Both the position numbers and the translations under genes were made by a program. Shown one piece after another: positions 1 through 60,819 of a stretch of DNA of 60,819 nucleotides (position 1 is its first letter; each line of letters begins with the position of its first letter). The notes under the pieces are model-generated. The model was not told the origin of the DNA and searched no databases. It saw only the letters and a list, made by a program, of their open reading frames with translations. The stretch spans positions 54,037 through 114,855 of the forward strand of contig CAZJOI010000001.1 in NCBI GenBank assembly GCA_964547585.1. Direction: 5' to 3'. This DNA comes from an uncultured Bdellovibrionales bacterium. Its GTDB lineage: Bacteria; Patescibacteriota; Minisyncoccia; Moranbacterales; UBA2206.

Positions 1-60
1 TTTTTAACATAACCTCATCTTCCTCTCATATATAGTTTATATTGTATATTTTAAAATGCT

Positions 61-792
61 ATGGCAAAAACAAACAACAAACTTATTACGATTTTCGAAG
101 AACACCCAGTAAGGCGACACTGGGACAGCAAGCAAGAAAAATGGTATTTCTCAGTGGTGGATATTATTGCAATTCTAACGGAAAGTGCTGACCCAAGAAA
201 TTATTGGAAAGTGCTCAAGAATCGTTTAAAGAAGGAAGAATCTGAGGTGGTTACAAAATGTAACCAACTGAAAATGATAGCCTCTGATGGCAAATTTTAT
301 CTTACTGATGCAGCGGACGTGGAAACTATTTTGCGTCTAGTTCAATCGGTACCATCGCCAAAAGCGGAACCATTGAAAATATGGCTAGCCAAAACCGGCT
401 ATGAAAGAATGCGAGAAACTGTCGATCCGGAATTGGCAGTTAGTCGCGGAAGAAAAACTTGGCAGATGATGGGAAGAAGCAAGAAATGGATTGAGCAAAG
501 AATGCTAAGTGTAGAAACGAGAAATAAACTGACCGATTATTGGTCCGAACATGGAATTTCAAAAAGAGAAGAATATGCCAGACTAACGAATATTATTCAT
601 CAGGAGTGGAGCGGACTTTCAGTAAAAAGTCATAAGAATTTGAAAAGATTGAGAGAACATAACTTACGCGATCATATGGATGAAGCAGAATTAATTTTTA
701 CAGCTTTGGCGGAACTTTCAACAAGGCGAATTTCCGAAGCAGAGAAGGCAGAGGGATATGATCCGAATAAATCTTGTGCAATAAAAGGTTGA
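61..792 (+). CDS. DinD-like DNA-damage-inducible protein with Bro-N/KilA-N-type N-terminal domain
   Basis: 243-aa ORF. The N-terminus (RRHWD..KWYFSVVDIIAILT..PRNYW) and the SPSPKAEP..KIWLA and NLRDHM segments resemble the DinD/Bro-N family from memory. Adjacent to lexA. Confidence 0.6.
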   Translation: MAKTNNKLITIFEEHPVRRHWDSKQEKWYFSVVDIIAILTESADPRNYWKVLKNRLKKEESEVVTKCNQLKMIASDGKFYLTDAADVETILRLVQSVPSPKAEPLKIWLAKTGYERMRETVDPELAVSRGRKTWQMMGRSKKWIEQRMLSVETRNKLTDYWSEHGISKREEYARLTNIIHQEWSGLSVKSHKNLKRLREHNLRDHMDEAELIFTALAELSTRRISEAEKAEGYDPNKSCAIKG

Positions 793-913
793 AGAATTTC
801 CGGAGAGGCAAGAAAAAAATTGGAAGAGCAAACCGGTAAAAAAATTGTAAATAATAAAAACTATTTAAAACCGAAGGGAGAATTTATAAAATTAAAAAAT
901 AATTTTTAAAAAT

Positions 914-948
914 CCCAGTTAAATATTTTCTTTCAGAAATTTAACGGG
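914..948. promoter_or_regulatory. inverted repeat upstream of lexA (candidate operator)
   Basis: CCCAGTTAAAT-N14-ATTTAACGGG ends about 14 nt before the lexA ATG. The role is inferred from position only. Confidence 0.25.
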
Positions 949-961
949 ATAAATAAAAAAA

Positions 962-1627
962 ATGGACAAACTAACGGCCAAACAAAATTTAATTCTCGAA
1001 ACAATCAGGGAAATGATTGAAAGAGAAAAAAAGAATCCGACTACCTATGGAGTACATAAGGATCTGCAAGAAAGAGGTGTGGAAGTCGGCAGTCTCAAGG
1101 GGACTGTTCAAGTCATTGAAGCTCTTGAGAAAAAAGATTTACTCAAAAGAGACAAAGACAGAAAAATATTTTTAGTCGAAAATGAAAGCTATGCCAATTG
1201 GGGTAATATTTTTTCCATTCCAATGTATGGCTTGGCCTCCTGCGGAGAAGCCTTGTCTTTCGCTGACAATAATGTGGATGGCTATCTGCAAATTTCCAAG
1301 AGTCTTTTTCGAGAAGTTAGTCCAGCCAAACTTTTTGCGGTCAAAGCCTTGGGCGATTCGATGGATAAGAATGAAATCAATGATGGAGATTATGTGGTTT
1401 TTGAAAAATGTGAACCGGGCTGTGATTTTGAAAAAAAGATTGTGGTAGCGGTTATTAATGGTATGGCCACGATCAAAAAATATCAAAAACTTCCGCACGG
1501 CATTATTGGACTTTTCCCTAATTCAACCAATCCCATGCATCAACCAATCTATTTGGATGAATCAGATACGATCTTGATCGCAGGAACATTCAAAAAAGTT
1601 CTGCCAGTAAAGTATGTAAGTTTATAA
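962..1627 (+). CDS. lexA: LexA-type repressor (wHTH plus S24 peptidase)
   Basis: 221-aa ORF. The N-terminal winged-helix-like region is followed by an S24 autopeptidase domain with the GDSM Ser motif and a downstream Lys (ATIKKY). Confidence 0.8.
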   Translation: MDKLTAKQNLILETIREMIEREKKNPTTYGVHKDLQERGVEVGSLKGTVQVIEALEKKDLLKRDKDRKIFLVENESYANWGNIFSIPMYGLASCGEALSFADNNVDGYLQISKSLFREVSPAKLFAVKALGDSMDKNEINDGDYVVFEKCEPGCDFEKKIVVAVINGMATIKKYQKLPHGIIGLFPNSTNPMHQPIYLDESDTILIAGTFKKVLPVKYVSL

Positions 1628-1711
1628 ATTAAATATTGTTTGTTGCTTTGAAGAAAAATTGACTTGGTATATGATTGTTATATATGATGATGGAGTATTT
1701 ACTAAAACGTT

Positions 1712-2462
1712 ATGGAAAAGAAAAAGATTGTTATTGTTCTGCCAGCCTATAATGCCAGTGAAACACTGGAGAAAACCATTGAATTCTTACCAAAGGATTT
1801 GGATGCGGAAATAATTTTAGTTGATGATAATAGCAAAGACAATACATCTAAAATCGCAGAGAGGCTCAGAATAACCACCATAAAACATGAAAAAAAATGT
1901 TGGATATGGTGGCAATCAAAAAACATGTTATCGAGAAGCATTGAGAATGGGTGCAGACATTGTCGTTATGCTTCATCCGGATGGGCAATATGACCCAAGA
2001 ATGGTGAAGGGTCTTCTTATGCCATTGGAGCTTGGTATTTGTGATGTTGTGCTTGGAAATAGAATAAGATCAAGAAAAGAAACTTTGAAAAATGGAATGC
2101 CGCTTATTAAATATGTTTTGAATAGATTTCTTACGTTAATGCAAAATATTATCCTCAGCCAAAATCTGGGGGAGTTTCTAACTGGCTATAGGGCTTATAA
2201 AAGAGAGGTTTTGGAAGTAGTTGATTTTAATGTTTTTTCTGATGATTTCGTTTTCGACTCTGAATTTTTAATAGCGGCTATTTATCATGACTTCCGCATA
2301 GGTGATGTTCCAGTTCCGACAATCTATAATCAAAATTCTTCTCAGATTAAATTCGCAAAGGGAGCAAAATATGTCCTAGAAACATTTTTAGTTTTAATAA
2401 AATATTTTTTTCAAAAAATAAATATTTTTAAATTTAGAATTTTTAGAAAACGCTTTATCTGA
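1712..2462 (+). pseudogene. family-2 glycosyltransferase interrupted by a +1 frameshift in an A8 run
   Basis: ORFs 1712-1993 and 1887-2462 together read as one GT2 (IVLPAYNA..LVDDNSKD.. then NVGYGGN..HPDGQYDP). The frames join if the A8 run at 1890-1897 is read as A7. Confidence 0.7.
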
Positions 2463-2466
2463 CTCT

Positions 2467-3381
2467 ATGCTTTGTATTCATGAGAGAACAAAAAACATTT
2501 TGGAAGCGGATGACTTTTTCCTTTTGGAATGTCTTTCTTGTCGGTTGATTTTCTTGCAGAAAAAAAATGAACCAAATTCAGATCAAAATATCTATACGAA
2601 TTATTACAAAGAAGAAACAGGAGAAAGATTTGAGAACATAGTTGAATTTGTGGTCAAAGTTTTCCGGTTCTGGCGAGCTTTGAAAATCTTTCTTTTGAAT
2701 CCGAAAGGCAAAAAAATTCTGGATATTGGAAGCGGCAGGGGATGGATGCTTTATTTTTTGAAAAAATATTTTAAATATAATGTTGCTGTTGGTACTCAAA
2801 TTTCCGAAAATGCCTACAGATTTTCAAGAGATAAGCTTGGATTGGAAATTTACAACAAAGATTTGCTTGATTTGGAATTAAACAGTGCTAAATTTGATAT
2901 CATTACTCTTTGGCATGTTCTGGAGCATGTTCCAGCGCCGGAAGCCTACATTCAAAGAATAAGCGAACTATTGGAAAATGATGGCCTAATTCTGATTGAA
3001 GTTCCTAATTTTAATTCTTGGTCCAGAATATTGTCAAAAAAACGCTGGCTGGCCATGGACCCAGCGCATCATGTGACTTTTTTTACTCCAGATTCATTAG
3101 GCGATCTTCTGGAAAAATATAATTTTAAAATTAAAAAAATAAATACTTTTTCATTGGAATACTCTGCTTTTACTTCAACGCAAAGCCTGCTTAATCTTAT
3201 GGTTGGAACAAATAATTATTTTTTTCAGTGGCTTCAGAACGGAAGAATTAATTTTAAAATAATTTTTCACTTGTTGCTGTTTATAGTTTTGTTTCCTGGG
3301 TGTTTTATTTTTAATTCGGCACTATATTTTTCCCGTAAGGGAGAAATAATAAATATTATTGCAGAAAAGAATGTCAGATAA
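2467..3381 (+). CDS. class I SAM-dependent methyltransferase
   Basis: 304 aa. Motif I is ILDIGSGRGW, followed by FDIITLWHVLEHV and LIEVPN, typical of Methyltransf_11/23-like enzymes. Confidence 0.75.
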   Translation: MLCIHERTKNILEADDFFLLECLSCRLIFLQKKNEPNSDQNIYTNYYKEETGERFENIVEFVVKVFRFWRALKIFLLNPKGKKILDIGSGRGWMLYFLKKYFKYNVAVGTQISENAYRFSRDKLGLEIYNKDLLDLELNSAKFDIITLWHVLEHVPAPEAYIQRISELLENDGLILIEVPNFNSWSRILSKKRWLAMDPAHHVTFFTPDSLGDLLEKYNFKIKKINTFSLEYSAFTSTQSLLNLMVGTNNYFFQWLQNGRINFKIIFHLLLFIVLFPGCFIFNSALYFSRKGEIINIIAEKNVR

Positions 3382-5119
3382 TTGGAAAAATTTTTTTAAA
3401 AAAGAAACTTTTCTGGTTGGCAGACGGCCGTTTTTTTGGATTGCAGGTGTTATTTTTATTGTTTTTTTGCCAACTCTGTTTTATAGCATTGTTTATTTGG
3501 ATGACAATGTCTTGGCAGTTGGGCACTATCAATTTAATAGGCACTTAATAAATATTTTTCAAGCTTTTGGTGAAGATATATTCCGAAGCGTGCAAGGCGG
3601 GGGTTCTTTTTATCGTCCAATTTTAAGGTGGACATTTATATTTGACGCGCAGTTTGGGGAGGGGTTAGTGATATTTATGTCACATCTCACGAACATGATT
3701 TTGCATATAATTTCTATATGTTTGCTTTTTTATCTGCTTCTAAAATTTGAAATTAAGAAAGGTACAGCTCTGCTGCTTTCTCTGATTTTTGCTGTTCATC
3801 CGTTGACTTCTCAGACCGTGGCATTCATAGCAGGAAGAAATGACTCGCTGCTAGCTATTTTTGTTTTTCCTTCATTGATTTTTTTTCTAGATTTTTTGAA
3901 AAATAATGACAGAAGGAAATATGTTTGGCATTTGATATTTCTTACGTTAGCTTTGTTCACCAAGGAAACAGCCGTTATTTTGCCGGCACTGTGTTTTGTT
4001 TACGCAATTGTTTTTATCGGTGCAAGGAAAATTATAGTTGATTGGAAAAAATATGCATTTATTTTAACTGGATGGTTGATGATTTTAGTTTTTTGGTTTG
4101 CTGTGAGACGTGGAGTCTTAGAAAATTTTATAGGTAATGCGGACTACAATATTTTTAAAGCCATCTTTAATAATTTTCCTTCCATTTTACCTGCAATCGG
4201 AAAAATAATCCTTCCTTTTGGTCTGTCGGTTTTCCCGGTTCTAAGGGATATGTCATTTTTCTATGGAATTGTTTCTTTGATATTTTTGGCTTGTTGGTTT
4301 TTGTTGTCTCAAAAAAAGAATTATAAGTTGATAATGTTTGGGTTTTCTTGGTTTTTGCTTTTTATCTTACTCACTCTCATAAAACCAATGGATGCTGTAC
4401 CGGATTTTTCTGAAAATAGAATTTATCTTCCCATGTTTGGTTTTATATTTGTTATTTTGGGGTTAGGGGAAATCAGGCTTTTCCACAGAATTAAAGACGA
4501 GTTGTTCAGAAAAAAAATGTTGTTAGTCATGGCTGTGAGTCTGATAGTTATTTTTTCTTGTGTAACAATTTATCGGAATCAATATTACAAAGATAAGATG
4601 AGCTTTTGGGAGAATGCCGTGAAGACATCTCCTAGTTTTGCTTTTAATCACAATAATTTCGGAGCGATGAAATATTTGGATAAAAAACTTGATTTAGCAG
4701 AGATGGAATTCAGAAAGGCGCTAGAGCTTAATCCTAATGAAAAAATGGCGCATAATAATCTCGGTCTTATATATATGGATCAAGGCGATTATATGAGAGC
4801 AGAAGCGGAGTTTGAAATGGAATTAAAAATCAATCCATATTACGACAATTGTTATGCCAATCGCGGACTCTTGTATTACAAGATGGGTAAAATGGATCAG
4901 GCGATAGTCGATTGGAAAAAGACATTGGAAATAAATCCAAATTATAACAGCGTCTTGCATAATTTGGCGGTCTATTATTATGAACAGAAAAATTTTTCAG
5001 AAGCCATTTTTTATGCTCAGGAAATAGTTGATCGCGGATTTCCCTTACAACTCGAACTTCAGAGATTATTGCAGCCGACAAGCTTTTTGCAATTGCCAGC
5101 TGTTAATTTAAAAAAATAA
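3371..5119 (+). CDS. multi-pass membrane glycosyltransferase-like protein (GT-C/PMT-like) with C-terminal TPR repeats
   Basis: About 400 aa of hydrophobic helices are followed by TPR-like repeats (LELNPNEKMAHNNLGLIY.., INPYYDNCYANRGLLY.., INPNYNSVLHNLAVYY). The TTG at 3359 is an alternative start. Confidence 0.6.
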   Translation: MSDNWKNFFKKETFLVGRRPFFWIAGVIFIVFLPTLFYSIVYLDDNVLAVGHYQFNRHLINIFQAFGEDIFRSVQGGGSFYRPILRWTFIFDAQFGEGLVIFMSHLTNMILHIISICLLFYLLLKFEIKKGTALLLSLIFAVHPLTSQTVAFIAGRNDSLLAIFVFPSLIFFLDFLKNNDRRKYVWHLIFLTLALFTKETAVILPALCFVYAIVFIGARKIIVDWKKYAFILTGWLMILVFWFAVRRGVLENFIGNADYNIFKAIFNNFPSILPAIGKIILPFGLSVFPVLRDMSFFYGIVSLIFLACWFLLSQKKNYKLIMFGFSWFLLFILLTLIKPMDAVPDFSENRIYLPMFGFIFVILGLGEIRLFHRIKDELFRKKMLLVMAVSLIVIFSCVTIYRNQYYKDKMSFWENAVKTSPSFAFNHNNFGAMKYLDKKLDLAEMEFRKALELNPNEKMAHNNLGLIYMDQGDYMRAEAEFEMELKINPYYDNCYANRGLLYYKMGKMDQAIVDWKKTLEINPNYNSVLHNLAVYYYEQKNFSEAIFYAQEIVDRGFPLQLELQRLLQPTSFLQLPAVNLKK

Positions 5120-5195
5120 TTTATGGGCTGTGGATAACTCAATATTTTGGCTTATAATCCGCTACTTGCAAAGTGCTTGGCGGATTTTTATATTG

Positions 5196-5231
5196 TGGTA
5201 TAATGTTATTACTATACACTATATATAGTAC
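5196..5231 (+). promoter_or_regulatory. extended -10 promoter (TGgTATAAT) followed by an NrdR box
   Basis: TGGTATAAT lies at 5196-5204. ACACTATATATAGTAC at 5216-5231 matches 14 of 16 positions of the NrdR-box palindrome acaCwAtATaTwGtgt. A right half-site, ATATTGTG, sits about 33 nt upstream. Confidence 0.55.
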
Positions 5232-5271
5232 ATATTAGTTATAAGCTCTATAAAATTTTGATTTAAAAAAT

Positions 5272-5724
5272 ATGAATTGTCCATTTTGTAATAACTCTGA
5301 AACTAAGGTGGTTGATTCCAGAGAAACGAATGAAGGCAAAATTACCCGGAGGAGGCGAGAATGCTTGAAATGTAATCTGCGCTTCAGCACCTATGAAGAA
5401 GTGGAGCTCTTAAATTTGACGGTGCTGAAAAAAGACGGAGCCAGAGTTGAATATGACAAGAGCAAAATTGAATTTGGTATTAGAAAGGCATTGGAAAAAA
5501 GACCAATCAATGATGAGAAGTTTTCTAAGCTGATGGGGGACATTGAATACGAAATCAGGAGCTTGGAAAAACTGGAAGTAAGCACCAGAGAAATTGGAAA
5601 AATCATTCTCAAAAAATTGAAAGATTTAGATGAAGTAGCCTATGTGCGATTCGCCAGTGTTTATAAGTCCTTTGGCAGTATCGAAAGCTTTAAAAAAGAA
5701 CTGGACATGCTAGATAAAGATTAG
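5272..5724 (+). CDS. nrdR: transcriptional repressor NrdR
   Basis: Zinc ribbon CPFC..CLKC, then an ATP-cone. Collinear with NrdR along its whole length. Confidence 0.9.
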   Translation: MNCPFCNNSETKVVDSRETNEGKITRRRRECLKCNLRFSTYEEVELLNLTVLKKDGARVEYDKSKIEFGIRKALEKRPINDEKFSKLMGDIEYEIRSLEKLEVSTREIGKIILKKLKDLDEVAYVRFASVYKSFGSIESFKKELDMLDKD

Positions 5725-5769
5725 TTGCGTAATTTTTTTAGTAATTAATAAGTTAACTTTTTGAAAAAC

Positions 5770-7998
5770 ATGGCAAAACAAAAAAAGAAAGAAAAGGGGA
5801 CAAGGAAAAAAGAGGGAAAAAAAGAAGTAAAGAAAACTTCGAGAAAAACAGTTTCGAAAAATAACATAACGAGAGTCATCAAAAGAAGCGGACAAATTGC
5901 AGCTTTTGATAAGCGCAAGGTTGTTAAGGCTGTGCAGAAAGCTTTGGAAGCGACTGGAGAAGGAACGCTGACAGATGCAAAAAAAGTTACTGAAAAAATT
6001 ATTCGTCTTTTAAATAAAAATTACAAAAAAGGCTATATTCCCCAAATTGAAGAAATTCAGGATTTGGTAGAAAGAGTTTTGATGATTTTGGATTTTGACG
6101 AAACAGCCAAGGCCTACATTCTTTATCGAGAGCAACACAGAAAAATCAGAGAGACCGAAGAATCATTGAAGGAGGCTGTTAATTTGGTAGATAAATATAT
6201 TCAAGAAATTGACTGGAAGGTTAAAGAAAATGCCAACATGGCCTATTCCTTACAAGGACTCAATAACTATATTTCTTCAGTTGTGAGTTCCAAATATTGG
6301 ATGAATCGGGTTTATTCCAAAGATATTCGTAATGCACATGAAGAAGGAGATTTTCATATTCATGACTTGCAATTGGTAGCGGCTTATTGCTGTGGTTGGG
6401 ATTTGCAAGATTTATTGCGCCGAGGCTTCACCGGTGTTTCCGGAAAAGTAGCCTGCAAACCGGCCAAGCACTTTGGTTCCGCCTTGGGACAAATGGTTAA
6501 TTTCATCTATACCTTGCAGGGAGAAGTGGCTGGCGCACAAGCTTTTTCAAATTTCGACACACTGCTAGCACCCTTTATTCGTTTCGACAAATTGAGCTAT
6601 GAAGAAGTAAAGCAGGGCATTCAGTCGTTTGTTTTTAATATGAATGTCTCGACTCGAGTTGGTTTTCAAACTCCTTTTTCCAATATTACTTTAGACATCA
6701 TGCCTCCCAAAACTTTGGCCAAAGAGGCGATTATCATTGGCGGAGTTTTACAAAAAGAAACTTATGGAGAATTTCAGGAAGAAATGAATATGATAAATCG
6801 TGCTTTTGCAGAAGTGATGAGTGAGGGCGATTCTAATGGCAGAATTTTTACTTTTCCTATTCCAACTTACAATATTGGAAAAAATTTCGACTGGGATGAT
6901 AAGCGATACGATTCAATTTGGGAGATGACGGCTAAATATGGCATTCCTTATTTTGCTAATTTTATTAATTCTGATATGGATCCGGAAGATGCACGTTCGA
7001 TGTGTTGTCGCCTCAGATTGGATAATCGCGAATTACACAAACGTGGTGGCGGACTTTTTGGTGCCAACCCAATGACTGGCTCAATCGGAGTAGTCACAAT
7101 TAACTTACCGCGCCTGGGTTATGTTTCCAGAAATAAAAAAGAATTTTTTCAAAAACTTGATCATTTGATGGACTTGGCGGAGGAAAGTTTGGAAACAAAA
7201 AGAAAACTGGTTGAAAGTCTGACTGAAAAAGGTCTCTATCCATACACAAAGTTTTATTTGGATTCTATTAAGGTGCGTCGTGGTAAATATTGGAATAATC
7301 ATTTTTCCACCATTGGAATTGTCGGAATGAATGAAGCGCTTCTCAATTTGATGGGAGTGAACATTACTACCAAGGCTGGACAAAAATTGTCAGAAGAAAT
7401 TTTGACTCATATGCGAGAAAGAATTATCCAATATCAAGAGGAAACTGGCAATCTGTTCAATCTGGAAGCCACTCCAGCTGAAGGTACATCATACCGCCTG
7501 GCCAGACTCGACAGAGAAAAATATTCCAAGATTATTTTTGCCAACGATGAAAAAGTTAAAAAAGATGGCGTGGAACCATATTACACAAATTCTTCGCAAC
7601 TGCCAGTTGGACACACGGATGACATTTTTGAGGCTTTGGATCTTCAGGAAAAAATGCAAACGAAATATACTGGCGGAACAGTTTTGCATGGATTTTTGGG
7701 AGAAAGAATCTATGACATTGAATCAACCAAAAGACTCATCCGCAAGATCGCTGAAAATTATTCTTTGCCATATTTTACCCTCACCCCAACTTTTAGCATT
7801 TGCCCAGTGCATGGTTATTTGTCCGGTGAACATTACACTTGTCCAAAATGCGTAGTTGAACAAAAAACAGAAGTTTATTCACGCGTAGTCGGTTATATTC
7901 GTCCAATCCAACAATGGAATGGAGGCAAGCAAGAAGAATTCAGAGATCGCAAGGAATTTGTGGTCAAACAAAAAACCAAAGAGAAAATCAAATTGTAA
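5770..7998 (+). CDS. nrdD: anaerobic ribonucleoside-triphosphate reductase (class III)
   Basis: Lys-rich N-terminus, ATP-cone, class III RNR core, a C-terminal Cys site CPVHG..CPKC and a glycyl-radical-type SRVVGYIRP. The ORF track starts at TTG 5761; the ATG at 5770 is preferred. Confidence 0.9.
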   Translation: MAKQKKKEKGTRKKEGKKEVKKTSRKTVSKNNITRVIKRSGQIAAFDKRKVVKAVQKALEATGEGTLTDAKKVTEKIIRLLNKNYKKGYIPQIEEIQDLVERVLMILDFDETAKAYILYREQHRKIRETEESLKEAVNLVDKYIQEIDWKVKENANMAYSLQGLNNYISSVVSSKYWMNRVYSKDIRNAHEEGDFHIHDLQLVAAYCCGWDLQDLLRRGFTGVSGKVACKPAKHFGSALGQMVNFIYTLQGEVAGAQAFSNFDTLLAPFIRFDKLSYEEVKQGIQSFVFNMNVSTRVGFQTPFSNITLDIMPPKTLAKEAIIIGGVLQKETYGEFQEEMNMINRAFAEVMSEGDSNGRIFTFPIPTYNIGKNFDWDDKRYDSIWEMTAKYGIPYFANFINSDMDPEDARSMCCRLRLDNRELHKRGGGLFGANPMTGSIGVVTINLPRLGYVSRNKKEFFQKLDHLMDLAEESLETKRKLVESLTEKGLYPYTKFYLDSIKVRRGKYWNNHFSTIGIVGMNEALLNLMGVNITTKAGQKLSEEILTHMRERIIQYQEETGNLFNLEATPAEGTSYRLARLDREKYSKIIFANDEKVKKDGVEPYYTNSSQLPVGHTDDIFEALDLQEKMQTKYTGGTVLHGFLGERIYDIESTKRLIRKIAENYSLPYFTLTPTFSICPVHGYLSGEHYTCPKCVVEQKTEVYSRVVGYIRPIQQWNGGKQEEFRDRKEFVVKQKTKEKIKL

Positions 7999-8020
7999 AA
8001 GACAAAAAAGATAGCGGGGC

Positions 8021-8057
8021 GACCTAATGAAAATTTAGGTCGTCCTAAATTTTCATT
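8021..8057 (+). promoter_or_regulatory. two mutually exclusive hairpins immediately upstream of the nrdG start
   Basis: GACCTAA(8021-8027) pairs with TTAGGTC(8035-8041). This competes with AATGAAAATTTAGG(8026-8039) pairing with CCTAAATTTTCATT(8044-8057), a perfect 14-bp helix that ends at the ATG at 8058. Confidence 0.4.
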
Positions 8058-8756
8058 ATGATTTTAGGCGGTTGGCAAAAATTAACGCTTATTGATTATC
8101 CAGGCAAAATAGCCATGACTGTTTTTACGGTCGGCTGTAATTTTCGTTGTCCATTCTGTCATAACCCAGGATTAGTTGTTGGTTCACAGTTCACAGTTCA
8201 CGGTAATCTAGAAAAGGATTTTTTTGATTTTCTCAAAAAAAGAAAAGGCAAGTTGGAAGGAGTTTGCATTACCGGAGGCGAACCAATTATTCAAAAAGAT
8301 CTCATTGATTTTATTAAAAAAATAAAAAAGCTGGGTTTCTCGGTTAAGCTGGATACAAACGGTGCTCGTCCAGATGTTTTGAAACAAATTATTGATCAGA
8401 AGTTGGTGGATTTTGTTGCGATGGATATTAAAAATTCTCTCAAAAAATATTCCGAAACTTCTGGCGTCAAAGTTGATACTGACAGAATAAAATTGAGCGT
8501 GGAGTTGATCAAGAACAGTGGTTTGCCCTATGAATTTCGCACTACGGTTGTGCCAGGTTTTCACACAGAAAAAGATTTTCTGGAAATTGCGGCTTGGCTT
8601 AAGGGTTCGAAAAAATATTTTCTGCAGGAATATCGCCCAGAAAAAACACTGGATGCCAAGATTGGAAAAATAACCAAGGGCAAAAAAATTGATCTGGAAA
8701 AAATCAAGAAGAAAATTAAAAAGAGCTTTGATTTCGTGGGCGTTCGCAGTCAATAA
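8058..8756 (+). CDS. nrdG: anaerobic RNR activating protein (radical SAM)
   Basis: CNFRCPFCHN cluster motif and GGEP, directly downstream of nrdD. Confidence 0.85.
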   Translation: MILGGWQKLTLIDYPGKIAMTVFTVGCNFRCPFCHNPGLVVGSQFTVHGNLEKDFFDFLKKRKGKLEGVCITGGEPIIQKDLIDFIKKIKKLGFSVKLDTNGARPDVLKQIIDQKLVDFVAMDIKNSLKKYSETSGVKVDTDRIKLSVELIKNSGLPYEFRTTVVPGFHTEKDFLEIAAWLKGSKKYFLQEYRPEKTLDAKIGKITKGKKIDLEKIKKKIKKSFDFVGVRSQ

Positions 8757-8774
8757 AAATTATGTGAAATTTTC

Positions 8775-8993
8775 ATGAGGATATATGTAAAAATCCATCC
8801 TAAGTCATCGCAGAGTAAAGTTCTAAAAACAGCGGAGAATGAATATGAAGTTTGGGTAACTGCGCCGCCGGTTGACAACGCAGCCAACGAGATGCTAATA
8901 CGTACACTAGCGGAATATTTTAATGTCTCAAAAAGTTCATTGACAATAGTGGGTGGCAAAACTGCCAGGACTAAAATGATTGATATTAAGTAA
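8775..8993 (+). CDS. DUF167 (YggU-like) protein
   Basis: 72 aa. I recall the pattern V.V.PKSS.....E....V.V.APP.DN.AN..L...LA..F.V.KS...I..G.T.R.K as DUF167. Confidence 0.65.
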   Translation: MRIYVKIHPKSSQSKVLKTAENEYEVWVTAPPVDNAANEMLIRTLAEYFNVSKSSLTIVGGKTARTKMIDIK

Positions 8994-9014
8994 AAAAAGG
9001 AAGGAGAGAATGTC

Positions 9015-9335
9015 ATGTATATTTTTCAGAAGAAGAGAAATGGAGAGGTTTTGGAGATCTATGGTCCTAATGTCCCACTGGATCAGATATATGGTCGACT
9101 TGTCGACGGACTTGGCATAGGTTCGGGATGCAACTTGTTTAACGTATTAATGAAGATTGCGAATTTTGAAGAAAATTTGCATGTTGCATGGATTGAAAGC
9201 GTTGATTCCGGACATATTTTTTTCCGGAAAAAAACAGAAAATGTCAACATTCTAGGGCGCTTGGTTATCGAGATAAACGGAGATCTGGTCAAGCCCGAAG
9301 AAGCAGTGATGCACATGAGAATATGGTTACTCTGA
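9015..9335 (+). CDS. hypothetical protein
   Basis: 106-aa ORF preceded by AAGGAGA 8 nt upstream. No recognisable motif. Confidence 0.4.
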   Translation: MYIFQKKRNGEVLEIYGPNVPLDQIYGRLVDGLGIGSGCNLFNVLMKIANFEENLHVAWIESVDSGHIFFRKKTENVNILGRLVIEINGDLVKPEEAVMHMRIWLL

Positions 9336-9358
9336 TAAATATCAAGATCTGTTGATAA

Positions 9359-9396
9359 AAGCTAGTGGGAAACTCTGTTCTCGCTAGCTTTTTTCG
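9359..9396 (+). terminator. rho-independent terminator
   Basis: AAGCTAGTG..CGCTAGCTT stem followed by a T-run. Confidence 0.6.
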
Positions 9397-9411
9397 TTAT
9401 ATAATTATTGC

Positions 9412-10872
9412 ATGACAAAATCGCGTCTTTTTTTATTTTTTTCTTTGAGCTTAATTTCTGGAATATTTGTAAGCTCGTTTTTTTATCCCAAGACTCTGGA
9501 TTTTTTTTATTTGTTCGTTGTTTTGGTTTTCGTTCTGATTTGTCTTTTCGTTTTCTATAAAAATAAACCGGTTATGCTAGCCGGTTTTTGTGTACTGTTT
9601 TTTCTCTTTGGAATTTGGCTGACAGAAAGTCGATTTGAAAGAATGACAAATTTGGATCAAAACGGAAAAAATTTTTCTGGGCTCGTGGTTGTATTCAGAG
9701 AACCACAAATCAAAGACAGGCTGCAAAATGTCATTGTGAAATCACAAAGCGAAAAATTTATGTTAACAGTTCCAGCTTTTCCAGAATATGCCTATCAAGA
9801 TAAATTGAAAGTTGATTGCACTTTGGAAATTCCGGAAAATAAAGAAAGTACTTTCGATTATCGGATGTACTTGGCCAAGGATAATATTTTCTATCTTTGC
9901 AAAAGTCCCAAGATCGAAATTGTGGAAAAAGCCAAAAATAATAATTTTTTTAGTTTAGTTTTGAACGTTAAAAATAAATTTAAGCAAAACATTAATGAGC
10001 TTTTGCCCTCGCCCCAGTCAGGGCTTTTGACGGGTTTACTTTTGGGTGGGACAGGGGATTTGCCGCAATCAGTTAGTGATAATTTTTCCAGAACGGGCAT
10101 GACACACATTGTGGCAGTTTCCGGATATAATGTGACAATTATTGCGGAATATTTGATACTTCTGGGAATTTTTTTGGGTCTTTGGCGGAACCAAGCTTTC
10201 TGGTTCGCGATTTTTGGGATTATTCTGTTTGTTTTTATGGTCGGTTTTCCATCCTCAGCTGTCAGAGCTGGTGTCATGGGAACGGTTTTGCTTTGGGGCA
10301 TGAAAAATGGCCGACTAGGTAATTCGCAAAATGCGATTGTTTTTGCGGCGGCTGTTATGTTGCTCATCAATCCCTTGCTTCTCAGATGGGATATTGGTTT
10401 TCAGCTTTCTTTTTTGGCCACTCTCGGCATCGTCTATTTTTATCCAATCATTGAAAATCATTTGATCAAAGAACATAAGGTTGGAGGGCTAGGTGAAATT
10501 ATTTTTCTGAGTATTTCGGCTCAGGTTTTTGTTATTCCGATAATAATGTTTAATTTTGAAAAACTTTCTTTAATTTCGCCCTTGGCTAATCTTTTGGTTT
10601 TGCCGATTATTCCAATTACGATGCTGATTGGTTTTCTGGCACCTCTCTTTCAATTTTTTCTGCCAATTTTGGCTAAGGTTTTTGCGTGGATTGCCTATCT
10701 TTTGCTTAAATATGAAGTTGAAGTCATTAATTTCTTGGCCAGTCTCAAATTTTCATCCATCGAAATTAAAAATTTTTCATGGATTGGAATGATTATCTGG
10801 TATGCACTTTTGATTTTTATTATTTATAGAACCAAGGCCAAGAAGCAAAAGATTACAAAGAAGACGGTGTAG
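9412..10872 (+). CDS. comEC: ComEC/Rec2 membrane channel portion (no beta-lactamase domain)
   Basis: 486 aa. An N-terminal DUF4131-like region is followed by the multi-pass competence domain (GMTHIVAVSGYNV, SAVRAG). It stops before the MBL domain. Confidence 0.75.
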   Translation: MTKSRLFLFFSLSLISGIFVSSFFYPKTLDFFYLFVVLVFVLICLFVFYKNKPVMLAGFCVLFFLFGIWLTESRFERMTNLDQNGKNFSGLVVVFREPQIKDRLQNVIVKSQSEKFMLTVPAFPEYAYQDKLKVDCTLEIPENKESTFDYRMYLAKDNIFYLCKSPKIEIVEKAKNNNFFSLVLNVKNKFKQNINELLPSPQSGLLTGLLLGGTGDLPQSVSDNFSRTGMTHIVAVSGYNVTIIAEYLILLGIFLGLWRNQAFWFAIFGIILFVFMVGFPSSAVRAGVMGTVLLWGMKNGRLGNSQNAIVFAAAVMLLINPLLLRWDIGFQLSFLATLGIVYFYPIIENHLIKEHKVGGLGEIIFLSISAQVFVIPIIMFNFEKLSLISPLANLLVLPIIPITMLIGFLAPLFQFFLPILAKVFAWIAYLLLKYEVEVINFLASLKFSSIEIKNFSWIGMIIWYALLIFIIYRTKAKKQKITKKTV

Positions 10873-10915
10873 CTTTGTGTTTGATGTTTTTTGAATTAGA
10901 ATATGATCTGTGCAG

Positions 10916-10969
10916 CTGTTTTATATTTTTTAGTCACGCCTTCGAAGCGAATTAAAAAATATAAAACAG
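10916..10969. repeat. perfect 17-bp hairpin with a GAAGCGAAT-containing loop (mini element G)
   Basis: CTGTTTTATATTTTTTA(10916-10932) pairs with TAAAAAATATAAAACAG(10953-10969). The loop is GTCACGCCTTCGAAGCGAAT. Confidence 0.7.
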
Positions 10970-10996
10970 GTACATAGATTTTAATAGAAGATGTAA

Positions 10997-11860
10997 ATGA
11001 AAAAGAAAAAAATAATTTATGGTGTAATATTGTTGCTTTTTGTTTTGGCGATTATTTTGGGCCTGATTATTTTTGGATCGAACAAAGATTTTTTGACTGT
11101 AAATTTTTTGGATGTTGGGCAGGGAGATGCAATCTTGATTAGCCAAGGCAAAAAACAAGTCTTGATTGACGGGGGACCTAGTGGACAAAAAATGATGGAA
11201 AAGTTGGGGACCTACGTGCCTTTTTGGGACAGAGAAATAGAAGTTATTCTGATTACTCATCCAGATAGCGATCATATTGAAGGCTTGGTAAGTGTTCTGC
11301 AAAACTACAAAGTGGATGTAATCATTGAGACTGATGTGGCTTCTGAATCAGCTGTCTATGCTAAACTTCAAGATTTGATCAAGGAAAAAAATATTCAAAA
11401 AATAAAAGGAACGCGCGGAACAAAAATAAAAATTAGCGAAAAAAATGAATTGGAGATTTTGAATTCGCAAGATGAAAATGCAGCTGCACAAAAAGAAACC
11501 AACTCCAGCAGTATCGTTTCCAAATTAACTGTGGGCAATGAAAAGTTTTTGTTTATGGGCGATCTGCCAAGCGAAAATGAGATCAAACTTATTTCTCAGA
11601 ATGTTGATTTGTCAGCTGAAATTTTGAAAGTGGGACATCATGGTTCAAAATATTCAACCAGTACTGATTTTTTGAATAAAGTTGGCCCAGAAGAAGCGGT
11701 AATTTCAGCTGGAAAAAATAATCGTTATGGTCATCCAGCCATGGAAACACTCGATCGTCTCAAAAACAAAAAAATCAATATCTTAAGAACCGATGTGGTG
11801 GGGGACATCATGTACGAATGCCACAGTTTATCCGAAAAATGCCATCTGATTGCTAACTAA
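10997..11860 (+). CDS. stand-alone ComEC-type metallo-beta-lactamase domain protein with N-terminal TM helix
   Basis: DVGQGDAILI, ITHPDSDHIEG and VGHHGS motifs, as in the C-terminal domain of full-length ComEC. Confidence 0.75.
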   Translation: MKKKKIIYGVILLLFVLAIILGLIIFGSNKDFLTVNFLDVGQGDAILISQGKKQVLIDGGPSGQKMMEKLGTYVPFWDREIEVILITHPDSDHIEGLVSVLQNYKVDVIIETDVASESAVYAKLQDLIKEKNIQKIKGTRGTKIKISEKNELEILNSQDENAAAQKETNSSSIVSKLTVGNEKFLFMGDLPSENEIKLISQNVDLSAEILKVGHHGSKYSTSTDFLNKVGPEEAVISAGKNNRYGHPAMETLDRLKNKKINILRTDVVGDIMYECHSLSEKCHLIAN

Positions 11861-11931
11861 AAAACTTTGTGCTAAATTAAACTTAATCGCAAAATGCTTA
11901 GGCATTTGCTAATAAATATTAATAAAATTTT

Positions 11932-12546
11932 ATGGAAAATCATCCAAGCAAAGAAAGAACATTGGTAATCATCAAGCCGGACGGAGTACAAAGAACTTTG
12001 ATCGGAGAAATTATCAAGCGCTATGAAAGAGTGGGTTTAAAAATGACTGCTCTGAAAATGCTCATTCCGACAGAAGATATGGCTATCAAACATTACTACG
12101 AAGTTGGCGGAGATGCATGGCTCGAAGAAGTTGGCCGAAAAGCCAGATTAGCCTATGAAAAAAAAGGTTTAACGTCTCCCTTTGCTACTAATATGGACAA
12201 CGGAAACGCAATTATGAAAAGTAATGCTAAATATTTGAGTTCGGGTCCGGTTATTGCGATGATTTGGCAGGGTAATCAAGCGGCAGCATTAGTCAGAAAA
12301 ATTACCGGAGGTACCGAACCATTGTCTTCTGATATGGGAACCATTCGAGGCGACTATACTTTGGATACCTATATGATGGCCGATCTGGACACCAGAAGCA
12401 TCCGTAATTTGATTCATGCTTCTGGAAATACCGAAGAAGCGGAAAAAGAAATTCCGATTTGGTTTAGGCCAGAAGAAATCTTGGAATACAGATTGATTCA
12501 AGAAAGCGTTTTGTATGATGTAAATTTGGATGGAATTCTGGAATAG
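11932..12546 (+). CDS. ndk: nucleoside-diphosphate kinase (long form)
   Basis: TLVIIKPDGVQR and NLIHASG (catalytic His). An internal insertion and a C-terminal extension distinguish it from typical Ndk proteins of about 140-150 aa. Confidence 0.85.
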   Translation: MENHPSKERTLVIIKPDGVQRTLIGEIIKRYERVGLKMTALKMLIPTEDMAIKHYYEVGGDAWLEEVGRKARLAYEKKGLTSPFATNMDNGNAIMKSNAKYLSSGPVIAMIWQGNQAAALVRKITGGTEPLSSDMGTIRGDYTLDTYMMADLDTRSIRNLIHASGNTEEAEKEIPIWFRPEEILEYRLIQESVLYDVNLDGILE

Positions 12547-12637
12547 AATGTTTGGGACAATGCCTCGACAAAAAAACAATTCATTTCGACCGCACTAGAT
12601 AAAAAAATAGGGCGGTCTTATTGAATAAAGCTGAGCT

Positions 12638-13219
12638 ATGAAAAACCATAAAATTATCGACAGAAAAATTGCGGAAATAATAAAAAACAACGGTGTGGGC
12701 GTTTTACCAACGGACACTTTGTTTGGCTTGGTTGGAAGTGCTTTTTCCAAGAAGGCGGTAGCGAAAATATATAAAATAAAAAAAAGAAATCCCAAAAGTC
12801 CTTGCATTATTCTGATTAGTGCAATCGATGATTTGGAAAAATTTAATATTCAACTGAATGAAAATTCCAAAGAATTTTTACAAAAAAATTGGCCAGGCAG
12901 AATCAGTGTAATTTTTGATTGTCCGGATAAAAAATTTGAATATCTTCATCGGGGTACAAAATCCTTGGCTTTTCGTTTTCCAAAAAAGACCAGCCTCATA
13001 AATTTAATCAAAAAAACGGGACCGCTGGTAGTGCCCAGTGCTAATCCGGAAAAAGAAAAGCCAGCCCAAAATATTACTGAAGCTCAAAAATATTTTGGAG
13101 ATCAAGTTGATTTTTATGTTTCGGGCAAAATAGCCAGTAAATTGCCATCAACTCTGGTTGAAATCAAAAATGGAAAAATTAAAGTTTTGCGAAAAGGCGC
13201 CGGAAAGATAAAAAGTTAG
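12638..13219 (+). CDS. tsaC: L-threonylcarbamoyladenylate synthase (YrdC/TsaC family)
   Basis: YrdC-domain pattern (LPTDTLFGLVG, K.R....P..IL, SANPEK). Confidence 0.7.
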   Translation: MKNHKIIDRKIAEIIKNNGVGVLPTDTLFGLVGSAFSKKAVAKIYKIKKRNPKSPCIILISAIDDLEKFNIQLNENSKEFLQKNWPGRISVIFDCPDKKFEYLHRGTKSLAFRFPKKTSLINLIKKTGPLVVPSANPEKEKPAQNITEAQKYFGDQVDFYVSGKIASKLPSTLVEIKNGKIKVLRKGAGKIKS

Positions 13220-13222
13220 AAA

Positions 13223-13256
13223 TAAAAAAATCCCCCCTTAGGGGGATGTTTTTTTA
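13223..13256. terminator. bidirectional terminator between convergent tsaC and rpmB
   Basis: A-run, then the ATCCCCCC-TTA-GGGGGAT hairpin, then a T-run. Confidence 0.65.
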
Positions 13257-13263
13257 AAGAATC

Positions 13264-13440
13264 TTATTTCTCGGTCTTGTTGGCAGTTTTAATGCATTTG
13301 GTACAAGCCTTTACTCTTTTGCCGTCCATCTTCTTTTTTTGAAGATTTATTCCAAAAGTTCGGAGAGTAGCAATGTTAGAATGGCTTCTTGAATTTCCAC
13401 TACCAGGTTTTCTTCCGCAGATTTCGCAAACTTTACTCAT
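13264..13440 (-). CDS. rpmB: 50S ribosomal protein L28
   Basis: [22 protein letters not shown].. is a typical L28 N-terminus. The longer ORF (to 13533) would add a hydrophobic, non-L28 extension. Confidence 0.8.
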
Positions 13441-13510
13441 ATATTTAATAGATTGATTTATTACAAAATTTAGGTTAACATAGAAAATAATAATTGGCAA
13501 GGAAAAGCAT

Positions 13511-14215
13511 ATGCTAAATGAAATTGTTCTCATTGTTATCTATTTTTTTATTCTGATATATTCCATTATTTTACATGAAGTGGCCCATGGTGTTATGGCG
13601 TCATGGCTCGGCGATAAAACGGCTGAATATGCTGGTCGAATCACGGCTAATCCGCTAAAGCATATTGATCCATGGATGACAATAGTCGTGCCTTTTTTGA
13701 TGCTGGTTTTGAGTGGTGGCAGATTTGCTTTTGGTGGAGCTAAGCCCGTTCCGTATAATCCTTATAACTTGAAAAATCAGAAATGGGGACCGGCACTGGT
13801 GGCTTTGGCTGGACCAGCTTCCAATATTGGCATAGCTGTGTTGGCTGTTATTTTGGCTAAAATCATTTCTCTGCCGATGAATGCAAAACTAGATATCATC
13901 AACAATATTCGTTTTGAAAGCGATTGGGGATCCTTGGCGACAGTTATTTCGGGTTCTTGGGGCACAATTTGTTTTACTTTTCTGACCATAATAATTTTTT
14001 GGAACATTTTACTAGCTGTTTTCAATCTGATCCCCATTCCACCACTCGATGGTTCCAAACTTCTATTTTCCATAATTCCCATTAAGATGGAAACAGTGGC
14101 CATTTTAGAGCAATTTGGTTTTATTTTTTTGATTATGCTAATTATCCTGTTTCCAGGTCCTTTTAGCTTTTTGCTAAACCTTTTTTGGTCAATATTTTTC
14201 AGTCTGACTGTCTAG
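13511..14215 (+). CDS. site-2 protease family (M50) membrane metalloprotease
   Basis: HEVAHG (HExxH) inside a TM helix and [10 protein letters not shown] later in the protein. Confidence 0.7.
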
Positions 14216-14238
14216 GGCGGTACCATTTTAGTGCGGAT

Positions 14239-14267
14239 TTGACACCCCTTAGAATATCGTTTATTAT
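14239..14267 (+). promoter_or_regulatory. sigma70-type promoter of the rpsL-rpsG-fusA operon
   Basis: TTGACA(14239-14244), a 17-nt spacer, then TATTAT(14262-14267). Confidence 0.55.
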
Positions 14268-14321
14268 TGTTTTGCTAGGTTGACTGGCGGTTTTTTAATT
14301 TATAAATATAATTTTTACAAA

Positions 14322-14741
14322 ATGCCAACGATAAATCAACTCAAGAAAAGACCAAGAAAAAAGACGGGTAAAAAAACCAAAACCTCGGCTTTTAAGAATG
14401 TTTTTAATACACTGAAAAATAGACCAGTAGCGACTCCTAGCCCCTACAAACGAGGTGTTTGTCTGAAAGTGGGTACAACTACGCCAAAAAAACCTAACTC
14501 AGCTTTACGAAAAATTGCCAGAGTTAAACTTACGAATGGAATGGAAGTTACCGCTTACATCCCAGGCATCGGACACAATCTGCAAGAGCACTCAATCGTA
14601 GTATTGCGTGGAGGTAGAGTGAAAGATCTGCCGGGTGTGAGATATCATGTTGTCAGAGGCGTTATGGACTGTGCCGGAGTTGCTAAGAGAAAAAGAGGTC
14701 GCAGTTTGTACGGAGCCAAGAGAGAAAAGAAAGCAGAATAA
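14322..14741 (+). CDS. rpsL: 30S ribosomal protein S12
   Basis: MPTINQL.. start and the [10 protein letters not shown] motif. The upstream TTG at 14280 is rejected. Confidence 0.95.
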
Positions 14742-14766
14742 ATTTTTATAACTTAAATAAAATTGC

Positions 14767-15234
14767 ATGCCAAGACGAAAAAGAATATTTAAAAAAGATT
14801 TAAAGCCTGATCAAAGATACAATAATTTATTGGTCAGTAAATTTACCAACAGCATTATGCTCAAAGGTAAGCGATCTGCTGCTGAAGGCATTATTTATGA
14901 TGCTTTTGATATTATTCACGAAAGAACTAAAAAGGGCGGATTGAATATTTTTGAACAAGCATTGAAAAATGTTTCTCCTCTAGTCGAACTGAAATCCCGA
15001 AGAGTCGGTGGAGCTAATTATCAAGTTCCAATTCCTGTTTCCGGTGAAAGAAGAACTACTTTGGCTATTCGTTGGTTGAAAGATGCTACTCGCAAGAAGA
15101 AAGGCAAGAAAACTGCTGAAAAATTAGCCGATGAACTTATTGATGCTTCAAATAAAATTGGCGCAGCTATGAAAAAAAGAGAAGACGTTCATAGAATGGC
15201 TGAAGCCAATAAAGCTTTTGCGCACTTCGCGTAA
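14767..15234 (+). CDS. rpsG: 30S ribosomal protein S7
   Basis: MPRR...DP.Y......KF.N..M..GKK..AE and a full-length S7 pattern. Confidence 0.95.
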   Translation: MPRRKRIFKKDLKPDQRYNNLLVSKFTNSIMLKGKRSAAEGIIYDAFDIIHERTKKGGLNIFEQALKNVSPLVELKSRRVGGANYQVPIPVSGERRTTLAIRWLKDATRKKKGKKTAEKLADELIDASNKIGAAMKKREDVHRMAEANKAFAHFA

Positions 15235-15357
15235 TTCTCTACGAATTATTAATTAGTATGAATATACTAATGGTATTCAAATTGACCTGTAAATAAATCA
15301 AATAAAATTTTAAAACGAATTCGTATATTAGTACTTGAATTCGCAATTAGTAACAAA

Positions 15358-17445
15358 ATGGCCAGGCAATACCCAATCGAAAAATATAGAAATATTGGAA
15401 TTATCGCTCACATTGATGCTGGAAAAACCACTACCACTGAGCGTATTTTGTTTTACACCGGAATTACTCATAAGATTGGGGAGGTGCATGAAGGTGAAGC
15501 TGTGATGGACTGGATGGAACAAGAAAGAGAAAGAGGCATTACCATTACCAGTGCCGCGACAACTTGTTTTTGGAAAGATCATCAAATCAATATTATCGAT
15601 ACTCCAGGGCATGTGGATTTTACTGTTGAGGTGGAAAGATCCATGCGTGTTTTGGACGGAGGCGTAGTTGTTTTTGATGGTAAAGAAGGTGTCGAGCCTC
15701 AATCAGAAACAGTTTGGAGACAAGCTGATAAGTATAATGTGCCCAGAATGTGTTTCATTAATAAGATTGATAAGGAAGGTGCTGATTTTTTCAGAGCTTT
15801 GGAAACAATCTGGAACAGACTTACTCCCAACGCTGTGGCTGTTCAAATCCCAATTGGAGAAAGAGGTGATTTTGCTGGCGTGGTTGATTTGATTAAAATG
15901 AAAGGCTTCACTTTTGAAGGTGAAATGGGAGAAAAAGTCATTGAAGGTGAAATTCCAGCTGAACTTTTGGATAAAGCTAAAGAATGGAGAGAAAAGATGG
16001 TGGAAAAAATAGCTGAAACTGATGAAAAATTGACTGAAAAATATTTAAGTGGCGAAGAAATATCTATTGAAGAGCTGAAAAAAGCTTTGCGTGCTGGAAC
16101 AATCAAGACAGCACTCGTGCCAGTATTCACTGGAACATCTCTGCGTAATAAAGGTGTGCAACTTGTTTTGGACGGCGTAGTTGATTATTTACCATCTCCA
16201 CTGGATGTGCCAGCGCTTGAGGGTATGGATCCAGAAAATAAAGACAAGAAAATTGAAGTAAAATCAGAAGACGGTGCGCCATTTTCCGCTTTGGCTTTCA
16301 AAGTGGCTACCGATCCGTTTGTTGGGCAATTAACATTTTTCCGAGTTTATTCAGGAACACTGAAGGCCGGATCATATGTCTTAAATTCATCTAAAAATGA
16401 AAAAGAAAGAATTGGTAGAATTTTGCAAATGCATTCTAATCATCGTGAAGAAATTCAAGAAATATATGCCGGAGGCATCGGTGCCTTGGTTGGGCTAAAA
16501 AATACAACGACCGGGGATACTCTTTGCGATGTTGATCATCCGGTTATTTTGGAATCCATTACTTTTCCAGAGCCAGTTATTTCCATTGCAGTTGAACCAA
16601 AAACAAAAGCCGATCAAGAAAAGATGGGCATGGCTCTCAAAAAATTGGCTGAAGAAGATCCAACTTTGCGTATCAGAACTGACGAAGAAAGCGGACAAGT
16701 TATTATTTCCGGAATGGGAGAACTGCATTTGGATATCATTGTTGATCGAATGAAAAGAGAATTCAAAGTGGAAGCCAATATCGGTCAACCACAAGTCGCT
16801 TATCGTGAAACAATTAAATCCGAATCCCAAGCCGAAGGAAAATATATCAGACAATCTGGAGGACGCGGACAATACGGACATGTTTGGATTAAGGTTGAAC
16901 CAGGAGAAGAAGGCAAGGATTTTGAATTTGTTAATCAGATTAAAGGTGGTGTTATTCCTCAGGAATATATCACACCAATTGGCAAAGGAATCAAAGAGGC
17001 GATGGATAATGGTGTTTTGGCTGGGTACCCATTGGTTGGAATTAAAGCGACTCTCTATGATGGATCTTACCATGATGTGGATTCCTCAGAAGCAGCTTTC
17101 AAAATTGCTGGCTCAATGGCTTTAAAGGAAGCTGCGAGACGAGCCAATCCGATTATTATGGAACCAATTATGAAGGTGAATGTTATTACTCCAGAACAAT
17201 TTATGGGAGATGTAGTGGGTGATATCAATTCCAAGCGAGGTATGATTAAGGAAATGGGTGATCGCGGCGAAGGTAATGCCAGAGTGAAAGTTATTGATGC
17301 CGAAGCACCACTAGCCTCTATGTTTGGGTACGCGACACAACTCCGTTCGATGACTCAAGGCCGAGCGAGCTATGTAATGGAATTTGATCATTACAGTGAA
17401 GTTCCCAAGTCTATGGCGGAAGAAATTATGGGAAACAAAAAGTAA
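15358..17445 (+). CDS. fusA: elongation factor G
   Basis: [20 protein letters not shown] and NKID GTPase motifs. 695 aa. Confidence 0.95.
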
Positions 17446-17460
17446 AGTCTTTCTAGCTGA

Positions 17461-17493
17461 AACAGTCTCGATTAAGTCGGGGCTGTTTTTTTA
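17461..17493 (+). terminator. rho-independent terminator after fusA
   Basis: AACAGTC..GGCTGTT stem followed by a T-run. Confidence 0.6.
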
Positions 17494-17537
17494 TTTTTTG
17501 AAATATGATAGAATAATGCTATAAATTCAAAAAATAT

Positions 17538-18176
17538 ATGGACAAAAAAAATAAAATATTTTTTATTGTATTCCTCCTATTAATTATTGGTTCTGTTGGA
17601 GCTACCTATTATCGCACGATGATTAAAAAGGATTATATGATTTCAGCTCAAATCGATTGTGATCCTTACACAGAAAAATGTTTTATTTGGGAATGTGATC
17701 CGACTTCAACGGTGGAAGGGGAGGCTTGTACTGGTGAACTAGAGAATGATATTTGGTATTACCAAATTGTTGAAAGAAGAGCCTATAATATTCCATCTTG
17801 TGATCCAAATGATGAAAATTGTGAAGCTTTGGTTTGTCCTGAGGGTGAAGAAGATTGCGATGTGATTTTTTGCAATGAGGAAAATAAAGTTGAGCAAGGC
17901 GTTGAATGTAGTGACCCTGTCCAATATGCCATTGATAATCCAGAAGAAGAAGAGGAGGCAGAAGAATGTGAAGAAGGAGATGAGGAGTGCCTAGCTTCCG
18001 AAGAAGAGGCTTCTGAGTGCGAAGAGGGAGATGAAGAATGTTTGGCCGCTGAAGAAGAGGACGGAGAAGAAGATGCAGCAGCCGAGGAAACAGAAGCTGC
18101 TGACGAGGAAGGCGAAACTGAAACCGAAGGTGAAGCACCTACTGTAAACTCAGTTTTCCCAGTGGATAAAAATTAA
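17538..18176 (+). CDS. membrane-anchored Cys-rich protein with an acidic repeat tail
   Basis: N-terminal TM helix, many Cys residues (CDPYTEKCFIWECDP..) and the tandem repeat ECEEGDEECLA(S/A)EEE. Confidence 0.5.
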   Translation: MDKKNKIFFIVFLLLIIGSVGATYYRTMIKKDYMISAQIDCDPYTEKCFIWECDPTSTVEGEACTGELENDIWYYQIVERRAYNIPSCDPNDENCEALVCPEGEEDCDVIFCNEENKVEQGVECSDPVQYAIDNPEEEEEAEECEEGDEECLASEEEASECEEGDEECLAAEEEDGEEDAAAEETEAADEEGETETEGEAPTVNSVFPVDKN

Positions 18177-18299
18177 AAAAGATCTTTTGTATAAAACCTA
18201 AAAGCCCCACCTTAGGTGAGGCTTTTAAATACTTCCATTTTCCTGTAATTGGGGATAGAATCTAGGTAAGAATAATAATATTTTAAAGAAGGTGATTTT

Positions 18300-19349
18300 A
18301 TGAAAAAATACAAATCCAGAGTAGTAAAAGTTGGCCCATATCTTTTGGGTGGCAATAATCCAGTGCGGGTGCAATCGATGTGCACGACTGATACGCGTGA
18401 TGTGGTGGCAACTGTCAAACAAATTTTGGCTTTGGAAAAAGCTGGTTGTGAAATTATTCGTGTGGCGGTGCCGGATATGGCAGCAGCCAAAGCCATTGGT
18501 CAGATAAAAAAGAAAATTCATATTCCCTTAGTGGCAGACATTCATTTTGATTATTTGCTGGCGCTGGAGTGCGTGAAACAAGGCATAGACAAAATCAGAA
18601 TTAATCCGGGTAATATTGGTTCCAAAGAAAAAGTTGAAGCGGTGGTCAAAGCTTGCAAAGCCAAAAAAATTCCCATTCGCATTGGTGTGAATGTTGGATC
18701 AATTGAAAAAGATTTGCTCAAAAAATATGGACCAACTCCGAAAGCGGCGGTGGAATCTGCTCTGCGTCATGTGAAAATTCTGGAAGATTCGAAATTTTAT
18801 GATATTCTAGTTTCCATTAAATTCAGCGATGTGCCACAACTTGTGGAGGGTTATCAGTTGCTTTCTCAAAAAATTAATTATCCCTTGCATCTCGGAGTAA
18901 CTCATGCCGGAACTGTCTACGTGGGTACTCTTAAAAATGCCATTGGTATCGGCATCCTTCTGCATGAGAGAATTGGAGCCACAATTCGCGTTTCTTTGAC
19001 GGCTGATCCGTGTGAAGAGGTCAAGGCTGGTTTTGCCATCCTGAACGCCGTAGGGGTCAGAAAACATGGTCCAGAACTCATTGCTTGTCCAACTTGCGGA
19101 AGAACAGAAATTGATCTTATTGGTCTGGCCGAAAAAGTGGAAAAATTTTTGGTTGGCATTAAAAAACCTCTGAAAGTAGCCGTAATGGGTTGCGTGGTTA
19201 ATGGCCCTGGGGAAGCGCGCGAAGCGGATATTGGTATTGCCGCTGGAAAAAAATGCGGCGCCATTTTCGTTAAAGGCAAGGTTTTACGAACCGTGAATGA
19301 AGACAAACTTCTCTCAGAATTTCTCAAAGAAATTAAAAAAATTTCCTAA
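18300..19349 (+). CDS. ispG: 4-hydroxy-3-methylbut-2-en-1-yl diphosphate synthase
   Basis: GcpE pattern (VQSMC.TDT, RV.V.D, INPGN) and C-terminal CPTCGR..GCVVNGPGE. Confidence 0.9.
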   Translation: MKKYKSRVVKVGPYLLGGNNPVRVQSMCTTDTRDVVATVKQILALEKAGCEIIRVAVPDMAAAKAIGQIKKKIHIPLVADIHFDYLLALECVKQGIDKIRINPGNIGSKEKVEAVVKACKAKKIPIRIGVNVGSIEKDLLKKYGPTPKAAVESALRHVKILEDSKFYDILVSIKFSDVPQLVEGYQLLSQKINYPLHLGVTHAGTVYVGTLKNAIGIGILLHERIGATIRVSLTADPCEEVKAGFAILNAVGVRKHGPELIACPTCGRTEIDLIGLAEKVEKFLVGIKKPLKVAVMGCVVNGPGEAREADIGIAAGKKCGAIFVKGKVLRTVNEDKLLSEFLKEIKKIS

Positions 19350-19466
19350 CATTGAACGTTGGGAAATTTTGAATCCTAGAGAAATATCTCTTGGAAAATA
19401 GATGATTCTATGGTAATGTGCAGGAAAGGGAACCGCTTTTTTTGAGATAATTTTAAATTATTTCTT

Positions 19467-21092
19467 ATGGATAGTGCAATAGATAAAAATATTACAGATT
19501 TAAAAGATTTGGTTTTTAGTTATTACGCGAATAAAATTGAAAAAAGAGATGTGCACTTTCTTTTTGTCATTCATCTTACGCGTACCATGGAAGTATATAT
19601 AGAAGATTGGTTGAAAAATTTTCAAAGTGTGGGGATAATTTCTATTCCATATTCAGAAATACCAGAAGTGAAAGAGAAATTAGGGAAACAGACTAAGATT
19701 TATAGTCCAAAAGATGTATCAGAAATACCCGATCTTATATTTGAAATTTGTAATTCTCATCCTGATAAAAGTATTTGTCTAGTAGAGATAGGTGGATATT
19801 CCGCCTTGATGGAAAAAGACCCAGGTAACATAGTTGGATCTGTGGAAGATACTAATCAGGGATACTGGAACTTCAAAAAATATGAGTCAAGACTTAAGTT
19901 TCCAGTTATTAGCATTGCTCAAACTAATTTAAAAAACATTGAGAATAGATTTGTTGGAACTTCCATAAGTTATTCATTGGAGAAATTCGTCAGAAAGCAC
20001 TTTAATAAAGATCTCATAGCCATGAAAAATATTTTGGTTATGGGATATGGAGAAATTGGTCGGGGAACAGCCCAAAAGTTAAAAAGCACATTGGCCAATG
20101 TGTATGTTTATGATAGTGATCCTATAAATGTTATGTTGGCGAGGATTGATGGTTTTAACATAGCGGATAAAATATTTGCTATTGCTCAAGCCGATATAAT
20201 AATAGGAGCTACGGGACAGAGATCTTTGCAGATAAGCGACGTTGATTATTTGAAAAACAATGCTCTTCTGGCTAGTGCTTCGTCTAAGCAAGTTGAATTT
20301 CCCATGAATGAATTGAAGCAGTGCATGACTTATGAAAGTAAATATCTGAATTCCTATAAAAATAAAAATGGAACTTTTCATGTTGCTTATAACGGATTTC
20401 CTATAAATTTTATTGATGACTCTGCTTTCGGAGAAGTTTTTGATATCGTGATGTCAAGTCTTTTGTTGGCGGTCGATAACCTTTTGGAGTCCAAACCATT
20501 ACCTAGGGTATATGACTTGGAATTGAGATTGCAACAAGAGGTGGTAAGAAAATATTTTGAGTTGTATGAAGTAGATGATTATGAAAAATTTCTTTTTGTG
20601 GAAGAGGCCAAGAAAGAAAGGCATGATGCATCGAGTGCAATAGTGGTAAGCAAAAAATACAGAGATGAATTAATGGTTTTACTCCTAAAACATGAAAAAA
20701 TTGGTAAATGGATTCCTGTTGGAGGACACGTGGAAAGATTTGAATCTCCGGAGAGTGCTGTTATTCGAGAGTTGGGAGAGGAAATCGGAGTTACTCCTTT
20801 TTATTGGTTTGATAAAAATTCGAAAATTTGGTCTTCTTTGCCGATTCTTTTTGAAGAAAAAATGGAAGAAATTCCAGCTCCCGAAGGAGGAACAACTCAC
20901 TTTCATCGTGATTTTATTTTTGTAGCCATAATTGATTATTGCCTGGAAGAAAATTTTGTTGGCGAATCTAAAGAAAGAATAAAATGGTTTACGCTAGACG
21001 AAATATTTAAGCTTAATCCCGATGAAACTACACCAGAAACACTGGATCTGATCAGAGAGATAGAAAAATTCAAAAAAGAATTATTAAGATAA
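19467..21092 (+). CDS. fusion of a divergent S-adenosylhomocysteine-hydrolase-like fold with a C-terminal Nudix hydrolase domain
   Basis: Residues about 30-330 are collinear with AdoHcyase. Pairs (this protein vs AdoHcyase): HLTRTMEVYIE vs HMTVQTAVLIE; VEDTNQG vs SEETTTG; NILVMGYGEIGRGTAQKL..DSDPINVMLARIDGF vs VAVVAGYGDVGKGCAQAL..EIDPINALQAAMEGY. The C-terminus carries the Nudix box GGHVERFESPESAVIRELGEEIGV. Confidence 0.6.
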   Translation: MDSAIDKNITDLKDLVFSYYANKIEKRDVHFLFVIHLTRTMEVYIEDWLKNFQSVGIISIPYSEIPEVKEKLGKQTKIYSPKDVSEIPDLIFEICNSHPDKSICLVEIGGYSALMEKDPGNIVGSVEDTNQGYWNFKKYESRLKFPVISIAQTNLKNIENRFVGTSISYSLEKFVRKHFNKDLIAMKNILVMGYGEIGRGTAQKLKSTLANVYVYDSDPINVMLARIDGFNIADKIFAIAQADIIIGATGQRSLQISDVDYLKNNALLASASSKQVEFPMNELKQCMTYESKYLNSYKNKNGTFHVAYNGFPINFIDDSAFGEVFDIVMSSLLLAVDNLLESKPLPRVYDLELRLQQEVVRKYFELYEVDDYEKFLFVEEAKKERHDASSAIVVSKKYRDELMVLLLKHEKIGKWIPVGGHVERFESPESAVIRELGEEIGVTPFYWFDKNSKIWSSLPILFEEKMEEIPAPEGGTTHFHRDFIFVAIIDYCLEENFVGESKERIKWFTLDEIFKLNPDETTPETLDLIREIEKFKKELLR

Positions 21093-21184
21093 AATATATT
21101 TCGTACCCTATCTATCCTGGCCATAATTTTCTATGCAATTCTTATGTATATTTTTTGAAAGACGTAGGGATTAAATTGTTTTTT

Positions 21185-21357
21185 AAAAAGGCTTATGAAG
21201 GCCTTTTTGCTTACCTCGGATTAGGCATAATTTTATTGAAATGCTTAAAATAAGCCATTTGTTGTCTTTTTTTTGACAAAGTAAGTCCTCAGGTGTATAT
21301 TCTAAAGTCAGTCGATTTTGACTGAAAGTTCTTAAAAAATCATAAAAAGAAGGAGGT
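21185..21357 (+). promoter_or_regulatory. repeated terminator/operator/promoter/5' UTR module, copy P1
   Basis: AAAAAGGC..GCCTTTTT hairpin. Palindromic ATGCTTAAAATAAGCCAT at 21241-21258. TTGACA(21273-21278), 17 nt, TATATT(21296-21301) with a TGt extended -10. UTR hairpin TCAGTC..GACTGA. AAGGAGGTG. Confidence 0.6.
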
Positions 21358-21430
21358 GAAAAAGCGAGGCTTAGCGGTTAATGTGTTGGCACGAAAAGAA
21401 ATCTCTAACCCAGCAGAGGAGGTATGTATC

Positions 21431-22168
21431 ATGGAAAAATCATCTAATGCTTTTGAGCTTGCTCAGTACTTTGGGCAACAGGTGGAGGTAAAAACAAGGG
21501 TTGGACTCTTCAACGGATTCGTTATCAAGAGCTGTGAAGGACTCAATGCTTATGTCAGGGGAGAAATTATTAATGAATTTTTTCCGATGACAGTTGCAGC
21601 CTTTAGGCAGCGTTTTAACAATGAGTGGTTCCGCAGTGCGGTTGAACAACGAATGTTTAACTCGGATGTCTTGATTCTTGTTTTCGACGAGAAACAGCAG
21701 GGAGTTGGAGTTTGGGTTTTTGATGAGATTGAAATCAAGTATGACGTATATAATAAATGGGGGATATATGTTGCTATGATTTCTATCCGTCAAGAATACC
21801 AATGTATCGGTATGCACAAGGGTCTTCTGGATGTTTCGCATCATCATACAGTGAGAGGTCATTTCGACTTTACCATTTGTCGGACGCAAAATCCGATTGT
21901 GGCTACTGCTTGGTGGAATAAGTATGGCAATGTTTATCCTCTCGCCAACGAACCGGATGAAGATATAAAGGTTGTTGGAAGAATTACTGCCAAGAGAGTA
22001 GGATTTGACCATGCATACGAATCAAATCATATGATTGCTAGGGGCGTATATAATGGTGAATCTCTCCACGGCGAACCTTTTCATGTAGACAATTGTCTAG
22101 ACGGAAAGCTGTTTAATCTTATCGATTACCGCAAGGGGGACGCTGTAGTTTTGGTGTCTAGGGCTTGA
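21431..22168 (+). CDS. hypothetical protein, possibly GNAT-like acyltransferase fold
   Basis: The ATG at 21431 has GAGGAGG 8 nt upstream. The ORF track starts at GTG 21356, inside the module's SD. VAMISIRQEYQCIGMHKGLL resembles GNAT motif A. The gene is visibly more GC-rich than its neighbours. Confidence 0.45.
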   Translation: MEKSSNAFELAQYFGQQVEVKTRVGLFNGFVIKSCEGLNAYVRGEIINEFFPMTVAAFRQRFNNEWFRSAVEQRMFNSDVLILVFDEKQQGVGVWVFDEIEIKYDVYNKWGIYVAMISIRQEYQCIGMHKGLLDVSHHHTVRGHFDFTICRTQNPIVATAWWNKYGNVYPLANEPDEDIKVVGRITAKRVGFDHAYESNHMIARGVYNGESLHGEPFHVDNCLDGKLFNLIDYRKGDAVVLVSRA

Positions 22169-22259
22169 TAACTGTTTAAAAATAAGGGAGGTGTCCATTT
22201 TGGAAAATATAATTACATCGGGAAGTCGCATGACTTTCCCACAGACCAAGGTGTAATGA

Positions 22260-22290
22260 GGGATTCAGTCAGAATGATGAATCCCTTTTT
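22260..22290 (+). terminator. rho-independent terminator
   Basis: GGGATTCA..TGAATCCC stem followed by TTTTT. Confidence 0.6.
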
Positions 22291-22296
22291 ATATTT

Positions 22297-23094
22297 CTAA
22301 AATAAATTTAATTTACTTTTGCTGGCAGTAATTGCCAAAATTCCCTTATAACTTTCTTCTCCCACGAAGATAGGATAAAATTCTTTGTTTGATCTTATTT
22401 TTTTTCCAGCGGAACATCCAATGGTTGCATCTTTTTTTATTAACTTAAAGTTTTTGACATTTTTGCTGGTTTCAAAAAGCAGAGGAACTTTATAGGAGAC
22501 GCCAACGGTATATAGTTCCTTTTTGTCATGTAGTATCACGGGTCCTTTAATCATGCCTAAGTTTTTTAGAACCGTCATGATTTCAAGCAAGGCTTTTCTG
22601 TAATTAGCCCCCTTTTTGTCTGGACCATATTCAATGGCCAGTCCAATTTTTGCAAATCTTATCATCTCTCCTCCACCAAAAACATTTTTTCTTATCAAGG
22701 CTACATTTTTGCAGGGGACCAGACGCAAAAGATTTTTAGTTGTTTTTTGTAGATTAGTGACAATCACAATCCGATCAAAGTCAGAAGTTGTGGCATGAAT
22801 ATCAATTACGATATCCGAGTCTTCAATCTCCTTGCTTATGCAGTAGGCCAAGCGTTCTTCGTAGTTTCCATTTTTCTTTCCGGGGAAAGAGCGATTAAGA
22901 TCCTTGGTTATCATTCTTTGCTTTTTTTGCATAGCTTTCTCATTAGCAATAATTAGTTTCAGTGATCCTTTCAGTAGATCTACTTTCTTCAATTCGTCTA
23001 TGACTTTTTTGCCAATTACCTCGTCGCCATGTAAACAGCCAACAATGGAGACCAGTGGTTTGCCTTGTCCAATTTTTGTAATATTGAGTCTCAT
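22297..23094 (-). CDS. succinylglutamate desuccinylase/aspartoacylase (AstE/AspA) family zinc deacylase
   Basis: IVGCLHGDEVIG, DLNRSFPG and IDIHATT motifs. Confidence 0.7.
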   Translation of the reverse strand: MRLNITKIGQGKPLVSIVGCLHGDEVIGKKVIDELKKVDLLKGSLKLIIANEKAMQKKQRMITKDLNRSFPGKKNGNYEERLAYCISKEIEDSDIVIDIHATTSDFDRIVIVTNLQKTTKNLLRLVPCKNVALIRKNVFGGGEMIRFAKIGLAIEYGPDKKGANYRKALLEIMTVLKNLGMIKGPVILHDKKELYTVGVSYKVPLLFETSKNVKNFKLIKKDATIGCSAGKKIRSNKEFYPIFVGEESYKGILAITASKSKLNLF

Positions 23095-23293
23095 AAAGTT
23101 AGATTAAAAATTAAAACGACCTCGTTTGGGAAGGTCGGTTGTTTGCTTATTTTTGAAATATCTAAAGCCGACCTCTATCAATAGGTAAAGAAAAAAGAAA
23201 AGAAGAAGTTGCCTTTTAGTGATATTTTATTCATAATTTTATCTTGAGGCAAGTATATCAAGTTTGCCAGAAAAAGCAAATAATTATTTTTTT

Positions 23294-23444
23294 AAAGGCT
23301 TTGATATGCCTTTTTTGTTTGCCTTGGGTTGGGGATAATTTTATTAAAATGCTTAAAATAAGCCATTTTTGTCTTTTTGTTATTGACATTTTTGTTGGAC
23401 GAGTTATTATAATGATAGCTTGATTAATTTTGAGCTTGATTAAT
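23294..23444 (+). promoter_or_regulatory. repeated module copy P2 upstream of the small peptide gene
   Basis: AAAGGC..GCCTTT hairpin. ATGCTTAAAATAAGCCAT at 23349-23366. TTGACA at 23383-23388 and TATAAT at 23408-23413. Direct repeat AGCTTGATTAAT x2 at 23417-23428 and 23433-23444. Confidence 0.55.
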
Positions 23445-23461
23445 AATTTAATTAAAGAAGT

Positions 23462-23566
23462 ATGAAGACAAAAAAAGCCAAATCAGAAAAAAGCCAAATA
23501 AAGGAGATTGTAAGACTAAGAGTTGGTAAGCACACTTGCTCTACTTGTTCAGGAGGACACAAATAG
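23462..23566 (+). CDS. 34-aa Lys-rich peptide with a C-terminal HTCSTCSGGHK (candidate RiPP precursor)
   Basis: My translation is MKTKKAKSEKSQIKEIVRLRVGKHTCSTCSGGHK. It is not in the supplied ORF track (too short). It lies behind module P2 and 211 nt upstream of the radical SAM/SPASM gene. Confidence 0.35.
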   Translation: MKTKKAKSEKSQIKEIVRLRVGKHTCSTCSGGHK

Positions 23567-23777
23567 CAAATGTTCTCGTCGTCTTGGGTCTGTTTTGTAA
23601 ATTTGCACAAGTTTTTGTGATACTGTGTTTTTGTGCTAAGTTTGATTTTATTTTGAATGAGTAATTTTTTGTTTAGCCCGATTATTTCTGTGGTAATTTT
23701 TTAAAAATATAAATCTGAAAATTTGGTTATTTAACTATTTTTGTTTACAAACTAAATTACTGGTTTCACAAAATTTT

Positions 23778-24872
23778 ATGATTATAGAATGTTCAAAAAA
23801 TAAATACGAAGTATTTTTTGAAATGATTCAATTTGAAATTACTGGAAAATGCAATATGAAATGTGACCATTGTCGAGCGTGGAAAGAGCCAAAGGGCCAC
23901 ATGAAAATGGAAGTTATAGAGAAGGTATTGGATTTTGCTGTACCCGAATCAAGACATGAAATTAGATTTACGATTTCAGGAGGCGAGCCATTACTCAATC
24001 CTCATTTTTTTGATATTCTAAAATTAATAAAGAAAAAAATTAATCAATACGGAAAGAGACTTGATCATGCAGTTATTACAACCAATGGATCTCTTCTAAC
24101 ATCAGAAATAATTAAAAAAATAGAAGATCTTGATTTGGGGGAAATATTTTTGCAAGTCAGCATCGACAGTTTCGAGGCTGAAATACATGATAAATTCCGT
24201 CATTTTCCAGGTGCTTTTTATAAAGCCAAGAAGGCACTGGAAATGGTTGCAAAATCGAAATTGACTCCATTGTTACGAACAACAATTGTTTCAGGAGATG
24301 CAAAAAATGACTTTCGTATATTAGAAGAGATGATAAAAATGGCTCAAGAAACTGGGGTAGGAAAAATTAGTTTTGGGCCGGTGATTCCTACTGGTAAAGC
24401 GCAAATGAATCAAGGTATAATGCTGAAACCACTTGAAAAAAAAGCTTTTATAAAAAAGCTTTTAGTCCTTAAGCAAAAATATCCAAACATTGGCATATCC
24501 ACAGAAGATCCAGTCAAATTTTCTGTTTGTCCAAAAGAATGGGATTTTGGAGAATTTGATTATTCGAAATCTGATTTTATTGGTGGTTGCTCGGCAGGTG
24601 TAACTAATATGAATGTTTTTTCAAATGGAATTATTACTCCGTGCTCTATGTTGCAAGAGCCAATTGTAAATGTTATAGGAAAATCTTCGAGTCAAATTTA
24701 TAAAGAATATATTTCTTCTGATGTTATAAAAAATCTTGTAGAAAGAAATGTTGGTGGTAAGTGTAAGACATGCAGCATCAAAAGACTGTGTGGAGGGTGT
24801 AGGGCTGCTGCTGAAGGAATATCTGGAAACTATTTGGCTGAAGATCCGACATGTTGGAAAGTAAGGAAATAA
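23778..24872 (+). CDS. radical SAM enzyme with C-terminal SPASM domain
   Basis: CNMKCDHC (CxxxCxxC) near residue 25. SPASM-type C-x12-G-x4-C (CSAGVTNMNVFSNGIITPC), then CKTCSIKRLCGGC and a final C. Confidence 0.85.
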   Translation: MIIECSKNKYEVFFEMIQFEITGKCNMKCDHCRAWKEPKGHMKMEVIEKVLDFAVPESRHEIRFTISGGEPLLNPHFFDILKLIKKKINQYGKRLDHAVITTNGSLLTSEIIKKIEDLDLGEIFLQVSIDSFEAEIHDKFRHFPGAFYKAKKALEMVAKSKLTPLLRTTIVSGDAKNDFRILEEMIKMAQETGVGKISFGPVIPTGKAQMNQGIMLKPLEKKAFIKKLLVLKQKYPNIGISTEDPVKFSVCPKEWDFGEFDYSKSDFIGGCSAGVTNMNVFSNGIITPCSMLQEPIVNVIGKSSSQIYKEYISSDVIKNLVERNVGGKCKTCSIKRLCGGCRAAAEGISGNYLAEDPTCWKVRK

Positions 24873-24931
24873 CAAAAAATATGGTTGCTTGGTAATATTT
24901 GTTTGTATATTTTCGATTAAGAAAATTTAAT

Positions 24932-25059
24932 GAGGCAATGAAGCGGCCCAACCACCCGCCGAGCCTCCGCCACTTTCCAGCGAAACGGAAAAAAGAGTGC
25001 CCAAAAATAAGGGAATTCGAGTGGAACCCCCCACCCTTTTGTAAAAAGAGTGGGGCTCG
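24932..25059 (+). promoter_or_regulatory. T-box-like leader of thrS with a very short Stem I
   Basis: AATTCGAGTGGAACCCCC(25014-25031) resembles the T-box consensus AAUUAGGGUGGUACCGCG. The helix CGAG/CTCG, a 7-nt bulge TGGAACC and the helix CCCCACCCTTTT/AAAAGAGTGGGG reproduce the antiterminator architecture. The upstream hairpin GAGGC..GCGG-CCCAACCAC-CCGC..GCCTC displays ACC-A (Thr codon plus purine). Confidence 0.5.
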
Positions 25060-25111
25060 AAGTCATTTATTTTTTGGCATTTTTTGTTTAATTAAAATAA
25101 ATTAAAAAAAT

Positions 25112-26926
25112 ATGAAAAACCAACCAACCAAACTAGAAATTATTCGCCATTCTTCCGCTCATGTTTTGGCCGCGGCGGTTTTGGAAATGTTTCCAGAGGC
25201 TAAATTTGGCATTGGACCAGCCATTGAAAACGGCTTCTACTATGACTTTGAATTGCCCCGCACCCTTATTCCTGAAGATCTTCCATTGCTTGAAGAAAAA
25301 ATGAAAGAAATAATCAAGGCCAACTATAAATTTGAACAAGCGGATGTTTCCATCAATGATGCTAAGAAAGATTTCCAAAAACTTGGACAAACCTACAAGT
25401 TGGAACTTATTGATGATTTGGAAAAAGAGGGCAAGAAAAAAGTTTCTGTCTATAAATCAGATTCTTTTGTAGATCTTTGCTCTGGTCCACATCTTGATTC
25501 AACTGGAGAAATTGATCCAAGGGCACTGAAGCTCACTCGTATTTCCGGTGCCTATTGGAAATCAGATGAAAAAAATAAACAACTCCAAAGAATATATGGT
25601 GTCGCTTTTGATAATAAAAATGATTTAAATGAGTACCTTCGTATGCTTGAGGAGGCCGAAAAAAGAGATCATCGAAAATTAGGCAAGGAATTGGACTTGT
25701 TTCATATTGACCAAAAAGTAGGACTCGGTCTTCCCTTGTGGCATGCTAAGGGAGCATTGCTTTGGAGAATAGTTGAAGATTTTTGGTATAGCGAGCATCT
25801 AAAAAATAATTATGACTTAGTTCGCTCACCTCATATTGGAAACAAAACTTTATGGGAAACTTCTGGGCATTGGGGTTTTTATAATGCTAGCATGTATCCA
25901 CCTATTGAAATTGGGCAAACGCTTGAAGAAAGACAGAAAAATCAAATAATCAAGGAATCCGAAGAATATTTATTAAAACCGATGAATTGCCCTTTTCATG
26001 TTGAAATTTATAAAAATAATCTTTGGTCATATCGCGATCTTCCTCTCAGATGGGCTGAATGCGGAACTGTTTATCGTTATGAAAAAAAAGGTGAACTTTC
26101 TGGGCTTACTCGTGTTCGTGGTTTCACTCAGGATGATGCTCATATCATTTGTCGTATTGATCAAGTTGAGGATGAATTAAAAAAAGTAGTAGATTTCATA
26201 TTATTCATGTTTAAATCTTTCGGTTTCAATACAAATATAATCAATGTTTATCTTTCCCTTCGTGATTCAAAAAATAAAGAAAAATATGCCGGAAACGATG
26301 AAGGCTGGGAATTTACTGAAAGCGTTTTGCGGAAAGTAGCCATAGAAAAAAAACTTAATTTCAAGGAAGAAAAGGGCGAGGCTGCCTTTTATGGACCGAA
26401 ACTGGATTTCAAATTGAAGGATGTTCTTGGCAGAGAATGGCAATGTTCAACTCTCCAATTTGATTTTAACCTTCCGGAAAGATTTGACATGACTTTTATT
26501 AACAGCAAGGGCGAAAATGAAAGACCATATGTTTTGCACAGAGCTTTATTTGGGTCATTTGAAAGATTTATAGCACTTCTTATTGAACATTACGCAGGCG
26601 CTTTTCCAACTTGGCTTTCTCCTGTACAAGTGATGATAATTCCTATTTCTGAAGAAAAATTTGGGGATTATGCCGAGGAAGTGCAAAAAAAATTAGTGGC
26701 TATTGGCGTACGTGCTAAAATTGATGCTACTTCAGAAAGTTTAGGAAAAAGAATTCGCGAAGCGGAAAAACAAAAAATTCCATACATGCTAGTGGTTGGC
26801 GAAAAAGAAGTGGAGACTATTTCAGTTGCCGTAAGAGAGTATAAAACTAAAAATCAAGACATTATGAAAATGAGTGATTTTATGGAAAAGATAAGGAGTG
26901 AAATTAAAAAAAGGAAAAGTGAATAA
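25112..26926 (+). CDS. thrS: threonine--tRNA ligase (no N-terminal TGS domain)
   Basis: It starts directly in the editing/second-additional domain (IRHSSAHVLA). A class II core and an anticodon-binding domain follow. 604 aa. Confidence 0.95.
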   Translation: MKNQPTKLEIIRHSSAHVLAAAVLEMFPEAKFGIGPAIENGFYYDFELPRTLIPEDLPLLEEKMKEIIKANYKFEQADVSINDAKKDFQKLGQTYKLELIDDLEKEGKKKVSVYKSDSFVDLCSGPHLDSTGEIDPRALKLTRISGAYWKSDEKNKQLQRIYGVAFDNKNDLNEYLRMLEEAEKRDHRKLGKELDLFHIDQKVGLGLPLWHAKGALLWRIVEDFWYSEHLKNNYDLVRSPHIGNKTLWETSGHWGFYNASMYPPIEIGQTLEERQKNQIIKESEEYLLKPMNCPFHVEIYKNNLWSYRDLPLRWAECGTVYRYEKKGELSGLTRVRGFTQDDAHIICRIDQVEDELKKVVDFILFMFKSFGFNTNIINVYLSLRDSKNKEKYAGNDEGWEFTESVLRKVAIEKKLNFKEEKGEAAFYGPKLDFKLKDVLGREWQCSTLQFDFNLPERFDMTFINSKGENERPYVLHRALFGSFERFIALLIEHYAGAFPTWLSPVQVMIIPISEEKFGDYAEEVQKKLVAIGVRAKIDATSESLGKRIREAEKQKIPYMLVVGEKEVETISVAVREYKTKNQDIMKMSDFMEKIRSEIKKRKSE

Positions 26927-26970
26927 TGACGGTGCGTGTGTATGAGTATGTTTATTTTCTATCGAATTTT

Positions 26971-27020
26971 ATGAAGAGGCTTTTTTTGTTTGCTTTGGAT
27001 CGGACATAATTTTGTGATAA
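26971..27020 (+). repeat. degenerate partial copy (P3) of the repeated module
   Basis: ATGAAGAGGCTTTTTTTGTTTGCTTTGGATCGGACATAATTTTGTGATAA aligns with the first third of P1, P2 and P4. The palindromic site and TTGACA are missing. Confidence 0.4.
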
Positions 27021-27096
27021 TTTTTTAAATGTCTACATTGAAAATGTAAAAGAATATTAATCGTATTACAATACAAAGGAATAAATATAAAAAATT

Positions 27097-27708
27097 ATGA
27101 TAAAGGCAATTATATTTGATTATAATGGGGTGGTTAAAGCAATAAATAAATATTTTTTTGATGATGTCGAGTTGATTTTTAGTCTATCTGCGGAAGAAAA
27201 AGAATATGCAAAAAAAATGACCTGTGATCTTTTTGAACAATTTGATAAAGGTTTATTAGGCGAAGATAGTTTCTGGTTGAAATTTTCGCAACGCATAAAT
27301 AAATCAATGCCGACAAATGCGAAGGAGTTGGCTCGTAAATTATTTAACGAACATTTTGAACTTTACGAAGAGGTTGTAAATATGCTTAAAAATTTAAAAA
27401 CCAATGGATATGTTACTGCAGTTTTATCGGACACTTTCCCTTATATGGCCGATATTACTCGTGAGCGTAATGGCTACGATTATTTCGATAAAGTTTATTT
27501 GTCCTGCGAAGTTGGTTTTGTAAAACCGCAAAAAGAATTTTATGAGTTGGCTGTCAAAGATCTTGCCGTACTTCCTAGCGAATGCATTTTTATCGATGAC
27601 AATGAAGATAATCTTTTGCCAGCTGAAAAATTAGGAATGAAAACAATTTTAGCAAAAAAACCAGATCAAATTGTCGAAGATGTTTGGGCAATCATAAATA
27701 AGATGTGA
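27097..27708 (+). CDS. HAD-superfamily hydrolase
   Basis: IIFDYNGV (motif I-like), VLSDT and IFIDDNEDN. Confidence 0.7.
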   Translation: MIKAIIFDYNGVVKAINKYFFDDVELIFSLSAEEKEYAKKMTCDLFEQFDKGLLGEDSFWLKFSQRINKSMPTNAKELARKLFNEHFELYEEVVNMLKNLKTNGYVTAVLSDTFPYMADITRERNGYDYFDKVYLSCEVGFVKPQKEFYELAVKDLAVLPSECIFIDDNEDNLLPAEKLGMKTILAKKPDQIVEDVWAIINKM

Positions 27709-27715
27709 TTATTGT

Positions 27716-28720
27716 CTATTCAAAATCCACTTCATTGGCATTGAGTTCATAAAGGAAATTATAATTTCCTTTTTCTATTTCTTCTTCCATATCTGTTACA
27801 TTTTTGCCTTCGAATTCAGAAAACCCAAGAGCTTTCAGTCCATTGACGGTCATCATTTTTACTACATCTTTGGCAGAAATATGACTGGAATCAAGATTCA
27901 CTCCTTTTTGTACGAGAGCTGCAAATTTGCCGGCTTCCCAAACATCCAATCTATTGGAGCTGGCAGCGCCGTCTGTTCCCAAGCAAACATTGATATTTCT
28001 TTCGAGCATTTTTCCAAGAGGCATGATACCCGAGCCCAATTTCAAATTACTCAAAGGGCAATGAACAACATTAACTTTTCTTTCGGCCATAATATCCAGA
28101 TCTTCGTCAGTGATCCAAATGCAATGAGCCAAAAGAGATTTTTCATTCAAAAGACCAAGCTTATCCAAATAGGCAGTTGGAGTTAAACCAGTTTTTTTCA
28201 AACAATCGTCAAATTCTTTTTTGGTTTCGGCCAGATGAATATGCAAAAGGGCATCATATTTTTCAGCCAGCTCTTTGGCTTTGATCAGATTTTTTTCTGA
28301 AACCGCATAAATTGAATGTGGCGCAACGGCTACTTTTACCGCTGGGTTGTTTTGATATTTGATTAAAAGTTTTTCAGTAATTTCTAAAGCCTTTTCTGGA
28401 TTTTCAGCTTCGGGAGTAGGGAAGTCCAAAATACCTCCACCAATCACAACGCGCATTCCTAGCTCTCCGGAGGCTTCAGCCACTCTGTCTTCAAAAAAAT
28501 ACATATCTGCAAAAATTTTGATACCATTTTTTTTCATTTCCAAAATAGCTTTTTTGGTTTTTTCGTACACAAAATCGGAATTAACCTGATCCTTTTCGGC
28601 TGGCCAAATGTATTCTTCTAGCCATTTTTGCAATGGCAAATCTTCAGCCATTCCGCGAAAAGCGATCATAGCTGCATGAGTATGTACATTAACAAGAGGA
28701 AGATTGAATTTTTGTTTCAT
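27716..28720 (-). CDS. amidohydrolase of the MTA/SAH deaminase (MtaD)/chlorohydrolase group
   Basis: VHTHAAM, HIHLAE, HC, GTDGAAS.N..D ligand pattern. It is shorter than typical MtaD because the N-terminal beta-sandwich is absent. Confidence 0.7.
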   Translation of the reverse strand: MKQKFNLPLVNVHTHAAMIAFRGMAEDLPLQKWLEEYIWPAEKDQVNSDFVYEKTKKAILEMKKNGIKIFADMYFFEDRVAEASGELGMRVVIGGGILDFPTPEAENPEKALEITEKLLIKYQNNPAVKVAVAPHSIYAVSEKNLIKAKELAEKYDALLHIHLAETKKEFDDCLKKTGLTPTAYLDKLGLLNEKSLLAHCIWITDEDLDIMAERKVNVVHCPLSNLKLGSGIMPLGKMLERNINVCLGTDGAASSNRLDVWEAGKFAALVQKGVNLDSSHISAKDVVKMMTVNGLKALGFSEFEGKNVTDMEEEIEKGNYNFLYELNANEVDFE

Positions 28721-28980
28721 GGGGATAAAATATTATTTTTTAACATCTCTATTTTACACTTCTTGTACCCAAAGTCCAAGAGCAAAAATTTGGCGTAGTA
28801 GCCCTGCGGATTAGGAAAAAATAATCAGGAGTGGTTATTGCTTGTATCGGTGCATATTTTTTTGAAAATGTAAAAACTCAAAAAAATTGCAAAAATAAAA
28901 AAAAGTGATAGTATAATTTAAAGAGCCAAATTGGCCAGATTGTCAGTTTATGTTTTTAATTTTTATTAAATCTTTTAATT

Positions 28981-30102
28981 ATGAAAGAAATACTCAAAAA
29001 TAGTTGTCCTGATGGAGTTCATTTTTTAATCGAATTTTTTGGTTGTGATAAAAAACAGATTGATGATATAGATTTTCTGAAAAAAACATTAGAAGGGGGA
29101 GTTAAGGCTTCAGAAATAAAAATATTGGACAAATCCTTTTTTAAATTTGAACCGCAGGGCGTTACTGGTTTTTTGCTGTTGGAAGCTTCTCACGTGTCTA
29201 TACATACCTGGCCAGAATTCAGTTATGCTGCTTGTGATATTTTCAGCTGTGCTCCATATGACAAGACTCGAGAAATTGCTTATTTTTTAAGAAAAAATAT
29301 TATGCACGAAAAGATGTCCGTAGATGAAATCAAAAGAGGTTATAAGTATTTTGATTTCGAAAAATACATCAACAAGGAAAACGAGCTTACCATCCCTGTC
29401 TATGCGAATGGCGAACAAATGAAAATAAAAATAAAGGAAGTTTTGAGTGGGGTAAAATCCAGTTTTCAAGACATTCTTTTTGTTGATACGGATGATTTTG
29501 GAAAATGTCTGGTAATTGATGGAATAATGCAAACAGCCGAAAGTGATCATGAGGTTTATGATAAAGCGATTTTACGAGAATTAAAAAAAGAAGATCAGAA
29601 AATTCTGATTTTAGGTGGTGGCGATGGCTATGTGGCCAGAGAAGCCCTGAATATTAATCCTGATTTAAAAGTGAGTGTGGTTGATTTGGATGCTGAAGTG
29701 GTAAAGGGATGTGAACAATTTTTGGATCAAAAAGTGTTCAAGGATTTTCGAGTTAAACTTTGTATTGAAGACGCTTTTAAATATTTGAAGGATATGTCCA
29801 AAGATGGAGAGATGTTTGATGGAGTGGTTGTTGATTTGACGGATGAGCCTGAGAGAGAAGATGCGCTAGCTGATTTCAAAAAATTCTATGAAGAAATTTT
29901 GGCGTTGTCCAAAGATGTTTTAAAAGATGGGGGCTGGGTAAGTATGCAGGCAGGAGCCGCGGAAACGACTAAAGATTATTTTAACGCTGTTTCAGTGTTG
30001 GAAAAGACGCTTTCAAAAAAAGGATTTCAGGATATTTCAAGAGAGGACTTCTTGATCCCAAGTTTTGGGGAGAAAAATGCCTTTCTGTATGGCAAGAAAT
30101 AA
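28981..30102 (+). CDS. fused S-adenosylmethionine decarboxylase proenzyme (SpeD/SpeH type) and spermidine synthase-like aminopropyltransferase
   Basis: The N-terminal roughly 115 aa contain GFLLLEASHVSIHTWPEFSYAACDIFSC, the pyruvoyl AdoMetDC processing region. The C-terminal part carries LILGGGDGYVAREAL, VDLD and VVDLTD, which are SpeE-type motifs. Confidence 0.75.
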   Translation: MKEILKNSCPDGVHFLIEFFGCDKKQIDDIDFLKKTLEGGVKASEIKILDKSFFKFEPQGVTGFLLLEASHVSIHTWPEFSYAACDIFSCAPYDKTREIAYFLRKNIMHEKMSVDEIKRGYKYFDFEKYINKENELTIPVYANGEQMKIKIKEVLSGVKSSFQDILFVDTDDFGKCLVIDGIMQTAESDHEVYDKAILRELKKEDQKILILGGGDGYVAREALNINPDLKVSVVDLDAEVVKGCEQFLDQKVFKDFRVKLCIEDAFKYLKDMSKDGEMFDGVVVDLTDEPEREDALADFKKFYEEILALSKDVLKDGGWVSMQAGAAETTKDYFNAVSVLEKTLSKKGFQDISREDFLIPSFGEKNAFLYGKK

Positions 30103-30127
30103 AAAAGGGCAAATTTAAAAATATACC

Positions 30128-30310
30128 AAAAAAAGCTTTAAAATAGCTTTTTTTGTTTGCCTAGAATTAGGCATAGTTTTATCAAGATGCTTGAAATAAG
30201 CCATTTGTTGTCTTTTTGCTTTGACAAAATGGTCATTTGGGTGTATACTTACAAATCAGTCAATAATGACTGACAGTACCTAAAAAATCAAACAAAATGG
30301 AGGTGTCGCG
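30128..30310 (+). promoter_or_regulatory. repeated module copy P4
   Basis: AAAAAAAGC..GCTTTTTTT hairpin. GCCTAGAATTAGGC. ATGCTTGAAATAAGCCAT at 30187-30204. TTGACA(30221-30226), 17 nt, TATACT(30244-30249). UTR hairpin TCAGTC..GACTGA. GGAGGTG lies 5 nt before the ATG. Confidence 0.6.
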
Positions 30311-31012
30311 ATGAACGGTTTAGAGAAAGCCGCGAAATTCGCGGCGAAAGTGTTATTTTTAGCGGTAATTATTGTAGTGGCAACAGCTGACCTTAATGAC
30401 TGGTTTGTTGTTGCTGTATTGCCGATTATTATTGCAAGTTGGCAATTTATTCGGAGAAAATTTATATTAGTTACTGGCATATTGCTCTATGAGAGAATAA
30501 CAACTTTAATCTCAAGAGCACCGGATGTTTTGGCTGTTATTCTTTTGTTGAATGGGATGCATTTTGTGGTAGTATTTTTCATTAGTTTTATGATAAATAT
30601 TATCATGTATACAGCATTCATTAAGGGATATTATTTTCTTCCTGATTTTAAGGAAACTCTGGAAGAATTCAATGCCTTTAAAAAGAAGCAAATAGTTTGG
30701 ATAGAGTATGGATGGGAAGGATTAATGAGCTGGTTATGGGACAAGTCCTCTCAGTGGGTTTTGAAAAATAAAACACTGATGTTTCTTGTAGGCAGTCCAA
30801 TTTTTTTCGATCCAGACTGGGTAACATTCATTTTGGTGGAGGGAACTGAGATCAAAAAAAAGGACTTAATTTGCATTACACTTCCCTCTGTGTTTGTTTC
30901 AACAATCTTCTGGACTTCAGTATGTGTGCTGGGTGTTTATGGATTTTGGTCATACGACGATATGATAGCAAGAATCTACGAACACTTTGTCCATATGATT
31001 ATTAGAACTTAG
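30311..31012 (+). CDS. hypothetical multi-pass membrane protein
   Basis: 233 aa with about 6 hydrophobic helices and a strong SD. No recognisable family. Confidence 0.5.
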   Translation: MNGLEKAAKFAAKVLFLAVIIVVATADLNDWFVVAVLPIIIASWQFIRRKFILVTGILLYERITTLISRAPDVLAVILLLNGMHFVVVFFISFMINIIMYTAFIKGYYFLPDFKETLEEFNAFKKKQIVWIEYGWEGLMSWLWDKSSQWVLKNKTLMFLVGSPIFFDPDWVTFILVEGTEIKKKDLICITLPSVFVSTIFWTSVCVLGVYGFWSYDDMIARIYEHFVHMIIRT

Positions 31013-31053
31013 CCCGCCTAAGACTCAGAGAGTCGAAGGCGGGTTGTTTTTTT
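31012..31053 (+). terminator. rho-independent terminator
   Basis: CCCGCCT..AGGCGGG stem followed by a T-run. Confidence 0.65.
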
Positions 31054-31111
31054 ATTCTATTTTGTTATAATTACTAAATAGATATACAAATTATTTATCC
31101 AAGTTGTTTTT

Positions 31112-31681
31112 ATGAAAAATAAAAAAGAAAAAAGCAAAAGAACTTTCTCTTGGGTTAGCCCAAAATTGGAAGCACGAGAAACTGGCAAATTTGGCAAAGG
31201 TCTTTTTGCTACAGACAAAATAAAAAAAGACGAGATAGTTATTGCCTTTGGTGGTTATGTGATGACTACCGAAGAATTTTATAAATTACCAAGTGATGTA
31301 ATGCATTACCCTTCACAAATATTTGACAATTTACTTTTGGGAATAAAGCATATGAATGAAATAGAAGACGGCTATTATTTAAACCATAGTTGCGAGCCTA
31401 ATGTTGGTCATAAGGGACAAATATTTATGGTTGCTATGAAAAATATAAAGAAAGGCGAAGAAGTCACCTTTGATTATGGTATGGAGATGTATCCAGAAAA
31501 AATAAAATTGCCAAAAGGAAGAGAAAGGTATACCAGCATGAAGTGTGATTGTGGATCAAAGAAATGCAGAAAAATTGTTACCGAAAATGATTGGAAAATA
31601 CCAGAATTGCAAAAAAGATATGACGGTTACTTTCAGTGGTTTATACAAGAAAAAATTAATAAATTAAAAAAGAAAAAATAA
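31112..31681 (+). CDS. SET-domain protein (putative lysine methyltransferase)
   Basis: LNHSCEPN, a TFDYG segment (EEVTFDYG) and a post-SET-like CDCGSKKC. Confidence 0.75.
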   Translation: MKNKKEKSKRTFSWVSPKLEARETGKFGKGLFATDKIKKDEIVIAFGGYVMTTEEFYKLPSDVMHYPSQIFDNLLLGIKHMNEIEDGYYLNHSCEPNVGHKGQIFMVAMKNIKKGEEVTFDYGMEMYPEKIKLPKGRERYTSMKCDCGSKKCRKIVTENDWKIPELQKRYDGYFQWFIQEKINKLKKKK

Positions 31682-31685
31682 AAAT

Positions 31686-33425
31686 ATGTTTTGTATTGGA
31701 GATGCTGCCAATCCAGACTTAACCTTCTTGATATTTTCTAGCAATGTACCAAGTCTAATTTATTATTCCCATATACCTGCAATATTTGTTTCGCTATTTC
31801 TTGGTCTGTTTGTTTTTTTTAAAAAAAGAGATTTACTAATTAGTAAAGTCCTGCTTTCGCTTTCAATTATGAGTTCTGTTTTGGCTATGTTGGATCTAAT
31901 TATTTGGACTCAGTCGGACAGTAGAATTGTTGTTTTTTTGTGGGCACTTTGGTTTTTAGTTTTTGAATTGGTTTTTATTCTGGGTCTTTATTTCGCTTAT
32001 GTATTTTTTGATAAGAAGGACATATCTATTAAAACCAAAATCGTTTTGGGTCTGTTGTTATTGCCTACTTTTTTTATAGTTCCAACGAGCTACAATCTGT
32101 CTGGTATCGATCTTAGTACTTGCAATGCTTTTGAAAATTTATATTTTTCTAATTTTATATATTTAATATCTGCCTTTTTTGTTTTGTGGATGGTGATATT
32201 GTCCTTTTTGAGATACAGAAAGGCAGAAGAAGAATTTAAAAAACAAATACTTTTTGTTTCAATTGGTAGTTTTATTTTTCTTTCCATCCTTTCAATTACG
32301 TCTTATTTTGGAAGTGTAGAATATTTTTCTAATAATTCTATTCATAGCTTTGACATAGAGCAATATGGATTTTTTGGAATGCCGATTTTTATTGGTTTTC
32401 TTGCTTATATCATTGTTAAATACAAGGCTTTTAATATTAAACTTATCGGGGCACAGGCCTTGGTTGTTGCGCTAGTTATTTTGATTGGTTCACAGTTCTT
32501 CTTTATTCAAACTGATACTAACAGAATTTTGACTGCAATAACTTTGGCATTAGCGGGTGGTTTTGGAATATTTTTGATTCGTTCGATTAAGGCGGAAGCA
32601 CAAAGAAAAGAAGAATTGCAATTGATGTCTGATAAGCTGGCTCAATCAAATGATAAATTGCAAAAATTGGACAATGCCAAATCCGAATTTATTTCAATCG
32701 CTTCACATCAGTTGCGTACGCCTCTCACGGCCATCAAAGGCTTCATTTCTTTACTCAATGAGGGAGCCTATGGGAATCTGGATTCAAAGCAATCTGATGT
32801 TTTGAAAAAAGTCTATATCAGCAATGAAAGATTGATTGCCTTGGTGGAAGATTTATTGAATATTTCCCGCATTGAATCTGGCCGAATGGAATTTAAATTT
32901 GACTCGTGTCAACTTACGGATCTTTGTAGTGAACTGGTGGATACATTTACCTTCAAAGCCAAAGACGCCAATCTCTATTTGGATTTCAAGGCGCCAGAAA
33001 ATGCTTTGCCGGAAGTATTCGTAGACCGTGCTAAGGTCAGAGAAGTGCTTTCTAATTTGATTGATAATGCGATTAAATATACGCCTAAGGGAGGCGTGAG
33101 TGTGAGATTGGAAAGAATTTTTGCGGAAGATTCCAAAATCGAAAATGTTAACGAAAGAGGCTCGGTTAAGATTATTATTTCGGATACGGGAATTGGAGTT
33201 CCGGCTGAAGAAATTCCCTATCTTTTTTCCAAGTTTTCTCGTGGCAAAGATGTTAGTCGTCTCAATGTTAGCGGAACTGGACTGGGACTCTATGTGGGCA
33301 GAAGTATGATTGAAGCTAATGGCGGAAAAATCTGGCTTGAATCAGAAGGAGCTGGTAAAGGTTCACGTTTCATCATCGAGGTGCCAGTTGAACAAACACC
33401 CGAAAATCTCACCCGCTGGAGCTAG
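31686..33425 (+). CDS. sensor histidine kinase with a multi-pass membrane N-terminal domain
   Basis: SHQLRTPLTAIKG H-box. N box DNAIKYT. DTGIGV and GTGLGL boxes. No response regulator gene is adjacent. Confidence 0.85.
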   Translation: MFCIGDAANPDLTFLIFSSNVPSLIYYSHIPAIFVSLFLGLFVFFKKRDLLISKVLLSLSIMSSVLAMLDLIIWTQSDSRIVVFLWALWFLVFELVFILGLYFAYVFFDKKDISIKTKIVLGLLLLPTFFIVPTSYNLSGIDLSTCNAFENLYFSNFIYLISAFFVLWMVILSFLRYRKAEEEFKKQILFVSIGSFIFLSILSITSYFGSVEYFSNNSIHSFDIEQYGFFGMPIFIGFLAYIIVKYKAFNIKLIGAQALVVALVILIGSQFFFIQTDTNRILTAITLALAGGFGIFLIRSIKAEAQRKEELQLMSDKLAQSNDKLQKLDNAKSEFISIASHQLRTPLTAIKGFISLLNEGAYGNLDSKQSDVLKKVYISNERLIALVEDLLNISRIESGRMEFKFDSCQLTDLCSELVDTFTFKAKDANLYLDFKAPENALPEVFVDRAKVREVLSNLIDNAIKYTPKGGVSVRLERIFAEDSKIENVNERGSVKIIISDTGIGVPAEEIPYLFSKFSRGKDVSRLNVSGTGLGLYVGRSMIEANGGKIWLESEGAGKGSRFIIEVPVEQTPENLTRWS

Positions 33426-33450
33426 GAAAAATATAAATCTTTCAAAAAAC

Positions 33451-33477
33451 AAAAACCGCCTAGTGGCGGTTTTTTTA
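33451..33477 (+). terminator. rho-independent terminator
   Basis: AACCGCC-TAGT-GGCGGTT followed by TTTTTT. Confidence 0.7.
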
Positions 33478-33574
33478 GTTCTTTGATACTAGTCTTTATT
33501 TATGCTATATTTCTAGCATAAAAAGCGTAAATTTACCATCCGCTTGATCCCTGAGTATGGTAAATTAAAAAAAT

Positions 33575-34603
33575 ATGAAAAAGAATAAAATTATCAAACA
33601 GAACAATTTTATGGAGTTTTTGCTTTATACTACACCAAACGGAAAAGTGAAAGTAGAGATTTTCTTAAAAGATGAAAATATTTGGTTGACGCAGAAAAAA
33701 ATAGCGGAGCTTTTTGATGTGGAAATTAATACTGTGAATTATCATCTCAAAGAAATCTTTAAAAGTGCAGAATTAAGCGAAGATTCAGTTATTCGAAAAA
33801 TTCGAATAACTGCCAATGACGGAAAAAATTACGAAACTAATTTTTACAACCTCGATGCCATTATTTCTGTCGGTTATCGCGTAAATAGCGCGCAAGCAAC
33901 GCAGTTCCGTATTTGGGCAACCGAAAGATTAAAAGAATATATTATCAAGGGGTTCACGATGAATGACGAAAAGCTAAAAGACCCATATAATATTTTCGGT
34001 AAGGATTATTTTGAAGAACAATTGGCAAGGATCAGGGATATTCGTTCCAGTGAGCGGAGATTTTACCAAAAAATTACTGATATTTATGCTCAGTGCAGCA
34101 TTGATTATAACCCAAATGAAGAAATTACCAAACAATTTTTTGCTACTGTGCAAAATAAATTACATTTTGCAATTTCTGGGTTGACCGCTGCCGAGATTAT
34201 TCACAAAAGAATTGGAAGTACAAAACCCAATATGGGACTGACGAATTGGAAAAATTATCCCAAAGGAGAAATTCGAATTACCGATATGGCAATTGCTAAA
34301 AATTACTTGGATGAAAAGGAATTGGACGGACTCAATAGAATCGTGACGATGTATCTTGATTATGCTGAAATACAAGCACAAAGAGGAATAGCGATGCGGA
34401 TGAAGGATTGGGTGAAAAAATTGGATGCTTTTTTACGATTTAATGAAAGAAAAATTCTCAAAGATAACGGAAAAATATCGCATGAAGTCGCAGTTGCTCT
34501 AGCTGAGAAAGAATATAAAAAATATCGCAAAGTGCAAGATAAAAATTATATTTCAGACTTCGATCGGGAAGTTAAGAAGCTTTTGAGAAAGAATGAAAAA
34601 TAA
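33575..34603 (+). CDS. RhuM-family protein
   Basis: The N-terminal pattern V.V....E.VWL.Q..IA.LF......V..H...IF...EL and YNLD.IISVGYRVNS..ATQFR.WAT is characteristic of RhuM-like proteins, from memory. Confidence 0.7.
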   Translation: MKKNKIIKQNNFMEFLLYTTPNGKVKVEIFLKDENIWLTQKKIAELFDVEINTVNYHLKEIFKSAELSEDSVIRKIRITANDGKNYETNFYNLDAIISVGYRVNSAQATQFRIWATERLKEYIIKGFTMNDEKLKDPYNIFGKDYFEEQLARIRDIRSSERRFYQKITDIYAQCSIDYNPNEEITKQFFATVQNKLHFAISGLTAAEIIHKRIGSTKPNMGLTNWKNYPKGEIRITDMAIAKNYLDEKELDGLNRIVTMYLDYAEIQAQRGIAMRMKDWVKKLDAFLRFNERKILKDNGKISHEVAVALAEKEYKKYRKVQDKNYISDFDREVKKLLRKNEK

Positions 34604-34621
34604 TTTTGCTAATAAATTGTT

Positions 34622-35233
34622 ATGTCTGAAAACCTACTTTCATTATTGGATCAACTCAGGGCGATTGCTACTGGAGGTTTGACTTTTACTAAGAATGAAT
34701 ATGATATCGAAAGATATAGAAAACTAATGGATATTGTTGCCAAAAAATACTCCGATATTTTTAAAATACCACCAGAAGAAATCATAGAAAAATTTAAAAA
34801 AGAAACCGGATCCATTACACCCAAAGTAGGTGTGGATGTTGCCATCTTAAACGAAGATAATGAGGTACTTGTTTTGAAAAGGAGTGATGATGAAAATTGG
34901 TGTTTGCTAGGTGGTTGGATGGATATTGGAGAAACTCCACTTGAAACAGCTACAAGAGAAGCAAAAGAGGAGGCTGGAATAGAAATCGAACCAGTGGGTT
35001 ATATTGCAATAAACACAAAAGGACCAAATACTCATCCGAATTTAGTTTGTCATCAAATAAATATTCTGGTTGCATCAAAACCAATTAAAAAGGCGACAAA
35101 AATTAATTTGAGTCATGAACATTCTAAATATAGATGGATTAATCTGGACGAAAATATTAAATGGCACGCAGGACACGAACTTCTCGTGGGGCCAATTAAG
35201 AAATTTATGAAAAACGGAATATTTATTCCATAA
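34622..35233 (+). CDS. Nudix hydrolase with an N-terminal helical Nudix-associated domain
   Basis: Nudix box GGWMDIGETPLETATREAKEEAGI. Confidence 0.8.
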   Translation: MSENLLSLLDQLRAIATGGLTFTKNEYDIERYRKLMDIVAKKYSDIFKIPPEEIIEKFKKETGSITPKVGVDVAILNEDNEVLVLKRSDDENWCLLGGWMDIGETPLETATREAKEEAGIEIEPVGYIAINTKGPNTHPNLVCHQINILVASKPIKKATKINLSHEHSKYRWINLDENIKWHAGHELLVGPIKKFMKNGIFIP

Positions 35234-35276
35234 AAAATAAAAATATAAATTTTATAAAATTTTCAGATTAATTTTG

Positions 35277-35708
35277 ATGAACATGCAGAAAAAGAATAAA
35301 ACTAAGGCAGTAGTTATATCTGGGAGTGCTTCTCTAAGTGAGGAAATGAAAAAGTGGTTTTTTTATTGGCAAAAGAAAGGTTATCGAGTAATTGATTGGC
35401 CCGTTCCGATTAAAGCTAGAGAGTTTGGTAAAAAATGGCCAGTTATCTATAAAAAGTTTTATAATTCTTTGAAAAAAACAGATATACATTTTGTCGCCAA
35501 TGAGGATAAAAACGGAATCAAGGGTTATGTTGGTGCAGGAGTTTTTGCTGAGATTTCTTTTTCTGTAGGACTGAATTTAATAAGAAAGACCCCCATCAAG
35601 ATATTGTTATACAAAATGCCATCCAAAAAATTATTTTATTATAAGGATTTGAGTCTTTGGATTAAGATGGGATGGTTGAAAGTTTATTGCAAACAAGATG
35701 AATCTTAA
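35277..35708 (+). CDS. hypothetical protein
   Basis: 143-aa ORF. There is a faint resemblance to small Rossmann-like nucleoside-transferase folds (VVISGSAS), which I cannot support further. Confidence 0.35.
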   Translation: MNMQKKNKTKAVVISGSASLSEEMKKWFFYWQKKGYRVIDWPVPIKAREFGKKWPVIYKKFYNSLKKTDIHFVANEDKNGIKGYVGAGVFAEISFSVGLNLIRKTPIKILLYKMPSKKLFYYKDLSLWIKMGWLKVYCKQDES

Positions 35709-35744
35709 TAGAATAAAAATTTAATTAGTTTTTGGTATTTTTGT

Positions 35745-35773
35745 TTGACATTATATTTTTTTTGCGTTATTAT
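35745..35773 (+). promoter_or_regulatory. sigma70-type promoter driving element F
   Basis: TTGACA(35745-35750), 17 nt, TATTAT(35768-35773). Confidence 0.55.
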
Positions 35774-35783
35774 TTCTAAGTAC

Positions 35784-35866
35784 ACCCCCACACCAATTTT
35801 TATAATTTAAAAATTTTTGTAAGTGTGATATTGCGAAATATTATTTGTGGGAATTGGTGTGGGGGT
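35784..35866 (+). repeat. structured element family, copy F (stand-alone, promoter-driven)
   Basis: ACCCCCACACCAATT(35784-35798) pairs perfectly with AATTGGTGTGGGGGT(35852-35866). The interior contains ATATT-GCGA-AATAT. It is followed by TAAATTAATATTTTTT. Confidence 0.65.
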
Positions 35867-35891
35867 AAATTAATATTTTTTAAGGGGAAAT

Positions 35892-36170
35892 ATGTTGGAT
35901 AAAAAATTAAAAGAAGCCCTGGAACTTTTAGGCGGAAAAGCAGTCGTAAAAGATGGGGAAGGTTACTATATTGTTCTGACTCTTTCTGAATTTAAGAAAA
36001 TTAGGCTCGGAGAAATCGGGAATTTGACAAAGCAAGAGTTAGTTGATAAAATCAACAATGATATTGCAATCTGGAAATCAGCTCAGGAAGAAGAGAAGGT
36101 AAATTCGATCATTTTGGATGAAATGGAGAAGAACAATTCGGAAGAAGTGATTTACGAAAAAGCTAATTGA
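35892..36170 (+). CDS. hypothetical protein
   Basis: 92-aa ORF with a weak GGGGA SD. No recognisable family. Confidence 0.4.
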   Translation: MLDKKLKEALELLGGKAVVKDGEGYYIVLTLSEFKKIRLGEIGNLTKQELVDKINNDIAIWKSAQEEEKVNSIILDEMEKNNSEEVIYEKAN

Positions 36171-36332
36171 ATATTCTCTAATTTTGGCTAAAAAAAGCCA
36201 AAATTTTTGTTCGATTTGCCAAAAATAACATTCTGTATTAGAATAAAAAAACTATGTATTTTTTTGTTCCAAGAAGAGACCAAGACTTGGAATGATTAAT
36301 AATAATTAAGTAAATATTAAACACATAAAAAT

Positions 36333-37526
36333 ATGGCAGCAGAAAAATTTGAAAGAATCAAACCGCATGTCAACGTAGGAACAATTGGACACGTTGACCA
36401 TGGAAAAACCACTTTAACAACGGCAATTCTTCACGTTCTGGCTTTCTTGGGTAAAGCCAAGGAAAAAGGCGTAGATGAAATTGACAAAGCTCCTGAAGAA
36501 AGAGAACGTGGTATAACAATTGCAACTGCTCATTGCGAATATGAGTCAGATGCGAGACATTATGCTCATGTTGACTGTCCAGGACATGCTGATTATATCA
36601 AAAACATGATTACTGGTGCCGCTCAAATGGACGGAGCTGTTTTGGTTGTTGCTGCGACCGATGGTCCTATGCCACAAACCAGAGAGCACATTCTTTTGGC
36701 TCATCAAGTAGGTGTTCCTGAAATCGTTGTCTTTTTAAACAAAGTTGATATGGTAGATGACCCAGAATTGATTGAATTGGTTGAAGCTGAAGTGAGAGAA
36801 CTTTTGACCAAATATGAATTTGATGGCGATAACGCCACTGTTATTAGAGGTTCAGCTTTGAAAGCTTTGAATTCTAAGTCAGCGGAAGATCCAGATGCTA
36901 AACCAATCATCGATTTGATTGCTGCTTTGGATGTTAAAATCCCAGAACCAGTGAGAGAAACTGAAAAAGCATTTTTGATGCCAATCGAAGACATATTCTC
37001 CATTGAAGGAAGAGGAACTGTTGTAACTGGTAGAATTGAAAGAGGAACAATCAAAGTTGGAGAAGAAGTGGAAATTGTTGGATTGAAACCTACTCAAAAA
37101 ACAACTGTGACTGGAATTGAAATGTTTAACAAATCATTGGACAGCGGACAGGCCGGAGACAATGCTGGAGTTTTGCTTCGTGGAACCAAAAAAGAAGAAG
37201 TTGAAAGAGGACAAGTTTTGGCCAAGACAGGAACAATTACTCCTCACACTGAATTCGAAGGCGAAATCTATATTTTGACTAAAGAAGAAGGTGGAAGACA
37301 TACTCCATTTTTCAAGGGCTACAAGCCTCAGTTCTACATCAGAACAACTGATGTTACCGGAGAAGTAATTCTGCCAGAAGGAACAGAAATGGTTATGCCT
37401 GGAGACACCGTCACTTTGAATGTTAAATTGATTGCCCCAGTAGCTATGGAAGAGGGCATGAGATTTGCTATTCGAGAAGGCGGAAGAACGGTTGGAGCTG
37501 GAGTAGCCACTAAAATCATCAAGTAG
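36333..37526 (+). CDS. tuf: elongation factor Tu
   Basis: [18 protein letters not shown] and NKVD motifs. 397 aa. Confidence 0.97.
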
Positions 37527-37537
37527 TTTATCTTTTA

Positions 37538-37563
37538 AGCTCCCGAATATCTCGGGAGCTTTA
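37538..37563 (+). terminator. hairpin after tuf (weak terminator or attenuator)
   Basis: AGCTCCCGA-ATATC-TCGGGAGCT followed only by TTAT. Confidence 0.4.
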
Positions 37564-37619
37564 TAAGGTAAGTATAATTAAGGAATAGGCAATATTCACA
37601 TTAAAAATCAATAAGATCA

Positions 37620-37943
37620 ATGAAAAAAGAAGAAGAGGTAAAATCAAGAATAAGGATAAAAATCAAGGCCTATGATCACAAGATTATTGATCAAACAGCC
37701 AAGCAAATTGTGGAAACAGCTGAGAGAACTGGCGCTAGTGTTTCTGGCCCTGTTCCTTTACCAACTGAAATCAGAAAGTTTACGGTTAACAGATCCACTT
37801 TCATTTACAAAGATGCCCGTGATCAGTATGAAATGAGAATGCACAAAAGACTCATTGATATTATTAATCCTACCCCAAAGACAATTGATAGCTTGACTAA
37901 TCTCGATTTACCAGCTGGGGTTGACATAGAGATAAAAATGTAA
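37620..37943 (+). CDS. rpsJ: 30S ribosomal protein S10
   Basis: [13 protein letters not shown] and a full S10 pattern. Confidence 0.95.
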
Positions 37944-38088
37944 TATAAAAGGATAGAGATCGATCCTAGTTAAAGTCCCCAGTTTTATCGAGGGATACTC
38001 AACTAGCCAGAGAGAAATTGATTCGTCAGTTGGCGAATTAGACTGGCTTATAGAGAGGTCAGTTTTTTTATTTGAAATCAGGATTATT

Positions 38089-38243
38089 ATCCCAGCACCA
38101 ATTCCAGCAAGGATTAGATGAGGTGTAAAGATTTATTTGCGAATACGCCTAACGGCTTAGTTAATAAAAATATAAAAGTTTAGATAGCGAATTGGTGCGG
38201 GATGCTCATATTTGTAGCTCCTCGTGCCTCGGAGACAAATATG
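38089..38243 (+). repeat. structured element family, copy A (S10/L3 spacer)
   Basis: 5' arm ATCCCAGCACCAATTC(38089-38104). TTGCGAATACGCCTAACGGCTT. AAAGTTTAGATAGC. 3' arm GAATTGGTGCGGGAT(38189-38203). CATATTTGT(38207-38215) pairs with ACAAATATG(38235-38243), which includes the rplC ATG. Confidence 0.75.
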
Positions 38244-38816
38244 GCAAAAGCTATACTCGGAAAAAAAATAGGCATGACAACTATTTATAACGAAGATAAA
38301 GAAGCACTGAATGTGACTCTGGTTGAATGTTTTTCAAAAGTATCAATGCTTAGGACTGAAGAAAAAAATGGTTATTCAGCTGTTCAAATTGAAATACCAA
38401 AAACCAAGAAAAGAATATTTAAAAAAGAATTTAAAATAGAAAAAGCCGAAGAGGAAACTTTGAAGGCAGGTGATGACATCAGCATTGATGTTTTCGAAAT
38501 AGGTGAAAAAGTCAAAGTCAGCGGTATTACCAAGGCCAAGGGATTCCAAGGTGTAGTCAAAAGACATGGCTTTAAGGGATCTCCAAAAACTCATGGACAC
38601 AAGCATGATTTACGTGCTCCTGGTTCAATTGGTTCAGGCTTTCCAGAACATGTAACCAAAGGCAAGAGAATGGCTGGCAGAATGGGTGGAAAAAGAGCTA
38701 CATCAAAAAATGTCAAAATTGTTTTCATGGATAAGGAAAAAAACATAATCGGAGTAAAAGGTGCTGTTCCCGGAGTAGCCGGTCGAATAGTTGAAATTGT
38801 AAAAAGTAACCAATAA
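38241..38816 (+). CDS. rplC: 50S ribosomal protein L3
   Basis: MAKAILGKKIGMT is a typical L3 start. The in-frame upstream ATG at 38202 lies inside the repeat element. Confidence 0.93.
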   Translation: MAKAILGKKIGMTTIYNEDKEALNVTLVECFSKVSMLRTEEKNGYSAVQIEIPKTKKRIFKKEFKIEKAEEETLKAGDDISIDVFEIGEKVKVSGITKAKGFQGVVKRHGFKGSPKTHGHKHDLRAPGSIGSGFPEHVTKGKRMAGRMGGKRATSKNVKIVFMDKEKNIIGVKGAVPGVAGRIVEIVKSNQ

Positions 38817-38819
38817 TGC

Positions 38820-38992
38820 TCCCCGCACCAAATTCTAAGAGAGTGCGGAAATAGCAAAAAGTTAATCTGAAGAATACGCCTCGCCTCGGCGAAGCGGGCT
38901 AACGGCTTGATAATAAAAAATATAAAGTTTAGATAGCGAATTGGTGCGGGATGCTCATTTTTGTAGCCACTCGTACCTCGCGGACAAAAATG
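38820..38992 (+). repeat. structured element family, copy B (L3/L4 spacer)
   Basis: 5' arm TCCCCGCACCAAATTC(38820-38835). GAATACGCC-[GC-rich insert]-TAACGGCTT. AAAGTTTAGATAGC. 3' arm GAATTGGTGCGGGA(38938-38951). CATTTTTGT(38956-38964) pairs with ACAAAAATG(38984-38992). Confidence 0.75.
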
Positions 38993-39640
38993 GCAAAGAT
39001 ATCAGTCTACAACTTAAAAGGAGAAAAGAAAGAAGAACTGGAAGTAACAGACAAAGTTTTTGGTTTACCTGAAAATGATACGCTGTTACATCAAGTTTTT
39101 GTTTCTTTGATGGCGAATAAAAGACAGTCTATAGCTGATACAAAAAATAGAGGAGACCGAGCTGGATCTGGCATTAAACCTTGGAAACAAAAAGGAACTG
39201 GCCGAGCTCGCGTTGGATCATCCAGAACCCCAACTTGGAAAGGTGGAGGTGTGGCTTTTGGTCCAAAAAGCGAAAGAAATTACAAACAAAAAATCAACAA
39301 AAAGATGAATTCCAAAGCGATCACTTTGGCTCTCAGTGGAAAGTTTCGCGACGGAGAAATATTTGTATTGGAAAATCTTGATTTGAAAGAAAAAAAGACC
39401 AAAAGCATGTCAGCTGTTCTGAAAAGTTTGAAAATAAAAGGCAGCGTGCTGATGGGTTTTCATACTAAAGAAAAAGAGATGGTGCTCACTGCCCGAAATT
39501 TGAAAAAAGTTGATTGTGTTTTGTCAGAAAGTCTGAGTGTTTTGGATATCCTAAATCACAAAAATATTATTTTATCCAAAGAATCGGTAAAAAGCATAGA
39601 AAAGAAATACGGCAAAGAAAGCCTGAAGTCTAAAGCCTAA
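38990..39640 (+). CDS. rplD: 50S ribosomal protein L4
   Basis: [11 protein letters not shown].. and the [12 protein letters not shown] motif. Confidence 0.93.
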
Positions 39641-39687
39641 AGTCACAATTAATTTATTTCTGTTTGAATCTTTTAAATTAGATAATT

Positions 39688-39996
39688 ATGCCTGATATTA
39701 AAAATAACAATTTAGCTTCCAGGATTTTGATTAAGCCTTGGATAACCGAAGCAGCGACTACTCTCATTGAGCTGAACAAATATGTTTTTGTAGTTGCTCC
39801 AAAAGCTACTAAAAAACAAATTATTTCAGCCGTTGAAGGTTTGTACAAAGTCAAGGTTATTTCCGCTAATACCATAAAAATTCCCAGAAAATTCAAGAAT
39901 TATGGTCGTACTCCTGGTTGGAAATCTGGTTTTAAAAAAGCTATACTCACATTAAAAGAGGGAGATAAAATAGATTTATTCGAAGAAAAAAAATAG
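39688..39996 (+). CDS. rplW: 50S ribosomal protein L23
   Basis: Size, position and an ILIKPWITEAA..NKYVFVVA..A.K..I pattern. Confidence 0.9.
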   Translation: MPDIKNNNLASRILIKPWITEAATTLIELNKYVFVVAPKATKKQIISAVEGLYKVKVISANTIKIPRKFKNYGRTPGWKSGFKKAILTLKEGDKIDLFEEKK

Positions 39997-40087
39997 ATTA
40001 AAATAGTTCACAGTTATTAGTCAACAGTTCGCAGTAAATATAAAAAATATCTTAAAACCATTAACTGTTAACTGAGAACCAAAGCAA

Positions 40088-40921
40088 ATGGCAATAAAAA
40101 TTTATCGAAAAAATAATGCCGGTAGGAGAAATATGTCGATTGTAAAATCGGATATTTTGACTAAGAATAAACCCGAGAAATCTTTGCTGGCTTCGAAAAA
40201 GAGCAAGGCCGGAAGATCAAATGGAAAAATATCTGTGAGACACCAAGGTGGTGGCAACAAACAGAGATTCAGAATTATTGATTTCAAGCAAGATATTTTG
40301 GGAATGCCAGGCAGGGTTACGGCCATCGAAAAAGATCCAAATCGCAGTGGTTTTATTGCTTTAATTTGTTATCCTAGTGGAGAAAAAAGATACGTGTTGG
40401 CTACTGAAGGGCTGAAGACAGGCGATCAGATTATCTGTGAAGCTAATGCGCCTGTAAAATCTGGTAACAGATTGATGGTGAAAAATATTCCGGTTGGAAC
40501 AATTATTTCTAATGTGGAAATGTTTAAAGGTAAGGGTGGGCAATTTGCCAGAAGTGCTGGTTCAGGTGTTATTCTAATGGCTATTGATGAAAAAAGTGCT
40601 CAATTGAAATTAGCTTCAGGTGAAATCAGATTGGTGGATAGCGAGTGCTATGCTACAGTTGGAAAAGTTAGCAATTTTGAACATAATGCCGTTACGATTG
40701 GAAAGGCTGGAAGAAAAAGACATATGGGTGTTCGCCCAGGTGTTCGCGGAAGTGCAATGAATCCCGTAGATCACCCACATGGAGGAGGAGAAGGTCGCCA
40801 AGGAATTGGACTTAAACATCCAAAAACCCCTTGGGGTAAGCCAGCTCTTGGGAAGAAGACTCGCAAAAGAAAAAAATATAGTAATAAGTTTATAATCAAA
40901 AGAAGACAAAAGAGGAAATAA
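40088..40921 (+). CDS. rplB: 50S ribosomal protein L2
   Basis: GRSNGKISVRHQGGG and MNPVDHPHGGGEG motifs. Confidence 0.95.
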   Translation: MAIKIYRKNNAGRRNMSIVKSDILTKNKPEKSLLASKKSKAGRSNGKISVRHQGGGNKQRFRIIDFKQDILGMPGRVTAIEKDPNRSGFIALICYPSGEKRYVLATEGLKTGDQIICEANAPVKSGNRLMVKNIPVGTIISNVEMFKGKGGQFARSAGSGVILMAIDEKSAQLKLASGEIRLVDSECYATVGKVSNFEHNAVTIGKAGRKRHMGVRPGVRGSAMNPVDHPHGGGEGRQGIGLKHPKTPWGKPALGKKTRKRKKYSNKFIIKRRQKRK

Positions 40922-40977
40922 ATAAGCGACAAGTAGATTTAACGTATTAAGTAAAAAGATTATTATAATTAAAAAAT

Positions 40978-41319
40978 ATGGCGCGTAGCTTAAAGAGCGG
41001 TCCTTATGTGGACGAAAGACTACTCAAAAAAATTCAGAACAAAAGACCTGAAGACAGATCAGTTATTAAAACTTGGTCTCGGGCTTCAATGATTTCTCCT
41101 GAAATGATTGGATTTACTTTCGGCGTGCATAATGGAAAAGATTTTATTTCCGTTTTTGTGACAGAAGAAATGGTTGGACACAGACTGGGAGAATTTTCTT
41201 TAACTAGAAAATTTGTGAGACATGGAGGTAAGATTCAGAAAGAAATAGAAATGGCCGCTAAACAAAAAGAATTGGATGCTTCCAAGGCAGCTAAAGCAGC
41301 CGATGCGCCTAAGAAATAA
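40978..41319 (+). CDS. rpsS: 30S ribosomal protein S19 (with a Lys/Ala-rich C-terminal tail)
   Basis: [12 protein letters not shown].. and VHNGK.F..V.V.E.MVGH.LGEF. Confidence 0.93.
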
Positions 41320-41345
41320 TTTGAATAGTAAGAAATAAAATCAAG

Positions 41346-41921
41346 ATGAAAGTATCAGCCAAATTGAAAAATTTAAGAACCTCACCCAGAAAAGTAAGAT
41401 TAGTTGCTAATTTTATTAAAGGCTTGGATGTGGCTGAAGCACTCAATCAATTGGAAGTTCAGATAAAGAAAAGTAATCCAGTGATGAAGAAGCTTTTGGA
41501 AAGTGCCATTAGCAATGCTGAAAACAATTTTGGTTTGGATAAAGGCAATCTCTATGTTTATAGCGTTCAAGTTGGAGCTGGTGCTACTCTCAAAAGATGG
41601 ATGCCCAGAGCTTTCGGTAGAGCTTCAACAATTCTCAAAAGAACTTCGCAAATTGAAATAGTTTTGGAAGAAAGAGTTGAAGGTAAAGGGCGAAAAACCA
41701 AGGAAGAAATGGAAAAGGAAAAGCAAAAAAGAATGGAAGCCAGAAAGAAACAGGAAAAGGAAGCCAAGAAAGAACAGGAAGAAAAAGAAGAAACTTCAAA
41801 AAGTGAAGGTGAAATCGTAGCCAAAAATACAGACAAGATAAAAGAATCAGGAAAAGTAAAAAAGGGTGGCGAAACCAAGGGTGGTCTGGCCAGTCGAATA
41901 TTCAGAAGAAAGTCAATGTGA
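41346..41921 (+). CDS. rplV: 50S ribosomal protein L22 with a C-terminal extension of about 75 aa rich in Lys and Glu
   Basis: The L22 core is residues 1-115 (SPRKVRLVA..I.G). A low-complexity KEEMEKEKQKR.. tail follows. Confidence 0.9.
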   Translation: MKVSAKLKNLRTSPRKVRLVANFIKGLDVAEALNQLEVQIKKSNPVMKKLLESAISNAENNFGLDKGNLYVYSVQVGAGATLKRWMPRAFGRASTILKRTSQIEIVLEERVEGKGRKTKEEMEKEKQKRMEARKKQEKEAKKEQEEKEETSKSEGEIVAKNTDKIKESGKVKKGGETKGGLASRIFRRKSM

Positions 41922-41999
41922 TGCATAGCATCATCCTGAGGCCGCCAGCTGGCGGATCGAAGGATCTAATATATATAACTTTTTGATTTAAAAAACAGC

Positions 42000-42644
42000 A
42001 TGGGACATAAAGTTAACCCAACCGGACTCCGAACAGGAATAACAAGCACATGGAGATCCAGATGGTTTAGTAAAAAAGAATTCAGTGAAAACCTCAAGCA
42101 AGATGTAAATCTCCGTGAGGATATTATGAAGAAGTGGAAAACTTCTGCTATTGCTGATGTGGAAATCGAAAGATCAGCCTCAAAGGTAAAAATCATTATT
42201 AAAACAGCCAGACCGGGAGTTTTGATTGGACGAGGTGGTAGTGGAGTTGAAGATATCAACAAATATATCAAAAAGAAGTTTTTTGCTGGAAAGAAAGCTG
42301 AGCTCAATATTGAAATTCAGGAAATTAAGAATTTTATGGAAAATTCACAGTTGATTGCTCAAAATATTGCTGAACAATTGGAGAAAAGAATGCCTTTCAG
42401 AAGAGTAATCAAAAGTATGATCGACCAATCAGTCAAAGAAGGCATAACCAAGGGAATAAAAATTCAAGTTTCTGGCAGGTTGGGTGGAGCGGAAATGTCC
42501 AGATTGGAATGGGTTTCCAAGGGAACATTACCTTTACACACACTCCGAGCCAATATTGATTTTTCCCGAGCGACAGCCTATACGACCTATGGAACCATTG
42601 GTGTAAAAGTCTGGTTGTATAAAGGGGAAGTATTTGATAAATAG
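42000..42644 (+). CDS. rpsC: 30S ribosomal protein S3
   Basis: MGHKVNP.GLR.G and a KH-domain GRGGSG. Confidence 0.95.
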
Positions 42645-42713
42645 ATAGTTTGTAGTTTATAGTTAGTAGTTTGTAGAAAACTAAAAACTAAAAACCAAAA
42701 ACTAAAAACCATT
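42645..42713 (+). repeat. TAGTTTGTAG / CTAAAAAC intercistronic spacer motif (S3/L16)
   Basis: TAGTTTGTAG occurs twice, then four CTAAAAAC-like units. The two halves are near-complementary. Confidence 0.6.
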
Positions 42714-43136
42714 ATGTTGATGCCCAGAAAAGTAAAATTTAGAAAGCCACACCGCGGAGGCAAAATAAAAGGAAAAGCCAACCGAGGTAATTTGGTTAGC
42801 TTCGGAAGTTTTGGACTCAAATCTATTGAAACCAATTTAGTTTCAGCTAGACAGATTGAAGCTGCTAGACGCGCTATGACCAGATATACGCAAAGAGGTG
42901 GAAAGATTTGGATCAGAATATTTCCCGATAAAGCTATGACGAAAAAAGGCGACGAAACTCCAATGGGTAAGGGAAAAGGAACGCCAGATCATTTCGTTTC
43001 AGTAGTTAAGGCTGGAAAAGTATTATTTGAAATGGATGGAGTGAAAAGAGAAACAGCCAAAGAAGCAATGCGACTAGCTGCGCATAAGTTAAATGTTAAA
43101 ACTAAATTCGTAGAAAAAGGGGAAGAAGTAATATAA
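42714..43136 (+). CDS. rplP: 50S ribosomal protein L16
   Basis: [14 protein letters not shown] and the L16 pattern. Confidence 0.95.
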
Positions 43137-43140
43137 TTTT

Positions 43141-43329
43141 ATGATGAAAATCAAAGAACTCAGAGAAAAAAATAAAGAAGAGCTGAAGAAGCTTTTAACT
43201 GAAAAAGAAGAGATTGTCAGAAAGCTTAGATTTGAAATTGCTTCAAAACAAATCAAGAATGTTAAGGATTTGAAGAATAATAGGAAAGAGATTGCTCGTA
43301 TTTTGACCTTAATCAATGAATCAAAATAA
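43141..43329 (+). CDS. rpmC: 50S ribosomal protein L29
   Basis: Size and position. ELREK...EL...L.E... Confidence 0.88.
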   Translation: MMKIKELREKNKEELKKLLTEKEEIVRKLRFEIASKQIKNVKDLKNNRKEIARILTLINESK

Positions 43330-43566
43330 ATGGAAAAGGAAAAGATAATTATCAAGAAAAAAGGCACAGTCGTGAGTGATAAAATGAGCAAGACCATTGT
43401 TGTGGCCGTTGATATTTTTAAGACTCACCCAAAATACAAGAAGAAGTATAAATCAACCAAAAAATACAAGGCTCACGATGAAGAGAATAAATATAAGACA
43501 GGAGATGTGGTTGAAATTATTCCGTGCCGACCCTACAGTAAATCTAAGAGGTATAAAGTTATATAA
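43330..43566 (+). CDS. rpsQ: 30S ribosomal protein S17
   Basis: G.VVSDKM.KT.VV.V......HP.Y.K.....KKY.AHDE.N. Confidence 0.92.
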   Translation: MEKEKIIIKKKGTVVSDKMSKTIVVAVDIFKTHPKYKKKYKSTKKYKAHDEENKYKTGDVVEIIPCRPYSKSKRYKVI

Positions 43567-43613
43567 AATGGTTGGTGGTTTGTAGAAAAAAATAAGAACT
43601 AAGAACTGATAAA
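43567..43613 (+). repeat. GGTTTGTAG .. AAGAACTAAGAACTGATAAA spacer (S17/L14)
   Basis: It shares GGTTTGTAGAAAAAA and AAGAACTGATAAAATG with the L24/L5 spacer. Confidence 0.55.
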
Positions 43614-43979
43614 ATGATACAAGCAGAAACAAAATTAAATGTAGCCGATAATACTGGAGCAAAAATGATAAAATGCTTTAAGATTTTGGGTGGAACTAGA
43701 AGGCGTTATGCTGGTATTGGGGATATTGTTGTCGCTTCAGTTAAAACCGCTGCTCCCAGAGGTATGGTTAAAAAAGGAGATATTGTTAAAGCGGTAATTG
43801 TCAGACAGAGAAAAGAATTGCGCCGAAAAGACGGTTCCTATATTCGTTTTGATGAAAATGCAGCCGTGATTTTGGATGGTAAGGATCCCAAGGGAACCCG
43901 AATTTTTGGACCAATAGCAAGAGAGATAAGAGAGAAAGGTTACAGTAAGATAATTTCACTGGCTCCGGAAGTATTATAA
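43614..43979 (+). CDS. rplN: 50S ribosomal protein L14
   Basis: MIQ..T.L.VADN.GAK...C. Confidence 0.95.
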
Positions 43980-43999
43980 ATAATAATTCGAGAAAAGAA

Positions 44000-44311
44000 A
44001 TGTCAAAAATTAAGAAAAATGATCAAGTCAAGATAATATCCGGAAAAGATAAGGGAAAGACAGGTAAGGTTCTTCGCGTTTTTCCAACCGAGGAAAAAAT
44101 TTTGGTGGAAGGTTTAAATTTACGTAAAAAACACATGAAACCCAGAAAAGAAGGTGAAAAAGGACAACGAATAGAAATTCCCGGAAAGCTTAATATTTCG
44201 AATATAATGTTGGTTTGCCCAAAATGCGGTAAAGATACGCGAGTTGGGTATAAAATAGTTGAAAAAAATAAGTTTAGATTTTGTAAAAAGTGCCAAGCAG
44301 AAATAAATTAA
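44000..44311 (+). CDS. rplX: 50S ribosomal protein L24
   Basis: KKND.V.IISGKDKGK.GKV and a KOW motif. The C-terminus carries a CPKC..C.KC zinc-ribbon-like segment. Confidence 0.9.
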   Translation: MSKIKKNDQVKIISGKDKGKTGKVLRVFPTEEKILVEGLNLRKKHMKPRKEGEKGQRIEIPGKLNISNIMLVCPKCGKDTRVGYKIVEKNKFRFCKKCQAEIN

Positions 44312-44385
44312 ATAGTTGGTAGTTTGTAGTCGGCGGTTTGTAGAAAAAACCAAAAACTAAAAACTAAGAACTAAAAACTGATAAA
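44312..44385 (+). repeat. TAGTTTGTAG / CGGTTTGTAG .. CTAAAAAC spacer (L24/L5)
   Basis: Two GTTTGTAG units, then CCAAAAACTAAAAACTAAGAACTAAAAACTGATAAA. Confidence 0.6.
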
Positions 44386-44928
44386 ATGAGTGTTAAAGAT
44401 AAATATGATAAAGAAACAGTTACGGAACTAAAAAAGATTTTTGGTTTCAAAAATAATCTGCAAACTCCCCGAATTGGCAGAGTGGTTATTAATGTTGGAA
44501 CTGGAAAATTTTTAAAAGATGCTAATACCGTCAAAGAAATATTTGATTCCATGCAGCTTATTGCTGGACAAAGACCCGTTCAAACTAAAGCCAAAAAGTC
44601 TATTGCTGGATTCAAAATCAGAGAAGGTTTGGAAGTTGGTGTGAAGGTTACGCTCAGAGGAAAGAGAAAATGGGATTTCATTGAAAGATTAGTGGCGACT
44701 GCCATTCCGCGTATAAAAGATTTTCAAGGCATCAAAGAATCTGCAGTTGATACTAATGGAAATTTCAATTTAGGAATCAAGGAACATGTTATTTTTCCAG
44801 AAATTCTCCCCGAAAATGTAAAAACAATTTTCAGTTTACAAGTAAATATTGTTACTACTGCCAAGAATCACAAAGAAGGATTAGAATTATTTAAGGCTCT
44901 GAAATTCCCAATTAAGACGAAGGAATAA
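44386..44928 (+). CDS. rplE: 50S ribosomal protein L5
   Basis: L5 pattern (P.I.KVV.N.G.G, FR.G..VG..VTLRG..M..F..RL). Confidence 0.95.
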   Translation: MSVKDKYDKETVTELKKIFGFKNNLQTPRIGRVVINVGTGKFLKDANTVKEIFDSMQLIAGQRPVQTKAKKSIAGFKIREGLEVGVKVTLRGKRKWDFIERLVATAIPRIKDFQGIKESAVDTNGNFNLGIKEHVIFPEILPENVKTIFSLQVNIVTTAKNHKEGLELFKALKFPIKTKE

Positions 44929-44972
44929 AAAATAATTTAGACTAAAAAATATTTAGAATAATTATAAAGTTT

Positions 44973-45158
44973 ATGGCAAAGTTATCAGTTATCGCAAGAT
45001 CACAAAAGAAACCCAAGTTTTCATCTCGAATCGTGAAGAGATGTTGGCGCTGTGGAAGAAAACATGGATATATGAGGCAATTTGATATTTGCAGAATTTG
45101 CTTTAGAGAATTGGCTAGTACGAATCAAATTCCCGGAGTTAAAAAATCAAGTTGGTAA
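44973..45158 (+). CDS. rpsN: 30S ribosomal protein S14 type Z (zinc-binding)
   Basis: 61 aa with CWRCGR..CRIC. Confidence 0.93.
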
Positions 45159-45180
45159 GAATTAATTACAAATAAAATTA

Positions 45181-45207
45181 AAGGTTAAATTAGAGATTTA
45201 TAAAACT
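45181..45207 (+). repeat. leader shared by rpsH and rplF (copy 1)
   Basis: AAGGTTAAATTAGAGATTTATAAAACT precedes ATGTCA. Compare 45622-45647. Confidence 0.6.
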
Positions 45208-45612
45208 ATGTCAGATCCAATAGCAGAAATGCTAACTAAAATAAGAAATGCTCAGAGAGTAGGCAAAAAAGATGTGATTCTTAGTGCATCTAAGCTTAAA
45301 CTTTCTATTGGTAAAATCTTGGAAAAAGAAGGTTTTGTTGAGAGTGTCCTTAAAGAAAGAATTGGTAATTTTGAAAAAATCAAGATTGTTTTAAAATATC
45401 ATACAATTTCGAGAACCAAAAAAATTCCAGCTATTAATGACATAAAGAGAGTGAGCAAGGAAGGACAGAGAATCTATGTTGGAAGCAAAGAAATAAAGAA
45501 AGTAAAAAACAGTTATGGTATTGGTGTTATTTCTACCTCCAAGGGTGTTATGACTAATGCTGAAGCCAGAAAGAATGGTTTGGGAGGAGAATATATTTGT
45601 GAAGTTTGGTAG
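45208..45612 (+). CDS. rpsH: 30S ribosomal protein S8
   Basis: M.DPIA.MLT.IRNA. Confidence 0.95.
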   Translation: MSDPIAEMLTKIRNAQRVGKKDVILSASKLKLSIGKILEKEGFVESVLKERIGNFEKIKIVLKYHTISRTKKIPAINDIKRVSKEGQRIYVGSKEIKKVKNSYGIGVISTSKGVMTNAEARKNGLGGEYICEVW

Positions 45613-45621
45613 AATATAAAT

Positions 45622-45647
45622 AAGGTAAATTAGAGATTTATAATATT
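45622..45647 (+). repeat. leader shared by rpsH and rplF (copy 2)
   Basis: AAGGTAAATTAGAGATTTATAATATT precedes ATGTCA. Confidence 0.6.
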
Positions 45648-46187
45648 ATGTCAAGAATAGGAAAAAAAGTAATAATTATTCCTCAAGGAGTTGAGGTTAA
45701 ATATCAGAATAAGACCGTAAGCGTTAAGGGTCCAAAAGGAACTTTGGATTTGGTTATTTATGATGAATTGGATTTGGAAGTTAAGGAAAATGAAATTATA
45801 GTAAATAAAATTAGAAACTCAAAAAAAGCGCCAGCGCTTTGGGGTCTAACTCGAGCATTGATAAGCAATCTTATCACCGGAGTAACAGTTGGTTATGAAA
45901 AGAAATTGGAACTTCAGGGAGTTGGATTCCGTATGGCTGTTCAAGGTAAAAAAATCAATTTGGCTCTGGGATTTTCTCATCCAGTTGTGGTTGATGTCCC
46001 AGAAGGAATTGAAGCTAAGATTGCTGAAGCAAATATTTTGATAATTTCCGGAATTGATAAGCAAAAAATAGGACAATTTGCTGCCGACATCAGATCACTC
46101 AAAGAAGCTGAACCGTACAAAGGCAAAGGATTCAGATATGTCGGTGAATATGTCAGAAGAAAAGCTGGCAAAAAAGCCGCCAAATAA
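45648..46187 (+). CDS. rplF: 50S ribosomal protein L6
   Basis: MSRIGKK.I.IP.GV.V and the PYKGKG.RY motif. Confidence 0.95.
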   Translation: MSRIGKKVIIIPQGVEVKYQNKTVSVKGPKGTLDLVIYDELDLEVKENEIIVNKIRNSKKAPALWGLTRALISNLITGVTVGYEKKLELQGVGFRMAVQGKKINLALGFSHPVVVDVPEGIEAKIAEANILIISGIDKQKIGQFAADIRSLKEAEPYKGKGFRYVGEYVRRKAGKKAAK

Positions 46188-46209
46188 TTAGAAATAATCT
46201 ATCATTTTT

Positions 46210-46557
46210 ATGAAAACATTAAGCAGAAATAAAACAAGACTGCAAAGAACAAAAAGAATCAGAGCTAAGGTCAGAGGAACAAACGAAGTTCCAAGGCTTT
46301 CTGTTTTCAAAAGCCTGAAAGGAGTTTGGGCTCAGGTTATTGATGATGAAAACGGAAAAACTCTGGCTGCGGCTAGTTCAAAAACAGCCAAAGCCAAGGA
46401 TGATTTGGAGGGCGCCAAAAAGGTTGGTATTCTTTTGGCCAAGAAATGTTTGGAAAAGAAAATCGAGAAAGTTGTTTTTGATAGAGCTGGATATAAATAT
46501 CATGGGAAAGTTAAATCCCTAGCCGAAGGTGCAAGAGAAGGGGGACTCAAATTTTAG
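46210..46557 (+). CDS. rplR: 50S ribosomal protein L18
   Basis: R.R.R.K..GT...PRL.VF.S.K...AQ.IDD and YHG.VKALAE.ARE.GL.F. Confidence 0.93.
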   Translation: MKTLSRNKTRLQRTKRIRAKVRGTNEVPRLSVFKSLKGVWAQVIDDENGKTLAAASSKTAKAKDDLEGAKKVGILLAKKCLEKKIEKVVFDRAGYKYHGKVKSLAEGAREGGLKF

Positions 46558-46579
46558 GTTATAATAAATATCAATGGCG

Positions 46580-46738
46580 ACCCCGCAAAAAATTCCAGTA
46601 ACATTTTATTTTAATATTTAGAATCATTTGCGAATACGCCTGACGGCTTAATAAATAAATAACAAAGAGTTTAAATAGCGAATTTTCGCGGGGTGCTCAT
46701 AATTGTAGCTACTCGCGAGGCGCTCGAAGACAATTATG
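46580..46738 (+). repeat. structured element family, copy C (L18/S5 spacer)
   Basis: 5' arm ACCCCGCAAAAAATTC(46580-46595). TTGCGAATACGCCTGACGGCTT. GAGTTTAAATAGC. 3' arm GAATTTTCGCGGGGT(46680-46694). CATAATTGT(46698-46706) pairs with ACAATTATG(46730-46738). Confidence 0.75.
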
Positions 46739-47236
46739 GCAAGAGATAAAAAATTTAGAGCTAAAAGAGAAAAACCTGAATTTGAACAGAAGCTCTTGGA
46801 TTTGGCGAGAGTTGCCCGCGTAGTTAAGGGCGGAAGACGTTTTCGATTTAGAGCAACTTTGGTTATCGGTAATAGAAAAGGCAAGGTTGGTGTTGGAGTT
46901 GGCAAAGGTGCTGATGTTTCTGATGCCATCAAAAAAGCCTATGACGATGCTAACAAAAATATGATTTCAGTTTTGTTTAATAAAAACACAATTTTTCATG
47001 ACATTCATCATAAAAAAGGTAGTGCAAAAATTATTCTAAAGCCTGCTAAGGAAGGAAGAGGAATTATTGCCGGAGGTGCAATTCGAGCTGTGATTGATTT
47101 GTCCGGAATAAGAGATATCGTAGCCAAATCACTTGGGACTTCAAATAAATTAAATGTTGCCAGAGCAACAGTTGAAGCCCTTTCCCAATTGGCTTATTCC
47201 AAAACAAGAAAAGAAAGACTGGAAGCTAAAAACTAA
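46736..47236 (+). CDS. rpsE: 30S ribosomal protein S5
   Basis: VVKGGRRF.F.A.VV.G...G.VG.G.GKA. Confidence 0.95.
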   Translation: MARDKKFRAKREKPEFEQKLLDLARVARVVKGGRRFRFRATLVIGNRKGKVGVGVGKGADVSDAIKKAYDDANKNMISVLFNKNTIFHDIHHKKGSAKIILKPAKEGRGIIAGGAIRAVIDLSGIRDIVAKSLGTSNKLNVARATVEALSQLAYSKTRKERLEAKN

Positions 47237-47250
47237 AAATTTATTAATTT

Positions 47251-47709
47251 ATGCAAATCAATACACTAAAACTTAAGAACAGCAGAAAGAAAAAGAAACA
47301 ACAGATTGGACGTGGCGGAAAAAAAGGAACTTACTGCGGTAAGGGAAATAAAGGACAAAAGGCCCGATCGGGGGCCCACGTGAACCCTCTTTTCGAAGGC
47401 GGAAGGTCGACTTTAATCGACCATTTGAAAAAAGCCAAAGGTTTCAAATCTCTCAGCTCAAAAACAGTAGTTGTCAGAATTGAAAGACTGGAAAAGAAAT
47501 TTAAAGATGGTTCGGAAATCAGCAAGGAAACTTTGGTGAAATCAGGAATTATCAATAGCTTAGAATCAAAAAGAAAAGTAAAAATTCTTGGCAAAACTGA
47601 TCTTAAGCACAAATTCAAAGTTAACAAGGATATTTTTGTCAGTCTTTCTTCTAAAACTTCAATCGAAAAAGCTGGTGGAGAAATTGAAATTGAAAAAAAG
47701 AGTAAGTAG
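47251..47709 (+). CDS. rplO: 50S ribosomal protein L15
   Basis: The GRGG.KG.T.G.G.KGQK.RSG pattern. It starts 14 nt after rpsE with no rpmD in between. Confidence 0.93.
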   Translation: MQINTLKLKNSRKKKKQQIGRGGKKGTYCGKGNKGQKARSGAHVNPLFEGGRSTLIDHLKKAKGFKSLSSKTVVVRIERLEKKFKDGSEISKETLVKSGIINSLESKRKVKILGKTDLKHKFKVNKDIFVSLSSKTSIEKAGGEIEIEKKSK

Positions 47710-47714
47710 ATGAA

Positions 47715-47740
47715 AAAGGGCGCCTTGAGTGCCCTTTGTT
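47715..47740 (+). terminator. hairpin after rplO (weak terminator)
   Basis: AAAGGGC-N9-GCCCTTT followed by GTTATT. Confidence 0.35.
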
Positions 47741-47763
47741 ATTATGATAAACTATTCTACAGC

Positions 47764-47881
47764 TATCCCGCGATCAATTCCAGTATAGTTTTATAATAAT
47801 GTAAAATTCCGACTGCGAATTCGCCTGCCTACCGGCAGGCAGGCCTACGGTTTAAGTTTCCAAAAATTATAAAGTTTAGAT
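47764..47881 (+). repeat. structured element family, copy D (L15/secY spacer), lacking the 3' arm and start-codon helix
   Basis: TATCCCGCGATCAATTCCAG. CTGCGAATTCGCC-[GCCTGCC-TACC-GGCAGGC]-..CTACGGTTT. ATAAAGTTTAGAT is followed immediately by the secY ATG. Confidence 0.65.
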
Positions 47882-49150
47882 ATGGAAAAAATAATTCAAA
47901 TATTTAAAGTCAAGGAACTGAGGAATAAGATATTTTTTATTCTGGGTTTGTTGATTGTTTTTAGATTGGCGGCTAACATTCCATTGCCTGGAGTAAATCA
48001 AGATCAATTGGTCAGATTCTTTGAGGGCAATCAATTTTTCGGACTTCTGAACCTTTTTTCAGGCGGGGGGCTAAGCAGCATTTCTATTGTCATGTTGGGA
48101 GTTGGTCCATATATCACAGCTTCCATTATTATGCAGCTTTTGACTATGATTGTTCCGCGTCTGGAACAAATATATAAGGAAGAGGGCGAGGCTGGTAGAC
48201 AAAAATTTAACCAATGGACCAGGTGGATCACGGTTCCGCTGGCGGCTATGCAAACTTTTGGGATGGTTTCTCTTTTGCGTTCGCAACAGATTCTGGGCGA
48301 TATTGATTCCTTTGGAATGTTTTCCATTATTACCGTCGCGGTTGCCGGAACGGTATTTTTGATGTGGTTGGGGGAACTTATAACAGAGAAAAAAATTGGA
48401 AATGGCGTTTCTTTAATAATATTTGCGGGAATTGTGGCTGGGCTGCCTTCAGTTATTTCTCGAATTTTTACCACTGGTGATTCATCCCAGATATTTCTTT
48501 ATGGCGGAATATTGGTTTTGGTTGTTGCCGCGATTGCCAGTATTGTTTTCATAACTGAAGGACAAAGAAATATTCCAGTTTCCTATGCCAAGAGAATCAG
48601 AGGCAATCGCATGTATGGCGGGACAACTTCTCATCTGCCGCTTCGAGTCAATCAAGCCGGAGTTATCCCAATTATTTTTGCTATGTCAATTATGCTTTTT
48701 CCAGGAATGATTGCTAATTTTTTGGCTAATGCAGGAAATCCAGCAATTGCCAGTATTGCTAAAACAGTCGGAAATGTTTTTCAAAACCAATGGTTCTATG
48801 GATCGCTATATTTCATTTTGGTAGTAGCTTTTACCTATTTCTATACCGCTGTAGTGTTTGATCCACATAAAATTTCTGAAAGCCTGCAAAAGCAAGGCGG
48901 ATACATTCCCGGTATCAGACCAGGTGGCAATACAGCTGAATATCTATACAAAATTATGAATAGAATAATTCTTTCCGGAGCTTTGTTTTTAGGCTTAATT
49001 GCAGTCTTGCCTTTTATTGTTACGGGTGTAACTAATATTAGCTCTCTGAGCATTGGCGGAACCGGACTTCTGATTGTGGTTTCGGTTGTTATTGAAACAA
49101 TCAAACAAATTGAAAGTCAGCTAATGATGAGAGATTACGAAGGATTCTAA
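47882..49150 (+). CDS. secY: preprotein translocase subunit SecY
   Basis: 10-TM SecY pattern (GLNLFSGG, GNGVSLIIF). Confidence 0.95.
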   Translation: MEKIIQIFKVKELRNKIFFILGLLIVFRLAANIPLPGVNQDQLVRFFEGNQFFGLLNLFSGGGLSSISIVMLGVGPYITASIIMQLLTMIVPRLEQIYKEEGEAGRQKFNQWTRWITVPLAAMQTFGMVSLLRSQQILGDIDSFGMFSIITVAVAGTVFLMWLGELITEKKIGNGVSLIIFAGIVAGLPSVISRIFTTGDSSQIFLYGGILVLVVAAIASIVFITEGQRNIPVSYAKRIRGNRMYGGTTSHLPLRVNQAGVIPIIFAMSIMLFPGMIANFLANAGNPAIASIAKTVGNVFQNQWFYGSLYFILVVAFTYFYTAVVFDPHKISESLQKQGGYIPGIRPGGNTAEYLYKIMNRIILSGALFLGLIAVLPFIVTGVTNISSLSIGGTGLLIVVSVVIETIKQIESQLMMRDYEGF

Positions 49151-49248
49151 CCAACTTGCTTCGCAAGAATTTTTAATTTTTATTTTTTTTAATTTTATAA
49201 ATAAATCTAAATTTTAAAATGTTTAAAAATTAGATATTAAAAATTATT

Positions 49249-49902
49249 TTGAATATTGTTATTCTCGGTCCGCAAGGATCTGGTAAGGGGACTCAATCGG
49301 AAATGGTAGCGCAAAAATATGATGCGGAGCATTTTGACACCGGAAAATTATTGCGTCAAGTTTCCAAATCAGACACACCGCTTGGAAAAGAAATTCACGA
49401 AATTGTTATTGAAAAAAAAGAGTTGGTTCCCAGCAGAATCTTGAAAGAAATTTTGCATCTTCGACTGAATGATTTGCAGAGGGAACAAAGCATTGTTTTC
49501 GATGGTGTTCCGAGAAATATGGAACAAGCTAGCTATTTTGAAGAAGCCTTGCTGGAATTCGGTCGTAAATTGGACAAAGTATTTTTTATTAATATTTCTG
49601 AAAAAGAATCAATCAAAAGAATTTCCAAGAGATGGATTTGCCAAAAATGCCGAAAAATTATGATTATGGGTAAAGACATAAAAAAAGAAAAAGAGGCTTG
49701 TCCTGCGTGTGGTGGAGAAATATCGCAAAGAGCAGATGACACACCCGAAGGTGTCAAGAAAAGACTACATATTTATCAAGAAGAAACCCTCCCAGTATTG
49801 GATTTTTTCAAAAAAGAAAATCTGCTGGTAGAAATAAATGGAGAACAATTAATTGAAAAAGTTTTTGAAGATATTATAAAAGTTGTAGAAAAAAATGATT
49901 AG
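49249..49902 (+). CDS. adk: adenylate kinase (zinc-lid type)
   Basis: GPQGSGKGTQ P-loop. Lid with CQKC..CPAC. TTG start. Confidence 0.92.
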   Translation: MNIVILGPQGSGKGTQSEMVAQKYDAEHFDTGKLLRQVSKSDTPLGKEIHEIVIEKKELVPSRILKEILHLRLNDLQREQSIVFDGVPRNMEQASYFEEALLEFGRKLDKVFFINISEKESIKRISKRWICQKCRKIMIMGKDIKKEKEACPACGGEISQRADDTPEGVKKRLHIYQEETLPVLDFFKKENLLVEINGEQLIEKVFEDIIKVVEKND

Positions 49903-50662
49903 TATCAAATCGCAAAAAGAAATAGAGTCAATGCGTAAGGGAGGTAAGATTTTGGCGGGTATCATGAACAAACTTGGAAAAAAAGTTACCTCCGGAACAA
50001 ATACAAAAACCATAGACAAGCTTGCCGAAGAGCTTGTTTTTGCTGTTGGGGGAGTTCCAGCTTTCAAGGGTTATGGTGCAGAAATGGGCAATCCCTTTCC
50101 AGCCACTATTTGTTCTTCGGTTAATTCGGAAGTTGTGCACGCGATTCCCAGCAAAAAAGTAGTTTTGAAAGAAGGGGATATTTTGAAGATTGATATTGGC
50201 ATGAAACTGGAAGGAGTTTTTACGGATATGACGAGAACTTTTCCAGTAGGGGAAGTGTCCGAGGAGGCCAAAAAATTGATGGCTGTGGCGGAAGAATGTT
50301 TTTGGCAAGGCATCAAAAATATGAAAGCCGGAACGATGCTGAGTGATTATTCCAAGGCCGCTCAAAAGTATGTTGAGAGTCAGGGATTCTCAGTAGTCAG
50401 AAATTTAGTTGGTCATGGTATCGGGAAAGAACTACATGAAGATCCGTACGTTCCGAATTATTATGAAAAAAAATATCAAGATGTGAGACTACGAACTGGG
50501 ATGGCCTTGGCGCTTGAACCGATGGTTAATGCTGGAAAACACGAAACAATTTTGGGCGAGGATGGTTGGGTTTTTGTTACCAAAGACGGTAGTCTCAGCG
50601 CGCAATATGAAAATACTTTGATTATCAATGAGGACGGAGTGGAGGTAGTGACGATTGCTTGA
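49895..50662 (+). CDS. map: type I methionine aminopeptidase
   Basis: VVHAIP, DIGMK, GHGIG, LEPMV and ENT metal-ligand pattern. It overlaps the end of adk by 8 nt. Confidence 0.93.
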   Translation: MISIKSQKEIESMRKGGKILAGIMNKLGKKVTSGTNTKTIDKLAEELVFAVGGVPAFKGYGAEMGNPFPATICSSVNSEVVHAIPSKKVVLKEGDILKIDIGMKLEGVFTDMTRTFPVGEVSEEAKKLMAVAEECFWQGIKNMKAGTMLSDYSKAAQKYVESQGFSVVRNLVGHGIGKELHEDPYVPNYYEKKYQDVRLRTGMALALEPMVNAGKHETILGEDGWVFVTKDGSLSAQYENTLIINEDGVEVVTIA

Positions 50663-50676
50663 TGCTTTCAAAACAG

Positions 50677-50767
50677 GGGTATTTTATTATGATAATCCAC
50701 GCTGCGGTGCGATAACGGACAATTTTATAATCGCACCTACGAAGCGAATTATCATAATAAAATACCC
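50677..50767. repeat. perfect 20-bp hairpin enclosing an 8-bp inner hairpin (mini element H)
   Basis: GGGTATTTTATTATGATAAT(50677-50696) pairs with ATTATCATAATAAAATACCC(50748-50767). The inner helix is GGTGCGAT(50706-50713) with ATCGCACC(50730-50737). It contains TAACGG and ..CGAAGCGAATT next to the 3' arm. Confidence 0.7.
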
Positions 50768-50798
50768 AGTTTCTTGAAAAATAAGATTATTTTGAAAA

Positions 50799-50838
50799 TA
50801 AAAAAAGACCGGATACGCTATGCGTTAAATACCGGTCT
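50799..50838 (-). terminator. rho-independent terminator for the minus-strand small gene
   Basis: AGACCGG..CCGGTCT stem with an inner ACGC/GCGT helix. On the minus strand a T-run follows (the A-run at 50801-50806 on the plus strand). Confidence 0.6.
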
Positions 50839-50862
50839 CGTGTTCGCTGGTCGGGCATGTGA

Positions 50863-51087
50863 TCAGCGAACAAAAATTCTTTGGTTTTCTTTCCTTGGCC
50901 ATATTGCTATGGCCGCTGCGGCTGATACAACGGCTATGAAAAATAGCCCCCATACCATCCACCACGGATCCAGCGGATTCCCGTCGGGAATCCTTTTCCC
51001 CTGAACATTGGAAATCAGAAGGAAAATCCATCCCAGAGCCGCGTATCCCCCCAGAATTCCGAAAAACACTGACAAAGATTTCTTCAT
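50863..51087 (-). CDS. small two-TM membrane protein, GC-rich relative to its surroundings
   Basis: 74 aa (MKKSLSVFFGILGGYAALGW.. and ..WGLFFIAVVSAAAAIAIW). GGAGGA lies 6 nt upstream of this ATG, and its own terminator follows. Confidence 0.55.
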   Translation of the reverse strand: MKKSLSVFFGILGGYAALGWIFLLISNVQGKRIPDGNPLDPWWMVWGLFFIAVVSAAAAIAIWPRKENQRIFVR

Positions 51088-51157
51088 GATCATTCCTCCT
51101 TATTTTTTGGTTTTATTTTTTGTATTTTTCACTAACTGTCTATAATAGCACATAATT

Positions 51158-51670
51158 ATGGAAAAGTCAATATATACCGACAATAAGCCTTATATAAGCC
51201 TTGTCCCGCACCATTCAAATTCTTTTGGGTCAGCGAATAGCGAAAAGACCCAAAAGAATAAAAAAGATGAATTGGTGCTGGGGCATGTTTTGGCAATAGA
51301 TTTTGGAAAATCCAAGGTTGGTTTGGCTATGGCGGATATGGAGACTAAAATAGCTTTTGTCTATGGAATAATCCCAAATGACAAGAATATTTTTGATAAA
51401 CTAGCGGAAATAATCACCAAGGAAGGGATTAAGATGATCATAATTGGTGTTCCGGACTATGTGCATAAAGCCAAAGAAGAATATGCTGGCATATCGCTTG
51501 GCAATAGGCTAAAAGAAAAAATGGGCATTGAGGTGGAATATCAAAATGAAATGTTTACGACTAAAATGGCTCAAGAAAATATCAAAGAGCGGGATGGCAA
51601 AAATATTGCCAAAAAGGACGACCAAGAAGCAGCCAAAATAATTTTGCAGGACTGGCTCGATAAAGCCTAG
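51158..51670 (+). CDS. ruvX: Holliday-junction-resolvase-like nuclease RuvX/YqgF (start uncertain)
   Basis: The YqgF core starts near VLAIDFGKSKVGLAMAD. The first 40 or so codons coincide with repeat element R. In-frame alternative starts are TTG 51272, GTG 51275 and TTG 51290. Confidence 0.7.
   Translation: MEKSIYTDNKPYISLVPHHSNSFGSANSEKTQKNKKDELVLGHVLAIDFGKSKVGLAMADMETKIAFVYGIIPNDKNIFDKLAEIITKEGIKMIIIGVPDYVHKAKEEYAGISLGNRLKEKMGIEVEYQNEMFTTKMAQENIKERDGKNIAKKDDQEAAKIILQDWLDKA
51205..51283 (+). repeat. structured element family, short copy R inside the annotated ruvX 5' end
   Basis: CCCGCACCATTC(51205-51216) and GAATTGGTGCTGGGG(51269-51283) flank a perfect 10-bp hairpin, CTTTTGGGTC/GACCCAAAAG, whose loop is AGCGAATAGCGAAAA. 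Confidence 0.55.
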
Positions 51671-51787
51671 AATATATCAAATATTGAGAGGCATATTGCT
51701 CAGGAACAATTTTTCCTTGTTCCGTAATTTTGTGCTATAATTAACCAGTATAAAATAGATTAATCAGCTTAAGTGAAAAATAAAACC

Positions 51788-52531
51788 ATGGAAAAACCGT
51801 ATTTATCAGTTGTTATTCCAGCTTATAATGAAGGCAGTCGTGATGGAGCAGGTATCAGAGAACATTTACAAAGCATAAAAGCATATCTGGATAATAAAAA
51901 TATTTCATATGAAATAATCGTTGTTAATGATGGCTCAAAAGATGATACGGCTAAAGTTATCGAAGAATATAAAAAAAATATACCCAATCTAGTTTTTATT
52001 AACAGAAAGGAAAACAAAGGAAAACTATTTTCTGTTCAGGAGGGGCTTTTGAAAGCACAGGGGCAATTCCGTCTTTTTACGGATGCTGATGGCGCGACAC
52101 CCATTGATAGTTTGGATAAATTTTGGGATCATATGAAAGCCAACGAGCATATTATCATTGGATCTCGAGACTTGGAACAATCCAAGATTGAAAAACATCA
52201 GCCATGGATAAAAGAATTTTTGGGAGATATGGGAAATTACCTCATTCAGTTTACATTGGATCTTCGTGGAATTATGGATACACAGTGTGGTTTCAAAGTT
52301 CTTTCGCAGGAGGTGGTAGAAAAAATTATTCCGCAAATGCAAGCTATCAGGTGGGGTGGTGATTTTGAAATTTTAGCAATCGGGAAAAAAATGGGATACA
52401 AAATAGTTGAAGTCCCAGTTACTTGGATTGACTCAGGACAAAGCACGGTGGGGATTAAGGGATATATCCAAACATTAAAAGAACTGTTTCAGGTAAAATG
52501 GAGAATGATAACGGGGAAATATAAAATATAG
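51788..52531 (+). CDS. family-2 glycosyltransferase (polyprenyl-phosphate sugar transferase-like)
   Basis: SVVIPAYNE, VVNDGSKDDT and TDADG. The ORF track starts at GTG 51773. Confidence 0.8.
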   Translation: MEKPYLSVVIPAYNEGSRDGAGIREHLQSIKAYLDNKNISYEIIVVNDGSKDDTAKVIEEYKKNIPNLVFINRKENKGKLFSVQEGLLKAQGQFRLFTDADGATPIDSLDKFWDHMKANEHIIIGSRDLEQSKIEKHQPWIKEFLGDMGNYLIQFTLDLRGIMDTQCGFKVLSQEVVEKIIPQMQAIRWGGDFEILAIGKKMGYKIVEVPVTWIDSGQSTVGIKGYIQTLKELFQVKWRMITGKYKI

Positions 52532-52540
52532 GTTAAGTCG

Positions 52541-52698
52541 GACCCCGCACCAATTCCAAAAAATGTTTTCTGCCAGAAGTTGGTTTTGTGCGCGTGGTCG
52601 CCTAACGGCTTAAAGTTAAAAAATAAAAAGTCTCACGAGCGAATTGGTGCAGGGGTTCTCATTTTTGTTCCTGCTCGCTTAGCTCACAGACAAAAATG
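52541..52698 (+). repeat. structured element family, copy E (upstream of galT)
   Basis: 5' arm GACCCCGCACCAATTCC(52541-52557). ..GTCGCCTAACGGCTT. ..GAGC. 3' arm GAATTGGTGCAGGGG(52641-52655). CATTTTTGT(52660-52668) pairs with ACAAAAATG(52690-52698). Confidence 0.7.
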
Positions 52699-53715
52699 GA
52701 AAAAATAAAAAAACAAAAAATATCACAATTGCGGCAAGATTTGGTGACGGGTGATTGGGTTGTGATTGCAACTGGGAGAGCTAAAAGACCAGAAGATTTT
52801 GTCTTGCATAAAGAAGAGCAGATTGAGGTTACTATTAACAATGAAAATAAAACCTGCGTTTTTTGTACGCCAGAGGAAACAGGACAAGAAAAAGATATTT
52901 TGATTTATAAAAAAGCTGATGAAGACTGGAGTCTTCGAGTTTTCCCAAATAAATATCCGGCTTTCACTCGAGGTAGGGTAGTCAAGCATTTTGAAGAAGG
53001 CCCATATTTTGGGATGGATGGCGTTGGCTATCATGAGGTTATTGTGACTCGAGATCACAATAGACAAATTGCCAATCTGGATGTGATGGAGGTAATGGAA
53101 ATAATCGATGCCTATCAAAGTCGTTATATTGACTTGATGAACAAAAAAAGTGTCAATTTTATTGAAATTTTTCATAATCATGGCAAAGAGGCTGGAGCTT
53201 CTCTTTCTCATCCGCATTCTCAACTAGCGGCTATTCCTGTGATTTCACCCTACATTAAAGGCGAATTGCAAGGAGCGGAGACATACTATAAAAATAACAA
53301 GGAGTGCGTTTTTTGTGTTATGAATGAATGGGAATGTGAAAGCCAGAAAAGAGTTATTTTTGAAAATAAAGAATTTGTGGCGTATTGTCCTTTTTCATCG
53401 CGTGCAGCTTTTGAAGTTTGGATTGTTCCTAAAAAACATCAGCCTTACTTCGAAAGAATAACGGACAAACAAAAAAAAGGATTGGCAGAAGCTTTGCAAA
53501 ATTCAATAAATAAAATCTACAAGGCCTTGGGAAATCCGCCTTACAATTTTTATCTGCACACTGCGCCTTGCGATGGAAAAGATTATGCACATTATCATTG
53601 GCACATCGAGATTATTCCACATACCTCTACTTGGGCTGGGTTTGAACTTTCAACTGGGGTTGAAATATCCACCATTGAACCGGAAGTTGCCGCAGAATTT
53701 TTAAGAAATATTTAA
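52696..53715 (+). CDS. galT: galactose-1-phosphate uridylyltransferase family (HIT superfamily) enzyme
   Basis: CVFC zinc site, FPNKYPA and SLSHPHSQL (HxHxQ). Confidence 0.8.
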   Translation: MEKIKKQKISQLRQDLVTGDWVVIATGRAKRPEDFVLHKEEQIEVTINNENKTCVFCTPEETGQEKDILIYKKADEDWSLRVFPNKYPAFTRGRVVKHFEEGPYFGMDGVGYHEVIVTRDHNRQIANLDVMEVMEIIDAYQSRYIDLMNKKSVNFIEIFHNHGKEAGASLSHPHSQLAAIPVISPYIKGELQGAETYYKNNKECVFCVMNEWECESQKRVIFENKEFVAYCPFSSRAAFEVWIVPKKHQPYFERITDKQKKGLAEALQNSINKIYKALGNPPYNFYLHTAPCDGKDYAHYHWHIEIIPHTSTWAGFELSTGVEISTIEPEVAAEFLRNI

Positions 53716-53720
53716 AGAAT

Positions 53721-54341
53721 ATGATTGAAACTATTATTAGTTATTTAGCTAGTTTTATTATTGCAGGAATATCAATGCTGGGATATGGCGGAGTCGTCCT
53801 GATGATGGCCATTGAAAGTGCCTGCATCCCTTTACCCTCGGAAATAATTATGCCTTTTTCTGGTTATTTGGTTTCAACTGGAAAATTCAGTCTGTGGGGC
53901 GTTTCATTTGCCGGAGCATTTGGTTGTGTGATTGGTTCAGTGGTTGCTTATTGGATTGGATATTATGGAGGAAGACCAATGGCGGAAAAATATGGAAAAT
54001 ATGTTTTAGTGACTAAGCATGATTTGGATATTGCGGATAATTTTTTTAATAAATATGGGAATACGGCGGTTTTCATCTCGCGCTTATTGCCAGTAGTCAG
54101 GACATTCATTTCTTTACCAGCCGGAATTGCTCGCATGAATTTTTGGCAATTTGTGATTTATACATTTCTTGGATCTTTGCCTTTCTGCCTTTTCCTGGCA
54201 TATATTGGTAAAAAATTAGGTGATAACTGGGACACACTAGGAGTATATTTTCATAAATTCGACTTGGTTATTGGCATAATTATTGTGCTGGGATTGGTTT
54301 GGTTTGTTCGCAGACATCTTAATCTAGGAAAAACAAAATGA
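53721..54341 (+). CDS. DedA-family membrane protein
   Basis: SACIPLPSEIIMPF.GYL and the R.LPVVRTFISLPAG motif. Confidence 0.8.
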   Translation: MIETIISYLASFIIAGISMLGYGGVVLMMAIESACIPLPSEIIMPFSGYLVSTGKFSLWGVSFAGAFGCVIGSVVAYWIGYYGGRPMAEKYGKYVLVTKHDLDIADNFFNKYGNTAVFISRLLPVVRTFISLPAGIARMNFWQFVIYTFLGSLPFCLFLAYIGKKLGDNWDTLGVYFHKFDLVIGIIIVLGLVWFVRRHLNLGKTK

Positions 54342-55099
54342 AAAAACTGATAGTTGCTAATTTAAAAATGAACCTGGTATCTCCGCAAGAGCGAGAGCGT
54401 TATTTAACTTCTTTGGCTAAAGAATTACAGGGTAAAAAAATAAAAAACTCAGAAATTATTCTTTGTCCGCCCTTTGTGCACCTAGAGGCTTTTGGAAAAA
54501 TAAAGAATAAAAATATAAAACTAGGAGCGCAAAATGTATTTTCTGAAGACAAGGGATCATATACGGGAGAGATTTCTCCAACTATGCTCAAAAATTTTGG
54601 ATGTGAATATGTCATTTTGGGTCACAGCGAGAGAAGAAGATATTTTTCTGAAAATAATGAAGATATCAATTTGAAAATAGTGGCAGCAATCAAAAATGGA
54701 TTGCATCCTATTCTTTGCTTGGGAGAAACAAAGGCAGAAAAGGAAAGCGAATTGACTTTACAAATTATTGAAAAACAAGTTCAGGAATGTTTGGCGGGCA
54801 TTTCTAGAACTAAACTGGAGCAAATTATTTTTGTCTATGAGCCTATTTGGGCGGTTGGCAGCGATTTGATTCCAACTATGAATGAAATTATGGAAGCTAA
54901 GGTTTTGATCAGAAAAATTTTGGTGGAAATGTTTGGACAAAAATATATTAAAAACATACAAATACTTTATGGTGGTAGCGTAAATTGTAAAAATAGTAAA
55001 GAAGTTTGTATTGACCCAGAGTTAGATGGCGTTTTGGTTGGCAGAGAAAGTTTGGTTCCGCATGAATTTATGAAAATTGTAGAAACATTAACGAATTAA
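54338..55099 (+). CDS. tpiA: triose-phosphate isomerase
   Basis: ANLKMN, GHSERR and YEPIWAVG. Confidence 0.92.
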   Translation: MKKLIVANLKMNLVSPQERERYLTSLAKELQGKKIKNSEIILCPPFVHLEAFGKIKNKNIKLGAQNVFSEDKGSYTGEISPTMLKNFGCEYVILGHSERRRYFSENNEDINLKIVAAIKNGLHPILCLGETKAEKESELTLQIIEKQVQECLAGISRTKLEQIIFVYEPIWAVGSDLIPTMNEIMEAKVLIRKILVEMFGQKYIKNIQILYGGSVNCKNSKEVCIDPELDGVLVGRESLVPHEFMKIVETLTN

Positions 55100-55167
55100 T
55101 GAGTCAAAGTATTAATTAATGGAAATTTTTTAATCCGCTAATCCTTTAATCTGTTAACTAAAATAAA

Positions 55168-56049
55168 ATGATTACATCAGTTAAAGAAATATTAGCCAAA
55201 GCTAAGGCGGGTGGATATGCTGTCGGAGCCTTTAATACTGTAAATTTGGAAACTACCAAGGCAATTGTTGCGGCTGCCAGGGAAATGAATTCTCCGGTGA
55301 TTATTCAGATTACGGAAAAAACCATGGAATATGCTGGAGGAAGAGGTATATTTAATTTGGTGAAAAATGAAGCTGAATTCTATGCTCCAGACATTCCTAT
55401 TGGAATTCATTTGGATCATGGGAAAAGTTTTGAAATAGTTAAAAGATGCGCGGTTATTGGCTTCACCTCTGTTATGTATGACGGATCCAGAAAAACGTTT
55501 GAAGATAATGTAATTACCACCAAGGAGGTGGTGGATTTTTGTCATGGGAACGGGAAAGAAATATGTGTTCAGGGCGAATTGGGTAATGTGCCTTATCTTA
55601 GTGAGCATAAAATGGGAGAGGTTGACTGGGATGAATATATGACTAAGCCTGAACAGGCCAAAGAATTTGTTGAGCGCACAGGCGTGGATGCTTTGGCGGT
55701 AGCAATCGGCAACGCGCATGATTTTTTTCAAGAAAGGGAGACTCCGGATTGGGAGAGATTAGAAAAAATTGTGGGCTTGGTTAATGTGCCAATTATCATT
55801 CATGGGGCATCAGACTGGGAGGACGGAAAAGCGACAGAAGCCATAAGGAGGGGAGCAACCTGTTTTAATGTAGATACCAATATTCGCTTAGCTTTTGTGA
55901 ATACTTTGAGCAGTATTTTCAGGGGAAAACAAGAGCCAGGATTTGATCCAAGAAATATTTTGGGTCAAGCGCGTGAATCAGTAAAGGAAAAAGTAAAAAG
56001 GAAGATGAAATTATTTGGCAGTGTTGATAAAGCGCAAATTGGTTCGTAG
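55168..56049 (+). CDS. fba: class II fructose-bisphosphate aldolase family protein
   Basis: GYAVGAFN, HLDHG, H.ASD and the rest of the class II aldolase pattern. Confidence 0.85.
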   Translation: MITSVKEILAKAKAGGYAVGAFNTVNLETTKAIVAAAREMNSPVIIQITEKTMEYAGGRGIFNLVKNEAEFYAPDIPIGIHLDHGKSFEIVKRCAVIGFTSVMYDGSRKTFEDNVITTKEVVDFCHGNGKEICVQGELGNVPYLSEHKMGEVDWDEYMTKPEQAKEFVERTGVDALAVAIGNAHDFFQERETPDWERLEKIVGLVNVPIIIHGASDWEDGKATEAIRRGATCFNVDTNIRLAFVNTLSSIFRGKQEPGFDPRNILGQARESVKEKVKRKMKLFGSVDKAQIGS

Positions 56050-56075
56050 TTTGTAGTTTTCGGTTTGTAGCAAAT
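56047..56075 (+). repeat. TAGTTTGTAG / CGGTTTGTAG motif after the fba stop
   Basis: The fba TAG stop is part of TAGTTTGTAGTTTTCGGTTTGTAG. Confidence 0.55.
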
Positions 56076-56104
56076 ATTTTTTAATAATTCTTTATTATAA
56101 ATTT

Positions 56105-57097
56105 ATGATTAAAATTGCCATCAATGGCTTTGGTAGAATCGGTCGTCTATCATTTAAAATTGCTTTTGAGAGAGAAGATGTAGAAATAGTTGCCATTAAT
56201 GATTTAACCGATATCCAGACATCTACGCATCTTTTGAAATACGACTCATCTTACGGAAGATATGACCATGAAGTTTTTGTGGATGAAGAAAAATCAGAAA
56301 TTGTTATTGATGGAACAATTGTAAAATATTTTAGCGAAGTTGATCCAGCCAAATTGCCCTGGGAAGAGTTGGGTGTGGATATTGTTTTGGAATGTACGGG
56401 TGCCTTTGAAAATAAAGAAGCGGCTGGGAAACATCTGGCTGCCGGAGCTAAAAAAGTTATTATGAGTGCTCCAGCTAAGGACGATACCCCAGTTTTTATT
56501 TTGGGTATCAATGAAAATGAATACAATGGAGAAGACATAATTTCCAATGGATCTTGCACAACTAATTGCTTGGCGCCAATTATTAAAGTTTTGGATGATA
56601 ATTTTGGCTTAGATAAGGGATTTATGACCACTACTCATTCTTACACCAACGATCAAAGACTTTTGGATTTGCCTCACCGAGATTTACGCAGAGCTCGAGC
56701 AGCAGCTCTTAATATTATTCCGACAACCACTGGCGCTGCCAAAACAGTTGGGAAAGTTATTAAACATTTGGATGGAAAACTGGATGGAATTTCGCTACGA
56801 GTTCCAACTCCGGTAGTTTCTATTGTTGATTTTATTTGTAATATCAAAAAACCTTCCAGTGCGGAAGAAGTTAATAGAGTTTTCGAAGAGGCTTCGCAAA
56901 ACGGGCTCAGAGGGATTTTGGGAATCGAAAAAGAAAAATTGGTTTCCATGGATTTTAAAGGTGATCCACGCTCATCGATTGTTGACCTATCACTTACGAT
57001 GGTAAATGGCAATTTGGTTAAGGTTGTGGGCTGGTATGACAATGAATGGGGATATGCTAATCGCTTAGTAGAAATGGCTGAATATATTTCCAAATAA
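56105..57097 (+). CDS. gap: glyceraldehyde-3-phosphate dehydrogenase
   Basis: INGFGRIGR, SCTTNCLAP and WYDNEWGY. Confidence 0.95.
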   Translation: MIKIAINGFGRIGRLSFKIAFEREDVEIVAINDLTDIQTSTHLLKYDSSYGRYDHEVFVDEEKSEIVIDGTIVKYFSEVDPAKLPWEELGVDIVLECTGAFENKEAAGKHLAAGAKKVIMSAPAKDDTPVFILGINENEYNGEDIISNGSCTTNCLAPIIKVLDDNFGLDKGFMTTTHSYTNDQRLLDLPHRDLRRARAAALNIIPTTTGAAKTVGKVIKHLDGKLDGISLRVPTPVVSIVDFICNIKKPSSAEEVNRVFEEASQNGLRGILGIEKEKLVSMDFKGDPRSSIVDLSLTMVNGNLVKVVGWYDNEWGYANRLVEMAEYISK

Positions 57098-57120
57098 TCT
57101 AAAAACTTAAGAACTAACTT

Positions 57121-58695
57121 ATGTTTGATGTTTTAATAAAAAATGGAGTTGTTATTGATGGAACAGGGGAGCCCATGTATCGGGCGGACATTGGAATTAA
57201 TGAAGAAAAAATTTCTAAAATCGGGCAATTGCAAAATGAAAGAGGAAAAATAGAAATTGATGCCTCGGGCCTTTTGGTTTGCCCTGGCTTTGTGGATGTG
57301 AATAATCACAGCGATACTTATTGGCAAATATTTTTAGATCCAGATCTCGAGAGTCTCGTATATCAAGGAATCACAACAATTATTGGAGGAAATTGTGGAT
57401 CGTCCTTGGCTCCACTTATAAATGAAAAGTCTATTCAGTCTATTCAAAAATGGGTAAATATTGGCAAAATAAGTTTCAGTTGGCTGAAGCTTGATGAGTT
57501 GCTAACTTTTATTGAAAATAAAGAATTGTCAGTAAACTTTGGAACGTTGATTGGTTATGGAACACTTCGCAGAGGTCTTATTCGCGATCAAGCAGAGGAT
57601 CTGGATTCCAAAGAAAGAAAAGTAATAGAAAATCTCTTTATGGCCTCAATGAAAGAAGGTGCTTTTGGACTTTCGGCTGGCTTGGTTTATGTTCATACAA
57701 GACTGGCGAAATTTCAGGATTTATTAGATATGGCTGCTATTGTCAAAAAATATGATGGAGTTTTTGTTTTACACCTTCGAAATGAAAGAGAAAAATTAAT
57801 AGAGTCAATCCAAGAAGTTATAGATATTGCTAAGGAATCAGGTGCTAAGGTTCATATTTCCCACCTCAAAGTAATGGGAAAGAAAAATTGGCCATTGATG
57901 TCAGCGGCCCTAGAAATGTTACAAAAGGCTTGTGAAGATGGAGCACTGATAACTTTCGATGTCTATCCTTATACAACTACAGGAACAGTTTTACATACGC
58001 TTTTGCCTGACTGGGTAACTGAAGGTGGAAAATACATGATGCTGCGTCGTATTAAGGATCCATCAATCCGTCCTAAGATTATCGCCGATATGAAAAAATC
58101 TGGATTTGATTTTTCTAAAATAAAAATAGCCATTTCTCCTATTGTCAAATCTTTAGCCAAGAGAGATGTTGCTGAAAGTGCTGCTGACCAAGGCAGAGGC
58201 GTAGAAGATGTTCTTTTAAATATTTTGGCGGCCTCTGAGGGACACGTTGTTGTTTCAATGGAGGTTTTGAACGATGAAAGCATTGAAAGAATCATTGCCA
58301 ATCCGCTTTCGATTATTTCCTCCAACAGTGCTGGCTATAATCTGGGTCACGCCAAAACAGGGGAATTCGTTCATCCTAGAAGCTTTGGAACTTTTCCTAG
58401 AGTTCTGCATGAATATATTCTGAGAAGACAAATTATCAGCTGGGAAGAAGCTGTTCGAAAAATGACAAGTTTTCCAGCTGAAAGATTCGGAATTTTAAAA
58501 AGAGGAAAAATAGAAGAAAAATATTTTGCCGACATAACTATTATTGATAGAGATGAGATACAAGACCTTGCAACGGTCGAAAACCCCTATCAATACAGCA
58601 AAGGAGTCAAGTTTGTTTTAGTTAATGGAAAAGTGGCCATGGATAATGGAAAATATTTGGGAATCAAAAATGGCTCAGTGCTGAAGCGGGATTAG
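57121..58695 (+). CDS. D-aminoacylase-like amidohydrolase (N-acyl-D-amino-acid deacylase family)
   Basis: Collinear with the D-aminoacylase family (DG.G......DI.I....I..IG). The usual HxH reads VNNHSD here, so the first His is replaced by Asn. Confidence 0.7.
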   Translation: MFDVLIKNGVVIDGTGEPMYRADIGINEEKISKIGQLQNERGKIEIDASGLLVCPGFVDVNNHSDTYWQIFLDPDLESLVYQGITTIIGGNCGSSLAPLINEKSIQSIQKWVNIGKISFSWLKLDELLTFIENKELSVNFGTLIGYGTLRRGLIRDQAEDLDSKERKVIENLFMASMKEGAFGLSAGLVYVHTRLAKFQDLLDMAAIVKKYDGVFVLHLRNEREKLIESIQEVIDIAKESGAKVHISHLKVMGKKNWPLMSAALEMLQKACEDGALITFDVYPYTTTGTVLHTLLPDWVTEGGKYMMLRRIKDPSIRPKIIADMKKSGFDFSKIKIAISPIVKSLAKRDVAESAADQGRGVEDVLLNILAASEGHVVVSMEVLNDESIERIIANPLSIISSNSAGYNLGHAKTGEFVHPRSFGTFPRVLHEYILRRQIISWEEAVRKMTSFPAERFGILKRGKIEEKYFADITIIDRDEIQDLATVENPYQYSKGVKFVLVNGKVAMDNGKYLGIKNGSVLKRD

Positions 58696-58771
58696 GTTAG
58701 GAGGTCAAAATATTTTGCGGAAACATTAATCGTTGCTGTTTTTTTGGTTTTAAGCTTAAAACTTAGCGAAG

Positions 58772-60172
58772 ATGAAAATTAAAGATCTCAAAGGTAAAAA
58801 AATAACTGTGATGGGGCTAGGACTCTTGGGTGGAGGTCTGGCCGTTGTTCGTTTTCTACATGAAGCCGGAGCCAGGGTCATTGTTACTGATATAAAATCC
58901 AAAGAAGACCTAGTGCCTTCAATTGAAAAATTGAAAGATCTGAAAAATATAGAATATGTTTTGGGACAACATCGCGTTGAAGATTTTGTAAAAGTTGATA
59001 TGATAGTCAAGAATCCAGCTGCGCGCTGGGACAACAAATATATAAAATTAGCCTTAGAAAATAATGTTCCTGTAGAGATCGATTCTAGCTTGTTCTTTAA
59101 GCTTTGTAAAAATACGATCGTAGGTGTTACGGGAACAAAAGGAAAAACTACAACGTCAAGTTTGATATATGAAATTTTAAAGACAGCTGGAAAAAATGTG
59201 GTCAAGGTTGGTATTGATAAAATTTCTGTTTTAGATAAGCTAAAAGAATTGAAAAAAGACAGTATTGTTGTTTTCGAGCTCTCGAGCTGGAGACTCAGTG
59301 CTTTGGGAATGTACGGGATTAGCCCACACGTGGCCGTTTTTACTAATATTTATCCAGATCATCTCAACTATTACAAGACATTAGCCGGTTATATTGGAGA
59401 TAAAAAATTTATTTTTTCCAGTCAAAAAGTAACGGATTTTTGCATAATCAACAGTGATGATAGGGCTTTGCAAAAAATGATTTCTGAAATAAAATCACAA
59501 ATCATCAAATTTTCTCGCGAGAAAATTGAGCGAGGCAGGTCGGTCTATATGGATGAGGAAAAAATTTATCTTAATAATGGAATTGACGAAAAAAGAATAG
59601 TTGATATTTCGGAGATAAAATTAAAAGGACAGCATAATTGGGGAAACATTATGGCAAGTATCGGAGCGACCTACGTATTGGATATTAAAGTTGAAAGTAT
59701 GCGCAAGGCTATTTTGAATTTTGTAAAAGCTCCCTCGCAAAGGCTGGAATTTATTCGAGAATTTGAAGGTATTCAATATTATAATGATACGGCCGCGACT
59801 ACTCCAGAAAGCGCTCTTTTAGGCATCAATTCGTTTGAGGAGCCAATTATTTTGATTTGCGGCGGAGCTGATAAAAATTTAGATATGTCGGAATTGGCCA
59901 AAACTATCTGTGAAAGGGTTAAGGGTGTAATTTTTTTGAAAGGAGAGGCGAGTGATAAAATTATTTCAGAAATGAATAATCTTTTTTGTGATGCCGAGAA
60001 AAAAAGATTCCCTATTGTTGAATCAATGAAAAAAGCCGTAGAAGTTGCTAGGTCAGTTGCCGAACCAGGAGATGTGATTTTGCTTTCTCCAGGAGCTGCC
60101 AGTTTTGGAATTTTTGTCAACGAGTTTGATCGGGGAGAGAAATTTGTGAAGGAAGTGAAAAGTTTAAAGTAA
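58772..60172 (+). CDS. murD: UDP-N-acetylmuramoylalanine--D-glutamate ligase
   Basis: GLGLLGGG Rossmann-like N-terminus, GVTGTKGKTTT P-loop and the Mur ligase middle and C domains. Confidence 0.88.
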   Translation: MKIKDLKGKKITVMGLGLLGGGLAVVRFLHEAGARVIVTDIKSKEDLVPSIEKLKDLKNIEYVLGQHRVEDFVKVDMIVKNPAARWDNKYIKLALENNVPVEIDSSLFFKLCKNTIVGVTGTKGKTTTSSLIYEILKTAGKNVVKVGIDKISVLDKLKELKKDSIVVFELSSWRLSALGMYGISPHVAVFTNIYPDHLNYYKTLAGYIGDKKFIFSSQKVTDFCIINSDDRALQKMISEIKSQIIKFSREKIERGRSVYMDEEKIYLNNGIDEKRIVDISEIKLKGQHNWGNIMASIGATYVLDIKVESMRKAILNFVKAPSQRLEFIREFEGIQYYNDTAATTPESALLGINSFEEPIILICGGADKNLDMSELAKTICERVKGVIFLKGEASDKIISEMNNLFCDAEKKRFPIVESMKKAVEVARSVAEPGDVILLSPGAASFGIFVNEFDRGEKFVKEVKSLK

Positions 60173-60229
60173 CTATGGACAAAAAAGAACCAGTTTGCTA
60201 GAATTAAATTTAGTTTTTGAATTTGATTT

Positions 60230-60387
60230 GGGTTCTTAGCTCAGTTTCCGCCGGAGGCGGACAAGGTCCGAGCGCTGTAATAGTGAAAGTATATAATCCG
60301 AGTTTGATTTAAGGAACTCAGTTCCCGCCGGAGGCGGACAGGGTACGAGCGCTGTAATAGTGAAAGTATATAATCCGAGTTTGATTT
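60230..60387 (+). repeat. two tandem units of about 77-81 nt, each starting with a tRNA-Ala 5'-like fragment and carrying a CCGCC-GGA-GGCGG hairpin and a TATAAT box
   Basis: Unit 1 is 60230-60310 and starts with GGGTTCTTAGCTCAGTT, 16 of 17 identical to the tRNA-Ala 5' end. Unit 2 is 60311-60387. Both contain ..GAGCGCTGTAATAGTGAAAGTATATAATCCGAGTTTGATTT. Confidence 0.75.
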
Positions 60388-60460
60388 GGGCTCTTAGCTC
60401 AGTTGGTAGAGCGCCTCGCTTGCACCGAGGAGGTCAGGAGTTCGAATCTCCTAGAGTCCA
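60388..60460 (+). tRNA. tRNA-Ala (anticodon UGC)
   Basis: Manual cloverleaf: GGGCUCU acceptor with G3:U70, anticodon loop CUUGCAC, T-loop UUCGAAU, discriminator A. CCA is not encoded. Confidence 0.9.
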
Positions 60461-60475
60461 CCGTAGGATAGATAT

Positions 60476-60545
60476 GGGCGTATAGCTCAGTTGGTTATCT
60501 GCCTGCCGGTAGACAGGGAGTGCGCCCGCCTAGGCGGGTAATGAT
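60476..60545 (+). pseudogene. tRNA-Ile-like 5' fragment followed by GC-rich hairpins (no anticodon or T arm)
   Basis: GGGCGTATAGCTCAGTTGGTTA matches the first 22 nt of the downstream tRNA-Ile at 20 of 22. Then come CTGCCTGCCGGTAGACAGG and CCCGCC-TA-GGCGGG. No T-arm can be found. Confidence 0.55.
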
Positions 60546-60576
60546 GAGGTTAACATAAAAATAAATTAAAATTTTA

Positions 60577-60650
60577 GGGCGATTAGCTCAGTTGGTTAGA
60601 GCGCGTCACTGATAATGACGAGGTCTCAAGTTCGAATCTTGAATCGCCCA
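60577..60650 (+). tRNA. tRNA-Ile (anticodon GAU)
   Basis: Manual cloverleaf: GGGCGAU acceptor, anticodon loop CUGAUAA, T-loop UUCGAAU, discriminator A. Confidence 0.9.
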
Positions 60651-60653
60651 CCC

Positions 60654-60819
60654 ATGTTTTTTACATATGTATTGGAAAATTCCAATGCAAAAAGATATAT
60701 AGGTAGCACAAATAATCTTGAAAAAAGATTGTTTTTTCACAACGATATTTCTCCAGAAAGAGCCAAATTTCATAAAACGACTTACAAGAAAGGTCCCTGG
60801 AAAGTTATTTTTGAAAAAG
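60654..60819 (+). CDS. GIY-YIG nuclease-family protein (partial, runs off the window end)
   Basis: My translation is MFFTYVLENSNAKRYIGSTNNLEKRLFFHN...KFHKTTYKKGPWKVIFEK. It shows the GIY-YIG/URI pattern (Y(V/I)L....YIG.T.NLE.RL..HN). It starts 4 nt after tRNA-Ile. Confidence 0.6.
   Translation, partial: MFFTYVLENSNAKRYIGSTNNLEKRLFFHNDISPERAKFHKTTYKKGPWKVIFEK

Follow-up and report, generated by a model that had tools for sequence, protein, structure and literature searches.

The window, meaning the whole 60,819-nucleotide stretch of DNA that was analysed, raises the question of why the start codons of four of its genes, rplC, rplD, rpsE and galT, are the last three bases of a perfect 9-bp helix. 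All four helices of the original prediction were recovered: CATATTTGT (38207-38215) with ACAAATATG (38235-38243) at rplC, CATTTTTGT (38956-38964) with ACAAAAATG (38984-38992) at rplD, CATAATTGT (46698-46706) with ACAATTATG (46730-46738) at rpsE, and CATTTTTGT (52660-52668) with ACAAAAATG (52690-52698) at galT. The downstream proteins were identified from their N-termini and Pfam matches as L3, L4, S5 and a GalT-like protein, and each ATG opens a long ORF; an exact-protein look-up of the L3 of the window returned no record. The CTCG...CTC(G/A) repeat of the loop and the ATGGCA(A/G) gene starts are present as described, and the claim of compensatory change proved to be understated, as the helix runs 3 bp further into codon 2 past a bulged U and changes there once more in a compensatory manner (UGC/GCA at the first three genes, UUC/GAA at galT). 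The reported near absence of Shine-Dalgarno sequences also held, with GGAG, GAGG or AGGA at -20 to -4 in 7 of 65 genes against a background of 8.6%. Of the 61 gene starts in the window, only these four have the start codon as the 3' terminus of a perfect helix of at least 9 bp, compared with 0.01 such starts per set of shuffled upstream regions. The four sites are homologous, all being copies of a single repeat, and so cannot be counted as independent coincidences; the weight of the argument rests on covariation.

The best explanation, to which we give a probability of about 0.5, is a mobile, start-codon-docking RNA element that gates translation of the next gene and is specific to Candidatus Moranbacteria. 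Each of the four helix sites forms the 3' end of a full copy of a structured repeat of ~165 nt, in which a stem of 14-15 bp (P1) encloses a variable interior and is followed, two nucleotides past P1, by a start hairpin of 44-48 nt. The lower helix of this hairpin comprises 12 bp, UGC-[U]-CAUNNUUGU / ACAANNAUG-GCA, with the start codon and codon 2 inside: a 5' 'anti-start' arm, UGC-U-CAU-NN-UUGU, pairs with a 3' arm, ACAA-NN-AUG-GCA, which in copies with the gene start at helix offset 0 supplies the first two codons of the downstream gene. With its second stem the start hairpin has a mean dG of -13.7 +/- 2.8 kcal/mol; its lower helix consists mostly of A-U pairs, and it contains few mismatches. 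P1, the arms of which are present in every full copy, frequently carries a bulged A and averages -19.9 kcal/mol. The copies and related features of the window are as follows.

38089..38246, + strand: full copy A, upstream of rplC (covariance model 142.8 bits, E 6e-33); P1 5' strand 38089-38104, P1 3' strand 38189-38203, start hairpin 38203-38246 (dG -15.7 kcal/mol) with 5' arm UGC-U-CAUAUUUGU, apex 38216-38234 and 3' arm ACAAAUAUG-GCA; rplC ATG 38241-38243
38820..38995, + strand: full copy B, upstream of rplD (covariance model 117.8 bits); P1 5' strand 38820-38835, P1 3' strand 38938-38951, start hairpin 38952-38995, rplD ATG 38990-38992; starts 4 nt past the rplC stop codon and carries a 19-nt insertion in its interior
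46580..46741, + strand: full copy C, upstream of rpsE (covariance model 150.2 bits); P1 5' strand 46580-46595, P1 3' strand 46680-46694, start hairpin 46694-46741, rpsE ATG 46736-46738; P1 variant AAAAAAUUC/GAAUUUUCG, and ATGGC at the 5' edge (46574-46578)
52542..52701, + strand: full copy D, upstream of galT (covariance model 130.5 bits); P1 5' strand 52542-52556, P1 3' strand 52641-52656, start hairpin 52656-52701 with arms UUC-U-CAUUUUUGU / ACAAAAAUG-GAA, ATG 52696-52698
47777..47887, + strand: truncated copy, upstream of secY (26.7 bits, E 9.5e-5; model positions 16-105 only), with neither P1 3' strand nor start hairpin; the secY ATG (47882) directly follows AAAGTTTAGAT
35784..35866, + strand: short hairpin with the terminal arms of the element (CCCCCACACCAAUU / GGAAUUGGUGUGGGGG; dG -41.4 kcal/mol, z -6.2), a different interior and no start hairpin
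51198..51285, + strand: second short hairpin with P1-like arms (CCCGCACCAUUC / GAAUUGGUGCUGGGG; dG -40.8 kcal/mol, z -6.8) and no start hairpin

The interior of the element is variable apart from a small GCC-loop-GGC hairpin, and it is missing from the minimal 77-nt copies L005:2340-2416 and L141:144-220; the element also includes an A/U-rich stretch of ~30 nt. No sign of a conserved aptamer core or ligand-binding pocket was seen in the element, the interior being poorly conserved and dispensable. On paper the 5' flank could lengthen P1 (AUGGCUAU with AUGCUCAU), an idea discarded as inconsistent in the variant copies inspected by eye. Rfam 15 covariance models run over the whole window at gathering scores matched only two tRNAs, and a search of copies A and B at E up to 10 gave no relevant match, including to transposon-associated RNA families; membership of a known Rfam family was therefore rejected at both thresholds. 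No sigma-70-like promoter was found in or adjoining copies A-C and the truncated secY copy, the copies that were scanned.

Further copies were sought with a pattern that does not require ATG and with a covariance model. The pattern found 103 metagenome stretches and 87 genome stretches, and the covariance model gave 160 distinct copies overall, from many genomes. Nearly all lie in genomes of Candidatus Moranbacteria (Parcubacteria, candidate phyla radiation), with at least 10 copies per ~1-Mb genome by the strict pattern alone (JBAZPT01, CAVZKT01). One element-bearing contig is labelled activated sludge, and the names of other MAGs suggest water and sediment.

Among 95 distinct copies aligned to the covariance model, the start hairpin is 95.5% paired and 13 of its 17 pairs have changed on both sides, including CAU/AUG in copies where the gene uses the next AUG; in P1, 7 of 15 pairs have changed on both sides. 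All four covariation measures exceeded 500 of 500 shuffles, and the pairs that the search pattern does not force (CAU/AUG, NN/NN and GC/GC) are 97-100% paired. Another 28 copies could not have been selected by the pattern; 25 of these retain 10-12 of the 12 lower-helix pairs, and the remaining three, which are low-scoring or decayed, retain 8-9. New compensations appear among them: CUUUUUUGU/ACAAAAAAG, GAUUUUUUC/GAAAAAAUC, CGAUUUUGU/ACAAAAUCG, CAUUUUUGC/GCAAAAAUG and CAUUUUUAU/AUAAAAAUG. Elements that persist with the pairing lost, an outcome that the original prediction had set against itself, were looked for across the 160 copies, and the helix was found to be kept by compensation. The asymmetry between G-U and A-C on fixed columns (332 versus 321) is uninformative because bulges shift the register of P1, and alignment of the arms copy by copy gave 43 wobble-compatible against 17 A-C-type transitions, which is modest support for the sense strand as the structured one. 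Covariation in P1 could derive in part from two transposase-binding ends evolving together.

The element is linked to the start codon to the nucleotide. Relative to the helix position, the gene starts at offset 0 in 129 copies, at +5 in 26, at +6 in one and elsewhere in four (n=160), so that 156 of the 160 fall at 0, +5 or +6. Starts at +5/+6 are flush with the foot of the helix and outside it, and as this class makes up 17% of copies, sequestration in the strict sense does not apply throughout the family. AUG occupies the helix triplet in 128 of the 129 offset-0 copies compared with 19 of the 27 +5/+6 copies, and in the other copies of the latter class the helix AUG has been eliminated by compensated double changes. 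Genes with fixed N-termini (S12, S7, S19, L14 and others) retain their own ATG 5 nt further on, and at genes unable to begin Met-Ala the helix ends flush against their own AUG. The question whether MAK/MAR residues travel with the element has only a partly positive answer: ATGGCA belongs to the helix, used or not, but rpsE and rplD already begin ATGGC in the relative L001, which has no element. The 5' arm in turn fits the second codon of the gene that it precedes (GCA/UGC, GAA/UUC, GUA/UAC and CGA/UC-U-G).

A total of 85 downstream proteins matched 80 Pfam families, including ribosomal proteins, NusG, SecE, MurA, MreB, HypC, UvrA, DnaJ and glycosyltransferases. The genes are mostly housekeeping and presumably highly expressed, and no functionally coherent regulon was found among the roughly 80 families served. 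An autoregulatory leader of ribosomal-protein genes was rejected, since the element also precedes galT, murA, uvrA and hypC.

Presence of the element is patchy at orthologous sites among close relatives. The rplC, rplD and rpsE sites are all empty in L001; only rpsE, together with rpsN, is filled in L003; and L108, L110 and L112 all lack a copy at rplD, the last of them having a filled rplC site. At secY, L003 holds the 3' half (L003:19092-19204) complementary to the truncated copy of the window. Copy B occupies what relatives keep as a stop-start spacer of 2-4 nt before rplD, and over its 3' ~100 nt it shares about 92% identity with copy A. Comparison of filled and empty rplD sites, a single comparison, showed microhomology of only 3-4 nt and at most a duplication of (A)ATG. 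Within L003, two copies share 93% identity, compared with 74% for the orthologous rpsE copy of the window. ATGGC occurs at a fixed position of the 5' edge in 32 of 123 offset-0 copies (26%) compared with 1 of 26 +5/+6 copies (4%), and in 6 of 123 in a control window. On these sequence comparisons the element looks mobile, moving between gene starts on short evolutionary time scales, and it may have spread within genomes by insertion at ATGGC gene starts. A module that gates initiation or is a portable initiation region, and a mobile element, had originally been posed as alternatives; the comparative data back parts of both together.

The same observations could be read as those of selfish mobile DNA only, a MITE-like repeat with the P1 arms as terminal inverted repeats and no regulatory role as RNA. 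The hairpin and its complement to ATGGC would then act in insertion, on DNA or single-stranded DNA; the element would be found at start codons through its targeting of ATGGC and the survival of only those insertions that regenerate an intact start. Patchiness among relatives, the recent local duplication that produced copy B and the greater likeness of same-genome copies than of orthologous copies from different genomes all suit this interpretation, as do the P1-like arms that bound the two short hairpins with other interiors, and the 5'-edge ATGGC is reminiscent of a 5-bp target duplication or of a recombination core. Co-orientation with genes is in addition confounded with replication direction, as 62 of the 65 window genes lie on one strand. 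Selfish DNA does not, however, account for a 5' arm that fits gene-specific second codons (GAA, GUA and CGA), with UUC/GAA shared by copy D and the orthologous galT copy of a second genome (L010:1446-1609), nor for the removal of the unused helix AUG by paired changes that keep the helix, which implies that both the transcript structure and the AUG are visible to selection. Copies also persist at the NusG, L11, L27 and L3 genes across many genomes. The conserved start hairpin lies outside the P1 3' arm, so that the inverted repeats are not terminal as in a classical MITE, and a crude scan for distant arm pairs in ~0.8-1.4 Mb of loci found no long element or transposase that could be an autonomous parent, a weak negative. 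Selfish DNA alone is considered unlikely; even so, it would be the first repeat family that we could find to target start codons and to survive there. A literature search found no description of the element, and the phrases 'start codon', 'ribosome binding' and 'Shine-Dalgarno' are absent from a 2024 review of prokaryotic MITEs.

For gating of translation, the preferred interpretation, folding predicts that the AUG is occluded and that its release depends on P1. Covariation strongly supports a sequestor helix over the initiation region, and folding predicts that the probability of an unpaired start codon rises from 0.09 in the full element to 0.39 when the P1 5' strand is blocked, with control values of 0.06 when the interior is blocked, 0.08 when both P1 strands are, and a mean of 0.23 and median of 0.07 when the P1 3' strand is shuffled. 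The used AUG of the +5/+6 class has a predicted unpaired probability of 0.50. Pairing of the apex with the P1 3' strand is predicted at -14.7 kcal/mol within the same copy, -12.8 across copies and -10.0 for shuffled apices, and subfamily-specific matches occur (UUCGCGGGG with CUCGCGAGG, and UUCACGGGG with CUCGUGAAA), the first of them in copy C, where the apex CUCGCGAGG matches the P1 3' strand UUCGCGGGG of the same copy. The predicted swap appears in the minimum-free-energy structures of copies A-C but not in that of copy D. On fixed columns the anti-sequestor helix is barely above shuffles, its observed values being reached by 6/500 and 33/500 of them, and its pairing rests mostly on conserved bases. 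The alternative pairing is thus a prediction backed by energies and in-silico blocking and not by column covariation, and the switch is thermodynamically predicted rather than proven.

Under the gating model, the element would be transcribed together with the following gene, the start hairpin would act as translational sequestor and the P1 3' strand as its anti-sequestor. While P1 is closed the AUG would be occluded; once the P1 5' strand is no longer available, the released 3' strand would pair with the CUCG-rich apex, which mimics the P1 5' strand, and open the start region. The P1 5' strand might be lost to a cut within P1, to a ribosome passing through or to an RNA or protein acting in trans. 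An upstream ribosome terminating at its stop codon was rejected as trigger, as this stop lies most often 10-15 nt before P1, too far to melt it by our own estimate of reach. Housekeeping genes sit oddly with a hairpin of -13.7 kcal/mol that is off by default. Translational riboswitch expression platforms such as that of the thiM TPP riboswitch work in a comparable way: the P1 3' strand alternates between its 5' partner and a hairpin further downstream in which the initiation region is masked. The element shares, as a prediction, the alternative pairing of the P1 3' strand and the corresponding shift in accessibility, but differs in having no conserved ligand pocket, no coherent regulon, many copies per genome, a patchy, mobile-like distribution and no Rfam match. 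Bacteria of the candidate phyla radiation have tiny genomes with few known regulators, and the element sits at the start codons of ribosomal-protein, chaperone, cell-wall and repair genes. If gating is true, the element would open the control of translation in an uncultured lineage to experiment, and would exemplify mobile elements that rewire translation instead of transcription.

An RNA processing or stability module is another doubtful alternative. In this reading P1, by itself or stacked on the helix that follows, would be an RNase III-type site cut between cistrons, with the start hairpin protecting the 5' end of the downstream mRNA and the P1 remnant protecting the upstream 3' end. A duplex of the length and stability of P1 is consistent with this, and in 84% of copies a same-strand ORF lies upstream within 400 nt, half of these ORFs ending no more than 20 nt from P1 (same-strand scan, at least 100 codons; a stop-to-stop ORF scan is too noisy in AT-rich DNA). 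The remaining 16% have no same-strand gene within that distance. Processing alone also gives no reason for a helix that includes or abuts the start codon to the nucleotide, and leaves the compensated purging of spurious helix AUGs unexplained. It is compatible with the switch, in that cleavage would remove the P1 5' strand and so raise the predicted accessibility of the AUG.

Processing of small repeats has a precedent in the Correia repeats of Neisseria (CREE/NEMIS), which are co-transcribed and in which RNase III cuts the paired inverted repeats (PMC2649163; PMC10969869). Like the element, they are multi-copy, non-coding, gene-adjacent repeats of ~100-160 bp with paired inverted repeats, and their presence varies between related genomes. 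Correia repeats insert at TA in either orientation and at variable distance from genes, some creating promoters or binding IHF, and no start-codon pairing has been reported for them, whereas the element has a fixed orientation and start junction and a 3' hairpin outside the inverted repeat. ERIC/IRU sequences of enterobacteria and Yersinia are imperfect palindromes of ~127 bp in operons, transcribed as long hairpins that modulate flanking mRNA (PMC10969869; PMC3184786). The palindromic form, the position within operons and the transcription are shared with the element; ERIC is described as acting through unmasking of an RNase E site and a change in mRNA stability, and has no fixed register to the start codon and no codon-complementary arm. 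RNase III cleavage can also unmask a downstream initiation region, as at the intercistronic sites of T7 early RNA and in the lambda N leader. These are likewise structured RNAs within or ahead of cistrons in one transcript, but they are fixed in one genome, do not form a mobile family and do not place the start codon in a covarying helix.

Rather unlikely, too, is a self-propagating cassette in which the anti-start arm UGC-U-CAU guides landing on ATGGCA starts and dozens of housekeeping genes per genome come under a shared P1 switch, which a single trans-acting RNA, protein or nuclease recognising the common P1 strand could set all at once. This would amount to a mobile, genome-wide translational regulon in bacteria without Shine-Dalgarno sites and most transcription factors. 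Guided landing has parallels in IS200/IS605 elements, which have separate subterminal hairpins, no long-range stem and a fixed tetra- or pentanucleotide target on one side, and in group II introns, which are ribozymes of more than 600 nt that use EBS-IBS pairing. As in their guide and EBS-IBS interactions, the element carries within it a sequence (UGC-U-CAU) that can pair with the target beside it (ATGGCA), and part of the copies have a target-like ATGGC on both edges. In the element, by contrast, the pairing is an ordinary hairpin stem of the sense transcript. Derivation from IS200/IS605 or from an omega-RNA scaffold was rejected, as a long-range P1 joins both ends and no transposon-associated Rfam family matched.

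It is quite improbable that the element recruits or positions ribosomes, docking the small subunit in place of a Shine-Dalgarno sequence and setting the helix-foot AUG in the P site in the manner of a bacterial internal entry site. The scarcity of Shine-Dalgarno sequences, the service to ribosomal proteins, chaperones and other highly expressed genes and the fixed register of the used AUG (0 or +5/+6) would fit such a role, for which the A/U-rich stretch could be a standby site. Yet the majority of genes in that genome, operon neighbours among them, have no element at their start, close relatives express the same genes without it, and the offset-0 AUG is embedded midway in a 12-bp helix that has to be melted. 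After one copy (L024:3078-3237) come a real AAGGAGGTG site and an ATG 19 nt downstream. An RNA thermometer that melts with temperature is very improbable: the helix over the start codon is AU-rich and GroEL- and DnaJ-like genes are among those served, but most served genes are not stress genes, 12 bp and a second stem with few mismatches form a stable hairpin (mean -13.7 kcal/mol), and the habitats do not appear obviously prone to sharp temperature shifts.

Coding of a peptide by the element was also rejected, the in-frame ATGs at 38202 and 38951 being accidents of loop length, with copy C out of frame and a stop in copy D. In practical terms, the element misleads gene callers, which place the starts of rplC and rplD wrongly at an ATG within it.

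The perfect 9-bp helices that the original prediction placed on the start codons of rplC, rplD, rpsE and galT (38207-38215 with 38235-38243, 38956-38964 with 38984-38992, 46698-46706 with 46730-46738 and 52660-52668 with 52690-52698) were recovered on re-reading with the same positions and sequences, and each ATG opens the long ORF that follows, encoding L3, L4, S5 and a GalT-like protein as judged from N-termini, neighbouring genes and Pfam. Exactly these four of the 61 gene starts scanned in the window carry a perfect helix of at least 9 bp ending on the start codon, against 0.01 such starts per set of shuffled upstream regions. The lower helix is longer than first described, continuing after one bulged U for 3 bp more into the second codon; this extension pairs UGC with GCA at rplC, rplD and rpsE (copies A-C) and UUC with GAA at galT (copy D), a further compensatory change. 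The whole start hairpin has a predicted folding energy of -11 to -16 kcal/mol in the window copies. The near-absence of Shine-Dalgarno sites also held, with GGAG, GAGG or AGGA at -20 to -4 in 7 of 65 genes and a background of 8.6%.

Each of the four sites forms the 3' end of a full copy of the same ~165-nt repeat, to which no Rfam family corresponds, either by gathering scores or with E values allowed up to 10. The long-range stem P1 of the repeat, in which CCCGCACCAAUUC pairs with GAAUUGGUGCGGG over 14-15 bp and which averages -19.9 kcal/mol and commonly contains a bulged A, encloses a variable hairpin, a small conserved GCC-loop-GGC hairpin and an A/U-rich stretch of ~30 nt, in that order, and the start hairpin begins two nucleotides past the P1 3' strand. 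Related features in the window are as follows.

47777-47887: truncated copy of the element, upstream of secY
35784-35866: short hairpin with the element's P1 arms and nothing else in common (-41 kcal/mol, z -6 to -7)
51198-51285: short hairpin with the element's P1 arms and nothing else in common (-41 kcal/mol, z -6 to -7)

Both short hairpins have interiors different from that of the element and no start hairpin, and downstream of the first lie AAGGGG and an ATG (35893); their P1 arms suggest a wider family with common ends. Distant relatives at two loci elsewhere (L099:171-293, minus strand, and L069:4504-4627) have a P1-like stem between direct repeats TTGAC on both sides and no start hairpin, with an ATG 7 nt past the stem in L099. 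Inside the element, an ATG at 38202 and 38951 (GGG-ATG-CTCAT) is in frame with rplC and rplD, and because of it the public gene calls start there and gain 13 spurious residues (MLIF...); proteins P0001 and P0008 are called at 229 and 224 aa, and would be ~211-216 aa without these residues.

L4 homologues place the window in Candidatus Moranbacteria, within Parcubacteria. A DNA search pattern requiring the P1 3' strand, the 5' arm and ACAA, with the ATG left free, matched 103 metagenome stretches and 87 stretches from species-representative genomes, including obvious false positives from other phyla (~14 metagenome matches and a handful of genome matches). True matches among the genomes fell in MAGs of Moranbacteria or Parcubacteria; a few carry the name 'Bdellovibrionales' but have the gene content of the same lineage, among them the MAG that contains locus L001. 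With the strict pattern alone, 10 copies were counted in each of two nearly complete genomes. A covariance model based on 64 copies found more in the flanks, beyond the pattern's possible selection, giving 160 distinct copies after removal of duplicates. The link between element and start codon is exact.

Offset of the gene start from the AUG-position triplet of the lower helix (160 copies)
Offset 0 (the triplet itself): 129 copies
Offset +5: 26 copies
Offset +6: 1 copy
Other offsets: 4 copies, low-scoring and divergent

Codon 2 is GCA in 114 of the 129 offset-0 copies. The +5/+6 genes have a fixed N-terminus at which Met-Ala is not possible: S12 (MPTINQL), S7 (MPRR), S19, S13, S3, L14 (MIQ), L6, L24, SecY, HypC, HypA and MreB. 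They read AUGGC-AUG, the real start codon lying flush with the 3' foot of the helix, and ATGGCA therefore belongs to the structure, translated or not. Genes downstream of the element span about 80 Pfam families, so that it marks no regulon. A mini-ORF of 4-5 codons begins at the helix start codon in a few copies, its stop overlapping the real start or lying just before it: UUG GAA AAG GAG GUG UAA U AUG, with a true AAGGAGGUG site, at L024:3078-3237 (the same as L045 and L187), and AUG GCA AAA UUA UGA, overlapping the L24 AUG, at L115:4231-4397. Their sequences hint at termination-reinitiation.

Across 95 distinct model-aligned copies the start hairpin is 95.5% paired, with changes on both sides in 13 of 17 pairs; every covariation measure for the whole structure lay above 500 of 500 shuffles and above all slid controls, and pairs left free by the search pattern were already 97-100% paired. 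The cleanest test comes from the 28 pattern-independent copies, 25 of which keep 10-12 of the 12 lower-helix pairs; the remaining three, low-scoring or decayed, keep 8-9. New compensations in this set are CUUUUUUGU / ACAAAAAAG, GAUUUUUUC / GAAAAAAUC, CGAUUUUGU / ACAAAAUCG, AAUUUUUGU / ACAAAAAUU, CAUUUUUGC / GCAAAAAUG, CAUUUUUAU / AUAAAAAUG and CAUAAUUUU / AAAAUUAUG. The 5' arm follows gene-specific second codons (GAA/UUC, GUA/UAC, CGA/UC-U-G). Of the 129 offset-0 copies, 128 have AUG as the helix triplet, compared with only 19 of the 27 +5/+6 copies; in the latter the unused AUG is often lost through a double change that preserves the helix. From this loss we infer that helix and AUG are both visible to selection, which points to the transcript and not to the DNA alone.

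Evidence of mobility comes from related loci, at which sites filled in the window are in part empty.

Occupancy of element sites at related loci (L4 identity to the window)
L001: 80%; rplC, rplD and rpsE sites all empty
L003: 71%; rplC and rplD empty, rpsE filled; also at rpsN, with a 3' half at secY
L108 and L110: 79-83%; rplC empty; rplD empty, with 2-4 nt from the rplC stop to ATG; rpsE outside the contig
L112: 83%; rplC filled; rplD empty (2 nt); rpsE outside the contig

The whole element occupies the rplC-rplD spacer in the window, where the 3' ~100 nt of copy B shares about 92% identity with the rplC copy, which lies 750 bp upstream. The L001 genome has copies elsewhere and a decayed remnant upstream of rplN, and two copies within L003 are 93% identical to each other and only 74% to the window's orthologous rpsE copy. 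A second ATGGC occurs at a fixed position just 5' of P1 in 32 of 123 offset-0 copies; a longer control window has it in 6 of 123, and among the +5/+6 copies the figure is 1 of 26. It resembles a duplicated target of 5 bp, or a recombination core common to both junctions. Upstream of tuf, L001, whose S10-operon sites are free of the element, has two adjacent DUF6922 and AbiEii gene pairs, toxin-antitoxin-like (4858-6769). The original prediction had set a gate on translation against the junction of a mobile element; the two are not alternatives, the element being mobile-like and at the same time engaging the start codon through its structure.

Of the functions considered, a putative gating of translation has the best support. 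A same-strand ORF lies within 400 nt upstream of 84% of copies, and half of these ORFs end at most 20 nt from P1; the element therefore lies between cistrons for the most part, and transcription must run through all of it. In the folded element the start codon of offset-0 copies has a predicted probability of being unpaired of 0.09 (median 0.01), and +5/+6 starts are only half hidden (0.50). The CUCG-rich hairpin apex, described as a direct repeat in the original prediction, is similar in sequence to the 5' strand of P1 and complementary to its 3' strand. Type-1 apices (CUCGC|UUCGCU) match two conserved flanks, GCGGG and AGCGAA, and type-2 apices (CUCGUACC / CUCGUGCC / CUCGCAC) match GGUGCGGG contiguously. 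This complementarity is kept in a subfamily with UUCGCGGGG, which carries CUCGCGAGG, and one copy combines UUCACGGGG with CUCGUGAAA and a matching change in the P1 5' strand. Duplex energies of apex and P1 3' strand were -14.7 kcal/mol within a copy, -12.8 across copies and -10.0 for shuffled apices; fixed-column covariation of this alternative helix was not significant.

Probability of an unpaired start codon in the folding model, by condition
Full element: 0.09
5' strand of P1 blocked: 0.39
Segment of the interior blocked: 0.06
Both strands of P1 blocked: 0.08
5' strand of P1 blocked and its 3' strand shuffled: 0.23 mean, 0.07 median

The predicted swap is present in minimum-free-energy structures of copies A, B and C and absent in copy D. 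As modelled, the arrangement of P1 and start hairpin is the logic of a translational expression platform: a closed P1 would hide the start, and an open P1 would free its 3' strand to invade the hairpin and expose it. Candidate triggers are a cut within P1 or a trans factor that recognises the P1 strand common to the copies; a terminating ribosome was rejected, its reach to P1 being too short by our own estimate. Weak points of the switch model are the alternative helix, with its non-significant covariation, the half-hidden +5/+6 starts, and the downstream genes themselves, for which strong expression would be expected. No promoter was found in the element copies scanned.

The closest known repeats are Correia- and ERIC-type intergenic repeats (PMC2649163, PMC10969869, PMC3184786), and the closest RNA logic is that of riboswitch-style sequestor/anti-sequestor platforms. 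The element does not qualify as a riboswitch, lacking both a conserved pocket and a regulon, and it fits a MITE only in part, because its hairpin lies outside the inverted repeat, the ATGGC duplication is only putative and a crude scan of the retrieved loci found no transposase-bearing parent. Start codons and ribosome-binding sites go unmentioned in a 2024 review of prokaryotic MITEs. The literature searched held no description of the element, and we could not find described its nucleotide-exact docking on start codons via a built-in complementary arm.

Other structures occur in the window. Between rpsJ and rplC, a structured leader (37944-38075; predicted fold -34.8 kcal/mol, z -2.7; no Rfam match) ends in a terminator-like hairpin and U-run (38040-38065), and its blocks recur at L001:9170-9290 and L003:9270-9385, both without the element there; it may be an undescribed ribosomal-protein attenuator. 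Intercistronic hairpins of the ribosomal-protein operon at 42646-42704, 44313-44373 and, weaker, 43570-43607 (z about -3), made of UAGUUUGUAG / CUAAAAACUA repeats, stop a few nucleotides before the rplP, rplE and rplN start codons, and hairpins close to start codons may be common in this operon generally. The members of a second family of repeats, ~50-100 nt long (21174-21273, 23282-23381, 26979-27030 and 30120-30219), each consist of a terminator-like GC hairpin and, after it, a conserved block (TTGCTTACCTCGGATTAGGCATAATTTTATT...). Two tandem 71-nt units of 96% identity (60240-60387) lie directly upstream of tRNA-Ala (60388) and tRNA-Ile (60577).
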